Virus record (IMG/VR): IMGVR_UViG_3300034375_009562
Location: 1 to 58,908 of that record
From: a virus
Taxonomy: Duplodnaviria > Caudoviricetes
Reading direction: 5' to 3' (one strand)
Length of the DNA: 58,908 nucleotides
The notes beneath the pieces were generated by a model. It did no database searches. It was given only the letters and a program-made list of their open reading frames with translations, and was not told where the DNA came from. Each line of letters starts with the position of its first letter. The first letter of the stretch is position 1. The position numbers and the translations under genes were made by a program. This document shows, in pieces, positions 1 to 58,908 of the stretch.

Positions 1-145
1 CATAAGCGTTTATAGCATAATCATTACCGTGATCCCATGTGTCTCCTAGATAATGATTGATGACATACCATGCATCGTCCAGCGTGTCATAATCAGCGTT
101 AAAGTAGTAATGATCAATAGTAGTAACACTAACACTAACCGTCAT
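1..145 (-). CDS. hypothetical protein, runs off window edge (MTVSVSVTTIDHYYFNADY...)
   Basis: ATG at 145-143 with open frame to window start; overlaps the end of the upstream ORF. Confidence 0.55.
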   Translation of the reverse strand, partial: MTVSVSVTTIDHYYFNADYDTLDDAWYVINHYLGDTWDHGNDYAINAY

Positions 146-332
146 TTTCTCGCCCCCTCAATACTGAATTTATCTTTTCTTTTGATTTTTCCCATTCTCG
201 AAGTTCTTCTACATACTCACTGATTTGTGCGTCTACTGATTCTTCAAGAGACTCACGATAATGATTAGGTGAGTAAGTTTGACTGCGTTGTGAAGACGCA
301 GTGCGAATTGCATGACCTGGTTTATTTCTCAT
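135..332 (-). CDS. hypothetical protein
   Basis: 65 aa ORF, AGGAG SD, promoter immediately upstream. Confidence 0.65.
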   Translation of the reverse strand: MRNKPGHAIRTASSQRSQTYSPNHYRESLEESVDAQISEYVEELREWEKSKEKINSVLRGRENDG

Positions 333-360
333 GACACGCTCCTTTTTTCAATGATTATTT

Positions 361-389
361 ATAGTAACAAAAAAAGAGGCGTTTAGCAA
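361..389 (-). promoter_or_regulatory. sigma70-type promoter overlapping the gmd terminator hairpin
   Basis: TTGCTA-17nt-TACTAT; hairpin AAAGAGGCGTT/AACGCCTCTTT followed by T-run. Confidence 0.7.
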
Positions 390-410
390 CGCCTCTTTAA
401 GTTCAAGTGC

Positions 411-1418
411 TTATTTAAGAGCAGCACTCATCATTTCATCTACTAGGTTATCAAAGGAGTATTCTGGTTTCCATCCTAGCTTTGTTCTTGCTTTTGTTGA
501 ATCGCCAAGTAGCAACTCTACCTCTGCTGGGCGATAAAATTCTGGATTGATACGAACTATTTCTGCCCCATTTTGACTAATACCGATCTCGTGTATACCT
601 TCGCCTACCCAAGTAATATTATAACCAATATAAGAGAAAGCACGCTCTACAAATTCCCGCACAGAGTGCAACTCGCCTGTGGCGAGTACATAATCATCTG
701 GTTCATCTGCTTGAACCATTTGATACATGCCACGAACATAGTCTTTGGCATGACCCCAATCTCTCTGAGCATCTAGATTGCCTAGTTCTAAGCAGTCCAA
801 ACGATCAGCATCAATATCTACTACACCACGGCAAATCTTTTGTGTTACAAACTCACGACCTCGCCAAGGAGATTCATGATTAAAAAGTATGCCATTTGAA
901 CCGTGTAGTCCATATGATTCACGATAATTACGCACAATCCAGTAAGAGTACAGTTTTGCAACTCCATACGGAGATCGAGGATAAAAAGGTGTTGATTCTG
1001 TTTGTGGCGTTTCCTGAACTAGACCATATAGTTCTGAGGTGCTTGCTTGATAAAATCGTGTATGTTTTGTCATTCCAAGTGAGCGAATACATTCAAGTAG
1101 TCTAACAGTACCGAGTGCATCTACATCAGCTGTATATTCTGGAATATCAAAAGATACACGAACATGACTTTGAGCAGCAAGGTTGTATACCTCATCAAAC
1201 TCATACTGTTGAAATAGTTTCATTAAACAGCCAGTATCTGTTAAATCTCCATAGTGAAGATGAAAGTTTGGATTATACTGAATATGAGCAATGCGGTGCA
1301 TAAAATCTGCCGCAGTGCGTCTTTTAATAGAGTGAACTTCGTAACCAGCATCAAGTAGTAGTTCTGCAAGATAGCCACCATCTTGACCAGTTACCCCAGT
1401 AACAAATGCGCGTTTCAT
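411..1418 (-). CDS. gmd: GDP-mannose 4,6-dehydratase
   Basis: [56 protein letters not shown] motifs. Confidence 0.97.
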
Positions 1419-1597
1419 CTGTTTCCTCTTGGTTTTCTAGTTTTATTTCTATTTTGATTATTTTTACGAGGTGCAGCTTTTGATCGAGGTTTTTCGTCTT
1501 GCACATCATGAGCGTACATCCACTTACCAACTCGATTTTCTCGTGCCCAGGTTTGTAGTTGTTTTAGATCGTGTGCCTTACTCATTACCGACCTCAC
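1415..1597 (-). CDS. hypothetical basic protein
   Basis: 60 aa ORF coupled to neighbours. Confidence 0.55.
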
Positions 1598-1784
1598 TTT
1601 TGGCTTGATGCCAAGAAGCGTTAGTAATCCAATAGGCTAAAAGTAGTCCTAAAAAAGTAATTAAACCATATAGTTCGTTACCAAGATATTTACTACTTAC
1701 TGCCATAAAAGAGTATATCATGCCCCAGATAACTAAGACATATAAAACATTGCGACTAAGTGCTTTTAAAAATAGTTTTGTCAT
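1578..1784 (-). CDS. small membrane protein (2 TM)
   Basis: two hydrophobic segments; GAGG SD. Confidence 0.6.
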   Translation of the reverse strand: MTKLFLKALSRNVLYVLVIWGMIYSFMAVSSKYLGNELYGLITFLGLLLAYWITNASWHQAKSEVGNE

Positions 1785-1956
1785 TTACACCTCTGAGTCC
1801 AGATTGCATGAGTTTCATTTATAAGTAGATGATGTTTTGGGTTACCATCTACTTCGTGCCACCCTTCATTTTCCCAATGACAAGGTTCACGGTTTGCTAA
1901 CGCTACGAACTCTGCATTATCATGAAACCAGAGTGCTGATACAAAAGCTAAAATAA

Positions 1957-2169
1957 TCAAGATGAACTACCTAGCTCACGAACTTTTGGGGCTCCAGCTT
2001 TTGCTCCAATTGCAGCAGCAAACTTTTCATACATTGAATCTAGCTCTGCACGAGTTGGAAAATTATCGCTGTTCACACGAACATTAATATTTACTGAAGG
2101 ATGTTGATCTGTCATAGACTTATTGTCTGTTTCGTCCCAATCTGTTTCAAGGCTCATAATAATTTGCAT
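1957..2169 (-). CDS. hypothetical protein
   Basis: AGGAG SD, 70 aa. Confidence 0.6.
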   Translation of the reverse strand: MQIIMSLETDWDETDNKSMTDQHPSVNINVRVNSDNFPTRAELDSMYEKFAAAIGAKAGAPKVRELGSSS

Positions 2170-2178
2170 CTTTATCTC

Positions 2179-2445
2179 CTATAATACGCCCATAATTTCT
2201 GATTCTTTAATAATTAGGTATTCATTTCCATCAACCTTAATAGGTGTGCCACTCCACTTACCAAAAAGAATTGAGTCTCCAACAGCAACATCAATGTTGT
2301 CATCAGTGCCTACTGCTACAACTACACCTTCCTGCGGCTTTTCTTTAGCAGAGTCAGGAATAATAATACCTGATTCAGTGATCTCTTCTGGATCATTCAT
2401 TTCTACCATTACACGATCATGTAGTGGTCTAAATTTAATTGTCAT
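2179..2445 (-). CDS. groES: co-chaperonin GroES
   Basis: [46 protein letters not shown]. Confidence 0.96.
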
Positions 2446-2774
2446 GTTGCTACCTCTTCTCTTAATATATAGCGTAAAATTGGTTTAAATACAAATGAGT
2501 TTTCACCTGAAGATATAACACAAGATATTTCAGGTTCTTCAGGGTGAGATTCATAAATAGTTAGTGATCCTGTATCTGGATTAAGAGTTATGCTAACATT
2601 TAATCCAACTATAGGATCAAGATATTTTATAAATGGAATCTCACCATGTTGCTTTATTAAGTTTTCTAAACTTTCAGTATTGTAACAAAAAACTGGCTTT
2701 GAGATTTTATTATCTTCAGCAAGTGCTACGCTCGCTGAAAAAAGCATCAACGCCATAACACTTGCTTTAATCAT
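2442..2774 (-). CDS. exported hypothetical protein
   Basis: signal-peptide-like N-terminus (ASVALA|ED), Cys pair. Confidence 0.65.
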
Positions 2775-2784
2775 AATATTTCTC

Positions 2785-3393
2785 CTAGAAGGCTAGATTA
2801 CCTTTTCTAAAGTCCTCTACACCTGAGTGAGAATCTGACTCATCAAATCCGTCAGAACTTTCTGTTTCTGATTCTTCTTCTAACATAGTTTCTAACCATT
2901 CAGAAATGCCAAACCAATCATCTAGATCTTCACCTACTAGCTCACGAATTTCTTCTGGTTTCTCACAATGAGCATACTCATAATATTCTTCGTCACCATC
3001 AATCCAAGAACCAGTAAAACACATGCCAGGCTCATAGTAGCGGGCATCTACTCCCCAACCTTGATCCATCATTGCTTGAAAAATACCAGTAGGCGGAGAC
3101 CAAGCAGTATCAAACATAATATTTACAGTTTTGTCATCTACCCAGTCTACATCATGAATGGAAGCATCCCATTTTGTACCCCAGTTATTGACTCGCCACC
3201 AGTACCAGCCTGGCATCGCATCTTCTTCGTCTCCATCCTCATAGTCTGGCTCTGGAAGGAAAAACCCAAAAAACGAAGCATCTGAGTTTGAATCATTCGG
3301 TTTTGTAATGTGGTTAAGATGAGCATACAGATTATCTGCATCCTCTTTAGTTGCTGCAATGAGAGTTAAGCTGTTATTACACCAATTTGGCAT
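2785..3393 (-). CDS. YubB/DUF1281 (Api92-like) ferredoxin-like domain protein
   Basis: MPNWCNN start (AGGAG SD), WRVNNWGTKWD, FDTAWSPP, YYEPGMCF. Confidence 0.8.
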   Translation of the reverse strand: MPNWCNNSLTLIAATKEDADNLYAHLNHITKPNDSNSDASFFGFFLPEPDYEDGDEEDAMPGWYWWRVNNWGTKWDASIHDVDWVDDKTVNIMFDTAWSPPTGIFQAMMDQGWGVDARYYEPGMCFTGSWIDGDEEYYEYAHCEKPEEIRELVGEDLDDWFGISEWLETMLEEESETESSDGFDESDSHSGVEDFRKGNLAF

Positions 3394-3456
3394 CTCTATC
3401 TCCTGTAAATCATCAATAATTATAATATTATCAAAATTTGCAGCAACAAGCAAGTC

Positions 3457-3681
3457 TTATTCTGGATAGTTTTCATCTACCCAGTGTTCAAACTCATCTT
3501 TTTCAGGCCACTCATATGGTGACCACTTAGGCTGCTCTTTGAATGGCAGTTCTTGACCTTTGTAATAGACAACATGCCAGATTTTTCTATTGTCATCATA
3601 CTCTTCCACATCGGGTACATACTCGTATTCTCTATACTTATATCTTGGAAGGGTATGCCAATTAAATAATCCTTTGAACAT
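3457..3681 (-). CDS. hypothetical protein
   Basis: 74 aa, GGAG SD. Confidence 0.6.
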   Translation of the reverse strand: MFKGLFNWHTLPRYKYREYEYVPDVEEYDDNRKIWHVVYYKGQELPFKEQPKWSPYEWPEKDEFEHWVDENYPE

Positions 3682-3690
3682 TATATTCTC

Positions 3691-3885
3691 CTAGTGAAGA
3701 TATTTCCCATTAGAAGGGTTTAATAGTTTTTGATGATAAGCACGAACATAGTGCTCGTCTACAATATCCATAACTTCTCTAACATAGTCTAGTGTGTCTT
3801 CTTCAGATACATGAATACCATGCAGCTCAATACTCTGCATGACACACTCTTCCATTTCCATTACCCACTGACTAACTTTGCTCAT
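3691..3885 (-). CDS. hypothetical protein
   Basis: 64 aa, AGGAG SD. Confidence 0.6.
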   Translation of the reverse strand: MSKVSQWVMEMEECVMQSIELHGIHVSEEDTLDYVREVMDIVDEHYVRAYHQKLLNPSNGKYLH

Positions 3886-4050
3886 ATAAACTATCTCCTT
3901 CTCGAACCCATGATCTATTCAATTTACGCATTAGTGCCATTGCAGTATTTATCCAAAACTCTCTCATTTCTGAGTCACTGGCTAAAGATGCAGCACGAAA
4001 ACAATCATCAATACGCTTTTCGCATAGTTGAAATTCATCAAGATCTTTCA

Positions 4051-4365
4051 TTATACTCTCCTCTTTCCTGTAGCCGCATCAGCCGCTTCTCTCTTCGAGA
4101 GAACAACTAGCCCCCCTTTGTTATATGCTTGCCCAATAGTATAGTTTGCACTAGTAGCAAGTTTTTGTTCTGGTGTTAGTTTTGACCCATAGTCAATAGC
4201 AACTACACGGTCTGAAGTAGGTGCTGTTTCACGCATCCCAGCTTTGTAGTCAGGAAAAGAATTTACCCTCGTATTCTTTGGATTTTTACGATAACCCATA
4301 CGACGAAGGAAAGCATCATGTTCAGCTTGTAGTTCTGCTTTAGTTTTGCGGCGGACTCGCGGCAC
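4051..4365 (-). CDS. hypothetical basic phage protein
   Basis: 104 aa, YTIGQAYNKGG motif recalled from large marine phage hypotheticals. Confidence 0.65.
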   Translation of the reverse strand: MPRVRRKTKAELQAEHDAFLRRMGYRKNPKNTRVNSFPDYKAGMRETAPTSDRVVAIDYGSKLTPEQKLATSANYTIGQAYNKGGLVVLSKREAADAATGKRRV

Positions 4366-4987
4366 GACGACCTCTCCTCTTTTCGTTCATTAAAGTTTCT
4401 AGTTGAGCGTGAACAGCAATCCAGTCAATTTCATCTTTTTTCTTATTGCTGATAAGTGCTTTTTTATAATCTTCATAGATTATAGACATTTTTTCTTGAT
4501 CTGGCAAGAGAGGATTAACAACTGTTTCCCGCAAATGACGATATATCTGTTTCCAAATATGTCCATGGGGATTACCAGCTGATTTTTTTATTGCATATTT
4601 ACGAAAGTATTGTGCTGCATGAGCCACTTCATGTGCTACAACCATAGCAAGATAGTGTTCATGAGAGGTTGTGATAAATCCTCCGATAACAGGATCTGCA
4701 TCGAAAGATTTATATTCATAAACCCGAAAAGGATCTTCAGGTCTGCGGTTTTTTAGATGAGCCCCACAAGTGTGATGCATCGCGAGGTTGATACCTGCAC
4801 CACCTTGACTGGGATACCACCCACCTCGTGAAGAACGCCTGCGTGCTGACCAATCAAACTTGTGATATGATAATTTAAACTTGGAAAGGTCCGTCATCTT
4901 GCAGACTTCTTTTTCACAAAGGGCGATATAATGAAGACCAAGGTCTTCAAACTGTGACATTTGCTCGAACTTCACTTGTTCCTCCAT
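4340..4987 (-). CDS. SprT-like zinc metalloprotease domain protein
   Basis: VVAHEVAHAAQ (HExxH) followed by PHGHIWK. Confidence 0.7.
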   Translation of the reverse strand: MEEQVKFEQMSQFEDLGLHYIALCEKEVCKMTDLSKFKLSYHKFDWSARRRSSRGGWYPSQGGAGINLAMHHTCGAHLKNRRPEDPFRVYEYKSFDADPVIGGFITTSHEHYLAMVVAHEVAHAAQYFRKYAIKKSAGNPHGHIWKQIYRHLRETVVNPLLPDQEKMSIIYEDYKKALISNKKKDEIDWIAVHAQLETLMNEKRRGRRAASPPQN

Positions 4988-5074
4988 TGATTATGTATAT
5001 ACTATAACAAAAAAATAGGCAAGAGTCCAGAAGATTCTTGCCTAAATTTAAAGTTTGTCTTTAGTAAAAAAGTT

Positions 5075-6034
5075 CTATAAACCGTTGGGAACGATAATAT
5101 AATGAATTGTAAGCACTACACCTACTGATGCGGCAAGTCCAACCATCATTTTCAAGAAGTCTTTACCAATAAGCGGAAATACAACTTTAAATTTTTCTTT
5201 TCCTGTAACAGTTGCCATTGCCAATTCTCTACCACAAAGTAGACCAACAAACACCCATGTTGTACTCATTGGTATATCATTGAGTTCTTTGAAGAAGAAA
5301 AGAATAAGCCAATACACAGCATCGATAATTGTTGCACTGCGTACATAACGAGTGTTATGTTTTTCAAGAACGATGTTTTGTATTTTACCGCCACCTTCTT
5401 TAAACATCCACCAAAGACCACCAACAAAGACTGCACTAATGACAAACATTAAATCAACTGGTACAGTTCTTGGTAAAAACACAGCAATATTTGCTATATC
5501 GTGTGATAACCAAGTGAACCATAGAAAACCAGTAGTTATCCATTGTCCAACTCGCCAAAAGACTTTATGCTCTTCTTTAACAGGTTTTGCTTCATCTAAC
5601 CAACGACTAACAACAACCCAAATAACATATGCTGCTACAGCTGCAACTGCATACCCCATCATAGATTTCATTAGCATTTTTTCTAATACAAATGTTGAAG
5701 CAAATGCTGATAATACTAAAAATGATGTTGAAACTGGCACGCCAATTCTTGTAAGAAGAAGTAGTAGACCAGGTGCTAATGCGTGATACCATTGTATTTC
5801 TTGGAATGGAATTTTGTTAAGTCTGCCGTATGAAATGTCTCCACCATACATATACCAACCATACCAGATCGTATATAAGAGTACAGCCGAAGCAGCCCCC
5901 CACATAACTTTCCAATTAAATCTCTCATTGTTTGATGCGATCCATGTACCGAGAGTTTGTACTGAATCGTTTGCTATAACTGAATAAGCAGCAAATAAAA
6001 AACCTACTGCCATCCAAAGAGTTACAAGTTCCAT
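5075..6034 (-). CDS. PiT/PHO4-like inorganic phosphate transporter family membrane protein
   Basis: many TM segments; ANDSVQTLGT, GVPVSTS, HDIAN, IPMSTT repeats typical of PiT fold. Confidence 0.7.
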   Translation of the reverse strand: MELVTLWMAVGFLFAAYSVIANDSVQTLGTWIASNNERFNWKVMWGAASAVLLYTIWYGWYMYGGDISYGRLNKIPFQEIQWYHALAPGLLLLLTRIGVPVSTSFLVLSAFASTFVLEKMLMKSMMGYAVAAVAAYVIWVVVSRWLDEAKPVKEEHKVFWRVGQWITTGFLWFTWLSHDIANIAVFLPRTVPVDLMFVISAVFVGGLWWMFKEGGGKIQNIVLEKHNTRYVRSATIIDAVYWLILFFFKELNDIPMSTTWVFVGLLCGRELAMATVTGKEKFKVVFPLIGKDFLKMMVGLAASVGVVLTIHYIIVPNGL

Positions 6035-6136
6035 TGTAATTTCTCCTTATGTAAAAAAAAAGAATAAGAGAATCTTCTCTTATTCTAGTAAGTATAGCAC
6101 AGAAATGTTACAGTTTTGTGAAATTTATAAAATTTA

Positions 6137-6340
6137 TCATACGGCTATAGGATCATTCTTTTTGTCCATAGCAATTTTTACTAAATCTTGTTCCGAGCAG
6201 ATAACATAAGTAGTCTTATCTTGTCCTTTTGTTACAATGCCCCAATCATAAAACACATCATCATATGTTCCATAGGCTTTCACAATGCACTGCTTTTCAA
6301 TATCAATTAAAAAATATTTCATTGGTCTCGATGAATCCAA
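6137..6340 (-). CDS. hypothetical protein
   Basis: 67 aa ORF in gene-dense array. Confidence 0.5.
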   Translation of the reverse strand: MDSSRPMKYFLIDIEKQCIVKAYGTYDDVFYDWGIVTKGQDKTTYVICSEQDLVKIAMDKKNDPIAV

Positions 6341-6466
6341 GTAGACTTAAAGCGTTTTTTCTTATCTCTAAGTTTATTACCTCTAATCTTAGTTCTCCGT
6401 CTACTTTGATATGTCTTATTAAAGAAACGCTCTTCTAATTTTTCCCAAAGTGTAGATATTTTCGAT

Positions 6467-6667
6467 CTATCCTTCATTCCTTAAAATATGGACTTCTCCA
6501 TCCTCTAATTCAATCACTTTAATAAATCCACGATCTTCGATCATTTGGAGTGTTCCATCAATTCCTGCTTCTAATCCTGCTTTAGCGCCTTGTCTATAAC
6601 TAATATAAACTGCTACGCCAAGGAGAACTAAAAAAAGTAAGTCTTTCAGTTGAATTATTAGTTCCAT
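6467..6667 (-). CDS. small membrane-anchored protein
   Basis: N-terminal TM helix. Confidence 0.6.
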   Translation of the reverse strand: MELIIQLKDLLFLVLLGVAVYISYRQGAKAGLEAGIDGTLQMIEDRGFIKVIELEDGEVHILRNEG

Positions 6668-6704
6668 TATGTTTCACCTAGGTAGGTAGAGGGGTTTTTC
6701 CCCT

Positions 6705-6959
6705 CTACTTAGTTCTGACTGCTTTCCACACTTCAGTAGAAGGCACACGAATAAAACGCTCACGCGTGTTATTTTTATCTGGATTTTGAATTGTAAGCAT
6801 GACACGCTTACCAAGAGTATGAGCCTTTAGTTGATTATCATTTCGTGCTGAAGACAACATATAGTCTCTACGAGATGCGTTTTTAATTGCTCGTTTGACT
6901 GTAGGTACAAGACCTTGAGACCGATAACCGCTAGACTTACCACCTTTTTTCTTCGCCAT
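6705..6959 (-). CDS. basic hypothetical protein
   Basis: GGAGG SD before MAKKKGGK; own promoter TTGACA-17-TACTAT at 6988-7016. Confidence 0.7.
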   Translation of the reverse strand: MAKKKGGKSSGYRSQGLVPTVKRAIKNASRRDYMLSSARNDNQLKAHTLGKRVMLTIQNPDKNNTRERFIRVPSTEVWKAVRTK

Positions 6960-7024
6960 TTGATCCTCCAAATTTCATTTATAAATAATAGTATAATATT
7001 TTTAAGTAGATGTCAAACTATTAA

Positions 7025-7567
7025 TTAATTAGATTTGATTGATACTACGACTGGAATTTTAGATCCAACGGGAACATCAGAGCGAGTGATCTTAGTTCCT
7101 TTTAAGCCTAGAACTTCATATTCAACTGAATAATGAGAAAGATGCTCTTCTTGAGAGTTTATCCAAGTAGTTTTACATTTTTCTTGTTCTCTATAACCAA
7201 TAATATTGTTATTGGTTGATTTCTTTTTTGTGGCTTCATTTGCTCCAATAATGCCTCCAAGAACTGCACCTGCAGCTCCTGCACCGTCAGCATCGCTAAC
7301 ATTATTACCAATGGCACCACCAATTAAACTACCGATGATAAGGCTACCAATAATATCGCCACCTTCTTGTTCAGCAGTTCCGTAGATTGGTACTTGTACC
7401 ATCTCACAAGTATTTACAGGATTTTGTATATTAACCAGTTTATATTTAGGAGTAGAACTGGTAACAACTCCTTGTACAGTATATGACTCTGCAAAAGCTA
7501 GACTACTAGTAAAGCCAACTGCTGAAGATACTAGTAAAGTAACAATACATTGATTTAAAAATTTCAT
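7025..7567 (-). CDS. glycine-zipper 2TM domain exported protein
   Basis: signal peptide; GSLIIGSLIGGAIG...GAAGAVLGGIIG. Confidence 0.8.
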   Translation of the reverse strand: MKFLNQCIVTLLVSSAVGFTSSLAFAESYTVQGVVTSSTPKYKLVNIQNPVNTCEMVQVPIYGTAEQEGGDIIGSLIIGSLIGGAIGNNVSDADGAGAAGAVLGGIIGANEATKKKSTNNNIIGYREQEKCKTTWINSQEEHLSHYSVEYEVLGLKGTKITRSDVPVGSKIPVVVSIKSN

Positions 7568-7569
7568 GA

Positions 7570-7977
7570 TTATCTCCCATTAATGCGATTTCGTAACTCA
7601 GAAGAACTGAATGCATGGTCTCTTTTATTATAGTGTATTTCGATTCCTCGATTTACACAAATATTTTTACCAGTAAAGTCTTTTCCAATATAATCTGATC
7701 CTATGATTCTAACATCAATTTTAACAGAGTTCAAGATGTCTTTAACATCTTTTTCTGTTTCATATGGAATAATTTCGTCTACATAGGTAACTGAAGACAA
7801 CTGAATGTATCTTTCAACTACCGATTGTACTGGTTTATTTTTGTCTGGTCTGTCAATAGTAGGATCTGTTTGTAGTCCTACTATCATATAGTCACAGTGT
7901 TCTTTTGCCTCTTGCAACATTAATACATGACCTGCGTGTAGTAAATCAAAAGCGCCAAAAGTAATTCCTACTCTCAT
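7570..7977 (-). CDS. cytidylyltransferase (TagD/glycerol-3-phosphate cytidylyltransferase-like)
   Basis: FGAFDLLHAGH, IVGLQTDP, GSDY, FSSSELR. Confidence 0.9.
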   Translation of the reverse strand: MRVGITFGAFDLLHAGHVLMLQEAKEHCDYMIVGLQTDPTIDRPDKNKPVQSVVERYIQLSSVTYVDEIIPYETEKDVKDILNSVKIDVRIIGSDYIGKDFTGKNICVNRGIEIHYNKRDHAFSSSELRNRINGR

Positions 7978-8189
7978 AGTTTACCTCCACAATGAGGGCA
8001 TATTTTTTCTTCTGTCATTTCACGAAGAGTATTCCTTAAGCCTTTAGCTTCTCTTAATTCTGATTTTAACCATTCTTTTCTTCTATCAGTCTTTGCTTTT
8101 TTTAACTCTTCTTTAAGAGAGTTTTTCATTCGTTTTAGTTTTTCTTCAAAAATCCCCTTAAAAGCAGTAATTGGTCTATTTTTGCTCAT
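7974..8189 (-). CDS. hypothetical coiled-coil protein with C-terminal CPHCG
   Basis: 71 aa coupled ORF. Confidence 0.65.
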   Translation of the reverse strand: MSKNRPITAFKGIFEEKLKRMKNSLKEELKKAKTDRRKEWLKSELREAKGLRNTLREMTEEKICPHCGGKL

Positions 8190-8213
8190 TTATATAATAT
8201 ACCTTGATAAAAA

Positions 8214-8420
8214 TCATTTAGAGTGAGGAGGCATTCGTCTCTCTACAAAGTACTCATGTTGTCTTTTAGCTGGGTTATACCTTTTCATGCGAAGTTTAAC
8301 CCCATTTCTAATTTGATTAAGAGTTTTTGCATGAACAAAGTGATAAGAATAAGACTTACCAACCTTGTTTTCTTCTTCAGGAACCATCCATACTTTATTT
8401 ATTTTGTTCTTTTTTGCCAT
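8214..8420 (-). CDS. rpmG: ribosomal protein bL33-like (Cys-free type)
   Basis: KLRMKRYNPAKRQHEYFVE resembles bL33 C-terminal KLELKKYDPVVRKHVxFKE; 68 aa, basic. Confidence 0.7.
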   Translation of the reverse strand: MAKKNKINKVWMVPEEENKVGKSYSYHFVHAKTLNQIRNGVKLRMKRYNPAKRQHEYFVERRMPPHSK

Positions 8421-8533
8421 TTATCTGTGCCTTCATTGCTTTTTCGTGTTGAGCATTAAAAAATTTAGGTTTTTCCTTACTACCTCTTAAGTAGTTTGGT
8501 TGTGGTTCACCTATAAACCATTCTTTAATGCGT

Positions 8534-9151
8534 TTAAGAATTTTTTTGTTCATCTAAAGTCTCATACTGTTTTCTAAACCACCAAGTTGTATTCGGATAG
8601 ACATTAATCTTTTCACCGCATACATCAAAAACTGCCTGTTTAACTTCGTCAAAATCAAAGTCGTCACCAGATATAATCCCACCAAGTTTAACTTTAGGGT
8701 ACCAGGCTTTGATGTCGTCAATCACATCTTGATAAGCGTGAGATGCATCAATCATAACAAAAGAAACACTTCTATCCTCAAACTGCTCTGCAGCGTCGAT
8801 AGAGGTCATCTTATGTATTTTAACTTGATCCTCAACTCCTGCCTCACGCAAGTTAGATTTAAAGGCTTCTAGAAAGTCACCACCATGCGCCTCAATAACC
8901 TCATAATGAGGTGCGTCACTAAAATCTGATAGGTCAAAGATATCAACTGCATTAAACTCAATGCACTTTTTACTATCTTTGATGAATTTTCCCATTGCTG
9001 AAGTAGATTGTCCTAAAAAACTACCAACTTCTACGAAAACATCCTCATCCATAGAGTTTGCAACTATTTCACCATAAAATTGGATATACCTAGAATACCC
9101 ATATATTTTATGCCCATTTACTTCTACATAGAAGCCACCATCATTAAACAT
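8534..9151 (-). CDS. class I SAM-dependent methyltransferase (Methyltransf_24-like)
   Basis: VEVGSFLGQS, MIDASHAYQDV, GGIISGDD. Confidence 0.88.
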   Translation of the reverse strand: MFNDGGFYVEVNGHKIYGYSRYIQFYGEIVANSMDEDVFVEVGSFLGQSTSAMGKFIKDSKKCIEFNAVDIFDLSDFSDAPHYEVIEAHGGDFLEAFKSNLREAGVEDQVKIHKMTSIDAAEQFEDRSVSFVMIDASHAYQDVIDDIKAWYPKVKLGGIISGDDFDFDEVKQAVFDVCGEKINVYPNTTWWFRKQYETLDEQKNS

Positions 9152-9233
9152 AAAGTTACCTTTCTAACTTACATAATATATAGAATACAGCAAACCTACA
9201 ACTGCCCAAAAAGACATTAGTATTAAAAGACTT

Positions 9234-11054
9234 TTAAGCAACTTCTTGCTCGTCTACTATATCAGCATCAGGATTTCTTGCATACATACGAGATCCTACT
9301 TTCATCTGAGCATCTTGAAGTTCATTGAGTAGATTTTCAAGAGCATCTGTATCTGCCTCATTGATTTTTTCAATCAAAGATTCGATTTCAATTCGTTCTT
9401 CATCAGTGATTTCTTCTGAGAACTCTTTCAGCATAGATTGTGCAGAGTGAACTGCTGATTCAGCCGCATTGCGTAAGTCGACTTCGCGACGACGTGCTGC
9501 ATCAGCTTCTTTATTTGCTTCTGCCTCATCTATCATACGATCAATCTCTGCATCGCTCAATCCCCCATCTGACTTAATAGAGATCTTTTGTTCTTTGCCA
9601 GTTGCCTGATCTCGCGCACTAACATTAACAATACCGTTTGCATCAATATCAAAGGTTACTTCAATCTGTGGAACGCCTTTCGGTGCAGGAGCAATTCCTG
9701 ATAACATAAACTCTCCAAGTAGTTTATTATCTGCTACCATTTCTCGCTCACCTTGATACACTTTAATACTCACCGCTGGTTGATTGTCAGCAGCCGTAGA
9801 GAATGTCTGAGATTTTTTAGTTGGAATTGTAGTATTACGATCAATAATACGAGTCATTACACCACCAAGTGTCTCAAGACCTAATGATAGAGGTGTTACG
9901 TCTAATAAAACTACATCGTCTACGTCTCCGCTAAGTACTCCAGCTTGAATTGCTGCTCCAATGGAAACTACTTCATCAGGATTAACACCTTTATTTGGTA
10001 CAGTTTTAAAGTAAGCTTCAACAATCTCTGCAACCTTCGGCATACGAGTCATTCCACCTACAAGTACAACCTCATCTACCTTATTAAGGTTAGCATCTTT
10101 CATTGCTCTTTTACAAGCCTCAATACTCTTATCAAGTAGATCTTGTACTAAAGATTCAAACTTAGCACGAGTAATTTTAACCTGAAGATGTTTTGGACCA
10201 GAAGCATCTGCTGTAACAAAAGGAAGATTTACTTCAGTTTGTGTGGTGGAAGACAATTCGATTTTAGCTTTTTCAGCCGCTTCTCTTACTCTTTGAAGTG
10301 CTAGGTTATCTTTTCTGAGATCAATTGATTCGTTTTTCATAAACTCATCTGCAATGTAGTCTATCAAACGATTATCGAAGTCTTCACCCCCTAAATATGT
10401 GTCTCCATTTGTGGAAAGCACTTCAATGATACCATCTCCGATGTCTAATATAGAAACGTCGAATGTGCCTCCACCTAAGTCATAAACTGCAATTGTACTG
10501 CTGTCATTTTTATCTAGTCCATATGCAAGTGCCGCTGCAGTAGGCTCGTTAATAATACGAAGTACTTCAAGACCTGCAATTTTTCCTGCGTCTTTAGTTG
10601 CTTGACGTTGGGCATCATTAAAGTATGCAGGTACAGTAATAACCGCTTTATCAACTGACTGCCCTAAATATGCTTCTGCGTCTGTTTTAAGTTTTTGTAA
10701 AATTTTTGAAGAGATTTGAGATGGTGAGTATTCTACGTCTAGTGCTTTTACCCAGGCATCTCCATTTCTTGATTTAATAATACTATATGAAACTGATTCT
10801 CTAACGCTTTTTGCTGTGTCGCTGTCATACCTAACGCCCATCAGTCTTTTAACTGCATGAATTGTATTTTCTGCATTAGTAACTGCTTGACGCTTTGCTG
10901 AAGCGCCAACAACTTCTTCATCCGCGCTAAAAGAAATAATAGATGGAGTAGTTCTAGCTCCCTCTGCATTTTCAATAATCTTTGCACTCCCGTTTTCAAA
11001 TACCGAAACACAAGAGTTTGTTGTACCTAAATCAATACCAATTGTTTTACTCAT
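9234..11054 (-). CDS. dnaK: molecular chaperone DnaK (Hsp70)
   Basis: [58 protein letters not shown]. Confidence 0.98.
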
Positions 11055-11208
11055 AATTTATTCTCCAATGCACATAACCGTGCCAAAGTAAATAGTTTAT
11101 AAAAATACCTAAAGCATCCCCAAAGGCAATGCTTATAGTACTTGTGTAGGCTATATAAGCTATCACTACATAGTCGTACCATTCAAGGCTAGTCCCAGAG
11201 TGATTCAT
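11047..11208 (-). CDS. small membrane protein (start uncertain)
   Basis: hydrophobic C-terminal part of ORF 11047-11301, overlaps dnaK start. Confidence 0.4.
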
Positions 11209-11650
11209 AATGTTTACCAAATAGTGCGAAACCTTCATCCATTCGTGCTTGATGAGCATTTCTTGCATCCCGATCAATGATATGCTCTTTAGACCAGACA
11301 AGAGTTTTGTTGCCTTCTGAGTCTACTTCTCCCGCATCCCAGTCTATCTCACCTTCTTGAAGCACATACTGTTGTTCCCAATCAATTAGTTTTTGCTCAA
11401 ATGACCAGATCATTTTATCTAAAATCTCATCCCATTGTTCTTCAGACATAGTACTAGGATAACTATGAGTTGATGCTTTAAGTTGTTTTAGCATAGGAAC
11501 AATAATTTCAGCAAGGGTAAGATCCATACTCCAAGTATCCCAAGGGTCTATATGTACCTTTCTTTTTTGTTCTGGAAGATAATCAAAAAGTTTATATAAC
11601 CAGTTGTGATAAAATCTGTAAGTAGGATAATTGCTAATATATACTTTCAT
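11189..11650 (-). CDS. conserved phage hypothetical protein
   Basis: DPWDTWSMDLTLA...PMLKQLK...[14 protein letters not shown]; promoter TTGACA-17-TAAAAT at 11660-11688. Confidence 0.75.
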   Translation of the reverse strand: MKVYISNYPTYRFYHNWLYKLFDYLPEQKRKVHIDPWDTWSMDLTLAEIIVPMLKQLKASTHSYPSTMSEEQWDEILDKMIWSFEQKLIDWEQQYVLQEGEIDWDAGEVDSEGNKTLVWSKEHIIDRDARNAHQARMDEGFALFGKHYESLWD

Positions 11651-11690
11651 AGTGAACTCATTTTATTAAAATTTTAAGCATTTGTCAAAC

Positions 11691-11720
11691 AAAAAGCACG
11701 CCCAGTTTCCTGAGCGTGCT
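11691..11720 (-). terminator. intrinsic terminator closing the large ncRNA unit
   Basis: AGCACGCTCAG-GAAA-CTGGGCGTGCT followed by TTTT. Confidence 0.85.
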
Positions 11721-12009
11721 AGTTTGTGATTGCCCCTCCCGACAGGGGACTTACCAACTCGCTCACAAACAAACGAGACTAAACATCAATTTTCGGGCAG
11801 GATGAGTTTAGTACATCCCCGACAAGTTTTGGGTTAACTGGTACTTATCAAACCAGCCCCTCATCTACGAACATTTAGTTGTAGTGAAGGAAAACTAGGG
11901 TAGTCGCCACCAACCTCGCCAACTACCGTGCGGCAGGATACACCCTGTTGTTCCGCCCCGACTCTCAGTTTTAGGCCGATTTAACATGCCATGCCCCTGA
12001 GACAAGGGA

Positions 12010-12088
12010 CTACTTGAAGAGAGAGGTTTGCACTCCATTTCCGAGTTCATAAGTCTCAGGTCTTGCTAATTAGACGATCTTCAAGCAG
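12010..12088 (-). other. tRNA-like cloverleaf lacking CCA, embedded in ncRNA
   Basis: 11-bp stem CTGCTTGAAGA/TCTTCAAGTAG, D arm GTCT/AGAC, anticodon-like loop CTTATGA, T-loop TGCAAAC. Confidence 0.6.
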
Positions 12089-12728
12089 CAAGTGAGTGGC
12101 GCTTGTAAAACTAGTAATAACTGCTTACCACTCTAAATTGGGCAGAGCCTGTAAATAAACACAGGTTGCACCTTCCTCTATTCGCCCATAGTGGCATGGT
12201 GTAGAGGTTTCACCATATAGTGAAGTGATGAGAATATTTTTTACTCACAAGCGACTAGTCAGTATCTCGTATACCATTCGCCACAACAACCTGTTAGCTA
12301 GTTGAGCAGGAGCACTACTCCCCAGGTCTACTTTTTCCCGCTGACACAGGAATATTCAGTCACACTTCGATGTGGGAGCTACCCACACAAGAAACTGGGG
12401 GGAGAACTTTTAGGTCGCTCCCCTGCCCCTCACAGAGCCGACCGCGTTGATGTAGGTAACTGCAAAACCTGTCCAAGACGGCGATATTTTATGAGCAAGC
12501 TCAAGGACTGCGGCTCAGGTCTCGTATCGCTCGTGCCTAGCGTCACGGTAACGGCGGGAACCCGATGAGTTCTTCTTTTATGTCGCGCTCATTACGACAA
12601 GAGAGACAGGCTGAGACCGATTCCGTGACTCCGTTGCATCATTAACTGGTTTTACCTTGTGCTGTTAGTGTCCCGAAGGAGACTGTGTAGCCCAGAGGAT
12701 GATGCCTACTCTCTCATTCAATAAATAT

Positions 12729-12757
12729 ATTATATAAAAATTTTAAGTTCTTAGCAA
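12729..12757 (-). promoter_or_regulatory. sigma70-type promoter for ncRNA unit 1
   Basis: TTGCTA-17nt-TATAAT. Confidence 0.8.
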
Positions 12758-12769
12758 CATTAAAATCAA

Positions 12770-13091
12770 AGGGGAGACTGCTTTCTGTACTAGCGAAGAT
12801 TAATTTTACAGTGCCTAGTGAACTACCTTTGTAATACACATCTTTGGCGGATCTTGCTTTCCTTACTTACAGGACTCCCCATGAAATTTTGCGGATGGTT
12901 TTTTTAAGTTGGTTATCCATTCCTCAACAACAGAATAAGGGCTGATCACGACACCAAATCTGGTAATTGTCTATCAGCTCTCTCTGAGGTTCAGAGAGCA
13001 TTTCCTTCTAGTGAAAACTAGAGTGCTATAGTAGGTGCTATTTTTGTCCGAATCTTATTCAGCGACTTAGGCATAACTGCCTTCTCATTAT
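12770..13091 (-). ncRNA. candidate ~320 nt structured ncRNA unit 2
   Basis: GAATAAG/CTTATTC multibranch, GTTG/CAAC pseudoknot, GGGGAG/CTCCCC-closed ~120 nt domain; promoter at 13098-13126. Confidence 0.65.
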
Positions 13092-13097
13092 TTTAAT

Positions 13098-13126
13098 ATT
13101 ATAAATAAAAATTTAGAGTTAGCCAA
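13098..13126 (-). promoter_or_regulatory. sigma70-type promoter for ncRNA unit 2
   Basis: TTGGCT-17nt-TATAAT. Confidence 0.7.
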
Positions 13127-13168
13127 TCAAATTTTTGAAAATTTTAAAGTAAGCCTATTACTCTAAGG

Positions 13169-13357
13169 TCATTTTTTTAGTTTTTCGCTTAACCAGATAA
13201 ACGGAAAGATAACAACAAATATAGGCAACACAATAGCCCATAAAAGTAAGTCACTTACAGTTGATTCTTGTTCTTCGTGTTTTCCGTTTCCTGATGCAGC
13301 TCTTGTCCAATATACCCCACTATTGTGGTTCTTCGGTTTTAGTCCTGCTTGTCTCAT
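13169..13357 (-). CDS. small membrane protein
   Basis: C-terminal TM; coupled to upstream ORF. Confidence 0.55.
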   Translation of the reverse strand: MRQAGLKPKNHNSGVYWTRAASGNGKHEEQESTVSDLLLWAIVLPIFVVIFPFIWLSEKLKK

Positions 13358-13686
13358 CTATCATTCCAAAATTCATCGAAGTATTCAGCATAGAGTTTTA
13401 GAGATGCTCTAAGATTCTCTCTATCATAGACTTCTGCTTCGTCACTTTCATAAAAGTCTGTGAACAAGTATCTATCCAAATCGTCAATGATTTGAGCAAC
13501 TAAAATATCCCAATTTTCTTGAGAAGTAAAATCATTCGGGAATGTGTCACATACTTTTTGATACTCTACAAGAGACCTGTACATCACATTAAGAATGATT
13601 TTATCAGCGTAAAAACCATCTTCTCGTTCAGTAAAAATGTCTATTCGTTCACAGTCAGTGTCTAACGAAGTCAGATTAGCTAACAT
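13354..13686 (-). CDS. acidic hypothetical protein
   Basis: 110 aa coupled ORF. Confidence 0.6.
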   Translation of the reverse strand: MLANLTSLDTDCERIDIFTEREDGFYADKIILNVMYRSLVEYQKVCDTFPNDFTSQENWDILVAQIIDDLDRYLFTDFYESDEAEVYDRENLRASLKLYAEYFDEFWNDR

Positions 13687-13687
13687 A

Positions 13688-13987
13688 TTATTTCTCTATT
13701 ACTTCATCCATAAAAGTTTCAAATTGATCGAGCATTTCTTTATAGGAAAAAGCATCGACAACCTTCCAGTCTTTGTCTATAACAAAACTGTCATAATCTT
13801 CCATTTCTTCTAGTGCTTTAACCATCAAACAATGTTTATGCTGTGTTTTGTCTTTTTGAACATAAAAACCTCTACAATCACAAGAATAGTGACCACGATT
13901 ATTTTTTGTAACATTGTAGGTGATTGGATCATCTTGTAGGTTAGTAACTTGAAAATCTGAATTAGTTATTTTTTTAACTGCATACAT
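13688..13987 (-). CDS. SWIM-type zinc finger protein
   Basis: YNVT...YSCDCRGF...HKHC; AGGAG SD; promoter TTGCTT-17-TATTAT at 14011-14039. Confidence 0.65.
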   Translation of the reverse strand: MYAVKKITNSDFQVTNLQDDPITYNVTKNNRGHYSCDCRGFYVQKDKTQHKHCLMVKALEEMEDYDSFVIDKDWKVVDAFSYKEMLDQFETFMDEVIEK

Positions 13988-14056
13988 TCAACTCTCCTTG
14001 ATTATTCTTAATAATATCAAAAAATTTAATGTTAAGCAAGAACTAATTGAAATAAT

Positions 14057-14150
14057 TGGTAGGCCAGTCTGGATTCGAACCAGAATCGCTCTCTAATCTG
14101 GAGACTGTGCCGCGTATAAGGCGGGTGTTTTACCATTAAACTACTGGCCT
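14057..14150 (-). tRNA. tRNA-Ile(UAU)-like with 24-nt extra arm
   Basis: AGGCCAG/CTGGCCT-A-CCA acceptor, anticodon loop CTTATAC, T arm TCTGG-TTCGAAT-CCAGA; 94 nt. Confidence 0.8.
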
Positions 14151-14152
14151 AT

Positions 14153-14229
14153 TGGTACTCCCGGAGGGACTCGAACCCCCAACAACACCGTTATGAGCGG
14201 TGGGTTCTAACCAATTGAACTACAGGAGT
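14153..14229 (-). tRNA. tRNA-CAU (elongator Met or lysidine Ile2)
   Basis: cloverleaf, CACCG-CTCATAA-CGGTG, encoded CCA. Confidence 0.9.
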
Positions 14230-14508
14230 AAATATTCGAGTTATCCAAGATTTTTTAGGACTCGATTGATACTTATGTATAAATTCTGGCGAGTAGTCTT
14301 GTGTTAAATAGTATGCTAAAGCAGCTTTAGCAATAGCTGTTTCGACTAGATTAACTTGAGAATCAGTATAGGCTTTCATTTTAAGCAAATCGTTTTCAGT
14401 AAGTTCTTTACCCCAATGGTCAATTAATGTTTTTGCTATAGCTTCTAGCTCAAGTTGCTTTTCAAAAGCATCAATTTCTAGATCTGCCCAAAAATCATTT
14501 CCCATCAT
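14191..14508 (-). CDS. hypothetical protein; 3' end overlaps tRNA-CAU
   Basis: 105 aa; GGAG SD; stop lies in the anticodon loop. Confidence 0.55.
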   Translation of the reverse strand: MMGNDFWADLEIDAFEKQLELEAIAKTLIDHWGKELTENDLLKMKAYTDSQVNLVETAIAKAALAYYLTQDYSPEFIHKYQSSPKKSWITRIFTPVVQLVRTHRS

Positions 14509-14680
14509 CTGTTGTATCTCCCATTCTGAAAAAGTATTTTTTCATTGCAATAGCTAAGTCATCCCCTTCGATATATACCCTGCTTGAAGGTATGCCTTCT
14601 TGAAATAAAGTAGCAAAAAGTTTACCATTATCAATAGCAAACTCTATTTCAATATTTGTCCCTTCAAATCTGTATTTCAT
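14495..14680 (-). CDS. hypothetical protein
   Basis: GAGG SD, 61 aa. Confidence 0.6.
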   Translation of the reverse strand: MKYRFEGTNIEIEFAIDNGKLFATLFQEGIPSSRVYIEGDDLAIAMKKYFFRMGDTTDDGK

Positions 14681-14694
14681 GCTATCCTCATGTT

Positions 14695-14780
14695 TGGTAC
14701 GGACGGCGAGACTCGAACTCGCACGACTTAAAGTCTCAGGATTTTAAGTCCTGTGTGTCTACCTATTCCACCACGCCCGC
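14695..14780 (-). tRNA. tRNA-Leu(UAA)
   Basis: CAGGA-CTTAAAA-TCCTG, long variable arm, CCA. Confidence 0.95.
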
Positions 14781-14786
14781 ATATAA

Positions 14787-15011
14787 TTAATCTTTTTCTG
14801 TTAATTCTTTAATACGAGCATAAGCAGCATATCGCGCTTCTGTTTCTTCTTTTAGTTGATGTTTTAGTAGTTCAATTTCGTTACTCAGTTGTATTACCAT
14901 TTTTCGATAGTATTCAGCTTCTTTGTCAGTCTGGTCGACTGCTTCTTGCTTTTGTAGCACAGGTTTTTTTAAAGGTATGCCAAAAGAATATTCCATAGTA
15001 ATTAACCTCAT
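14787..15011 (-). CDS. coiled-coil hypothetical protein
   Basis: 74 aa; promoter TTTACA-17-TATTAT at 15028-15056. Confidence 0.6.
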   Translation of the reverse strand: MRLITMEYSFGIPLKKPVLQKQEAVDQTDKEAEYYRKMVIQLSNEIELLKHQLKEETEARYAAYARIKELTEKD

Positions 15012-15064
15012 TTCATTTTATATTTATATAATATAATAAATTTAAGTAGCTGTAAAGTATAAAT

Positions 15065-15139
15065 TGGCACAGGTGCGAGGATTTGAACCCCGACTTCCGG
15101 TTTTGGAGACCGTCGTGCTACCATTGACACTACACCCAT
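15065..15139 (-). tRNA. tRNA-Trp(CCA)
   Basis: anticodon loop CTCCAAA, G73, CCA. Confidence 0.92.
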
Positions 15140-15140
15140 A

Positions 15141-15230
15141 TGGCGGAGAGACAGGGATTCGAACCCTGGAAGGGCTTGCACCCTTGCTGGTTTTCAAGAC
15201 CAGTGCCTTCAACCACTCAGCCATCTCTCC
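15141..15230 (-). tRNA. tRNA-Ser(UGA)
   Basis: CTGGT-CTTGAAA-ACCAG, long variable arm, GCCA. Confidence 0.96.
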
Positions 15231-15233
15231 ATT

Positions 15234-15310
<77 letters not shown>

Positions 15311-15318
15311 AAGTGTTA

Positions 15319-15822
15319 TTACTTTTGTGCAACACAATAAAATGCGTGGTTCAAATCATATCCTTGAGAAACAAAACTTTTAGACCAAAGATTATCCATA
15401 TCTTCAAAGTAGTATTCCATCAAATTAGGAGTCAATGCGTGAATATGCTTTCTGTTATGCCAAGGACGCCAATATTTTTGATCAAAATGAGGTAGATATA
15501 GAAATAAAATACCACCTGGTTTTAGTTTAGAATTCCAGTACTCAAGTGCTTCTACATAGTTAGGTAGATGTTCTAAGCAGTGAGAAGAGAAAATATAATC
15601 TACTAAAGGAGGCACATCAGGAAGGTTATAAGCATCCCAAGGATCGTCAAAATCTAAATCAATTGGGATAGCTCCAGGATACGCCCATTCTTTTTTCATA
15701 CATCCAATATCAAACCCAATTCCTGAGAGTATTTCTTGAGCAAAAGGAATAGCATACTTAGACGCATGACCTTTTGTTTGGAGTATAGGATATTCCTCTC
15801 CTTTAAATTCAATTGTTTCCAT
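15319..15822 (-). CDS. SAM-dependent methyltransferase (type 11-like)
   Basis: GFDIGC, DYIFSSHCLEH, LKPGGILFLYLP. Confidence 0.85.
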   Translation of the reverse strand: METIEFKGEEYPILQTKGHASKYAIPFAQEILSGIGFDIGCMKKEWAYPGAIPIDLDFDDPWDAYNLPDVPPLVDYIFSSHCLEHLPNYVEALEYWNSKLKPGGILFLYLPHFDQKYWRPWHNRKHIHALTPNLMEYYFEDMDNLWSKSFVSQGYDLNHAFYCVAQK

Positions 15823-15957
15823 TTTGTAGTAACCTATCTATTTTCTTTTCAATACTTTGAAGAGTAGTTTCAATATCTTTTATAAGATCTTTTACATCTT
15901 TTGGCTCTTTTGTCTCTTCTCGTAACCTTCTAAGCATATAAGCCTCATAAGACTCTC

Positions 15958-16263
15958 TCATCTTAGTCTCCTGTAATGAGTTAATTCATACATTCGCTTA
16001 AATGATTTTGCTTCTGAAGAAGAAAAAAACCTAAACCAAACAGTATTTCCAAAACCATACTGCCACTGTGTCCAGTCCCACATATACTCACAATTATCTA
16101 AACACCATTGTTTTAGTACTTTAAATTCGGCACTATCATATGTGAACTTTGTTTTAAAAAATTCAATAGAATCTCCTTGAATACCTTTATTAAAAGATTC
16201 AAATTTCTTATTTTCTTTACAAAACTCATATGCTTTTTGATCGGACCAATTCTTCTTTATCAT
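15958..16263 (-). CDS. hypothetical protein
   Basis: 101 aa ORF. Confidence 0.55.
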   Translation of the reverse strand: MIKKNWSDQKAYEFCKENKKFESFNKGIQGDSIEFFKTKFTYDSAEFKVLKQWCLDNCEYMWDWTQWQYGFGNTVWFRFFSSSEAKSFKRMYELTHYRRLR

Positions 16264-16355
16264 ATTTTTCTTTTACCTTTGTATAAATTCTTTTAGCAGT
16301 AGTCTTATTACCATAAAAAAGAACAACATTATTTACATAGATAATACAACGCATA

Positions 16356-16592
16356 TTATCTATCTCTTGCATCTTCAATATGGGTTTCTGATTTCCAGAC
16401 AATTTGGCCCTCTAAAACATATTCTACTGCGTGGATGTAATCTTTTTCTTCATCATTTAATATATTCCAAAATTTAGTAATAGAATAAAGATGTTCTCTG
16501 ACAACTTCAGGTCTATTAAGATGATAATTATGATTCATCCAGTTCTCAAGTATATCTAGTCTTTGATTAATTTTTTGCTTTAAGTCTGTCAT
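16356..16592 (-). CDS. hypothetical protein (start MTDLKQK, immediately after tRNA-Glu)
   Basis: ORF track start lies within the tRNA; next ATG at 16592. Confidence 0.6.
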   Translation of the reverse strand: MTDLKQKINQRLDILENWMNHNYHLNRPEVVREHLYSITKFWNILNDEEKDYIHAVEYVLEGQIVWKSETHIEDARDR

Positions 16593-16593
16593 A

Positions 16594-16669
16594 TGGTACA
16601 CCCTACGGGATTCGAACCCGTGTTGCCGCCGTGAAAGGGCGATGTCCTAAACCACTAGACGAAGGGTGC
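16594..16669 (-). tRNA. tRNA-Glu(UUC)
   Basis: anticodon loop CTTTCAC, CCA. Confidence 0.95.
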
Positions 16670-16670
16670 T

Positions 16671-16744
16671 TGGAGCGGCATATCGGATTCGAACCGATGA
16701 CAAGAGCTTGGAAGGCTCGCATGTTACCACTACACCAATGCCGC
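16671..16744 (-). tRNA. tRNA-Gly(UCC)
   Basis: anticodon loop CTTCCAA, U73, CCA. Confidence 0.95.
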
Positions 16745-16750
16745 GTCATA

Positions 16751-16972
16751 TTAAAGATACTCTTCAACAATTTCTAACTTATCTTTGTAGTCTGCCATTT
16801 CAGCAATTTCTTTTTCAATTTCATCCATAATGTCGCCATGCTCTCCAATCCCAGCTGGATTCTCTAGCAAGTTTTCAACATTAATTAGATGTTTTTCAAT
16901 ATGTGCTTCAAAGTGAAGACGAAGTGCTTCTTTGATGCGTTCTTGCATACTAATATGTGATCGTTGTTTCAT
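16751..16972 (-). CDS. conserved marine phage hypothetical protein
   Basis: NVENLLENPAGIGEHGDIMDEIEKE motif; GAGG SD. Confidence 0.7.
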   Translation of the reverse strand: MKQRSHISMQERIKEALRLHFEAHIEKHLINVENLLENPAGIGEHGDIMDEIEKEIAEMADYKDKLEIVEEYL

Positions 16973-16990
16973 TTTACCCTCATTAAAGTT

Positions 16991-17089
16991 GATGTGGGCT
17001 AACCGTTGACCCACACGCGTGTATTAAGGCACGACCCTACCCAGGTGGCACCATCTGCTTAGTTATTTTACAAGAGAAGCAGAACTCTT
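16991..17089 (-). ncRNA. candidate ~100 nt structured RNA between tRNA-Leu(UAG) and next gene
   Basis: pseudoknot AAGAG/CTCTT + TCTGCTT/AAGCAGA; terminal hairpin TGTGGG/CCCACA. Confidence 0.5.
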
Positions 17090-17093
17090 AAAC

Positions 17094-17178
17094 TGGTGCC
17101 CATGGAGGGAGTCGAACCCCCACGCCGTAAAGCACAGGTACCTAAAACCTGCGTGTCTACCAATTCCACCACATGGGC
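17094..17178 (-). tRNA. tRNA-Leu(UAG)
   Basis: CAGGT-TTTAGGT-ACCTG, long variable arm, CCA. Confidence 0.94.
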
Positions 17179-17181
17179 TTG

Positions 17182-17257
17182 TGGCTCCGACTGCAGGACT
17201 CGAACCTGCGACAGGGTGATTAACAGTCACCTGCTCTACCAACTGAGCTAAGTCGGA
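17182..17257 (-). tRNA. tRNA-Asn(GUU)
   Basis: GGTGA-CTGTTAA-TCACC, GCCA. Confidence 0.96.
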
Positions 17258-17260
17258 ATA

Positions 17261-17336
17261 TGGTGCTGAGTGGAGGACTTGAACCCCCAGCCTCTGGAGT
17301 ACAAAACCAGTGCTCTACCAGTTGAGCTAACTCAGC
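17261..17336 (-). tRNA. tRNA-Thr(UGU)
   Basis: anticodon loop TTTGTAC, G1-C72/C2-G71, CCA; promoter TTGCTT-17-TAATAT at 17352-17380. Confidence 0.92.
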
Positions 17337-17382
17337 ATTATTAATATAAGTATATTATCAAAATTAAAACCTAAAAGCAAGC

Positions 17383-17415
17383 AAAAAATAAGGGGCTTTA
17401 CTAAGAAAGCCCCTT
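17383..17415 (-). terminator. intrinsic terminator after hsp20
   Basis: AAGGGGCTTT/AAAGCCCCTT hairpin + ATTTTTT. Confidence 0.8.
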
Positions 17416-17434
17416 AATGTGTAAGTAACTGATA

Positions 17435-17860
17435 TTACTTAATTTTTATGGTACGAGGCTTTTTCTCTTCTGGAATTATTCGTTGTAAGTAGATTTGTAG
17501 CATACCATTTACCATCTCTGCATCTTCTACAACAACATCATCTGCTAAAGTAAAGTGTCTTTTAAACTTTCTTTGAGCAATACCTCTGTGTAGCCACGTT
17601 TCTTGTGCGTTGTCAATCTCTGCTGGATCGTGCATTATTGTTAAGACTCCATCAGAAACTTCTATTGATAGATCTTTTTTATTTACTCCAGCTAGAGCGA
17701 TTTCAATCTTGAAACTATTACCTTCTTTAAGAATATTATATGGAGGATACCCTGTACTAGCAGAGGCGTGCTCCATATATCTGTGCATATCATTAAAGAT
17801 TTTATCAAATCCTACAGCGTAGGGCGTAAGTTTATTTATATCAAGTAGTGCTTTATTCAT
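17435..17860 (-). CDS. small heat shock protein Hsp20 (IbpA-like)
   Basis: YPPYNI, IEIALAG, LHRGIAQRKF, FTLADD, NGML, IPEEKKPRTIKI. Confidence 0.96.
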   Translation of the reverse strand: MNKALLDINKLTPYAVGFDKIFNDMHRYMEHASASTGYPPYNILKEGNSFKIEIALAGVNKKDLSIEVSDGVLTIMHDPAEIDNAQETWLHRGIAQRKFKRHFTLADDVVVEDAEMVNGMLQIYLQRIIPEEKKPRTIKIK

Positions 17861-17864
17861 TTTA

Positions 17865-17916
17865 TATCTCCTTTTAAAGCAAGATAAGCTAAAAACCCAT
17901 TAGGCGTTTTTAACTT
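17865..17916 (-). promoter_or_regulatory. ROSE-like RNA thermometer in hsp20 5' UTR
   Basis: TATCTTGCT pairs with SD AGGAGATA with bulged G; additional upstream hairpin. Confidence 0.65.
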
Positions 17917-17922
17917 CAATGA

Positions 17923-18195
17923 TTATTTTTTAATAAAGTTTGTAAAGCTAGAACCTGTTGAAGACATTACCTTTTTAACTTCAGTTTCTTCTTCCTCTTC
18001 ATCTTCATCTTCTTCCTCAACCTCTTCAACTACAGGTGCAGGTGCAGCAGGTCTTGCAATAGCCTCTTCTTGAGCATCAAGCCATTTTTGACGAAGTTTT
18101 TCTGATTCTTCTTTACTAATGTCATTAGCCTTTAAAAACTTATTTACATCATTAATTGTAGCAAATCTAAGTATCATATCAAGCATATTATTCAT
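17923..18195 (-). CDS. hypothetical protein with Pro/Ala linker and poly-acidic tract
   Basis: RPAAPAPVVEEVEEEDEDEEEEE. Confidence 0.65.
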   Translation of the reverse strand: MNNMLDMILRFATINDVNKFLKANDISKEESEKLRQKWLDAQEEAIARPAAPAPVVEEVEEEDEDEEEEETEVKKVMSSTGSSFTNFIKK

Positions 18196-18496
18196 CCTTT
18201 TTTAAGAAGCTGATTAGGTCTGATAAAGAATCTTTTGTGGCTCCTAGAAAACCTCCTGTATCAAATTGGACAATTTCCTCTAAGTCTCTTAGCAGTTCTT
18301 TTTTACTTTTACCTGTTTTTTTAATATAGTCAGATTTCATAGGTATATACAAACCTTCTCTAACTAGCTTACTTCTCACGCTTCTTATTGTTTTGTTTAG
18401 TTCTTCAGCGATAAACTCGATATTCTCTGTACCGAATTCATCATAAAGTTTTTTTAATTTTTTTGTTTCTTCTTCTGAGTATGCGTTATTAGTCAT
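18188..18496 (-). CDS. T5 D3-like DNA-binding (HTH) protein
   Basis: YSEEETKKL...IAEELNKTIRSVRSKLVREGLY resembles T5 D3. Confidence 0.65.
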   Translation of the reverse strand: MTNNAYSEEETKKLKKLYDEFGTENIEFIAEELNKTIRSVRSKLVREGLYIPMKSDYIKKTGKSKKELLRDLEEIVQFDTGGFLGATKDSLSDLISFLKKDE

Positions 18497-18661
18497 TCAC
18501 CTAACCAAAAGTTTTTCCATTCTGTAAATTCATGAGGCATCATACCAAGTTTACGCTCAAGTTCCATCTCAGAGCCAAACTCAGACAAGACCGTATCCCA
18601 TCTTTCTTTGTCGATCAAAAGTCTTAAAACTTCTAGTTCTTCATCATCAATTAGTTCAAAA

Positions 18662-18952
18662 CTAATCATCGTACGTCCTGTCTCTTCTAATGTAGTGCCT
18701 ACTTATTGTTCCATCTTCAAACTCTAGATAACCTTCAGCGCCATCCATATTTTCTAAGATTCTAGATCCATCATAATGGTTTTCGAACCTCAAGTCAAGA
18801 GAAGATTCTTTTAATCTGGCGTCATACCCCCAACTATCTAAATCTGCTCCAATCTCCTTAGCAAAGTCTTCAGCGTCAGACTTAGAAACAAAGTGTGTGC
18901 TAGGTAATCTTATTTTCATTGTCGGCAATGTTTTCATCTCCTTCAAATACAA
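18662..18952 (-). CDS. hypothetical protein (start uncertain)
   Basis: ORF in coupled array. Confidence 0.55.
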   Translation of the reverse strand: MYLKEMKTLPTMKIRLPSTHFVSKSDAEDFAKEIGADLDSWGYDARLKESSLDLRFENHYDGSRILENMDGAEGYLEFEDGTISRHYIRRDRTYDD

Positions 18953-19286
18953 CTGCTAGTCCAATAGATTTTGCAGATGTATTACTATGCATTACTTCAA
19001 TCAAATCACCAGTAATATCTAACATATGAGTCCCTGGATGATCTACATTTAAATATCTTGAAACTATAGCACTCGCTATAAAAGAGAAACTTTCAATATC
19101 TTTTACAGTTTGATGATTAGAATACGGATCATACCCTAAATCTTCTAACAAATCGCACATTCCAATAAAGGATTCTTTACCTACTATTTTAATTAAGTCA
19201 AGTTCTTCATCGTCTCTTATTTTTTTAGTATCTTCTACTTTAGTTTTTTCTTTAATTTTTTTATTGAAATCAATGACCTCAGCCAT
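18900..19286 (-). CDS. hypothetical protein
   Basis: MAEVIDF start, AGGAG SD. Confidence 0.65.
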   Translation of the reverse strand: MAEVIDFNKKIKEKTKVEDTKKIRDDEELDLIKIVGKESFIGMCDLLEDLGYDPYSNHQTVKDIESFSFIASAIVSRYLNVDHPGTHMLDITGDLIEVMHSNTSAKSIGLAVVFEGDENIADNENKIT

Positions 19287-21018
19287 GAAATTCTCCTTTT
19301 AGAATGGAAGATTTGTTATCCCAATAATTAATAATTGGAATACCATATTTTTCTGCTTTTACAACTTTACTAGTTGCTTCACCAGAAGATAACAAGTAAT
19401 CTACATCTTTAGTAAGACTATCTTTGATAATAATATTATACCTAGACAAATGATCTGCTAAGTCTTGCTTTGTCATGTCTAACTTTCCTGAAATACAAAC
19501 TACTAATGTATCTATTTCAGTTGAGTTAGAATCAGTAGTTATTTGTTTATTTAATTCATAAGGTAGATCATAAACCCATTCTTCATTTACATCAAGCCAA
19601 GCCAGAATATTATCTGTAGTTTTAGGGCCAATCCCATCAATTGCTTGATATTGAATATCTCTTAGCCTATCAAAACTTGGTATAAAATCAGTAATAGTTT
19701 TAGCGGTACTTTTACCAACGCCAGGAATACCAAGAGAAGCTAATACTTGTTCATAAGGTTTAGGCCTTGCTAACTCCTCTAGTACTTTTTCTCCGTTTTT
19801 ACCCATTTCTTCCCAAGGAGTTTCTTCTGAGAAAAGATCTGTAGGGTGTTTAAGATTAAGCTTCTGTATCCATCTAGGCCCAAGCCCTTTAATACCGAGT
19901 TGCTTAACAAAGTATTCTACTGATTTTTGAGCATCTGCAACAGAGGCAAATAATTTAGGACCTTGCCTACGCAATGTCATACCGAGTTGTTTTTCTGCAT
20001 CTGCTAAACAGAATCTAGGAAAGGAGGACTTGGAAAGTACCTTTACAAACTGAGGAGTAATTTGTCTCTCAATAACAATCTGATCACCCGGACCCAAATC
20101 GTGCTCTTCAATAAATTCAATATTATGTAGAATAACACGAGAAATAGTTGCATCATCAATAACTACAGGTTCCACTACTGCTACTGGAGTCACAACCCCT
20201 GTGCGTCCTAAGTTCCAAACAATATCTTGAATAGTGGTAGTTGCCGTCATAGCCGCACGCACTTTCAGTGCGACTGCAAAGCGTGGATATTTAGAAGTAT
20301 GCCCAAGTAACTTTTCTCTTTTGTATGAAGCTACCCGATATACGCTTCCATCTTGTGGATAGGGATCACAGTTCCAACTTAATACCGAAGAAAAACCTTC
20401 ATCATGAGCTAGATTTATTCTAGCTTGATAATCTAGTTCTGTGCCTAATACATCATGAATAATAAATCTTAGTTTTCTATCAGCAATATCTTTTGCATTT
20501 TTTACGCCTAAAGAACCACTAACAAAATTTCTGAAATTATCTACATTTTTATCTGTAACCACTTCACCTACAAAAGTAAGTGGGTTCTCATACTCATCTG
20601 ATAGTTGAGGGATAGCTCCTGCAATATGAGAAACAAGATGAGATACGTCTTCACCGTACTCACCATCTCCACGAGTTAATGCGTGACGAAAACTCCCATC
20701 TTCATTATAAGTAATAGATAAATTTGCTCCGTCAAGTTTTGGCGTTTTGATTGAAAACTCTGATTCAATTTCTTTTTCGTCATAAACCTTTTTAAGAGAG
20801 TATAGCCTATAAGGATGTTTTATCTTACCCCCACTAAATCCTACTCTAACTGTAGGAGAAGACGAGTCTCGCCATCCTTGACGGTTTTCCATCTGTTCAA
20901 GTTTATCGTACAAAGAATCATACTCTTCATCTGATATTGTAGGTGAAGATTTATCATAGTAAAGTTTTGCGTGATGCTTTACTGTTTCTAGTAACGATTT
21001 ATAGTCTTGTAGATTCAT
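19279..21018 (-). CDS. ligA: NAD-dependent DNA ligase (single chain, C-terminal BRCT)
   Basis: YY...ISDEEYD (Ia), KLDG adenylation motif, TRGDG, GRTGVVTPVA, HhH repeats, BRCT (CISGKL...KAEKYGIPII). Confidence 0.93.
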   Translation of the reverse strand: MNLQDYKSLLETVKHHAKLYYDKSSPTISDEEYDSLYDKLEQMENRQGWRDSSSPTVRVGFSGGKIKHPYRLYSLKKVYDEKEIESEFSIKTPKLDGANLSITYNEDGSFRHALTRGDGEYGEDVSHLVSHIAGAIPQLSDEYENPLTFVGEVVTDKNVDNFRNFVSGSLGVKNAKDIADRKLRFIIHDVLGTELDYQARINLAHDEGFSSVLSWNCDPYPQDGSVYRVASYKREKLLGHTSKYPRFAVALKVRAAMTATTTIQDIVWNLGRTGVVTPVAVVEPVVIDDATISRVILHNIEFIEEHDLGPGDQIVIERQITPQFVKVLSKSSFPRFCLADAEKQLGMTLRRQGPKLFASVADAQKSVEYFVKQLGIKGLGPRWIQKLNLKHPTDLFSEETPWEEMGKNGEKVLEELARPKPYEQVLASLGIPGVGKSTAKTITDFIPSFDRLRDIQYQAIDGIGPKTTDNILAWLDVNEEWVYDLPYELNKQITTDSNSTEIDTLVVCISGKLDMTKQDLADHLSRYNIIIKDSLTKDVDYLLSSGEATSKVVKAEKYGIPIINYWDNKSSILKGEFHG

Positions 21019-21316
21019 AAAGTTTATCTTTCTCTATCTTCTTTATTACTTTATCGCATTTTACACAAATATAGTCTCTAGACTGTAGAGCACTACGCTC
21101 ACTTGCTTCTTCTAATAGATCTCGTATCAACTCAACACAGTAGTTTAAAGGGTTTTCTTTAATGAAGTCAAAAATGTAGTTGCGTATTGCTTCTCGCTCT
21201 TGTTCGTTATTTAATACTGAGTGTGCGCTAACTCCTAGTTGCTCACTCAGTAGGTTTACTTTCTGTTGTTCCATTTTGTACAATCTCCAAACTATTGACA
21301 GTCTTAACAAATTCAT
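20999..21316 (-). CDS. hypothetical protein (probable start MEQQK)
   Basis: ORF coupled to ligase; CxxC. Confidence 0.55.
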   Translation of the reverse strand: MNLLRLSIVWRLYKMEQQKVNLLSEQLGVSAHSVLNNEQEREAIRNYIFDFIKENPLNYCVELIRDLLEEASERSALQSRDYICVKCDKVIKKIEKDKLYESTRL

Positions 21317-21425
21317 CTACTGTTTTTGTTAACTGTAAAGTTCCTTGTAAAAATAAAGGCCAAAGAGCTATAGTTAAATAAGTAGCTGCTAAAAAAGAGA
21401 ATAATTTAACGAGCACGTTTCGCAT
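21243..21425 (-). CDS. small membrane protein
   Basis: N-terminal TM. Confidence 0.5.
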   Translation of the reverse strand: MRNVLVKLFSFLAATYLTIALWPLFLQGTLQLTKTVDEFVKTVNSLEIVQNGTTESKPTE

Positions 21426-21726
21426 CTTCGTTCCTCATATAATTACGGAAGTCAAACTCAATTTCGTCAAGACGATCTTGTAACTCTGTAGAATCTTCAA
21501 TTTCTTGTGAGTGTCCAAAGTATTCCATATACATATCGTTTTCTTCTTCAGGAGTTAGTTTCCTTCTAGGTGAAGGGAAATCTGAAGTAAATTTAATGTC
21601 CATATCATTTTGCCTTTCTGCCCAGTTATAGACGCCTCTTGTTAGTGTTGAAGTAAAACTAAAAATAGCTATACACGGTAACACTAGAAAAAATAAAAAC
21701 ACAAATAAACTAGTTATTGTTTCCAT
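21406..21726 (-). CDS. membrane-anchored hypothetical protein
   Basis: N-terminal TM; promoter-like TTGCCA-18-TATATT upstream. Confidence 0.6.
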   Translation of the reverse strand: METITSLFVFLFFLVLPCIAIFSFTSTLTRGVYNWAERQNDMDIKFTSDFPSPRRKLTPEEENDMYMEYFGHSQEIEDSTELQDRLDEIEFDFRNYMRNEDAKRAR

Positions 21727-21767
21727 GATTATTTAATATACCATATTGTTAAGGTTATTGGCAAGTA

Positions 21768-22334
21768 TTAGTTTAGAGAATATCTAAACAACGGAGTTTC
21801 GAGTTCAGATTTATCGAAGGGTTTAGGTTCTGGTAAGATTATTTTTTCAGTTTTGAACTGCTGAATATCTCTTTTCAATGAATCTGTAGATAGGCCAAAA
21901 TAAATCATATTAGATAAAGTGTTTGTGCCTAACATACCAGTTCTACTTCTATTCAATCTAAGTAACTCAAAAGGTTCAAGTTGTAAACTTTTTACTTTAT
22001 TTTTTATATGATCAAAGAAAATCATAGGTGGGAAACAATTTATACTAAATATGTAGTCATATATATTTATTTCTTTAACATATGTATCATTATATATTAC
22101 TACAAGCTCGCAGTTAAGTTTAATCTTAATTTTGTTGGTGAAAATCACACTAAAAAGTAAATCTTCATACACATAGTGACCTTCCTTTATTTTTAACATT
22201 CTTCCCGAATCTAGTATAATTTTAGTATACTGTTCTAAATAAGAGAGCATTGAAGGATCAAATACATCAACTAGAACTCTATATGGTTCGTTACTCATAA
22301 GACTTTTTACTCCAGTATAAAGATTTATAAGCAT
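21768..22334 (-). CDS. hypothetical protein (probable start MSNEPY)
   Basis: 188 aa ORF. Confidence 0.55.
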   Translation of the reverse strand: MLINLYTGVKSLMSNEPYRVLVDVFDPSMLSYLEQYTKIILDSGRMLKIKEGHYVYEDLLFSVIFTNKIKIKLNCELVVIYNDTYVKEINIYDYIFSINCFPPMIFFDHIKNKVKSLQLEPFELLRLNRSRTGMLGTNTLSNMIYFGLSTDSLKRDIQQFKTEKIILPEPKPFDKSELETPLFRYSLN

Positions 22335-23031
22335 CTATACCCGTTTTGTCTAAGCTTTGAGTTATTTTTTGTACTTTATCCTCAAATACTTCATCAAAAA
22401 TTGTATGAGTCCACTCTTCTCTTTTAAAAGGAATAACTTGAACCATAGGATATCCTTTAGGTATCTCTATTTTTTTACTGTCTTTTTTGATTGTGAAAGG
22501 AAATGCGACTGCATTTTCATAGGTATCAGTATCAACTATAGCAGGAAGCATAGTGAAACTTTTATTTGATTGATAAAACGGTTGAGTAAATAGACAAGAG
22601 TATCCAGGAGGAGTTTTTACCACCCAGATATTATCATATTTACAAACATACTCATCTTCAAAAGGAGCATTAGTATATTGATTTAGTACATGACCAGAAA
22701 ATAAGAGCCTACCTTCATCTCCATACTCTATCTCATTACCATCTATCTCAATGCTAACTGGATCAACTAAAGGTATAATATATCCTGTAGACAATATGTC
22801 AAACACAGGCATACAGTTTTTAATCGTACCACCTTTGTCTCTAGCATACTCCTCTTGCTTATTATCTTTTCTTTTAGGAGTGTTTTTGTACCACTCTTGT
22901 AGTCCTTTTTTAGCAGGATAAGGCTTAGGATATTCATCTTTTAAATTCCAAGTAAGATTAAGTATCTCTCCACTAAGTAAAGATATTGACCGAGAACAGT
23001 TTTTTTGCTTTAAGAAAAACTCAATTTGCAT
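22291..23031 (-). CDS. conserved marine phage protein (dUTPase-like beta-clip family, tentative)
   Basis: TIKNCMPVFD...GYIIP, KTPPGYSCLF, IVDTD, IPKGYPMVQVIPFKREEW. Confidence 0.7.
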   Translation of the reverse strand: MQIEFFLKQKNCSRSISLLSGEILNLTWNLKDEYPKPYPAKKGLQEWYKNTPKRKDNKQEEYARDKGGTIKNCMPVFDILSTGYIIPLVDPVSIEIDGNEIEYGDEGRLLFSGHVLNQYTNAPFEDEYVCKYDNIWVVKTPPGYSCLFTQPFYQSNKSFTMLPAIVDTDTYENAVAFPFTIKKDSKKIEIPKGYPMVQVIPFKREEWTHTIFDEVFEDKVQKITQSLDKTGIDAYKSLYWSKKSYE

Positions 23032-23290
23032 TATCTAAATAAGTAACCAGTTCATTATAACCCCCAATCGACTCATTGTCGATTTTAATTTGAGGCACAG
23101 TTCTAGCATTTGGGAACTCATTAAATAAATCTTCTTTTGTAATCCATTTTTGATTATCTTTTAGATCCATGTGTTTATTGGTTGGATCTTGAATAATAAA
23201 TTCTTTAAAAGGAATTTCTTTTAGGTTAAGTAAGTTTTTTGCTTTTACACAAAAAGCACAATTTGACTTAGAATAAATTTCAATTTGCAT
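23021..23290 (-). CDS. glutaredoxin
   Basis: YSKSNCAFC, RTVPQI, IGGYNEL. Confidence 0.92.
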   Translation of the reverse strand: MQIEIYSKSNCAFCVKAKNLLNLKEIPFKEFIIQDPTNKHMDLKDNQKWITKEDLFNEFPNARTVPQIKIDNESIGGYNELVTYLDNAN

Positions 23291-23549
23291 TTTCTTCTCT
23301 CAATATGTTATACGCTTCTTTTAACGAACTGATATAAGTACCATTAATAAATATGATAGGTATAGAATAAAACTTCCTATCGTACATCTCTTCTATATCT
23401 GCATACTCAAAGTCATGTGCGATTTGTGGATACTGACTATCTCTTAATCTATAGTACTGAAGATCAGTTTTATCTGACCAGTAGTCAATAAAATCATTTG
23501 AAGGTATGCAACTAACTTTAGAGTAGATTGTTACTTTAGGCGTCATCAT
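23280..23549 (-). CDS. glutaredoxin-like protein (CxxS)
   Basis: IYSKVSCIPS, SIPIIFING. Confidence 0.65.
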   Translation of the reverse strand: MMTPKVTIYSKVSCIPSNDFIDYWSDKTDLQYYRLRDSQYPQIAHDFEYADIEEMYDRKFYSIPIIFINGTYISSLKEAYNILREENAN

Positions 23550-24045
23550 AAATATTTATCTCATCAAGGTAACGTAACATTGTTTTAGCGTCACTAACCT
23601 CAAATGGATCAGTAGGTGATCTATCTCCAAAGTCAGGTTCGGTAAATAGTTTTCTAACTCGTCTATCATCTACGAGCATTGAATATCTCCAAGAACGCAT
23701 ACCAAAACCTAAGTTTGATTTATCTACAAGCATTCCCATCATACGAGTAAAATCTCCGTTACCATCTGGTAACATTTTTACTTTTTCTATGTTTTGATCT
23801 TTTGCCCATGCATTCATAACAAAAGCGTCATTTACTGAAATACAATATACATCATCTACTCCAGTAGATAAAAAGTTAGCGTAGTGTTTTTCGTATTCGG
23901 GTAAATGAGTTGAAGAACAAGTAGGGGTAAATGCTCCTGGAAGTGCAAATACTACAATCTTTTTTCCTGCAAAAAGCTCTTTAGTAGTTTTTTCAATCCA
24001 TTCTCCCCCTTCTCTCATTTTAAAGGTTACAAAAGGTATTTTCAT
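23536..24045 (-). CDS. peroxiredoxin (Prx5/Redoxin family)
   Basis: LPGAFTPTCS, SVNDAFVMNAW, DGNGDF, RSWRYSM; AGGAG SD; promoter TTGCTT-17-TATACT at 24075-24103. Confidence 0.95.
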   Translation of the reverse strand: MKIPFVTFKMREGGEWIEKTTKELFAGKKIVVFALPGAFTPTCSSTHLPEYEKHYANFLSTGVDDVYCISVNDAFVMNAWAKDQNIEKVKMLPDGNGDFTRMMGMLVDKSNLGFGMRSWRYSMLVDDRRVRKLFTEPDFGDRSPTDPFEVSDAKTMLRYLDEINIYDDA

Positions 24046-24116
24046 AATAGTTCTCCTTATATACCATGTCATATAGTATATCAAGTTGCTAAGTTCTAAG
24101 CAATATTTAATTAAAA

Positions 24117-24677
24117 TTATCTTAAGTTGAAACTCATACTAATTCTAGTTTCATTAGTCTCATTAGGCTCAACATAGTGTTCTAACCATGATGGAAAAAT
24201 TATACATACTCCTTCTTCAGGAGTTATAGGATAATTTAAACATCTAATCTTTTTTTCTGACATTGACACTCTTTGTCTAGGATCAACAAATACTATTCTA
24301 CCTGCTTTTCCTGCAGGAACTTTTACATAAAAGACACCAGAAAGTTCGGCACCATGAATATGCGCCATGTTGAAAGCATTAGGGTAATTAATATTAGCCC
24401 ACATTGACTCAAAATAAAAGTTATCATAACAATAGTCAGAAAACTGTTCTTTTATTTCTGTATTAGCTACTCTTAGTATTGCATTTTTTATATAGTCTAA
24501 CCATTCATATTTATGAATATCATCAGGGCTTTGCCACCCTAAAAAGTTACTTTTATCTCTATTAGGTAGTACCTTACTCATTTCTAAAAGAGTAACTTCA
24601 AGTTGCTTTAAATAATCTGTGTCTGACAACTTAAAGCCCCAAATAGGGGTTGGAAACAGTTCGTGTTTAAAACTCAT
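24117..24677 (-). CDS. 2OG-Fe(II) oxygenase (TIGR02466-like)
   Basis: LFPTPIW, WANIN, HIH..LSGVFY, FPSWLEHYV, RISMSFN. Confidence 0.9.
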   Translation of the reverse strand: MSFKHELFPTPIWGFKLSDTDYLKQLEVTLLEMSKVLPNRDKSNFLGWQSPDDIHKYEWLDYIKNAILRVANTEIKEQFSDYCYDNFYFESMWANINYPNAFNMAHIHGAELSGVFYVKVPAGKAGRIVFVDPRQRVSMSEKKIRCLNYPITPEEGVCIIFPSWLEHYVEPNETNETRISMSFNLR

Positions 24678-24678
24678 A

Positions 24679-25266
24679 CTACTTCTTTCTTAAAATTGTA
24701 GTCTCGCTCTGTTTTCCTGTAGTAAGTTTCTTACCAGGAAAGGATAGAATTTCTGAAAAATGATGTGATAGTTTAAATACTTCTCTCTTGTATTCTATTC
24801 TATCTGTATCATCATAAATAATTAAACCATCTTGTTTAACCCTAGAAAGTGCTAAATTTAAACATCTGTTCCTAGCTCTTCCATCAACAATAACCATATC
24901 AAACATTTCTTGTGGATAATCATTTATAGTTAAAGCAAAAGCTTTAAAAGAGTAACCTTTAGCTGAAGAAAACTTAGCTATATATTCTGGATCTTTAGCT
25001 AAATCAGGAGCCATATATCTTATCTCACAGTTAGTGATATTTGCATTATCTATATAATCTTGCATATAAACACTAAACTCTTTGAAATACTCTATAGACC
25101 AAATTTTATTACACCTTCTAGCAAACCAAACTGTAGAGGCTCCAGTTCCCCACTCAAATATATTCCAATCTTTCATATTTACATTGCTCAACCAAGCAAT
25201 ACTAGACTCTGTAAAATCAGGTATTTCTAACTTAACAAGCTCTTCGTTTATACGTTTTCCTCGCAT
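24679..25266 (-). CDS. SAM-dependent methyltransferase-like protein
   Basis: IFEWGTGASTVW, FDMVIVDGRAR, GLIIYDD. Confidence 0.8.
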   Translation of the reverse strand: MRGKRINEELVKLEIPDFTESSIAWLSNVNMKDWNIFEWGTGASTVWFARRCNKIWSIEYFKEFSVYMQDYIDNANITNCEIRYMAPDLAKDPEYIAKFSSAKGYSFKAFALTINDYPQEMFDMVIVDGRARNRCLNLALSRVKQDGLIIYDDTDRIEYKREVFKLSHHFSEILSFPGKKLTTGKQSETTILRKK

Positions 25267-25267
25267 T

Positions 25268-26245
25268 TTAATCTCCGTGTACTAGTGACCTAAAATCTAT
25301 AGATTGATCAGATTTATGTTGTCCGTACTTTTTACCTTCAATATTTGTCCACACAAGAGAGTCTGGCGCGTCATATAGTTGATCACAGTTTTTACAGTAA
25401 TCAATTTCATCAAATCTCTCATTTCTATGTGCGTTTCTTAATCTTTTATACTCTTTGCTTCTCCAAATTTCTGTAAGCGATTCTGTTTCAAGATGCCCTA
25501 ACACTGCTTTTGAATCTTGTCCTAACACATAACAACAAGGTACAACAGCTCCATACTTACCTTCGAGCCCTCCGGCTCTGACGTTGAGATAAGGTGCAAA
25601 CGGTCTGCCGCAACTGCGTTTTTCTTTTTTAGGGCGATCATAAGGAGTTTCAAATTGACCTCCCCAGTTATGCATCATCCATATTTCAGCATCAATATCT
25701 AAAGGAGTAATCCAATTAAGTTTATACTCTACTATTTCTTGAGATATATTATTATTATCTAGTATTAAGTGATAAGATGAAATATTTGTTTCATAAGCGC
25801 TTTTATCTAAGATTCTTAGAAATGTTCTACAGTTTTGATATACTGTATTAAAAGCATCTTTGCTCATCCAATGTTTATAGGTATCTCTATCATACCCAAT
25901 AACACTAACTCGAATAGTATCAAGTCCTGAATCAAGTAGTTTTAAACTCATATCTTCTGTTAAATTAAAGCCATTAGTTACGATACTACAAGCAATATTA
26001 TACTTAGATGCTATTTTAATGTATTCATCTATATTTCTATTAAGTAAAGGTTCACCACTGCCTTGTAAGTTTATATCTGAGCATCCAGCTTCTTGAAGCT
26101 CATCACATATTTTTTCAAATAGTGATAGTGGCATCTTTTTTAAAAAGTCTTTTTCTCTTCCAGTAGCTTGTGGACACATTGGACAAGCATAATTACATCC
26201 ACCATTAATTTCTATACTCGCATTTTTTATCATACAAAAGCCCAT
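25268..26245 (-). CDS. radical SAM / SPASM (twitch) domain protein
   Basis: CNYACPMC, GSGEPLL, TNG, C-terminal C..PCC..CKNC. Confidence 0.92.
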   Translation of the reverse strand: MGFCMIKNASIEINGGCNYACPMCPQATGREKDFLKKMPLSLFEKICDELQEAGCSDINLQGSGEPLLNRNIDEYIKIASKYNIACSIVTNGFNLTEDMSLKLLDSGLDTIRVSVIGYDRDTYKHWMSKDAFNTVYQNCRTFLRILDKSAYETNISSYHLILDNNNISQEIVEYKLNWITPLDIDAEIWMMHNWGGQFETPYDRPKKEKRSCGRPFAPYLNVRAGGLEGKYGAVVPCCYVLGQDSKAVLGHLETESLTEIWRSKEYKRLRNAHRNERFDEIDYCKNCDQLYDAPDSLVWTNIEGKKYGQHKSDQSIDFRSLVHGD

Positions 26246-26808
26246 TCTATTCTATTATTATTTTTTAAGTATGCTTCATCTAGCTCTGGTTTATGGACGG
26301 GTGCAGGCTGTACTATTTTTCTAACTGTATGAATTTTAACTGTTTTATAAAAATCAAAGTTCAATAGCGTAATTTTAGAGGTTGTATAGCGTAAAAACCA
26401 ATAAGCTGCAATTGTGCCTGTAAGAGGTCTATCAATATTTATCTCTTCTGTCATCTCTTTCCAATATTTTGGATCCCAAAAATATGTTTTATTATACCAC
26501 TCTTCTGGATAATTTCTGATCATATTAGATCCGTCTCTATCTCCATTACCTCTAATAATAAACTTCTCATTATTAGAACCAGAAGACTTATAGTGTTCAT
26601 CTAAACCATTACAGTAGTTGTTAAACCAAATATCACAATCTCCCCATCGTCTACTAGAGTTTAATCTAACGACAATAGGATAGTTTATTTTCAAGTGAGA
26701 TATATCTTTACTAGAGCCTACAATTACAATAGGTTTATCGCCTATATAAGAAATTATATCTGACTTAAGATGTTCGCTCCTAGAAAGTATGGTTTCTAAA
26801 GAGTTCAT
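26230..26808 (-). CDS. glycosyltransferase family 29-like protein
   Basis: IVIVGSS...IVVRLN, RPLTG, FDFY, terminal H motif. Confidence 0.5.
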   Translation of the reverse strand: MNSLETILSRSEHLKSDIISYIGDKPIVIVGSSKDISHLKINYPIVVRLNSSRRWGDCDIWFNNYCNGLDEHYKSSGSNNEKFIIRGNGDRDGSNMIRNYPEEWYNKTYFWDPKYWKEMTEEINIDRPLTGTIAAYWFLRYTTSKITLLNFDFYKTVKIHTVRKIVQPAPVHKPELDEAYLKNNNRIEWAFV

Positions 26809-27466
26809 ATTCTTTTAACCACAGATCTGCATACTCACATTGTTTATATTCATCAAACCAAGGTCCTCCCTCAGTATAGTGTAACGCCCGTGGAGTACCA
26901 TCTTGTGGCTCTTGATACCACCCAACGAGCCAATTCCACTCTAAAGATATTTCTCCAATATCAAAATCATTTAGCCAGCTAAATCTATGTAAGTAAGATG
27001 GAGAAGCCTGGTTTATTGTATCTAACGAAAGTTGAGCATTAGATGGATGAGCACAATTCCAAATTATTAAAGAACTCCAGTTTTTTCTAGGATACTGAGA
27101 CTGTTCTTTTCCGTCCATTTTAGTTTTATTTGTAGGCTTATAGTCATGTTTTACAACATATACGGCAAACTTTGTATCTAAGCTGCTAATTAAGTCTCTA
27201 ACATCCTTAAGCCAAAGAAAATCACAATCGCAATATATTGCCCATCCCTCATACTGGTTAAGAAAGGGAACCATAAATCTAGTATAAGTAAATTCTGTAG
27301 ACGCTCTATCATCTTTTTTCCTCGTGTAAAAACCATTATCTCTAAGTTCTTTTTGTATTAAAGGTTTGATTGTAATATTAGTTGACGAATGCCTAAGAAG
27401 AGAAGAAACGCAAACTCTCCAAGCTGCGTCTTCTCTAGCATCATAACCAATATAAACATTTGTCAT
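26780..27466 (-). CDS. glycosyltransferase (GT8-like)
   Basis: VYIGYDARE, STEFTYTRF, DCD, YPRKNWSS, EWNWL, HYTEGGPW. Confidence 0.88.
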   Translation of the reverse strand: MTNVYIGYDAREDAAWRVCVSSLLRHSSTNITIKPLIQKELRDNGFYTRKKDDRASTEFTYTRFMVPFLNQYEGWAIYCDCDFLWLKDVRDLISSLDTKFAVYVVKHDYKPTNKTKMDGKEQSQYPRKNWSSLIIWNCAHPSNAQLSLDTINQASPSYLHRFSWLNDFDIGEISLEWNWLVGWYQEPQDGTPRALHYTEGGPWFDEYKQCEYADLWLKEYELFRNHTF

Positions 27467-27499
27467 TTTTTCTTAGCTTTCTTCTTCTTTACCTTTTTC

Positions 27500-28318
27500 T
27501 TAACTCTCTTCTTTTGTAAATTTTTGAGAGTAGAAGTTTGGAAGATCGGGGCTGTTATCATACGAATTATCCCTTTCAATGTCCCATTCTTCACAGATAC
27601 TGCCAGTTTGTACCTCTAAAACGTGACATCTTTCATTTTTAACATTAATAGCTTTGTGCCATTGACCAGAGAATATAGTTGTAGTACCGAATAAACTTAA
27701 ATTCTCTACAACTCCAGATCGTCTATCTATTATACAAGAACCTTTCAAGACATACCAATGTTCATTTCTATATTTATGTTTTTGCATAGAGAGTTCTTTA
27801 TTAGGCTCTATTACTAGCTCTTTTATTTTATAGCCTTTTTGTTCTTCTAAAACTCTATACCAGCCCCATTCTCGAATTGTTTTTGGGGCTTTCCATTCTT
27901 CTAATATCCAGCTAGAAGAGTTCTTTTTATTATCTCCCCCAACACCAAATGCGAACATAACCCTAAGATTATTAGTAAAATGTTCAAGCTCAGGTATATT
28001 ACCTTGTACTCTATCCCCTCCATTGGCAAATACTATAGACTCACTTGAGGGGTACATAGATAGAGTTTTATTGATAGCATCAGTAGCGCTATCATTACTA
28101 TCATCAAAAGAGATAACTTCATCAACCATTTTTAAAGAGGATAAAACTGAATATCGTTCTTCAAAAGGCATGAAAGGCCTACCCTTTTTACGGGTAAGCC
28201 AATCATCGCTGTTTAAACCTACTACTAGTTTATCACCTAATTTTTTAGCGTCATCAAAGTAGTCTATATGCCCAGAGTGAAGAGGATCAAATCCTCCAGT
28301 TACTAGTACAATTGTCAT
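27500..28318 (-). CDS. cytidylyltransferase fused to cupin (type II mannose-6-phosphate isomerase-like) domain
   Basis: TGGFDPLHSGH, FANGGDR, KNSSSW; REWGWY, LSMQKH..RNEHW, LEVQTG. Confidence 0.9.
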   Translation of the reverse strand: MTIVLVTGGFDPLHSGHIDYFDDAKKLGDKLVVGLNSDDWLTRKKGRPFMPFEERYSVLSSLKMVDEVISFDDSNDSATDAINKTLSMYPSSESIVFANGGDRVQGNIPELEHFTNNLRVMFAFGVGGDNKKNSSSWILEEWKAPKTIREWGWYRVLEEQKGYKIKELVIEPNKELSMQKHKYRNEHWYVLKGSCIIDRRSGVVENLSLFGTTTIFSGQWHKAINVKNERCHVLEVQTGSICEEWDIERDNSYDNSPDLPNFYSQKFTKEES

Positions 28319-28599
28319 TTACAGATACTCAAAATAGCTCTGATTTGCTGTTCTTTTTCGTCTAACTCTTCTTCATTTTGCTTTAACAAAACATTTGCTG
28401 CAGCTCTAACTGCTGTTGAGTTAAGACCGTATGTATCTTTTAGATACTTTACTCGTCTGTTTATCTCATCTCGTGAATCTGATATTGCTCCTAAAAAAGC
28501 TACTATCGCGTCTAAACATTCTGAGACATCTTCTGAATCAATTGGCTTGATCTCTTTTGCAACTTTACTCTGTTTCTTTTCTAGATCCCTATCTGACAA
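28315..28599 (-). CDS. putative dsDNA-binding protein (T4 DsbA/GapR-like, tentative)
   Basis: small helical protein, ...EINRRVKYLKDTYGLNSTAVRAAA...; GGAGG SD. Confidence 0.4.
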   Translation of the reverse strand: MSDRDLEKKQSKVAKEIKPIDSEDVSECLDAIVAFLGAISDSRDEINRRVKYLKDTYGLNSTAVRAAANVLLKQNEEELDEKEQQIRAILSICK

Positions 28600-28610
28600 C
28601 TATCCCTCCA

Positions 28611-29351
28611 TTATAGGTTTTTATGTAAAAATCTGATATATTCATCCATACTATGATCATATACAGAATCAAATAATTGAAGCTTTGACCAGGCTCTAAT
28701 TCTACCTCTCATTGAATCGACAAATCTCTGAAATTTATTCATCTTAGCAATTTTTCCAGTATAAGACAAGTAAATAGGTTCACAAGTATGTCTAAATCCC
28801 ATAATATAAAGTGGAACTTTTGGTACAATATCGTTATTATTTACAACTCTATAATGCTTTGTTTTAAAATGATCAACCCAATCTGAGTCTCCGACTCGAG
28901 GTGATCCATAGGTATAACATTCATCAGCAGAGAAACGTCTTGCACTAATAGTAGCTAATGCTCCTCCTAAAGAATGTCCACAAGTGATAACAGTTTTGCC
29001 ACTTCTCCTTGCTTCAACCCATTGAGATAGTGCATTCCAAATCTGATCTAAAGCTTCTTTAAATCCTGTATGAACATCTCCTAAACCACTATGAGAAGAG
29101 GTTTGCCAAGCTTTCAAATCTGCTGCTAAATCAGCCATTTGATCGGGCTCAGTACCTCTAAAAATAATAATTATTGAGTCTGGTGTTTCAATAGAAACAG
29201 CCTGTGTACCGTTTCTATCATATGTTTGTTTATCTATTTCTCCCTCTATAGATATATCTTCCAAGTTTCCATAAACTTGTCCCGATAGCTTTGCGTAGCG
29301 TATCAAGTTTTGAATCATTGATGGTTCTCGACTTATAAATGATTTCCCCAA
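28611..29351 (-). CDS. lipase class 3 family protein
   Basis: FRGTE, VHTGF, GHSLGGALA, TYGSPRVG, NNDIVP, DH. Confidence 0.92.
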   Translation of the reverse strand: MGKSFISREPSMIQNLIRYAKLSGQVYGNLEDISIEGEIDKQTYDRNGTQAVSIETPDSIIIIFRGTEPDQMADLAADLKAWQTSSHSGLGDVHTGFKEALDQIWNALSQWVEARRSGKTVITCGHSLGGALATISARRFSADECYTYGSPRVGDSDWVDHFKTKHYRVVNNNDIVPKVPLYIMGFRHTCEPIYLSYTGKIAKMNKFQRFVDSMRGRIRAWSKLQLFDSVYDHSMDEYIRFLHKNL

Positions 29352-29628
29352 TCAACATTCGCACATCAATTGGAGTTACTTTTTCATCTATATAAATGAA
29401 AACCCCCTCATTATCGTGAATAAGAGTATATCTCTTATCTTTAAATCTTTTAAATAGTTTTCTTAGCTTACCAGGCGTACGCACTTTCAGTGCGACCCAG
29501 CTATCTTCATATAGCTGTTCTACTTGAAACTTATCTACTCGTTCTAAAGAACGCACAAACTGCCTAGCTATTACTTCTCGTTCAATACTAGAAGGTTCTT
29601 GATCATTCTGAAATAAATAATTACTCAT
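29230..29628 (-). CDS. hypothetical protein
   Basis: 132 aa ORF coupled to upstream gene. Confidence 0.5.
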   Translation of the reverse strand: MSNYLFQNDQEPSSIEREVIARQFVRSLERVDKFQVEQLYEDSWVALKVRTPGKLRKLFKRFKDKRYTLIHDNEGVFIYIDEKVTPIDVRMLIGEIIYKSRTINDSKLDTLRKAIGTSLWKLGRYIYRGRNR

Positions 29629-29968
29629 CTCTCTGCCAACCAGGATTTTCTTCTATTTTTTGTGCTCTCATTGTTTCAAACTGAATTTGCTTAAGTCGTT
29701 CTTGGTCAAAGTCATATATAGCTAAGAGAGCATAATGCATAATCTTAAACAGATCTTTTTTATTTTTACCGTCTTTTTTACCAAATCGTTGAGCATATTT
29801 CATGATATTGCCTAAACAAAATCCTTCACCATGTCCTGAATCAATAATAAACTCTGTTGCTTGAAATTGATTCATTGAATAGTGTTGAGAGTAAGTAGAA
29901 TTTACATATTCAACAAACTCTTGTATGATTCTATCTTCTTCATACTTGTATTGTTTTTCTACTGACAC
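29621..29968 (-). CDS. DUF3310-like protein
   Basis: TYSQHY, GFCLGNIMKYAQRFGKK, DLFKIMHY. Confidence 0.85.
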   Translation of the reverse strand: MSVEKQYKYEEDRIIQEFVEYVNSTYSQHYSMNQFQATEFIIDSGHGEGFCLGNIMKYAQRFGKKDGKNKKDLFKIMHYALLAIYDFDQERLKQIQFETMRAQKIEENPGWQRDE

Positions 29969-31023
29969 TGTAGCTTTTCTCCCGAATACTCTATCTCTGA
30001 ATTAATAAAGTCATAAAACTTTTGAACAGCAACCTCTTTGAATTTAGCTTCTACATCAAAATCTGCATATTGAAGCATAGGAACATGACGAGCCATTAGT
30101 TCTTCATCCCAGTATGTTTCTGAATGCGCATTAGGCTTCATCCAGTAGTCTGGATTTTCGGGATGAAACGACTGAGACTTGTGGAACAGCGGGCGTACGC
30201 TTTTCCAGCTTTTAACTGCTTCGATAAAGAGGTCGTCTGTATGAGAGATGTGTTTGACATCTCGCACTTTTCTATTAACTGTTTTTTCTCCGAAAGCGAC
30301 TTTTTCTGTTTTAACCATTCGATGGCAGGCATAGTGGTGTGTGTCAAGTGTACAGCGGATCGGAATTCTCTGTGCAAGTTCAACGGTATGTTCAATGTCG
30401 TATCCGTTGGGCTTATCTTCATTCTCGACTGCGAGACACTGCTGTGCGTAGTCGGAGAGATAGGGGAAGTGCGTAGCAAACCGTTTGATCCCAGCTTCAT
30501 GTGTTCCTCCATATAGTCCCTGAAGATGAATGTTCATTACAAAGTCTTTAGCTTCAATACCCATTAGTGAGCCATATAGTGCGTGATACTCTAGATCTTT
30601 AATAGAGTTTTCTACAACACTTGGCTTATCAGAAGCCAGAACAGTATATTGCCCAGGATGGACACTAACACGTATTTCATTTTTACGTGCACTATCTCCT
30701 GCTCTAGAGAGAATTTCTGTAATATCTTCCCAAATTTCCTGATACCACTCACGGGTAAAGTCGAGAGTGTAGCAAGGAAATAACTCAGATGAGATACGAA
30801 AACTGCGTAAATGTACTGGTTGAGTTGGAAAATATGTTTCCAAAACATCCGCCAACTTACGGCAATTCTCCAAAGCTTTTGTTTGAACACGCTCTTTTCC
30901 ACCTTCTTTAAGCGCATAGGTTTTTGTGGTTGTTCCAAAATTATACCTTTTTGCAAGCTGCTTATCATGAAACTGGCAGCACTGTGAGATGCGCCAATTA
31001 GTTTTTGTTTTGTTGAAATACAT
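29959..31023 (-). CDS. uvsE: UV damage endonuclease UvsE/UVDE
   Basis: FRISSELFP, SVHPGQYTVL, NIH, LAVENED, LDTHH, AH, DVEAKFKE. Confidence 0.92.
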   Translation of the reverse strand: MYFNKTKTNWRISQCCQFHDKQLAKRYNFGTTTKTYALKEGGKERVQTKALENCRKLADVLETYFPTQPVHLRSFRISSELFPCYTLDFTREWYQEIWEDITEILSRAGDSARKNEIRVSVHPGQYTVLASDKPSVVENSIKDLEYHALYGSLMGIEAKDFVMNIHLQGLYGGTHEAGIKRFATHFPYLSDYAQQCLAVENEDKPNGYDIEHTVELAQRIPIRCTLDTHHYACHRMVKTEKVAFGEKTVNRKVRDVKHISHTDDLFIEAVKSWKSVRPLFHKSQSFHPENPDYWMKPNAHSETYWDEELMARHVPMLQYADFDVEAKFKEVAVQKFYDFINSEIEYSGEKLQCQ

Positions 31024-31080
31024 AAAAAACTCCTGATTAGAATGTATATCTACTATACGCTAATCAGGAGTAGTTGTCAA
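31024..31080 (-). promoter_or_regulatory. uvsE promoter nested in a 12-bp inverted repeat/terminator covering the RBS
   Basis: TTGACA-17-TATAGT (31052-31080); ACTCCTGATTAG...CTAATCAGGAGT followed by T-run and ATG. Confidence 0.7.
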
Positions 31081-31097
31081 TTACAATTTTGATTTAA

Positions 31098-31439
31098 CTA
31101 GTCATCATCTTCAGATTCATTAGAAGTAATTGAATAATCACTATACTTATAAAAGTCGTAAACTGTGTCCATATATTCTGATGCTAAAGTTACTTTAGAC
31201 TGTAACCAAGCAGGAAACTGTTCATCATCTTCGATCATTTTGATAAGCTCAGAGGCTTGAGCTTCCATACGTCTAAGCTGAGTACGAACCATATAGCCTT
31301 CATAATCATACTCTTCACCAGGACCTGCCTTTTGTGTAAGTTGCTTTTCTCGTTCATGAAGTAGATTGACTAAATCTTCTTTAACAACTTCATCAAGTTC
31401 CCAATTAGGATCTAATAGGTTTTTATTCTCAATGCTCAT
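31098..31439 (-). CDS. hypothetical protein
   Basis: DYEGYMVRTQL...PAWLQSKVTLASEYM motif recalled from large phages. Confidence 0.7.
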   Translation of the reverse strand: MSIENKNLLDPNWELDEVVKEDLVNLLHEREKQLTQKAGPGEEYDYEGYMVRTQLRRMEAQASELIKMIEDDEQFPAWLQSKVTLASEYMDTVYDFYKYSDYSITSNESEDDD

Positions 31440-31795
31440 CTTCTAGGTCCTCCTTTTTTGGGAGACTTTTTAGAACCACCTGGGCCTGCCCAAAGTTTTT
31501 TACGCGCCCAGTAGTTAGCGGAAAACTTATCATTTTTTGTTAACTGACCCGATTTATTTTTGATGCCTGCGCTACGAGCCATATAACTTTTACGTGCTGA
31601 TTCTGAATAGTTATGTCCGTAACCTTTATGCCCAAAACGAACTACTTTGATCTCATCGCCTTTTTTAGCGAGCACAACTTGTTTGTGTTGAGATCCAGAA
31701 GTGTTGCGTTTTGGTTTATTAAATCCTGGAAATGTTTCTCCACGATACTTAATTTTTCCGCTTGGAAGTCGTTTTGCGTCTTTTGCTTTTGCCAT
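31436..31795 (-). CDS. basic, Lys/Arg-rich conserved phage protein
   Basis: GFNKPKR, VRFG, RKSYMARS, SANYWAR. Confidence 0.75.
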   Translation of the reverse strand: MAKAKDAKRLPSGKIKYRGETFPGFNKPKRNTSGSQHKQVVLAKKGDEIKVVRFGHKGYGHNYSESARKSYMARSAGIKNKSGQLTKNDKFSANYWARKKLWAGPGGSKKSPKKGGPRR

Positions 31796-31956
31796 TGTTT
31801 TATCCTTTACCAAATATATGTTGTGTTTTAAACTTGTGAGCCTGAAGCCAACTCTCTATTGAAATCAAAAGTAGCTGATTATGTTCTACCTTATATTTGT
31901 TAACTTCTATGAAAACTTTTTTACTATTTGTTTTTATAAAATCCAACTTAAGACTA

Positions 31957-33645
31957 TTAAGTTTGAATATTTCCGACAGCATTGAAACCAGAAGTAAACT
32001 CTGCTATGTCTGTAGCAGGAGAATCACTAGCAAAAGGATATTTTTGAATAGAGTTATCTAATGTGGGGTCTGCTGGTGTTCCAGTAGGACCTGCATATCT
32101 ACCTGATAAATTATACCCATGAGTAGTACTAGAGCTGCCAGTTGTGTGATCTTGTCTATAAGCTAACTCTGCAATATCTGTTGCATTTGTATCTGATGAA
32201 AAAGGAAATTTTTCAATTTGGTCTGAAGCAGGAGTAGTAAGCCCAGGTTGAAAACCTCCATGCACGTAACCATTTTCAGTACTGTTAGAGCCAGCTACAA
32301 GATATTTTCCAGCTGTTAAATCTCCTGTAACTGTAGCAGTTGAATCACTACTACCAGGCACTTTAAATATTTGAGATATGGCAGGACTAGTGGGAGTACC
32401 TGTAGGGCTGATATTACCTCTTGCTCCCGCAAAATACATAGTATCTGGTGATGCGATACCCGCACCTCTACCCTTTATAGTACCGACTCCTAAGTCTGAA
32501 GTTACTTGCGATCCTGGAGAATCAGAAGAAAAAGGAAACTTTTGAAATGATTTACCATACGTTTCTTGAGGACTCGCTTGCACCTGAAAACCTCCAAATA
32601 AATATCCATGAGTCGTGGTCATAGTTCCTGAGTTATTATCAATACTATTAGCTAGTTCTGCAATATCAATAGAAGACGAGTCAGAAGAAAATGAAGTTTT
32701 TTCAATTGCATCAGTAGAACTAGTAGGAAGTCGTCCTCCTGCTACATATCCGTAGGTATCAGAATGATGTCCTGATCCTCTGGTGCCATTATAAGTTAAC
32801 TCTCCTACATCTACACTTGGAGAGTCTGAGGTAAAAGAAGTTTTTGTTATGACATCAGTAGACGCTGTTCCATCATGCTGACCCATTGTGTAACCAAAAC
32901 TTGTTCCTTGAAAGTTAGATGAACTACCTGCCGCTACAGTTGCAATCTCACCTGTATATGGTAAATAACGTACTTCAACATCAGTACCATTTAAGATAGG
33001 ATAAGTGTTATTAAGTGTAAGAGTAGTAGAGCTTACAACGTAGTTAATTCCTGGCTCTTGTATTAATCCGCCGACTGTAACATATAGTGTATATTCAGGG
33101 CGATTATCCGTACTAAGAGTAACTGTGTTAGAAGTACCGTCTAGTGTAAAGTAATCAGACTTAATATCACCTGCATACATGCTAAAGGTTAATGACTGTG
33201 CATCAGCATTAGCTAAGATGGAGATACCATTGCCAGTTGCAAATATAACGTTATCTGTAGCTGTAGCAGCTACTACATTCGCGTCACCGACTGTAATTGT
33301 ACTAAAAGAGTTTGCAGCGTCAGCTGCATAATTAGTATTAGCATAAGCTGCGAAAGTATCTAAGTTAGCTTGAACAGTGTCAATATTTGTATTAGAAGAA
33401 GATAGCAATGAAATTGTACTAGTAACATTATCTTGTACAGTATCTATATTAGCTGTAAGTTGTGTATTTACTGCATCAGCATTTGACGAAACAGTACCAA
33501 CACCTGCAACAGTTAATGAGAGTTCTTTAAACTCTACTGAATTATTTGCTGCTACATAGGTTAAGACGTGTTGATCTGTTACACCTTCATTACCGTCTGA
33601 AGCTGTATTTGAGATTAAACCTATATTTAGTTTATTAATTGCCAT
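31957..33645 (-). CDS. putative virion fibre protein with C-terminal kelch-like/beta-propeller repeats (paralog 3)
   Basis: coiled-coil N-term, GGLIQEPGINY module, six ~50 aa repeats IEKFPFSSD..ATDIAEL. Confidence 0.75.
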   Translation of the reverse strand: MAINKLNIGLISNTASDGNEGVTDQHVLTYVAANNSVEFKELSLTVAGVGTVSSNADAVNTQLTANIDTVQDNVTSTISLLSSSNTNIDTVQANLDTFAAYANTNYAADAANSFSTITVGDANVVAATATDNVIFATGNGISILANADAQSLTFSMYAGDIKSDYFTLDGTSNTVTLSTDNRPEYTLYVTVGGLIQEPGINYVVSSTTLTLNNTYPILNGTDVEVRYLPYTGEIATVAAGSSSNFQGTSFGYTMGQHDGTASTDVITKTSFTSDSPSVDVGELTYNGTRGSGHHSDTYGYVAGGRLPTSSTDAIEKTSFSSDSSSIDIAELANSIDNNSGTMTTTHGYLFGGFQVQASPQETYGKSFQKFPFSSDSPGSQVTSDLGVGTIKGRGAGIASPDTMYFAGARGNISPTGTPTSPAISQIFKVPGSSDSTATVTGDLTAGKYLVAGSNSTENGYVHGGFQPGLTTPASDQIEKFPFSSDTNATDIAELAYRQDHTTGSSSTTHGYNLSGRYAGPTGTPADPTLDNSIQKYPFASDSPATDIAEFTSGFNAVGNIQT

Positions 33646-33657
33646 TTACGTTCTACC

Positions 33658-35241
33658 TTATACCTGTTGTCCGGCAGCTTGGGTAACGCCAATAACAAGT
33701 TCACCAACATCTGCTGCGCTTGCATCTGAAGAGAAAGGAAACTTTTGAATTACAGTTCCGTTAGAAACATAACCTGAAACAGTTGAATTTTGTGTTGCGG
33801 CTAATGTAGTTGTTGCTAATAATTCTCCTACATCTGTAGAGTTACTATCACTACTGAATGAGAATTTTTCGATGGTATCAGTATCTGCAGGACTACCTAC
33901 ATAATCAGTACCTCCAGATGTATACCCGTGAGTACTTGAAGAATTACCTGCACCATACATTTTTGTCACTGTTAAGTCTCCAACAGCACTAGCTGATGCG
34001 TCTGAAGAGAAAGGAAACTTATCAATAGTATTCACTCTAGCAGGAGATTGACCTCCACTATAATAGCCATGAGAGGGAGATGACTGAGCTGCTCCTGTAT
34101 ACCTAGCTTGTGTTAATTCACCAACATCTGCTGTACCTGTATCTGATGAGAAAGGAAATTTTCCTATAGTATCTACAACAGTAGGTTGAAAACCCCCAGA
34201 AATATAACCATGAGAAGAAGATGACTGACCGCCGTGCCACTTAGTAGCGGTTAATAGCTCTCCTACATCAGTGGCATTTCCATCAGATGTGAATGAAAAT
34301 TTATCAATCTCATGTCTAATAGTAGTTGTGCTTCCTCCCGATGAGTACCCATGAGTCAAAGAAGAATGTCCAGCTAAAGCTTGACGAGATAATATTGTTG
34401 TTCCTATGTTAGTAGATGAAGAATCTGACGAGAAAGGAAATTTTTGAATTGGATTATTAGCTGGTGATCCTCCCGTTACATAACCAAAACTAGATCCTAT
34501 AATTCCAGGAGATGAACTACCTCCTGCCGTCACAGTTGCAATTTCTCCTGTATACGGTAAATAACGTACTTCAACATCAGTACCGTTTAAAATAGGATAA
34601 GTGTTATTAAGTGTAAGAGTAGTAGAGTTTACAACGTAGTTAATTCCTGGCTCTTGTATTAACCCACCTACTGTAACATATAGTGTGTAATCAGGTCGAT
34701 TGTCGGTACTAAGAGTAACTGTATTAGCGGTACCATCTAATGTAAAGTAATCAGATTTAATATCGCCTGCATACATGCTAAAAGTTAGTGATTGAGAATC
34801 AGCATTAGCTAAGATGGAGATACCGTTACCTGTAGCAAATATAACATTATCAGTAGTTGTAGTAGCTACTACATTAGAACTTCCTACTGTAATTGTACTA
34901 AAAGAATTTGCAGCATCAGCTGCATAATTAGTATTAGCATAAGTAGCAAAAGTATCTAAATTAGCTTGAACAGTATCAATATTTGTATTTGATGAGGACA
35001 GCAGTGAAACTGTACTAGTAACATTATCTTGTACAGTGTCTATATTAGCTGTAAGTTGTGTATTTACTGCATCAGCATTTGATGAAACAGTACCAACACC
35101 TGCTACAGTTAAAGATAGCTCTTTAAATTCTACTGAATTATTTGCAGCAACATACGTTAAGACGTGTTGATCTGTTACACCCTCATTACCGTCTGAAGCT
35201 GTATTAGATATTAAACCTATATTTAGCTTATTAATCGCCAC
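33658..35241 (-). CDS. putative virion fibre protein with beta-propeller repeats (paralog 2)
   Basis: GTG start; first ~240 aa nearly identical to paralog 3; repeats IDKFPFSSD..DVGEL. Confidence 0.75.
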   Translation of the reverse strand: MAINKLNIGLISNTASDGNEGVTDQHVLTYVAANNSVEFKELSLTVAGVGTVSSNADAVNTQLTANIDTVQDNVTSTVSLLSSSNTNIDTVQANLDTFATYANTNYAADAANSFSTITVGSSNVVATTTTDNVIFATGNGISILANADSQSLTFSMYAGDIKSDYFTLDGTANTVTLSTDNRPDYTLYVTVGGLIQEPGINYVVNSTTLTLNNTYPILNGTDVEVRYLPYTGEIATVTAGGSSSPGIIGSSFGYVTGGSPANNPIQKFPFSSDSSSTNIGTTILSRQALAGHSSLTHGYSSGGSTTTIRHEIDKFSFTSDGNATDVGELLTATKWHGGQSSSSHGYISGGFQPTVVDTIGKFPFSSDTGTADVGELTQARYTGAAQSSPSHGYYSGGQSPARVNTIDKFPFSSDASASAVGDLTVTKMYGAGNSSSTHGYTSGGTDYVGSPADTDTIEKFSFSSDSNSTDVGELLATTTLAATQNSTVSGYVSNGTVIQKFPFSSDASAADVGELVIGVTQAAGQQV

Positions 35242-35253
35242 TTATGTTCTACC

Positions 35254-36879
35254 TTATATTTGTGCCGCAGCCATCTGTGTTCCACCACCGATTAGTGTAG
35301 CTACGTTAGTGGCTGATACGTCGCTTGAAAAAGTAAACTTATCAATATTAGTTTGTGCAAGCCCACCACCAAAAGAGTAACCATTGAGAGTACTTTGAGT
35401 TCCTGTATTTCCATATCTAGCTACTGAAAGTTCGCCTACATCACTTGAGGTAGTATCAGAAGAAAACGGATATTTTTCTATTTGATCAACGCCATTGTTT
35501 GTATTACCATAACCTCCTATTCTATATCCATGAGTTGATGAACTACTACCTGTAGCTCCTGCTTCATATGTGCCAAGTGTCAGATCTCCTACTAACGTAG
35601 TTCCTGAGTCAGAAGAAAATGGATGCTTTTGAATAGTTGTTATACTCGATGGAGATTCGTTAGGATCACGTCCTCCATGTAAATATCCGTGAGTAAAGCT
35701 AGAAGTACCACTAGGAGATTCTAGCTCATTATTACTGGCTATTTCTCCAACGTCTGAAGATCCTGTGTCAGAAGAAAAGGGAAATTTTTGTATTGTGCTC
35801 AGAATCACTGAGGAAGGGTTTGCTGCGCCCCCTGTACTATAACCGTGCGTAGGAGAGTTAGTGCTTCCTGGTTTACGTACTGCAGTTAATAGTTCTCCTA
35901 CATCAGTGCCTCCCGAATCTGAAGAGAAAGGAAATTTACTAATTGCATCAACACCTGTTGGGAAAGATGTAGGATTAAATCCCGCAAAAACATATCCTGA
36001 AACTGTAGATGATGCACCTGCCGATCTTCCGTGTCCAATAGGCAGCTCTCCTACATCTGTAGCGTTTGAGTCTGAAGTAAAGGAGAACTTTTGGATACCA
36101 TCAGAATATGTGTTGCTGGGTTGTCCCGCAGAGGCATATCCAAAACTAGAACCTAAAACTATGGGAGATGAAGGAGTACTAATACCAGGTGTATTCTCTG
36201 TAGTGTTAGGAATCCAACGTACCATAACTTCAGTTCCGTTTTCAATAGGAAGTGTATTCATGAGAGTAAGGGTAGTTGAAGACACTTGATAGTGTAAATT
36301 AGGTGACTGTAATAGTCCTTCAACAGATACTAAAATATCTAAATTAGAAGAGGCAGCTTGTGTTAATGTAAAAGCATTAGTTGATCCATCAGCTATAAAA
36401 TAGTTATTTACTGAGTTAGAAAGAGAGGCTTTAAAAGTAATAGTGTCCGATGCAGCGTCAGCATTAATAGTAATATTATTACCTGCTGTAAAGGTAAGAG
36501 TGTCTGTAGCTACATTAGCTACAACATTTGCTCCGCCAGCTATTAACTTTGTAAAAGTATAACCTGTAACAGCCCCAAAAGTTGAATTAGCATAAGTAGC
36601 ATAGGTATCAATGTTAGATTGTACAGTACCAATGCTTGCATCTAGTGCAGTAATATTAGAAGATGCTGAAGCAACATTGTCTTGTACAGTATTAGTATTA
36701 GACGATACATTAGCATCTAATCTATTTAGGTTATCTTGAAGTACATCTGAGTTACCGCCATCAACTGAAGAAGAGGTAACAAACTCTACTTTAGCATTAG
36801 CATCTACATACTGTAAAATATCGCCATCAGAAGCTCCTGTGACATCAATTAATTGAGGAAATACTTTTCTTAAACTCAT
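35254..36879 (-). CDS. putative virion fibre protein with beta-propeller repeats (paralog 1)
   Basis: DVTGASDGDILQY, EGLLQSP module, repeats IQKFPFSSD..DVGEL. Confidence 0.75.
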   Translation of the reverse strand: MSLRKVFPQLIDVTGASDGDILQYVDANAKVEFVTSSSVDGGNSDVLQDNLNRLDANVSSNTNTVQDNVASASSNITALDASIGTVQSNIDTYATYANSTFGAVTGYTFTKLIAGGANVVANVATDTLTFTAGNNITINADAASDTITFKASLSNSVNNYFIADGSTNAFTLTQAASSNLDILVSVEGLLQSPNLHYQVSSTTLTLMNTLPIENGTEVMVRWIPNTTENTPGISTPSSPIVLGSSFGYASAGQPSNTYSDGIQKFSFTSDSNATDVGELPIGHGRSAGASSTVSGYVFAGFNPTSFPTGVDAISKFPFSSDSGGTDVGELLTAVRKPGSTNSPTHGYSTGGAANPSSVILSTIQKFPFSSDTGSSDVGEIASNNELESPSGTSSFTHGYLHGGRDPNESPSSITTIQKHPFSSDSGTTLVGDLTLGTYEAGATGSSSSTHGYRIGGYGNTNNGVDQIEKYPFSSDTTSSDVGELSVARYGNTGTQSTLNGYSFGGGLAQTNIDKFTFSSDVSATNVATLIGGGTQMAAAQI

Positions 36880-36892
36880 TTAAATTCTCTCT

Positions 36893-37198
36893 CTAAACTC
36901 CAAAACTCTCACCACAACCGCACTGAGCTGTAGCATTTGGATTTATTACTTTAAGATATGATCCACCTAGTTCAGAAATATAATCTACAGAAGACCCTAA
37001 AACAAACATCTCAGCTAATTCATCTAAAACTAAAATATCTTCTATCAGTGTACCTTTATCGGTGTCGTTAGTCAAATCCCATTTATATTGAAAGCCAGAA
37101 CACCCTCCACCTTCAACACTTAAGTATACATATTGTTTAGAGTGTTCTGCAGTAATTTTTTTTAAATATTCTTTAGCTTTGTGTGTTAGGTTTAACAT
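36893..37198 (-). CDS. IscA/HesB family Fe-S cluster assembly accessory protein
   Basis: GGGCSGFQY, NPNATAQCGCGESF. Confidence 0.95.
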   Translation of the reverse strand: MLNLTHKAKEYLKKITAEHSKQYVYLSVEGGGCSGFQYKWDLTNDTDKGTLIEDILVLDELAEMFVLGSSVDYISELGGSYLKVINPNATAQCGCGESFGV

Positions 37199-37412
37199 TT
37201 TTCACCTTTTTTGGTGCAGTCTTAACAGGTTCTGGAGCCTTAACAGGCTCTGGAGCCTTAACAGGTTCTGGAGCTTTGACAGGTTCTGGGGCCTTTCTAT
37301 CAGCTAAAAATATTTTAATAGATGAAGGTCCGTACCCTGCACGTCCTAAATATGTTTTAGCTTCTTCGTCATTCATTGAAGCAATTGCTTCCATAACTTG
37401 TTCATCATTCAT
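37173..37412 (-). CDS. hypothetical protein with KAPEPV tandem repeats
   Basis: AGGAG SD; KAPEPV x4. Confidence 0.65.
   Translation of the reverse strand: MNDEQVMEAIASMNDEEAKTYLGRAGYGPSSIKIFLADRKAPEPVKAPEPVKAPEPVKAPEPVKTAPKKVKNVKPNTQS
37221..37296. repeat. 18-bp coding tandem repeat x4
   Basis: (TT)AACAGGTTCTGGAGCC units with third-position variation. Confidence 0.85.
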
Positions 37413-37414
37413 TA

Positions 37415-38065
37415 TTAATCTCCTTGATAAGGTGCGCCCTCATCGTTAAACTGTGTAAAGTATGAGTTATCTGTAAAAACATTTCTAGAATTTTCTACAG
37501 AATAAACTGTTTGGTCTATTAAGTAACCAGGGTTTTCTTTAATTGGATTATAAACCCAGGCATCATCTTGCCAAATAATTCTATTATTAGGATAGGCAAA
37601 AAAATTACCATCATCCATAGCAAATAAATGTGCACATTTATGTTCAGGATGCTCAGAAAAATTAGTATCAGTATTACCTGCTTTATTTTCCCAGCCCCAG
37701 TCTAGTGTATAGCGATAGATACCTGTATGTTTATTTCCTTTGTAGTCTATCAAAGTACCTCTTAAATTTGCTAGTCTATTTCTAACCTGTACATCAATAT
37801 AAGGCGAAAAACAATCCCAGTACATATGTATATTTAAAGGTAGCTTTGGAGCATCTTTCTTCCAACAAAAAGCGTGTATAGGTCTTCTTGTCCAGTTTAC
37901 TCCGTTTTCCAAGAACGCTTCGAAAAGTGGTACTCGTTTTTCCATTGAAACAACAGAGTGAATATCACAAGGGGTATAGTCTCCGTAGCCTTTTGTATGA
38001 TTATAAAGATACTCGTTTCTAATATAAGCTGTTATACAAGGTAAATTATGATTTAAGTATGCCAT
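37415..38065 (-). CDS. conserved phage hypothetical protein
   Basis: MAYLNHNLP, LENGVNWTRRPIHAF, WDCFS, EHKCAH, GNFFAYPNNR. Confidence 0.75.
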   Translation of the reverse strand: MAYLNHNLPCITAYIRNEYLYNHTKGYGDYTPCDIHSVVSMEKRVPLFEAFLENGVNWTRRPIHAFCWKKDAPKLPLNIHMYWDCFSPYIDVQVRNRLANLRGTLIDYKGNKHTGIYRYTLDWGWENKAGNTDTNFSEHPEHKCAHLFAMDDGNFFAYPNNRIIWQDDAWVYNPIKENPGYLIDQTVYSVENSRNVFTDNSYFTQFNDEGAPYQGD

Positions 38066-38820
38066 TTAAGTTTTTCTAAGTAGGTTAATTGATGAGTATA
38101 AAGATCATCTATAGTTTTAATCTTATCATCTTGTTCACATAACCATCTAAATTCTTCTATATTATTAGACCAGTATCTACCTGTCCACCATTGAAATCCT
38201 CTCTTTAGTGATTTATAAATAGAGTCAGAATTATAGGCTAAACCTAAATATAAAAAACTAAGATGTAGTTTTTTAACAAACTGTATTTCAATATACGAAG
38301 ACAGCTTTCCGACTGAAAGGCTTGGATCGCTATAGTTCCACCAAAAAAATTCTGCAAAGGGTGAAGCATTCCATATTGAAATTTTTGTTATTGCTATCAA
38401 TTGGTTGTTTAAATAAAAATGAATAAAGTATCCAGGTTGTGATTTAGTAAAGTATTGTTTTATATATTCATACCTTGCAACATCACTGAAACCTTTATAT
38501 TCACAATATTGAAGATATAGCTCATATATACTGTGAATATCATTTACTTCTTCTTTTATTTCCCAAGTAACAGGAGTATCTCTAACTAAAAGTTTGCTTT
38601 TTCTACTCGGTGAGTAGTCTTCTATATTAATTCTAGTTTGCCTAGATTGATACCAAACTAATTTATTTGGGAAGTTAGGTAGATAAAACTCATGTGTAGG
38701 AGCCCATCCATTTTCAAAAGCATAATTCCATTCAGAATGGTCAAAATCTGCGCTAATCAAAGAGTATATAAAGTCTTTATCTCTTTGTTCACCGTGTACA
38801 TGGTCAAAATAAATTTTCAC
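38053..38820 (-). CDS. aminoacyl-tRNA-protein transferase-like (ATE/Bpt family)
   Basis: ENGW..WYQSRQTRINIEDYSPSRK; YELYLQY; SLSVGKLSSYIEIQFVKKLHLSFLYLG..SIYKS, resembling ATE_C. Confidence 0.65.
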   Translation of the reverse strand: MKIYFDHVHGEQRDKDFIYSLISADFDHSEWNYAFENGWAPTHEFYLPNFPNKLVWYQSRQTRINIEDYSPSRKSKLLVRDTPVTWEIKEEVNDIHSIYELYLQYCEYKGFSDVARYEYIKQYFTKSQPGYFIHFYLNNQLIAITKISIWNASPFAEFFWWNYSDPSLSVGKLSSYIEIQFVKKLHLSFLYLGLAYNSDSIYKSLKRGFQWWTGRYWSNNIEEFRWLCEQDDKIKTIDDLYTHQLTYLEKLKWHT

Positions 38821-39068
38821 TTGCGATAGTTTCTTGTTTTCTTAGCTATTTTTTTAGGTTGCTTTACGAACTGCTTACCTGCTTTTGATCCTTTTCTTTT
38901 TGCAGCATTAGTTGCGCGTTTTTCGCCAGAAGATAAAGAACTCCATGCAGCTTTAGGTAGGTATCTTCCTCGTTTAGCACGTGGCTTATCTTGCTCTTTT
39001 TTTGAAGAGTAACCCCATTTTTGTTTTGTCCATTTATCGAGTGATCTTTGTGATGCTTTTTTAGGCAT
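38817..39068 (-). CDS. small basic protein
   Basis: QRSLDKWTKQKW..GRYLPKAAW..GKQFVKQP. Confidence 0.75.
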   Translation of the reverse strand: MPKKASQRSLDKWTKQKWGYSSKKEQDKPRAKRGRYLPKAAWSSLSSGEKRATNAAKRKGSKAGKQFVKQPKKIAKKTRNYRK

Positions 39069-39220
39069 TATTCAGATTTCCAAATAGTCCATGCGCCATA
39101 AGCTATCATGCCGTAAGCAATTAAACTTACAGGAGTAATAATCATTGCTACACCAGTAGCAATTAGTATAATACCATCCCAAGATGTTCTTTCTTTTAGT
39201 CTACTTTTTATCCAACCCAT
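39068..39220 (-). CDS. small membrane protein (50 aa, not in ORF track)
   Basis: MGWIKSRLKERTSWDGIILIATGVAM...GAWTIWKSE; coupled to neighbours. Confidence 0.6.
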   Translation of the reverse strand: MGWIKSRLKERTSWDGIILIATGVAMIITPVSLIAYGMIAYGAWTIWKSE

Positions 39221-39410
39221 ATCTTCTCTCCAGAATTTTACTCATTGTATTTGTTGCAGTATGTGTAAAAAATCGTGGTGCAACACCATGTATAAGTAGT
39301 GCAGGAACTAACAATTGTAGTTTTATAGCTGTTTTAAAGGCTTGTTTCATGTGCTGCAAGCCTGTTTCTCCTACGTCATTTAAGTGAGCTTTACACTGTT
39401 TACTAAACAT
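39201..39410 (-). CDS. DUF6356-like hypothetical protein
   Basis: HLNDVGETGLQHM...IHGVAPRFF. Confidence 0.65.
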   Translation of the reverse strand: MFSKQCKAHLNDVGETGLQHMKQAFKTAIKLQLLVPALLIHGVAPRFFTHTATNTMSKILERRYGLDKK

Positions 39411-39424
39411 TTTTATATTATCCT

Positions 39425-39610
39425 TTAATCACGATATCCACCACCCCTTTTTTTGTACTCCGCAGCAAGCAGTTGTGCTTTTCTAGCACTCCATTGTCCG
39501 GGTCTACCGCCTTTTGATCCTGCTTTTATTTTTTGAAATAGCTGCTTTCTAAGAGTAGGTTTAGTGTAGTTACCAGCTTGATTTACTTTTGATTTTGTTT
39601 TCTTTTTCAT
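39425..39610 (-). CDS. small basic protein (DUF5872-like)
   Basis: YTKPTLRK..KGGRPGQWSARKAQL..YKKRGGGY. Confidence 0.75.
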   Translation of the reverse strand: MKKKTKSKVNQAGNYTKPTLRKQLFQKIKAGSKGGRPGQWSARKAQLLAAEYKKRGGGYRD

Positions 39611-39768
39611 TTTTTCTTCTTTTTCTTAAGAATTGCTTTTTGAAGAGCAGCTGGAAGTTTTTTCTGAGCAGCAGTTAACCCATTACCTTTTTTCTTTTTT
39701 GGATCTTCTTTTTTCCCTTTTGATAAAAAAGCAGGTTTACCGCCTTTCATAGGCATCTTTTTAGCCAT
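39607..39768 (-). CDS. small Lys-rich protein (53 aa, not in ORF track)
   Basis: MAKKMPMKGGKPAFL...LTAAQKKLPAALQKAIL; AGGAG SD. Confidence 0.65.
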   Translation of the reverse strand: MAKKMPMKGGKPAFLSKGKKEDPKKKKGNGLTAAQKKLPAALQKAILKKKKKK

Positions 39769-39963
39769 TTATTTTCTCCTTTTCTTTCGAGCAGTTGAAA
39801 GAGCTATTGCAATAGCTTGTTTTTGTTGAGCTTTTTTCTTAGAAATACCTTTATTTTTAGCTAAAGTAGAGATAGCCTTTGATCTACTTTTACTAGGTTT
39901 TTTCATAAGCTCTTTAATATTACTTGAAATTGTTTTTTGGGATTTTCCCTTTTTCAGAGGCAT
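39769..39963 (-). CDS. small basic protein
   Basis: MPLKKGKSQKTISSNIKEL...QAIAIALS; GGAG SD. Confidence 0.75.
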   Translation of the reverse strand: MPLKKGKSQKTISSNIKELMKKPSKSRSKAISTLAKNKGISKKKAQQKQAIAIALSTARKKRRK

Positions 39964-40078
39964 TTTTTTCTCCACAAACACAGGTAACACAAACATCATT
40001 GATACACTCTGAGCATTCCACAGATTTACAATGACATTCATGTCCACAGTTTTTACAAGTTTTTATGTAGTTTTTCAT
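39920..40078 (-). CDS. Cys-rich metallothionein-like peptide (52 aa, not in ORF track)
   Basis: MKNYIKTCKNCGHECHCKSVECSECINDVCVTCVCGEK...; promoter TTGACA-17-TATTAT at 40085-40113. Confidence 0.6.
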   Translation of the reverse strand: MKNYIKTCKNCGHECHCKSVECSECINDVCVTCVCGEKNASEKGKIPKNNFK

Positions 40079-40132
40079 ATCATAATAATAACTAAATTTT
40101 TATATAGTGTCAATTATGATTTTTGGGATTTA

Positions 40133-40321
40133 CTATTCTAGTGTATAAAAATGCTTATCATATATGTTCCAAAAAGAATCATACATACGAGTTGTTACTT
40201 GAGGATATTCTTTTTGAGCCCTTAATACACTAGTGACAAACTTTCTTTCAAAGTCATTTAGTTCAAGGCTTAAGAGTTGTTTAATATTTTTTAGTGGAAT
40301 TCTTCTACGTTTTTTTATCAT
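40133..40321 (-). CDS. hypothetical protein
   Basis: 62 aa coupled to phoH. Confidence 0.55.
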   Translation of the reverse strand: MIKKRRRIPLKNIKQLLSLELNDFERKFVTSVLRAQKEYPQVTTRMYDSFWNIYDKHFYTLE

Positions 40322-40953
40322 CTTAAATACTTTATTAACTCCTTAACTAATTTACTTCTAACAACATCATCATCTTCAAACTGAACAGAGGATACAAGAC
40401 TACAGGGTTTAAGTCTTCTAAGTGACCAATCTAATCCATTTTCTTCAAATAAATCAGACTGAGTTATATCTCCTGTAATAGAGCATTTGATATTATGTCC
40501 GAATCGTGTTAAAAACATTTTCATTTGCTCAATAGTTGTATTCTGTGCCTCATCTAAAATGATAAAAGTATCATTAAAAGTTCTTCCCCTCATATAAGCA
40601 AGAGGTGCTACTTCAATTACACCATCTTTTATCATATCTTCAATTGTTTTTTTATCATATATTGAAGATAAAATATCTAACAAAGGATCTATAAAAGGAT
40701 TTACTTTTTCTTCAATAGTTCCAGGTAAATAACCAAGTTCTTCTGTAGCAACAACTGGTCTAGTTATAACTATTCTATCTATTAATTCATCTTCAAAAAA
40801 CTTTAAAGCAGCTGAACAAGCCGCATAAGTTTTGCCGCTTCCAGCGGCTCCTGTTAAATATATTAGATCAAAATGATTTAATAATTCATAATATTCTTTT
40901 TGTCTTTCAGATGGTTCAATTAGTCTTTTCGTTGTTCTTTTTTTGTAACTCAT
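40318..40953 (-). CDS. phoH: PhoH-like ATPase
   Basis: GAAGSGKT, ITRP, LGYLPG, YMRGRTF, LDEAQN, TGDITQSD, DVVRS. Confidence 0.96.
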   Translation of the reverse strand: MSYKKRTTKRLIEPSERQKEYYELLNHFDLIYLTGAAGSGKTYAACSAALKFFEDELIDRIVITRPVVATEELGYLPGTIEEKVNPFIDPLLDILSSIYDKKTIEDMIKDGVIEVAPLAYMRGRTFNDTFIILDEAQNTTIEQMKMFLTRFGHNIKCSITGDITQSDLFEENGLDWSLRRLKPCSLVSSVQFEDDDVVRSKLVKELIKYLR

Positions 40954-41617
40954 AAAACTGTTTTACTCTAAATTTAAGTTCTGGTATATAGTTGACTACT
41001 TTTCCCTCAAAAAGTTGCATATCAACTTGATCTCCGCCGATTACAATAGCAAAGTTATTTATCTCAGTATGAAATAGGTAGTTATGTGCTACTGCATAGG
41101 CAGTCGCTTGAACATAATAGTTTTTAATTGTAGAAGGATATTTTTTCTTTCTGGAAGTTTTAAAGTCAATTATAGAAAGAGTATCATTCCATAAACCGAT
41201 ACCGTCAACACGACCAGCAAATCTAAGTTTTGGATGCCAAAGAGGTATTTCTTGAGCATACGGAATAAAATTATTTTTTTCACACTCTTTTATAATTGCG
41301 CGGGTAGGTTGTCTAATCTTAACAGGTTCTTCATGTAGTCCAGACTCTAAAAAGTATTTAGAAAACTCCCTATCGTCTTGTTTAAAATACTGCTCTATGT
41401 AATCGTGCACAGCCGTACCTCGCTCAGATGCTTCTTGCATCACACGATCAGCTTCTGCATCGCCAACTTTTTTACGCCAGCGAACTAAGAATGATTTGTC
41501 TGAGGTTGCACTAAGAATTGTAGTGATAGAAGGGTATGTTCCAGCTGGGGTCTTATAAACTCGCCCATCAGGAGAATCAATGTTATATGCTTCTTCGCAA
41601 ATTGAATAATCAAACAA
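40916..41617 (-). CDS. PD-(D/E)XK exonuclease
   Basis: YPSITTIL, RGTAVH, AGRVD, IIDFKTS, QATAY. Confidence 0.88.
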   Translation of the reverse strand: MFDYSICEEAYNIDSPDGRVYKTPAGTYPSITTILSATSDKSFLVRWRKKVGDAEADRVMQEASERGTAVHDYIEQYFKQDDREFSKYFLESGLHEEPVKIRQPTRAIIKECEKNNFIPYAQEIPLWHPKLRFAGRVDGIGLWNDTLSIIDFKTSRKKKYPSTIKNYYVQATAYAVAHNYLFHTEINNFAIVIGGDQVDMQLFEGKVVNYIPELKFRVKQFYELQKKNNEKTN

Positions 41618-41942
41618 TGGTAAATCTTTCTCTAAGGTTATCTGGTTTTTCTCTTATAAAACCTTCTGATTTAAGTTCTTCTACCATTTCTGACCATAGT
41701 TTTTTAGATCGAGCAAGCTCTTCTTCGCTTCTTGCTGGTAGATCTATTCCATTCATAGTTGATAAAAATGCAGAGGCGAGAAAAAGATTAGCAGAACCTA
41801 TTTCTCTAGTAGGAATATCATCTACTAGTCTCTCTTCTACTAATTCTATTGAACTTACTTTTAAATCGTCATCTGCTCCTCTATAAACATCTAGAGGGTC
41901 TTCCATTAAGTAAGTTTTAAATAAAGTTTTTACGTCTGTCAT
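41610..41942 (-). CDS. hypothetical protein
   Basis: 110 aa coupled ORF. Confidence 0.6.
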   Translation of the reverse strand: MTDVKTLFKTYLMEDPLDVYRGADDDLKVSSIELVEERLVDDIPTREIGSANLFLASAFLSTMNGIDLPARSEEELARSKKLWSEMVEELKSEGFIREKPDNLRERFTIV

Positions 41943-42235
41943 GATTGGTTGAAAATTCCTAGTATAGTATAAGTAAAAGTAGCTATACCAGTAATTAACG
42001 CTCCTACAAACAAAAGAGTTCTAAAAGATGTTCGCCCTTGGGTAGCCATTTTATGTAGTTCTGCAATTTGTTTTGAATTATCCTCTATAGCTTTATCCAT
42101 TTTTTCTAGGGTTTTCTGAAGTTGTTCATATCTTTCAGCACAAACAGCTTCATGTGTACTCAAATCACTTTTAGTTTGTTGAGTACGTTCATGAAGCCAA
42201 TTTATGTTCTGCGTTGTTTCAGGAGTAGTTTCCAT
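41939..42235 (-). CDS. coiled-coil protein with C-terminal TM
   Basis: HEAVCAERY motif, C-terminal hydrophobic helix; promoter TTGACT-17-TAAACT at 42242-42270. Confidence 0.7.
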   Translation of the reverse strand: METTPETTQNINWLHERTQQTKSDLSTHEAVCAERYEQLQKTLEKMDKAIEDNSKQIAELHKMATQGRTSFRTLLFVGALITGIATFTYTILGIFNQS

Positions 42236-42281
42236 GTTTTGAGTTTACCACCTTACTACTAGGCAGTCAAAAAAAATATTA

Positions 42282-42803
42282 TTATTTTTCCCACCTGTAA
42301 AATATATGATCATCTATTTGTGTCACTCTTATATGATCTTTTCCCCAATCAGGAGCGACATAGTATGCGTGATAATGAGTAGAGCCCTCAGTAATATCTA
42401 TAAAAAGAACTCTTTTATCTAAAAATAAACCAGCAACTTCTAACATTTTTTTATATGTTTTAAAGTCTTTTATTTCGTCTGCTTTACCATCACACCACCA
42501 AGAAAATTGGCATTTATGACGAACAGGGTAAAAGATGCGTTCTTCTGCATCAAGAGTTGGATCTATTCTGGTTTTCCAACTTTCTTTTGTAGGTCCTTCA
42601 TAGATAACTCCACAAATTGTGTTTGGAAATCTAGTATCATTTACACGATTTATTACCACTAAAGATATTGCAATTTGACCCGCAAAACTTTGGTCTCTTG
42701 CTTCAAAATAAAGATTTTTTGCTAAACAGGTTAAATCTTTTTCATCAGCGACAGCGCTATACGCACTGAATAGTAGGAGAGTAGTAAGTAGTCCTCTGAT
42801 CAT
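42282..42803 (-). CDS. cell wall hydrolase (SleB/Hydrolase_2 family)
   Basis: CLAKNLYFEAR, NRV..RFPNTICGV, CQFSW, HYHA.YV.P.W, HIFY. Confidence 0.93.
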   Translation of the reverse strand: MIRGLLTTLLLFSAYSAVADEKDLTCLAKNLYFEARDQSFAGQIAISLVVINRVNDTRFPNTICGVIYEGPTKESWKTRIDPTLDAEERIFYPVRHKCQFSWWCDGKADEIKDFKTYKKMLEVAGLFLDKRVLFIDITEGSTHYHAYYVAPDWGKDHIRVTQIDDHIFYRWEK

Positions 42804-43641
42804 CCAAAACAACTTTAAGCACCTCATTTCCATAAATATCTGTTTTCTGCCCATAAACCATTACTCTAGATGGGTCTCTCGCAGAAACCATTTCACTAGG
42901 ATTTGAAGGAAATCTAGTATAGTTCCCATGAGAAGCATACAAATCAGAATAAGATTGAATAGTAGCTCCTCCACTTTCATAAGAGGATTTTAACACTTTT
43001 ACAATAGCTTTGTATAGCCTTGTCAGATCTTCGTCTGAAAGCTCTTCAATCTTTTTAAAAGGTGAGATGCTAGATAAAAATAAAGACTCACTTTTATAGA
43101 TATTTCCTACCCCACTTATATACTTTTGCTCCATTAAAAATTTTACAATAGACTTGCTTGAATACTTTCTACAAATATTTATGAAGTCTGAAATAGAACA
43201 AGGTGCGTTTAACATATCAGGACCGATAGTTCTTAGTTTTTTATGAAGTTCTTCTATACCGTTTACAAACTTTAGAGTCCCAAAATTTCTAGCATCACAA
43301 TAAAAAACATCAAATGTTTCAGTCTCATATCTATTTACCCGAGTTAAAGTAAATCGTACTCTGGAATGTTTGTTCTCTTCAAGTTTATAGTTACCACTCA
43401 TTCCTAAAGTAGAGTAGATGAACCAGTCTTTTTCTAGTTCCCACCAAATAAATTTTCCTTTATTATTAACTGATTTTACAAGTAAATCACCTTTTGCTAA
43501 TAATTCTAAAAAATTAAAATACCCATCTGGTGCTTTTTTGGTGTATCTACCTGAAATAGGCTCAATGTCGTTTAAAAAAGTATTCCCGACAACAGTATTT
43601 AGCTGTCGGGATACTCTAGTTACTTCTGGACCTTCAGGCAT
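42757..43641 (-). CDS. Fpg/Nei family DNA glycosylase/AP lyase, zincless-finger type
   Basis: MPEGPEV, KGKF, LGMSG, DARNFG, GPD, H2TH ISGVGNIYKSESLF; RTTYY without CxxC pairs. Confidence 0.92.
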   Translation of the reverse strand: MPEGPEVTRVSRQLNTVVGNTFLNDIEPISGRYTKKAPDGYFNFLELLAKGDLLVKSVNNKGKFIWWELEKDWFIYSTLGMSGNYKLEENKHSRVRFTLTRVNRYETETFDVFYCDARNFGTLKFVNGIEELHKKLRTIGPDMLNAPCSISDFINICRKYSSKSIVKFLMEQKYISGVGNIYKSESLFLSSISPFKKIEELSDEDLTRLYKAIVKVLKSSYESGGATIQSYSDLYASHGNYTRFPSNPSEMVSARDPSRVMVYGQKTDIYGNEVLKVVLDDQRTTYYSPTIQCV

Positions 43642-43964
43642 TACTTAATCCAGTTTTCTGTTGAATAAGAACTAGTCCAAACATATTCAACCTGAAGCAA
43701 CTTTTGCATTGCAAAAATATCTTGACACTCGTTCATAATTTTGATACACTCATTTGTAAACTTTGTAAAGATATTAGTATTGATTGCATCTACTGGATAA
43801 CCAAATTTTTCAGCAGGATGCTTATACAAGTGTTTTGAATAGTAAGTAGGGTTATTAAGTTTAAGGATTAAAGGTTTCAATTCTCTTTTTAAGTCGTCAC
43901 AGCTTTCATAATCAGCCTGAAGAATTGCTTTGATTGAGATAAAATCTTTTATATACTTATTCAT
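43641..43964 (-). CDS. hypothetical protein
   Basis: coupled ORF. Confidence 0.6.
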   Translation of the reverse strand: MNKYIKDFISIKAILQADYESCDDLKRELKPLILKLNNPTYYSKHLYKHPAEKFGYPVDAINTNIFTKFTNECIKIMNECQDIFAMQKLLQVEYVWTSSYSTENWIK

Positions 43965-44206
43965 TAGAAGATCTCCAATAGAGTTGATGGGTATTGTCCC
44001 CAGTATTCTTTCTTATCGTAATAAGGGGCTGTTTCAATAGACTTAATTGTCTTGTTAATGCTAATAGCAGCATGAGTCCAGACACGATGTTTCATCTCTG
44101 ATTCTCCAGCTTCTATCCTTAACATTTCCATGTCACGAATTGCTGAATGAGGATTCCATCTTACTAGATTTACACAACGACTGATTTCTGACTGGAAATC
44201 ATACAT
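43964..44206 (-). CDS. hypothetical protein
   Basis: AGGAG SD; promoter TTGCTT-17-TAATAT at 44249-44277. Confidence 0.65.
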   Translation of the reverse strand: MYDFQSEISRCVNLVRWNPHSAIRDMEMLRIEAGESEMKHRVWTHAAISINKTIKSIETAPYYDKKEYWGQYPSTLLEIF

Positions 44207-44341
44207 TTTTAACTCCTGTTTTTATTTATCGTTTCTAATACAAGAGTTATATTATCCTAAAAATAACCAATAAGCAAGAAAAAAATCAAGTTATTTGCAG
44301 GAGAGTTTTTTGGTAAGAAAAAAACTTATTGGAGTAAGATA

Positions 44342-44581
44342 ATGAAAAAGGTTTTAGGTATTTACGATATTAATAATAAAATATATGTTCAAAGAGAACT
44401 ATATAAACTATCTCTTTTAGGCTATGCAACTGAAGCTAAAGATAACTCAGACTTTTCTAAGAGATATTTAACACCGTGTTTTATCTGTTTAAAACACGGT
44501 AGTGTAGTTTCTAAACTGTTTGGGAAATACTCTTCTAACAAGGTAGAAACTTGGGTAAAAAATAAATTAAAGGTAACTTAA
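44342..44581 (+). CDS. hypothetical protein, possible degenerate thioredoxin fold
   Basis: TPCFICLKHGSVVSKLFGK resembles Trx C-terminal half; GGAG SD. Confidence 0.5.
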   Translation: MKKVLGIYDINNKIYVQRELYKLSLLGYATEAKDNSDFSKRYLTPCFICLKHGSVVSKLFGKYSSNKVETWVKNKLKVT

Positions 44582-44856
44582 TGAAAATTAATGTAAAAAG
44601 ATTTAATAACGATGTTGGTAAAGCATATAAAGTGATGATGAGAAAGTTAAATAACGAAGGCTTTTACACAGATCTTAAGAAAAGAGAGTACTTTACTAGC
44701 AAAGGTGAGCAGCAGAGACTTGATAAAAAAGTTGGTAGAAAAAGATTTTTAAAAGCTGAAAAGAAAAGACAAGAATTATTTGAAAAATTAGAACGAAGAA
44801 TACCTAACTCTAAAAGACCGAATAATAATAGGCCAAAGACCAAAAGCAAAAATTAA
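44581..44856 (+). CDS. rpsU: ribosomal protein bS21
   Basis: INVKRFNNDVGKAYKVMMRKLNNEGFYTDLKKREYFTSKGEQQR, typical alphaproteobacterial/phage bS21 pattern. Confidence 0.85.
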   Translation: MKINVKRFNNDVGKAYKVMMRKLNNEGFYTDLKKREYFTSKGEQQRLDKKVGRKRFLKAEKKRQELFEKLERRIPNSKRPNNNRPKTKSKN

Positions 44857-44863
44857 TTTTTGC

Positions 44864-44892
44864 TTGCTAAGTACTAAATTTTTTGTTAAATT
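44864..44892 (+). promoter_or_regulatory. promoter for tmRNA gene
   Basis: TTGCTA-17nt-TAAATT. Confidence 0.7.
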
Positions 44893-44898
44893 ATATTC

Positions 44899-45277
44899 AA
44901 TAGCTTCGTTGAAGCAAGTCAAACACTAGACTGGACGCGGGGGCAGTACCCGCCGCCTCCACCATAAACACACGATGAAGTATTGCAAAAACTGTAAACA
45001 TTATTGGACAAAAGGCACTAAAGGTAAATGGTGCTGTAAGTTTGGTAAAAAATGCGAAAAAGCAATGGGACATTGTAAACTAAATAATGGTCGTGTGTTT
45101 ATGATGGGGGCGAACTAGGATCGACAGGTGGTTAATAGATAAGTGGAGAAGCAGGTGCGCAAGCGACCTTAACCGCAAGATTAAAACATCCGCAAACGAT
45201 AACTTTGCAATCGAGGACATCCGCTTAGCGGCATAGTCTCATGGGGTATGGTTCCACCTAGCAACAGAACGGGCCGA
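44899..45277 (+). ncRNA. ssrA: circularly permuted two-piece tmRNA (acceptor piece to 44964; intervening 44965-45105; coding piece from 45106)
   Basis: GGACGCGGGGGCAGTACCCGCCGCCTCCACCA precedes GGGGGCGAACTAGGATCGAC; G3-U70 pair; tag ORF 45192-45236 = ANDNFAIEDIRLAA*. Confidence 0.95.
44975..45118 (+). CDS. candidate 47-aa Cys/Lys-rich peptide inside tmRNA intervening segment
   Basis: MKYCKNCKHYWTKGTKGKWCCKFGKKCEKAMGHCKLNNGRVFMMGAN*; no SD. Confidence 0.45.
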   Translation: MKYCKNCKHYWTKGTKGKWCCKFGKKCEKAMGHCKLNNGRVFMMGAN

Positions 45278-45304
45278 TTTTTTATAATAAAAGTGAGTAA
45301 AATA

Positions 45305-45640
45305 ATGAAAAACGTAAGCATTATGCTTTTATCCTCAGTATTACTTAGCACTCCTGCTTTTTCTGAAGAGAGTGTTATGGATAATATTGATGTAACTCTA
45401 GGAGCTGAACGTAATCTAGAAGCAGAAACTAACGCTATCTATGGTTCCGTTGGTTTAGGAGTTATTACCGTAGGTGCTACTATGGAAGATACCTCAGCTG
45501 ACTCAGGTAAATTTAATATCAGTAAATATGAGATTGACTCAGAACATGAAATCGCAGGATTAACCGTTTATATGGAAAATGATTTTGATGATGGATTCAA
45601 ACATACTGAAACAACTATTGGAGCTAAAATTAAGTTTTAA
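45305..45640 (+). CDS. small outer-membrane beta-barrel/porin-like protein
   Basis: signal peptide (PAFS|EE), amphipathic strands, C-terminal IGAKIKF. Confidence 0.6.
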   Translation: MKNVSIMLLSSVLLSTPAFSEESVMDNIDVTLGAERNLEAETNAIYGSVGLGVITVGATMEDTSADSGKFNISKYEIDSEHEIAGLTVYMENDFDDGFKHTETTIGAKIKF

Positions 45641-45673
45641 CTCTTTGTGGTTCTTCTGTAAGAAGATTAAATC

Positions 45674-46306
45674 GTGTTTGTTACACAGCCACCTTATTTT
45701 AAAATGAATAAATATTTAACACTCACTGTTGACGAATTTAAACTTAAATACAATATAGATGAGAGTAATTATTTTGATTCATCTGTTAAAATAATAATAT
45801 CTGATGAATCTTATGGAATAGTGATAGGAAAAGATAATTACTTCTGTGCAGGAACTTTAATTTTTGGGGCTACAGGGTATAGAGAAAATACTATCATAGG
45901 TTCTAATAATTATTTCGGACCTTCTACAGTTATAAAAAACGATGTATTTATCGGTAATAATAATACTTTTGATTCTTCTACCTATATAGGAAATTTATCA
46001 AATATACAAAACTATACTAAGATAGAGTCTAATAGTAATATTTGCGATCATACTTCAATAGGTAGTTTTTCTCATGTAGGTTGTTTAACTCCTATTTATA
46101 AAGATGTTAAACCTTTTTGTAAAGTTTATGGCAATCCTCCTAAAGTAAATGTAAACGCGATCACTACAAATACAAAAAAACGTTTTTCTTCAGATGAATT
46201 AATAGCAATAAAAGAATATGTTAAATCAGATATAATTCCTGATAATATTAAAATACAGATAGTAATTGATGAATTTACAAACATATCTAGAAAGAAACAA
46301 TATTAA
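45674..46306 (+). CDS. left-handed beta-helix acyltransferase (LpxA-like)
   Basis: hexapeptide repeats IG.NN, KDVKPF..VYGNP. Confidence 0.8.
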   Translation: MFVTQPPYFKMNKYLTLTVDEFKLKYNIDESNYFDSSVKIIISDESYGIVIGKDNYFCAGTLIFGATGYRENTIIGSNNYFGPSTVIKNDVFIGNNNTFDSSTYIGNLSNIQNYTKIESNSNICDHTSIGSFSHVGCLTPIYKDVKPFCKVYGNPPKVNVNAITTNTKKRFSSDELIAIKEYVKSDIIPDNIKIQIVIDEFTNISRKKQY

Positions 46307-47082
46307 TGAAAATACTTTATAGAGCTTCAGAGGCTAATAAGTCCCCAGGAAGTATTTCTGACGGCACAAATGATGCTCCAAGATGGAATGACAAAAAGAA
46401 AGATGAAATCCTAAAAAAATGTTGGATTTCCCTACAAGACGGATTAGAAGGTTGGGAAGATAGCATTATTATACTGGCGGATAGAGTTACTGAAGAAACT
46501 AAAACATTTTTTAAAGACACCTGTAGTATTCCAACAAAACTTAGTATTATTGATATCCCACCTAGAACAGAAGTTCCTCCTTATGGAGAACACCCTTATC
46601 CTCATTATCATCCTGTAACTGTAAATACCTGTATCCCCTTAATGGAAAAGTTAATCTCGCTCTGTGAGGATGATCCTACAGAGTTAATTTATATATGTGA
46701 AGATGACTATCTGCACGTACCCGGAGCTATTAAAATAATGAAAAATCTTTATAAGAATGGTTATGATGGTTTTTATGTTCCTTACGATTATCCAGATAGA
46801 TATACAATGGATAGAGATAGAAACTGTGAAGTACTGATAGGTCCTGATTGCCATTTAAAAACAGTAGCCTCAGCTACTCTAACTATGGCAGGCTTAGGTA
46901 AAACGTTTTTACCCTTTAAATACTCTATACTTCAAGCAGGACTCTTTTCTGATGATTCTTGGACTTGGAAAGCTTTTAGACAGTCTGTAGCTCTGTGCCC
47001 TTTACCAAGTACGTCAACACATTTACAAAATGGAAGTATATCTCCTATTATAGATTGGAATGAAATATGGAATCAGTGGTAA
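46306..47082 (+). CDS. glycosyltransferase (GT-A fold)
   Basis: YICEDDYLH, YDYPDRY, STH. Confidence 0.7.
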   Translation: MKILYRASEANKSPGSISDGTNDAPRWNDKKKDEILKKCWISLQDGLEGWEDSIIILADRVTEETKTFFKDTCSIPTKLSIIDIPPRTEVPPYGEHPYPHYHPVTVNTCIPLMEKLISLCEDDPTELIYICEDDYLHVPGAIKIMKNLYKNGYDGFYVPYDYPDRYTMDRDRNCEVLIGPDCHLKTVASATLTMAGLGKTFLPFKYSILQAGLFSDDSWTWKAFRQSVALCPLPSTSTHLQNGSISPIIDWNEIWNQW

Positions 47083-48101
47083 TTACTGGAAGTGCTGGAC
47101 TTATAGGCAGTCACTTATGTAAAAAATATTTAAAGCTAGGATGGAAAGTTGTTGGTATAGATAACTTAGTTGGCGGTTATAAAGATAATATGCCTTTAAA
47201 TGATGAAAATTTTAAATATCATCATGTAGACATCTTAGATGTTCATAACCTAATTAAAGTACTAGCCCTTCACGAACCAACTTTAGTAATTCATTGTGCA
47301 GCACTAGCTCATGAAGGATTAAGTGTGTTTTCACCTAAAACAATAGTAGAAAATATATATGCAGGTACAGCTTCAATATGTAGTGCAGCAATTCAAACGG
47401 GAGCAAAGACTTTTATTAACACAACTAGTATGGCTAGATATGGTGCTATAAAACCTCCTTTTACCGAAGACTTAAAACCTGAACCTGTAGACCCATATGG
47501 ATTAGCTAAACATCATGCAGAGCAACATCTAAATCTAATGAGTGATATACACGGTATCAAAGTTTTTCATGTAGTACCTCATAATGTCTGTGGCCCTAAT
47601 CAATGTTACTCTGACCCTTTCAGAAATGTTATGAGTATTTTTGCTAACTTAGTAATGCGTGATAGACCTATTTATATTTACGGAGATGGGTCACAAAAAA
47701 GATCTTTCTCTCACGTTACAGATTGTGTAGACGCATTTGTGTCTTTGTATGATAAAAAAGATACGCTAAACTCAGGAGAAGTATTTAATATCGGACCAGA
47801 TCACGGTTCTGAAACAACAATTCTTGAACTTGCTAAAAGAGTTGGGGCTTATTGTAATAAAGAGCCAGAAATTAACTTTGTCCCAGAAAGACCTAGAGAA
47901 GTAAAAAATGCGTGGGTATCAACTGATAAAGCAAGCAGTGTTTTAGGATACACAGCTGATACACCAATGGAAGATACAATCAGAGATACAGTAAGCTGGA
48001 TCAGAACTCAGCCTAAACGAGATTTTAATTATCACTTAGATTTAGAAATCATCAATGAATCAACACCTAAAACTTGGACAGATCAATTATTTAACAAATG
48101 A
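47067..48101 (+). CDS. NAD-dependent epimerase/dehydratase
   Basis: TGSAGLIGSH, HCAA, TTSMARYG, PYGLAK, GDGSQKRSFSHV. Confidence 0.93.
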   Translation: MESVVITGSAGLIGSHLCKKYLKLGWKVVGIDNLVGGYKDNMPLNDENFKYHHVDILDVHNLIKVLALHEPTLVIHCAALAHEGLSVFSPKTIVENIYAGTASICSAAIQTGAKTFINTTSMARYGAIKPPFTEDLKPEPVDPYGLAKHHAEQHLNLMSDIHGIKVFHVVPHNVCGPNQCYSDPFRNVMSIFANLVMRDRPIYIYGDGSQKRSFSHVTDCVDAFVSLYDKKDTLNSGEVFNIGPDHGSETTILELAKRVGAYCNKEPEINFVPERPREVKNAWVSTDKASSVLGYTADTPMEDTIRDTVSWIRTQPKRDFNYHLDLEIINESTPKTWTDQLFNK

Positions 48102-49081
48102 CACATATAGCTTTTATAAATACTCAAGCATTCGGAGATTCTGTATTAGGAATAAACGCTGCACGAAGATTAAAAGAGAATAATCCTGATTTTTTAATAT
48201 CTTATTCATACTTAAATAGATTTAATTTAACTACTAATGACGGTGCTAATGGATTATTTGAAGCATTAGAGGTGCTAGAACATCAACCTTGGATTGATGC
48301 AGTTGGAGTTGCACAGACTGATAATACTGGTAGGATAACAGGACTAAATCTAAATGATCAGAGTGAAAATTTTAAAAAAGTAGATGATGTTATCTTTCAT
48401 GATAGATGGTTTTCTGATCTAGGCATTTCTAGGAGTCAAAATGTACCTATTAAGAAATATTTAACAAAAGAACAATTTCTCGATGGAAACCTAGAACTAT
48501 TTGTTGAATCTGAAAAAATTAAAGATGATACTTTAAGAATAGCTACTCATGGCCCTCTAGACTGGAATAGAAAACTCATGAATGAGTCTTTACGACTAGA
48601 TGTTATGTTTGGGTTAAAAGAAATTTGTGATAATAGAAACATAACGTATGAGATAGATATGTTTGGGGTGGATATTGGTAACTACTCTTTATATACTGCC
48701 TTGAATATTTTAAATAGAAATGACATATTTATAGGACCTGCAGGTTCTTTAACACACAGTGCTACAGCATTAGGTTTAGATACAATTACTATTCCTTCTG
48801 TATTTCCTGTAGAGTATGATTTACCAGAGTTTTATTCTACAAATAAAGGAACACACATCTCAGTAAGACATAGGGCTGAAAATCACTGTGGCGACTTTAA
48901 ATGTGTATCTAAAAAAGAACATGATGGTGAAGATAAAAGACCTAATAATCCTCCTACTGAATGGGGATTTTGGTTAAAAGCTTGCCCTCATACAGATAGT
49001 AAATTAGCCTGTACTAAAATGGTGCAAAGTAAAGATATATTAGATAGTTTTGAAAGGTTGTTAGATGTCAGAAGTAAATGA
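48098..49081 (+). CDS. glycosyltransferase family 9-like
   Basis: FGDSV.., FIGPAGSLTHSATALG, C-terminal Cys cluster. Confidence 0.7.
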   Translation: MTHIAFINTQAFGDSVLGINAARRLKENNPDFLISYSYLNRFNLTTNDGANGLFEALEVLEHQPWIDAVGVAQTDNTGRITGLNLNDQSENFKKVDDVIFHDRWFSDLGISRSQNVPIKKYLTKEQFLDGNLELFVESEKIKDDTLRIATHGPLDWNRKLMNESLRLDVMFGLKEICDNRNITYEIDMFGVDIGNYSLYTALNILNRNDIFIGPAGSLTHSATALGLDTITIPSVFPVEYDLPEFYSTNKGTHISVRHRAENHCGDFKCVSKKEHDGEDKRPNNPPTEWGFWLKACPHTDSKLACTKMVQSKDILDSFERLLDVRSK

Positions 49082-49829
49082 CCCTATCGTAGTAGTTCCT
49101 TACATTATAGAAGAAGAAATAAAAGATTTAAAAAAGTCTCTTGGATGGAAAATCGAGTGCGAATTCTGGGAAGACAAAGGTAGAATAGGCAGTGATTTAG
49201 CATATCAGTATCTCTGGAATAAACATAAAGATAGAGATGTAATTATTTTACACGCAGATATGTTACCTATGCCTGAAGACACAGAGCACTCGTGGTTCTA
49301 TAACTTAATTGATACTGTAGAAAAGTATCCAGAAGCTGGAATGTTTGGTATGAAACTTTTATACCCTCAAAAAATAGATAATAAATATATAATCCAGCAC
49401 GCTGGAGGGAGATTTAATGATGACGGAGAAGCGTTACATTTCGGAGGAGGACTTAATCTTTTTGATGGATCAACAAATGGATCGCTGGAAGCAGATGAAG
49501 GACAGTACGACAAGTTACGAGAAGTTGCCTGGATTACCATGGGCGGTATATATATCAAAAAAGCTGTTCGTGATACTGTTGGCAATTTTGATCCCGCTTT
49601 TTATTGGACTTACTTTCGTGACGTGGATTACTGTCTTTCTGCCCGTAGGTCTGGTTTTAAGATTTATCAAACTGGTATCCCGTTTCTTCACTTCGAGAGT
49701 AAAGACAACAAAAGATTAATGGCACAAAATCCTGCACTAGGAGAAAAATGGTCTATTAATAGAGAAATATTCTTAGAAAAATGGAAAGGCACTGAGTTTC
49801 ATAAAACAGTGGATCGGGTAGTTGAATGA
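49065..49829 (+). CDS. glycosyltransferase family 2
   Basis: ILHAD, KLLYP..IQHAG, DVDYCL, HFES. Confidence 0.82.
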   Translation: MSEVNDPIVVVPYIIEEEIKDLKKSLGWKIECEFWEDKGRIGSDLAYQYLWNKHKDRDVIILHADMLPMPEDTEHSWFYNLIDTVEKYPEAGMFGMKLLYPQKIDNKYIIQHAGGRFNDDGEALHFGGGLNLFDGSTNGSLEADEGQYDKLREVAWITMGGIYIKKAVRDTVGNFDPAFYWTYFRDVDYCLSARRSGFKIYQTGIPFLHFESKDNKRLMAQNPALGEKWSINREIFLEKWKGTEFHKTVDRVVE

Positions 49830-50653
49830 GAAAGAAGAGTGTTATAAGCTTAATTTCTTATGATGCTTCTTACTTAGCTGAGAGCATTAAAACATATTAT
49901 AATTATGTAGATGAAATTATACTAGGATTAGATAAAGATAGAATTTCTTGGAGTAGAAATAAGTTTTCTTTTGACGAAGATGCTCTTTGGAAGGAACTAA
50001 GTGCCATTGATGGTGATGGAAAAATAGAAATAGTTGAAGGTAACTTTCACAGATCCGGTGTTCCAATTGAGAATGATAACCATGAGAGAAACTTCTTAAA
50101 AGAACACTGTTCCAATGATTGGATTTTTTCTTTTGATGCTGACGAGATGTTAGTGAATGCGGATGATTTTTTTAATAAATACTGCCCTCTAGTAGAAAAC
50201 TATAAAGCTGATTTACTATTTTATTGGATTTTACCTTATAAAAGATTAAATGATGAAGAAGTACTAGTGATTTCAAAAGCAGATAGAAAAACTCTACCTA
50301 ACAATGAAGTACAAGGATTTGTAACTGATAAAGAAAATACTTTTACATACTGTAGATGGACAAATAATCAAAACAGATTGCAGTCTCCTTTAGTAATTTT
50401 ACATTGGTCTTTCTGCCGCCCTAAAAAAGAACTAGACTTAAAGGTAAACAATTTTGGGCACTCTATAGAAAGTAAAAAAGATCCTTTCTATGATATTCAA
50501 GCTAGTATAGATGAAACTAATTGGCAACAACTACAAAACTTTAAAACTAGTAATATGGGACCTCAATGGGAGTCTTTGATTAAATTAAAAGAATCAAATC
50601 TCAACGATTATATTAAGCAACAAGCTGATCAACTTTACAGGAACACACAATGA
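49826..50653 (+). CDS. glycosyltransferase family 2-like
   Basis: VDEII, ERN, WIFSFDADE, ILHWS, K..NFGH. Confidence 0.78.
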   Translation: MRKKSVISLISYDASYLAESIKTYYNYVDEIILGLDKDRISWSRNKFSFDEDALWKELSAIDGDGKIEIVEGNFHRSGVPIENDNHERNFLKEHCSNDWIFSFDADEMLVNADDFFNKYCPLVENYKADLLFYWILPYKRLNDEEVLVISKADRKTLPNNEVQGFVTDKENTFTYCRWTNNQNRLQSPLVILHWSFCRPKKELDLKVNNFGHSIESKKDPFYDIQASIDETNWQQLQNFKTSNMGPQWESLIKLKESNLNDYIKQQADQLYRNTQ

Positions 50654-51774
50654 TTGTAGAATTATTAGGAAAGTTTTATGATAACCATTCACTTTCAATA
50701 GTAAACAGATATTTAGCATTAGAACTATCAAAGCACATAGAAAAATTAGTTATATCGCCTATGGATTCTTACAATCCAGATGCTAAAGTAGATTCAAAAG
50801 TATTAGATAGACTAGAAAAACTAAAGCCAAAAGGAGATGAAACAACTCCTCCTGATGTGCAAATTAGACACACTTATCCTCCTATGTGGAGATGGCCTAT
50901 CTCTAACGATACTAAAGTGGTTTATATTCAACCTTGGGAATTTTCTAGAGTTCCTTTTGAGTGGCAGTATAAATTTGAAACATTTGCAGACGCTGTGATG
51001 ACGTTTAGTCGATGGACAGCAGCAGTATATCACGAAGGAGGTTTAAATCCTGAAAGATTATTTCCTTTACCGATAGGGTATAATCCAGAAGTTTTTAAAG
51101 TAGATAGAAAAGTAAAAAAGCCTGAAACCTATACCTTTTTATTCGTAGGTTGTGATCAATATAGAAAAGGTCTTGATGTTCTTTTAAAAGCTTGGCAAGA
51201 CACGTTCACAAAAGATGATAATGTAGAACTGATTGTCAAAGATACTCCACAAATATATGGAAGAACAAGTTTACAAGATACTTTGATTAAGATGCAATAT
51301 AAAACACACGTTGCTAAAATATCTTATATAGACGATGCTTATACTGAAAAACAAATGGCTGATTTATATAGGCGTTGTCATGTTATTGTTCACCCTTATA
51401 GAGGAGAAGGTTTTGGTATGCCAATTCAAGAAGCTATAGCTTGTGGAACTATTCCTTTAGTTACAGCTTCTGGATGTACTGATGAGTTTGTAGACACAAT
51501 TAAGATTAACTCTAATCCTAAACTTGTAGATATTAACGGTATATTTGCAGGAAAACCAGGAGATAGTTTTAACTTAATGGGATCACATACTTGGGTACTA
51601 GAACCTGATCTAGAAGATTTAAAAGCTAAAATGAAACAGCTGTACCAAGACAGAAAAATGGCTGTACCTAGATCAGACAAAATTAAAACTTGGGAGACTG
51701 TAGGACTCATGTATTTTGATGCAATTAAGAAAATACACGAATATCCAAAAGTTAAAAGAACACATGGAAATTGA
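50650..51774 (+). CDS. glycosyltransferase family 4 (GT-B)
   Basis: PWE, FLFVG..YRKGLDVLL, PYRGEGFGMPIQEAIACG. Confidence 0.9.
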   Translation: MIVELLGKFYDNHSLSIVNRYLALELSKHIEKLVISPMDSYNPDAKVDSKVLDRLEKLKPKGDETTPPDVQIRHTYPPMWRWPISNDTKVVYIQPWEFSRVPFEWQYKFETFADAVMTFSRWTAAVYHEGGLNPERLFPLPIGYNPEVFKVDRKVKKPETYTFLFVGCDQYRKGLDVLLKAWQDTFTKDDNVELIVKDTPQIYGRTSLQDTLIKMQYKTHVAKISYIDDAYTEKQMADLYRRCHVIVHPYRGEGFGMPIQEAIACGTIPLVTASGCTDEFVDTIKINSNPKLVDINGIFAGKPGDSFNLMGSHTWVLEPDLEDLKAKMKQLYQDRKMAVPRSDKIKTWETVGLMYFDAIKKIHEYPKVKRTHGN

Positions 51775-52057
51775 TTTAGGCTTTGTTGGTTATGTAACAG
51801 AAGATAAGGCTATAAAAATTACTATAAATGAATTTAGAGGTCAAGAATATATTCATATTAGAGAGTATATGAAAGATGGTGATACCGGCTTTTGGTATCC
51901 AACTAAAAAAGGGTTAGCTATACGACCGGAACATGTAGATATGGCAGCCCACTTACTAGATCAAGCAGGAGAAATCTTAGCTAAACGATATCTAGAAAAA
52001 ATAGATAATAGCAAACAGTTAGAGCTGTTTGAAAAGGAGAATATGAATGGCAGGTAG
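51764..52057 (+). CDS. PC4/p15-like ssDNA-binding protein
   Basis: INEFRGQEYIHIREY...WYPTKKGLAI. Confidence 0.88.
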   Translation: MEIDLGFVGYVTEDKAIKITINEFRGQEYIHIREYMKDGDTGFWYPTKKGLAIRPEHVDMAAHLLDQAGEILAKRYLEKIDNSKQLELFEKENMNGR

Positions 52058-52367
52058 ATCGAATAAAGCGTGGAGTGATGAGGAAGAGGCAATCTTACAG
52101 TCTCTCTACGTAGAACAGGGTCTTGATGTTTACGAAGTAGCTGAGCACTTTGGTAAAGGGCATAGAAGTGTAATCAGTAAACTCGTACAAATGAAGATTT
52201 ATAGAAAGCCTGAAGAAGAAAAAGAAGAAAAACGTAGTGTAAAAACTATGATCAGAGAAATAGAAGATCTTTTAGAAATTGAAATAGAAGGACTAAACCT
52301 AACAAAAAAATCCAATTTAGAGTTGCTAACTGATGCTTTAAAATATAAAATATCAAAAGAAAGTTAA
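52047..52367 (+). CDS. T5 D3-like DNA-binding protein
   Basis: WSDEEE..VAEHFGKGHRSVISKL; L..TKKSNLELL. Confidence 0.65.
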   Translation: MAGRSNKAWSDEEEAILQSLYVEQGLDVYEVAEHFGKGHRSVISKLVQMKIYRKPEEEKEEKRSVKTMIREIEDLLEIEIEGLNLTKKSNLELLTDALKYKISKES

Positions 52368-52443
52368 GAAACACTTTCAAAATTGTGTTAATCGAACAAT
52401 TTAAAAAAACGAAGCAACCGACTAAATTACTTTTACATTTTTC

Positions 52444-52472
52444 TTGCTATTACTTAAATTGTTTGATATATT
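52444..52472 (+). promoter_or_regulatory. sigma70-type promoter for D5-like gene
   Basis: TTGCTA-17nt-TATATT. Confidence 0.7.
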
Positions 52473-52543
52473 CTTTATATAAACAAAAACAACAACTTTG
52501 ATTAGCCGATCAAAGTAATCTAACCTAAGAGGGGGTATTTAAT

Positions 52544-53239
52544 ATGGCTAAATTTGAATATACCGATGAAATGGTATCCCGTATGGAATCTGCTTGTGCA
52601 GGTGGCATCACTGAAGATACGATTCAATCACTTTGTGACGAGTTTGATTTTCCTCGTCGTTCAGTAACCGCAAAGCTTCGTAAGCTTGGTTACGATGTAC
52701 CTACTAAGCCAAAGGCAGCACCTGCTTTTGACGAAGCAGAAACAAACGCACTTGTTGCTTTCCTAGAAGGTAACTCAGGCGTACACACAGCTGAAGAAAT
52801 TGCTTCTCACTTCTCAAGTGAGTGGGATCGTGAAGTAACTTCACGCCAAGTAAATGGTAAAGCTCTTTCGCTTGAAATGACTGCTCATATCAAGCCAGCT
52901 GAAAAGAAAGTAACTCCACGTACCTACACTGAAGCTGAAGAAGCTACAATTACCGAAATGGCTAATAACGGTTCATATCTTGAAGATATTGCTGAAGCTC
53001 TTGGTAAGACAGTTAATTCTGTTCGTGGTAAACTTCTTTCAATGCAGCTTAAGGCTCCTCAGCGTGATAAGAAGAACTCAAAGAGTGACTCTTATGAAGG
53101 CATCGATGAAGTTGCTGGTTCAATGACTGTTGCACAGCTTGCTGAACATTATGGTAAGTCTGAGCGTGGTGTTAAGACTGTTCTTACACGCCGTGGTATT
53201 GCAGCCTCTGACTATACACCAAAAGCTCTTGAAGCCTAA
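52544..53239 (+). CDS. T5 D5-like DNA-binding protein/transcription factor
   Basis: RSVTAKLRKLGYDV, GKALSLEMT, MTVAQLAEHYGKSERGVKTVLTRRG, recalled as close to T5 D5. Confidence 0.85.
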   Translation: MAKFEYTDEMVSRMESACAGGITEDTIQSLCDEFDFPRRSVTAKLRKLGYDVPTKPKAAPAFDEAETNALVAFLEGNSGVHTAEEIASHFSSEWDREVTSRQVNGKALSLEMTAHIKPAEKKVTPRTYTEAEEATITEMANNGSYLEDIAEALGKTVNSVRGKLLSMQLKAPQRDKKNSKSDSYEGIDEVAGSMTVAQLAEHYGKSERGVKTVLTRRGIAASDYTPKALEA

Positions 53240-53267
53240 TTTAGTATAGTTTTAATCTAATTAAATC

Positions 53268-53296
53268 AAGGCACGGCTCTAAGTCGTGCCTTTTTT
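53268..53296 (+). terminator. intrinsic terminator after D5-like gene
   Basis: AAGGCACGGC/GTCGTGCCTT + T-run. Confidence 0.8.
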
Positions 53297-53309
53297 AGTA
53301 GAGATTTTT

Positions 53310-53618
53310 ATGAATGATCCATTATATCTATATGAATTAGAAAACTCAACACTTGAAAAAATTCTTCATTTAGATGACACAGATAAACATAAATACTTTT
53401 TAACACTTATAAGAACGTATTATCCGAATTCTGATAAAGAAACTAAATCAGAACTGATGGCTGCTTATATGGCAAGTTTTATCGTAGAGTATATTTATAG
53501 AAATCATGATCTACTAGGTAGCGCCTTTACCTTAACCTATACTCCTACTGGAATGGTAAGAGAGATGGCTAATGATTTATACAACTTTGAAGAAAGTTAT
53601 AAGTATCAAATAAATTAA
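53310..53618 (+). CDS. hypothetical protein
   Basis: ORF between D5-like and D2-like genes. Confidence 0.55.
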   Translation: MNDPLYLYELENSTLEKILHLDDTDKHKYFLTLIRTYYPNSDKETKSELMAAYMASFIVEYIYRNHDLLGSAFTLTYTPTGMVREMANDLYNFEESYKYQIN

Positions 53619-53680
53619 TTTATATCTTGCTTTCTCCTACAAACTTTGATATACTTAATCTAATCGTGGAGGTAGAGTAA

Positions 53681-54454
53681 ATGGCAGCAAAAACTGAAAT
53701 ACCAGAGGCAAAGATTCGTCAAGCCCTCTGGATGATTAAAGCTAATAAAACAAAAAAATCAATTTGTGAGCACTTAGGTATTGCTTATAATACCAAGCGT
53801 CTTGATAATATTTTAAACGACTTTAAAGAGCGTGAAGCAAGAATTGCAGAGTTAAAGAAAAAGGCTAAAACAAAAGTCTTTTCTAAAGCTGAAAAACTTG
53901 CTATGGCTACAGATTATCAAGATGGTGAAAGTGTTTCAGCGATCGCTACTCGAAACTATATCTCATCACAAAAAGTAAAATCATTTCTACTTGAGCTAGG
54001 TGTGCCCATCCGAGGCAGGAAAAAGAGAGCCCCAGCTCAAACAGATCACGTTATTCAAGATTTAGACATTAAGTTTAAAGTAGGAGACCGAGTATTTCAC
54101 GGTCCTACAAACTCGTTTGCGTTAATTACAGAGGTTATGGACGAAGACTATATTGAGTACTTGATGGGTGGTTATCAAAAATATGTAGAAATATACCCAT
54201 TCAAACCTGATCCCAAAACAGGGATGGCTGGTAAATACTTTGAACCGACATATGATGTACACTATATGATTTATTGGATTTTGGATGACGGTAAAAAATG
54301 GAAGATGAGTGCTTTGCAAAATCATCGTAAAAAAGTAGAAACGCATATTGAGGAACATGGCAGAGAGAGTTACTCAATTCAAGTTCAAGGTGATTATGGT
54401 CACGGCAGAACATTTGTACCTCGCGATCAACTATTTCCAGTGGTCAAAAAATAA
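53681..54454 (+). CDS. T5 D2-like DNA-binding protein
   Basis: EIP...TKKSICEHLGIAYNTKRL...YQDGESVSAIA; promoter TTGCTT-17-TATACT at 53627-53655; GGAGG SD. Confidence 0.75.
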   Translation: MAAKTEIPEAKIRQALWMIKANKTKKSICEHLGIAYNTKRLDNILNDFKEREARIAELKKKAKTKVFSKAEKLAMATDYQDGESVSAIATRNYISSQKVKSFLLELGVPIRGRKKRAPAQTDHVIQDLDIKFKVGDRVFHGPTNSFALITEVMDEDYIEYLMGGYQKYVEIYPFKPDPKTGMAGKYFEPTYDVHYMIYWILDDGKKWKMSALQNHRKKVETHIEEHGRESYSIQVQGDYGHGRTFVPRDQLFPVVKK

Positions 54455-55830
54455 TGGCAGTAGATCTACAAAAATTAGCTCTTAAAAGACTTTTAAGTAA
54501 TCAAAGTCCTGATTTTTATAATAAACTAGTAAATAAATATTTTACTGGTAACAACCTTATTTTGTTCAGGAAAGTTAATAACTTTTATACAAAGAATCTC
54601 CGTATACCTTCTCTCGATGAGTTTTATGAGCTTCAAAAACAAGAAAATACAAAAAACTACTTTAAAAGAGAGTTTTTAGATGTATCTCTTGAAGGAGAAA
54701 ATACTGTAGATAATGAGTTTATTAGCTCACAACTACAAGATTTTTATATCAGAGAAGAAACAATTTCGTTCTTAGATAAATTTATTGATGACTTAGATAA
54801 TCTTGAGCAAACAGAAATCATTGACAAGATTCAGGAACATATTTTATCAGTACAAAAATTTATTCCAGAAGGTGAAGAGCTTTTTGATGTAGCTACAATT
54901 GAAACTGTACCTCAAGAACAAAACTTTGTTATGTTTCCAAGCGGCTTAAGTTCTGAGTTTGACGCTGAGAACGGAGGTTTTGGTTTACAAGAACTTGTTC
55001 TCTTTGGTGGACGTAGAGGCTCTGGTAAGTCAATTATAACTTTAAACATGGCTTTGAATAACTTTCTTTTAAATAACTCTGTAATGTTTATGAGTATTGA
55101 GATGAGGTATGTTGAAGTTTATTATCGCTTAATGAGTATGATTAGTGGAGTACCTTTCTCTAACTTTATGTTAAATAAACTAACAAGAGAAGATAAACTA
55201 CAAGTAGCTAAGTCTAAATTAGAAACATTTTATCAATCTACAGAAGATAGTACTCGTATATATAATAAGCTTGCACAAGATATGAACTTTAGTGAATTTG
55301 ATGCAGAACTGAAAAAAGGTTCACTACAATTTAAAAAGAATAGATTCCACATTATCGATGATGTACAACTTTCTCTTGCGAGAATTGACCATTATCTTAA
55401 TATGATGACTTCTAAACATGATATTAAAATGTGTGTGGTTGATTATCTAAATATTGTTAAGGTTGAAGATAGAATGGACTGGAAATCTCAGATTAATATT
55501 TCAGATTCACTTAAAACTTTAGCTAGAAAGTATAAAGTAATCATGATCTCTCCTTATCAGATTGATGCAACAGGTGAGGCTAGGTTTGCAAAAGGTGTTC
55601 TTGATTCAGCTGATAAAAGCTTTAGATTTATGCCGAGTGACTTAAACGAAGATCCAAGCGCACTTCCTTTCGAGGTAGCTAAGATTCGTAATGGTAAAGC
55701 CATGAAATTTAATGTTCATATGGATTGGGATTGTCTTAAAATTGATAGTAATAAGTCAAAAGCTATCAGCGGTAAAATTCTCAATAAATATGGTAATGAT
55801 ACTTCTGAGACAGGAAGAGACTTAGGATGA
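54454..55830 (+). CDS. replicative DnaB-like helicase (T5 D6-like)
   Basis: GGRRGSGKS, SIEM, VVDYL, PYQIDATGEARFAKGVLDSAD, KIRNG. Confidence 0.92.
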   Translation: MAVDLQKLALKRLLSNQSPDFYNKLVNKYFTGNNLILFRKVNNFYTKNLRIPSLDEFYELQKQENTKNYFKREFLDVSLEGENTVDNEFISSQLQDFYIREETISFLDKFIDDLDNLEQTEIIDKIQEHILSVQKFIPEGEELFDVATIETVPQEQNFVMFPSGLSSEFDAENGGFGLQELVLFGGRRGSGKSIITLNMALNNFLLNNSVMFMSIEMRYVEVYYRLMSMISGVPFSNFMLNKLTREDKLQVAKSKLETFYQSTEDSTRIYNKLAQDMNFSEFDAELKKGSLQFKKNRFHIIDDVQLSLARIDHYLNMMTSKHDIKMCVVDYLNIVKVEDRMDWKSQINISDSLKTLARKYKVIMISPYQIDATGEARFAKGVLDSADKSFRFMPSDLNEDPSALPFEVAKIRNGKAMKFNVHMDWDCLKIDSNKSKAISGKILNKYGNDTSETGRDLG

Positions 55831-56057
55831 TAGAAACACCTAAAAAGATAATATTACTCTCAGATATAATAGATCAAAGACTTAGAAAAGAGAGAGAACT
55901 AGAGTATTACCAAAAACAATTAGAAGAAATAAGTATAAAAATCAGTTACTTAAGCAGAGAACTAGATTTGACAAATTTAATAATTGATATGATCGAATCA
56001 GAAAAAGTTATTGATATTCAAGATTACATGGTAGAGAAGAAAAATGATAGATCATGA
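55827..56057 (+). CDS. coiled-coil hypothetical protein
   Basis: RLRKERELEYY.. coupled to helicase and primase. Confidence 0.7.
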   Translation: MIETPKKIILLSDIIDQRLRKERELEYYQKQLEEISIKISYLSRELDLTNLIIDMIESEKVIDIQDYMVEKKNDRS

Positions 56058-56931
56058 TTTAATTAAAATACTAGAAAAGAAACAAATCTTTTATGAGAGA
56101 AACCCAAACTCTCCGTCAGAGATTAAAATTAAATGTATTAGTGGACTTCATGAAGATCAAAATCCTAGTTTAAGTTTTAACCTAGATAAAAACATATTTA
56201 ACTGTTTTTCTTGCGGATACGGTGGAAACTATAAAAAACTTCTTAAAGACTTAGGAGAAAATACTTTTGTAGAGTTTGAAACTAAACAAGGGTATAAAAT
56301 AAAGAAACTTAAGGATAAACTAGTAACAAAATTTTACCAGACTGATATTACTCTTCCTAATGATAAGATAAACTATAACTTTGATTTTAAAGGAGTGAAT
56401 GGAAAGGTGTTACAAAAATTTGGTGCTTTCACTACCAGACAGCACGGGTTAAGTGACTACTTATGTTTTCCTATATCACAGTATGGAAAGATCAGATTTA
56501 TTGAAGGTAGATATAAAATATTGAATGTTCAATCAGAGAACCCTAAGTATCTGAGAAAACCAGCTAATGCAAAGACAAGTGACCTAGTGTTTCCTCTTGA
56601 TAAGGTAGAGAATAAAAGTCATTTAATTCTTGTCGAAGGGTTATTTGATATGCTAAACTTATGGCAATATGGTTATGAAAATACAGTTTGTATTTTTGGA
56701 ACTAATAACTTTGATAATCCAAAAGCAAAATTGTTAGATGACAATGGCGTAAAAAAGTGTACTATTTTTATGGATAGTGATCAAAGTGGTATTAGAGCCT
56801 CTAAAAATATATCTAATATGTTAGAAGCGAGAGATATTGAAACAAGAATTGTTAATGCTCCAGATGGTAAAGATCCAGGAGAGCTAAATAAACAAGAAAT
56901 AATGAAAGTATTTGGAGAAGAATATGAATAA
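56044..56931 (+). CDS. DNA primase (zinc-binding + TOPRIM)
   Basis: C...HEDQNPS..NCFSCG, LVEGLFD, MDSDQSG, KDPGE. Confidence 0.93.
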   Translation: MIDHDLIKILEKKQIFYERNPNSPSEIKIKCISGLHEDQNPSLSFNLDKNIFNCFSCGYGGNYKKLLKDLGENTFVEFETKQGYKIKKLKDKLVTKFYQTDITLPNDKINYNFDFKGVNGKVLQKFGAFTTRQHGLSDYLCFPISQYGKIRFIEGRYKILNVQSENPKYLRKPANAKTSDLVFPLDKVENKSHLILVEGLFDMLNLWQYGYENTVCIFGTNNFDNPKAKLLDDNGVKKCTIFMDSDQSGIRASKNISNMLEARDIETRIVNAPDGKDPGELNKQEIMKVFGEEYE

Positions 56932-58908
56932 GTTTGTATATGTACTAAGCTCTTCTGTTAAGAAAGATACACCTATTAAGCTAAAGTCCTTTTCAAAAGG
57001 ATTAGACTTTGATGTAAAATATCTATGCTCTGATCCTAAAGATAAGATTTTGAAGAAAGATATTGATCTTAACTTTGACGAACTAAATGGCTATGATCTA
57101 GTATGTCCCGTGGGTGCAGAACCTCTTAAATATGTATGTGGAGTAACAGGTATTTTAAAATATGCTGGTAACGTAGTTAATGAAAAATATGTACCTATCA
57201 TTGATCCAAATATGCTTGCTATTAAACCTCAATATAGAGTAGAGCTACAAAAATGTTTTGATAAGATTAGAGATATTAAAGATGGAAAAGTACAAGCAGT
57301 ATATGAGAAAGACTATAGATATATTGATACTGTTGAAGGTTTTGAGGAATATATGAAAGACCTTCTTGCCGCTGATGAGATTGTAGTTGATATTGAAACA
57401 ACAGCATTATCTGCAAGAAAAGGCTCAGTTATTGGTATTGCTCTTTCTACAAAACCGCATGAAGGTATTTTTGTAGCTAGTGATGTAGTAGAAGAGTTTT
57501 ATGATGAAGTAAAAGACCTATTTGCAACAAAAAAATGTATTTTTCACAATGCAAAGTTTGACGTCCAGTTCTTGAATAAACAGTTTGGATTTGAGTTTCC
57601 AGACTTTGAGGATACTATCTTGATGCATTATTGCCTAGATGAAAGTGTGGGGTCGCATGGACTTAAAGATCTAGCTATGAAGTTTACTGATTTAGGTGAT
57701 TATGATCGTGATCTTCATGAGTATAAGAAAACATTTTGTCGTCAAAACAAAATTCTATTAGCTGACTTTAATTATGGTATGCTTCCACTAGATATTTTAA
57801 GTCCTTATGCTTGTAAAGATGGCGATGCTACCTTTCAGTTATATAACAAGTTTAAACCTTTAATAGATAAGAATGAAAACTTTTCTAATATCTATAATAA
57901 AATACTCAAGCCTGCAACTAGAGCACTAATGTATTTAGAAGATACAGGAGGTCCTATTGATCTTAGTGTTTTAACAACAATTCAAGAGGACTTTAGAATT
58001 GATATTGAAGAGTGTTTGGCTGAAATAGCTATGCACCCTGCAGTAAAAACATTTGAAGAGTCCACTAAGAAGACATTCAACCCTAATAGCACTTATCATC
58101 TTCGTGATGTCTTTTTCAACATAATGAAGCTGCCCGCTACGAAAAAGACAGAAACTGGAGCTTACTCTACCGACCAAGAAGTGTTAGAGGGGTTGAATGA
58201 TCCTCTTGCAGATGCAGTCCTTGACCTCCGCAAGAAAGTAAAACTTTCTCAGACATATATTAAAAATATCCGTGAAGGGGTAGACGAAGATATGCGCCTT
58301 CGTTCAAGCTTTAATATTATCGGCACAGCCGCAGGACGACTATCGTCGTCCGGTGTATTGAACTATCAAAATCTTCCTCGTGACAAAGATTCGGGTATCA
58401 AAAAGTTTTTTGCTGCACGTGACGGTTATAAAATTGTTCAAGCTGACCTTGGAACAGCTGAGGTGTATGTTGCTGCGGCTCTTGCTAATGATTCTTTTCT
58501 TCAACGAGCCTTTATTGAAGAGCTAGACTTTCACTCTTATGTGGCGCATGGCATGTTTAAACTAGACTGTGATGTTGATGAGGTGAAAACTAAATATGCA
58601 GATCAACGACAACACGCAAAGGCTATTACCTTTGGTATTTTATATGGGGCAGGACCTGCTAAAATTGGAGAAACAGCTAATGTGTCAATGGATGTTGCAA
58701 GACGCTTTATCAAACAATACTTTGCACAAGCTAGAGACCTAAAAACTTGGATTGATGCAAACATACAGTTTATCAAAGATAATCACTTTACCTATAGTGC
58801 ATTTGGGCGCAAGCGTAGACTTCCAGAGGCAGGAGCTGAATCAAAAGGAGTAGCTGCACACGCTCAACGATCAGGATTAAACTTCCTGATCCAGTCTGTT
58901 GCTTCTGA
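56924..58908 (+). CDS. polA: DNA polymerase family A (T5-like), truncated by window end; absent from ORF track
   Basis: open frame from ATG 56924; exo motifs VDIETT, FHNAKFD, YACKDGDAT; GRLSSS..NYQNLP; motif A QADLGTAEV; motif B RQHAKAITFGILYG. Confidence 0.95.
   Translation, partial: MNKFVYVLSSSVKKDTPIKLKSFSKGLDFDVKYLCSDPKDKILKKDIDLNFDELNGYDLVCPVGAEPLKYVCGVTGILKYAGNVVNEKYVPIIDPNMLAIKPQYRVELQKCFDKIRDIKDGKVQAVYEKDYRYIDTVEGFEEYMKDLLAADEIVVDIETTALSARKGSVIGIALSTKPHEGIFVASDVVEEFYDEVKDLFATKKCIFHNAKFDVQFLNKQFGFEFPDFEDTILMHYCLDESVGSHGLKDLAMKFTDLGDYDRDLHEYKKTFCRQNKILLADFNYGMLPLDILSPYACKDGDATFQLYNKFKPLIDKNENFSNIYNKILKPATRALMYLEDTGGPIDLSVLTTIQEDFRIDIEECLAEIAMHPAVKTFEESTKKTFNPNSTYHLRDVFFNIMKLPATKKTETGAYSTDQEVLEGLNDPLADAVLDLRKKVKLSQTYIKNIREGVDEDMRLRSSFNIIGTAAGRLSSSGVLNYQNLPRDKDSGIKKFFAARDGYKIVQADLGTAEVYVAAALANDSFLQRAFIEELDFHSYVAHGMFKLDCDVDEVKTKYADQRQHAKAITFGILYGAGPAKIGETANVSMDVARRFIKQYFAQARDLKTWIDANIQFIKDNHFTYSAFGRKRRLPEAGAESKGVAAHAQRSGLNFLIQSVAS

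Follow-up and report, generated by a model that had tools for sequence, protein, structure and literature searches.

What does a phage encode in about 1 kb of GC-rich DNA that lies downstream of its tRNA genes and carries no long reading frame? Such a stretch is found in the window analyzed here, by which we mean the whole stretch of DNA under study, an IMG/VR virus contig of 58,908 bp with an estimated completeness of about 51%. An earlier note, made from the letters alone, proposed that positions 11691-12722 encode one novel large structured RNA of ~1 kb with its own promoter and terminator and, as a second option, a processed array of small RNAs. Structured RNAs located beside tRNA clusters (GOLLD, ROOL and manA) are abundant in phages, and recent work has shown that they build RNA-only cages; to our knowledge, none of them has a known function. 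Our analysis favors a reading in which stable RNA modules, transcribed together as an array, occupy the tRNA region of an uncultured aquatic phage distantly related to T5; we assign it a probability of about 0.6.

The absence of minus-strand genes from 11691-12722 and the elevated GC content seen in the earlier note both hold. The longest minus-strand ORF in the region measures 51 aa, and GC content is 0.43-0.53 compared with 0.30-0.40 in the flanks. On either strand the longest ORF is an 88-aa plus-strand frame, which we rejected as coding sequence: it is closed in a related locus (L308) and yields no Pfam match. The region as first delimited is real, but the ORF-free stretch is wider, spanning 11651-13168, and holds an additional structured RNA (module U) upstream. 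The statement that almost all of the region pairs did not survive comparison with shuffled sequences. Folding energies in 150-nt windows give z-scores of -3.3 to +1.5, not beyond those of shuffles, and with z-scores this unexceptional, extensive pairing is what any sequence of ~50% GC would be expected to offer.

Eleven tRNA genes are located upstream on the same strand (14057-17336). The DNA polymerase encoded in the window is closest to those of T5-like phages of Enterobacter, Aeromonas, Salmonella and E. coli at ~40% identity, which indicates that the phage is a distant relative of T5 and that the locus lies in its tRNA region; the parallel with T5 drawn in the earlier note is therefore apt. 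The tRNA regions of the virulent phages T4 and T5 produce stable RNAs of unknown function that are co-oriented with the tRNAs and driven by strong promoters. The present locus shares the co-orientation with tRNA genes and the strong promoter. Read in the direction of transcription, the locus comprises the following features:

12762..12934, minus strand: module U, a structured RNA of its own immediately upstream of the promoter (profile, covariation)
12729..12757, minus strand: sigma-70-type promoter TTGCTA-17-TATAAT (consensus scan, 10/12 matches; conserved in relatives)
12596..12722, minus strand: module A, a closed multi-helix domain with a tertiary pair, heading the transcript (homologues, covariation)
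12388..12595, minus strand: module B, a structured domain that finishes with a G-rich hairpin and a U-rich tail (covariation)
12218..12387, minus strand: manA RNA, Rfam RF01745 (61.3 bits against a gathering threshold of 55.2)
12085..12217, minus strand: module D, hairpins AUGGUG..CACCAU, CCUGU..ACAGG and GAGUGG..CCACUC (partial homologues)
12013..12084, minus strand: degenerate tRNA-like element with the anticodon-loop triplet UAU (Rfam tRNA RF00005, ARAGORN)
11888..12012, minus strand: module E, three covarying helices and a G-rich loop, UGGCGAGGUUGGUGGCG (covariation)
11721..11887, minus strand: module F, a structured 3' segment (found in related loci L314 and L308 only, 77% identical)
11688..11720, minus strand: intrinsic terminator with an 11-bp stem, GAAA loop and U tract, stem-loop 11720-11695 (scan; kept in L314 and L308)
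11660..11688, minus strand: promoter-like TTGACA-17-TAAAAT for the downstream 153-aa gene and Hsp70 gene (scan, 11/12 matches)

The promoter and terminator that were said to bracket the region are both found by scan and both conserved in relatives. Counts from a 2.5-kb scan are by themselves near chance (7 promoter-like sites with 5.9 expected, 5 terminator-like sites with 1.7 expected), and the two signals are credible because of their conservation. A TTGC-type -35 element with 17-nt spacing, located 17-22 nt before the module A core, was picked automatically in 33 of 45 homologues, and most of the remaining homologues also show a TTGC-type -35 element by eye. The predicted transcription start lies near 12722. 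The terminator consists of 11 pairs (7 G-C) and a 4-nt loop followed by TTTTTGTTT, the make-up of an intrinsic terminator, and in L314 and L308 it carries compensatory C-G to U-A changes and retains the U tract. The TTGACA of the promoter-like site that follows is conserved in the same two loci. This second site separates the RNA unit from the downstream genes.

Twenty public runs contain the stretch, six of which are metatranscriptomes, and contigs from three RNA runs (X15, X16 and X17) and one DNA run (X13) were placed on 10900-13500. Over 11908-12700, contigs of the RNA runs reach a word depth of 117-1380, values that refer to contigs, not reads, and may sum strains sharing modules, compared with 0-7.4 over 11074-11856 and 12727-13500 (2-3 above 12727); such depths provide no ranking of genes, no strand and no RNA ends. 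The DNA run is flat at ~6-9 over the RNA locus and its immediate flanks and reaches 26-93 in bins of the 153-aa gene. These depths lend good support to one conclusion only, that the RNA is present in far larger amounts than the mRNAs on either side. Contigs of the RNA runs begin at 12690-12700, just downstream of the promoter, and one of them (12137-12700) bridges A, B, manA and D. Toward the terminator, 11770-11856 has no contig in any of the three RNA runs, and the end of one contig, at 11908, runs into adapter-like letters; from contigs alone this pattern does not place a 3' end at module E, nor does it mean that module F is silent.

Part of this transcript belongs to a known family. In a whole-window scan with Rfam 15, the manA model aligns over positions 1-192 of 192 with an E-value of 3.3e-13. 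The junction GUGACUGAAUA is present and the pseudoknot strands AAGUG/CACUU are aligned; this copy has lost most of one internal stem-loop of the model. By score, model coverage and pseudoknot, 12218-12387 is a member of the manA family, and the aquatic phage setting fits. The claim of novelty fails for these 170 nt, in which the earlier note had overlooked a known RNA. The locus differs from the family in that manA makes up 170 of ~1030 nt, is internal to a terminator-ended transcript and is accompanied by modules unrelated to it. The adjacent tRNA-like element scores 32.3 bits against the Rfam tRNA model (gathering threshold 29) in a sensitive scan only and is absent from the whole-window gathering scan. 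ARAGORN makes no call at its default setting and calls tRNA-Ile(tat) at a relaxed threshold. Canonical tRNAs carry a UUCRANY T loop and a GG in the D loop; read by eye, the element has the T loop UGCAAAC, not UUCRANY, and a D loop without GG. No other Rfam 15 family was found in 11500-13100 at E-values up to 10, a result that includes tmRNA and agrees with the earlier statement that GOLLD, ROOL, RNase P, 6S and SRP are not to be recognized here.

manA RNAs were originally proposed to be 5' UTR elements, and chaperone genes are described among the genes downstream of them (Weinberg et al. 2010, PMC2864571). The Hsp70 gene of the window starts at 11054, 1.2 kb downstream of manA (12218), and the whole locus could be imagined as a cis-regulatory leader (a riboswitch or thermosensor array) for the 153-aa and Hsp70 genes. 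However, manA is not in a 5' UTR position here: it is followed by ~525 nt of additional non-coding RNA, then by the strong conserved terminator and a separate promoter, and the RNA-run contig depth falls ~100-fold across this boundary. Relatives of both downstream proteins occur without such an RNA upstream. In 80 loci around relatives of the 153-aa protein and 80 around relatives of Hsp70, blastn and nhmmer detected no homologue of the RNA region, and an Rfam search of 16 of these protein-anchored loci detected no manA. Among the 15 nearest, 11 have no ORF-free gap of at least 350 nt and none has a GC-rich gap at the syntenic place. Elsewhere the modules sit among tRNAs and not in front of these genes. 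Given the terminator, the separate promoter and the drop in depth that lie between, a cis role for the two genes is very improbable.

Homologues of module A were collected with two exact-match scans (6 and 9 loci), which led to 8 IMG/VR contigs, one of the second nine loci (L293) being a chance match, and with a gapped pattern that returned 52 metagenome loci. The same gapped pattern had no match in 185,579 prokaryote species genomes. The resulting sample contains 61 sequences including the window, representing 46 distinct versions from virus and metagenome contigs. Across 45 sequences, 97.3% of cells in the proposed helices can pair compared with 85.0% in shuffles, and the covariation score of 0.279 versus 0.075 is reached by none of 500 shuffles, with slid controls giving at most 0.054. 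Two inner helices are invariant because they were fixed by the search pattern, and these carry no evidence. In the outer helix, which shows strong covariation, the first nucleotides of the transcript pair with the 3' flank of the module. Duplexes formed by each sequence's own leader and trailer have a mean of -9.25 kcal/mol compared with -5.37 for cross pairs, a difference that none of 1000 permutations reached. A tertiary pair connecting loop and junction (G12637-C12619) can form in every sequence, as GC in 31 of them and as CG in the other 14. The promoter, with both its -35 and its -10 element, aligns immediately upstream of module A in nearly all members. The window shows all of these module A features, namely the outer 5'-closing helix, the invariant core strands, a covarying 3' hairpin and the tertiary pair. 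The helices GAGAGA..AGGC/GCCT..TCTCTC and GCATCAT/ATGATGC, both proposed from the single sequence, exist as parts of module A and are backed by relatives. The invariant core and the perfectly covarying tertiary pair make module A a ready target for structure determination.

Modules B and E also have covariation support. In module B, 13 of 22 predicted pairs carry compensatory changes among 14 sequences, and in module E 13 of 20 among 12 sequences, counts that are flattered in both cases since the structures were derived from the same alignments on which they were counted. The covariation scores are 0.448 versus 0.150 for B and 0.539 versus 0.237 for E, in each case with 0 of 500 reaching the observed value. 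The GGTAGT/ACTACC and GCGG/CCGC helices of the earlier note belong to module E, where relatives back them. The module E loop UGGCGAGGUUGGUGGCG is nearly invariant and contains four GG tracts; one may speculate that it forms a two-layer G-quadruplex or pairs to a CCA-type sequence. The module E profile matches in 19 loci. A separate pattern scan of IMG/VR found 8 loci, all 8 confirmed by the profile, while the 7 matches of that pattern in prokaryote genomes all fall in high-GC genomes and none was confirmed. The hairpin and U tract that end module B are terminator-like in many loci and weaker in the window. Taken with the results for module A, the proposed folds of A, B and E are supported.

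The remaining modules are represented by fewer sequences or lie outside the transcript. Module D has partial homologues in L314, L308, L347 and L320, and 5 of its 15 predicted pairs show compensatory change in a small sample of 5 sequences. Its GAGTGG/CCACTC helix, already noticed earlier, exists and becomes GATGG/CCATC in L320; likewise the GTTTGTGA/TCACAAAC helix exists and becomes ACCTACGA/TCGTAGGT in L314. For module F, RNAalifold on 3 sequences predicts 70 pairs, 5 of them with compensatory change, and by eye GUUUGUGA/UCACAAAC is replaced by ACCUACGA/UCGUAGGU and CCCC/GGGG by CCGC/GCGG. A 17-mer from module F had 6 matches in IMG/VR, none of which was confirmed. Covariation support for D and F comes from 3-5 sequences only. 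The module U profile has 48 matches in 39 loci, and among 16 sequences 11 of 27 predicted pairs carry compensatory change. Module U immediately precedes A in 5 of 43 loci and lies on the downstream side of A in 15 of 29; over module U the contig depth in the RNA runs is only 2-16. The collection of homologues and the covariation test suggested in the earlier note have thus yielded relatives and support for A, B, E and U. Modules A, B and E have no match in Rfam 15 at E-values up to 10, and module U matches no family there.

These substitutions also bear on the idea that the region acts at the DNA level, as an origin or recombination hot spot, or is decayed GC-rich coding sequence. Folding energies within the range of shuffles and a mosaic pattern that implies frequent recombination would both suit such an element. 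Against it stand the compensatory changes in many helices of A, B, E and U, the Rfam match to manA, RNA-run contig depth that is high on the RNA stretch only and the lack of a conserved reading frame, and we give this explanation next to no weight.

The arrangement of the modules differs from one relative to another. The closest relatives are L314, which is 89% identical over modules A and B, and L308. In an alignment of the window with both, modules A, B, D, E and F and the terminator are conserved; the manA slot of both relatives holds an unrelated short hairpin instead, and the slot of the tRNA-like element holds unrelated sequence. A near-identical contig from the DNA run lacks 12017-12076, the tRNA-like element, and variants with different sequence below 12137 are present among the contigs aligned to the window. 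manA-like RNAs occur within module arrays in L284 (40.5 bits) and L320 (50.3 bits), with module E before the manA-like RNA in L284 and after manA in L320 and the window. tRNA-Met and tRNA-Lys genes are interleaved in L320, L330, L340 and L347, and L327 and L345 contain two copies of module A each. In all 46 distinct loci the module matches are co-oriented with A, while their order and content vary. Rfam searches of 26 module-bearing loci returned only tRNA and manA. The 160 protein-anchored loci contain none of the modules, nor do 120 marine loci matching a manA pattern, which have nothing else in common with the window. A blastn search of 50,697 GenBank phage records found no homologue of the region or of module A, and for module E only a 21-nt chance match. 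Independent exchange of modules between phage genomes is supported by these observations.

How much of the locus acts as a single molecule bears on the principal alternative, in which the whole transcript of ~830-1030 nt works as one giant ornate GOLLD-like RNA whose peripheral domains can be exchanged and whose linker holds a tRNA-like insert; such an RNA may form an RNA-only multimer via manA. A single conserved promoter and a single strong terminator would suit it, as would the RNA-run contig bridging A, B, manA and D and the recurrence of the order manA-D-E in L320. It would also match what is described for GOLLD, which has a variable 5' region, linker tRNAs, a tRNA-island location and cages (10.1101/2024.12.08.627333), and the reported formation of cages by manA RNAs (10.64898/2026.07.01.735769). 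In contrast, L314 and L308 drop manA and the tRNA-like element and retain the rest, order and content vary by locus, and A, E and U each occur without the others. Module B ends in a terminator-like hairpin and U tract in many loci, and a non-systematic look revealed no covariation between modules. We therefore consider a single giant RNA unlikely. The earlier proposal of one ~1 kb novel large structured RNA does not hold, since 170 nt are manA and the rest consists of modules that are found separately and reordered in related contigs. The alternative of an array of small RNAs, which may be processed from the transcript, fits better.

An array of self-contained domains fits the data better than one globally folded RNA, but the boundaries between modules need not coincide with those of molecules. 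Module B directly follows A in 19 of 37 distinct loci with at least 340 nt downstream, and their joint occurrence in about half of the loci implies that some modules may be domains of one larger RNA. A and B may constitute one RNA of ~330 nt, which probably ends at the module B hairpin in most genomes. In the window, the data suggest read-through past B into manA and beyond. A more far-reaching proposal, which we regard as quite improbable, is that the ~830-nt transcript comprising A, B, manA, D, the tRNA-like element and E is a GOLLD-like giant RNA of T5-like aquatic phages in which manA drives formation of an RNA-only cage or multimer and the other domains and the tRNA-like element are displayed or enclosed; at least four classes of structured RNA new to Rfam (A, B, E and U) would then be parts of a single phage RNA machine with host tRNA, translation or defense as its target.

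Under the favored reading of a co-transcribed array, the strong promoter at 12757-12729 would drive a non-coding transcript of ~0.8-1.0 kb that carries A, B, manA, D, the tRNA-like element, E and F and ends at the terminator at 11720-11695. Each module would form a closed domain, with the extreme 5' end of the transcript locked in the long outer helix of A. Closed ends of this kind may confer resistance to nucleases and thereby allow the RNA to accumulate. The tRNA-like elements and interleaved true tRNAs could serve as sites at which host RNase P and 3'-end enzymes release the modules, which, once freed, would work in trans as RNA particles. In the case of manA these would be the multimeric cages described for its family, and the other modules may be scaffolds or decoys for host translation, tRNA or defense factors.

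Several known systems resemble the locus in part. manA RNAs have been described by cryo-EM as pentamer-based closed multimers, or cages (10.64898/2026.07.01.735769). GOLLD and ROOL are likewise phage-encoded, located beside a tRNA cluster and apparently highly expressed, and GOLLD also possesses a variable region and sometimes a linker tRNA (10.1101/2024.12.08.627333). Unlike GOLLD and ROOL, which have single conserved architectures, this locus is built from parts that recur separately and in shuffled order. The wcaG-manA-abiF cluster of cyanophage S-CREM1 similarly combines several small structured RNAs including manA within ~1 kb; S-CREM1 differs in being a T4-like cyanomyovirus and in that the companions of manA described there are Rfam families, whereas those found here are uncatalogued (PMC9964418). 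Rfam detects neither wcaG nor abiF in the window. Fremin et al. 2023 list 8,495 short candidate structured RNAs of 29-151 nt (PMC10690425); as these were mined from IMG/VR, a collection of the kind searched here, some of them may be fragments of A, B, E or U. Our searches of the literature on phage structured RNAs and on stable RNAs of the T5 tRNA region found no description of these modules. manA and manA-containing clusters of small RNAs are thus already known, and A, B, E and U are absent from Rfam 15.

The locus adds three well-supported uncatalogued folds (A, B and E) and a fourth upstream (U), all linked to manA and tRNA genes. In metatranscriptomes from natural freshwater, the modules appear to rank with the most abundant transcripts of phage origin. 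Their shuffling among phage genomes represents a natural domain-swap data set that bears on which parts work together.

Module U, an additional structured RNA family, adjoins the promoter of the RNA island (the array of RNA modules between one promoter and one terminator) on its upstream side and was found in 39 loci. Its predicted fold is accompanied by compensatory change in 11 of 27 pairs, and its closing helix leads straight into a U tract. Judged by eye only, the 5′ end resembles an H-type pseudoknot whose loop is rich in A. The depth of metatranscriptome-run contigs (contigs rather than reads) over module U is low (2–16). A promoter-like site at 13126–13098 may drive this module.

Features of the window discussed here
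9234–11054, minus strand: full-length, phage-encoded Hsp70/DnaK gene (Pfam HSP70, 835 bits)
11899–11926, minus strand: terminal hairpin of module E, flagged as terminator-like by a scan
12762–12934, minus strand: module U, with 12946–13168 lying upstream of it
14057–14150, minus strand: tRNA-Ile(tat) (ARAGORN)
44860–45279, plus strand: permuted (two-piece) tmRNA of alphaproteobacterial type (Rfam)

Within the island, the terminal hairpin of module E, one of the modules lacking an Rfam match, is directly followed in the window by CUAGUUUUCC, and metatranscriptome-run contigs end nearby, at 11908 and 11918. Comparison of module E members revealed no U tract after this hairpin in the other members, and the hairpin is therefore probably not a terminator in general. 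Modules A and B likewise belong to the island. Module B of the relative L308 (1302–1556, minus strand) carries an internal insertion of about 51 nt, apparently the result of a unit containing GCAGTT having been duplicated in tandem. In L327 and L345, representing a single contig lineage, module A occurs twice with copies approximately 490 nt apart (0..130 and 487..599, counted from the first module A), the first copy having no usual promoter ahead of it.

The tRNA-Ile(tat) is 94 nt long, unusual for its isotype, which suggests an insertion within the gene. It has its anticodon triplet in common with the degenerate tRNA-like element of the island (12013–12084); the two sequences are not similar.

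Relatives of the phage Hsp70/DnaK are widespread across IMG/VR contigs, with at least 584 confirmed stretches. The tmRNA, absent from the ARAGORN output, matches the Rfam models alpha_tmRNA (96.8 bits) and tmRNA_permuted (95 bits). Given the presence of this alphaproteobacterial-type permuted tmRNA on a phage contig, the host may be an alphaproteobacterium.
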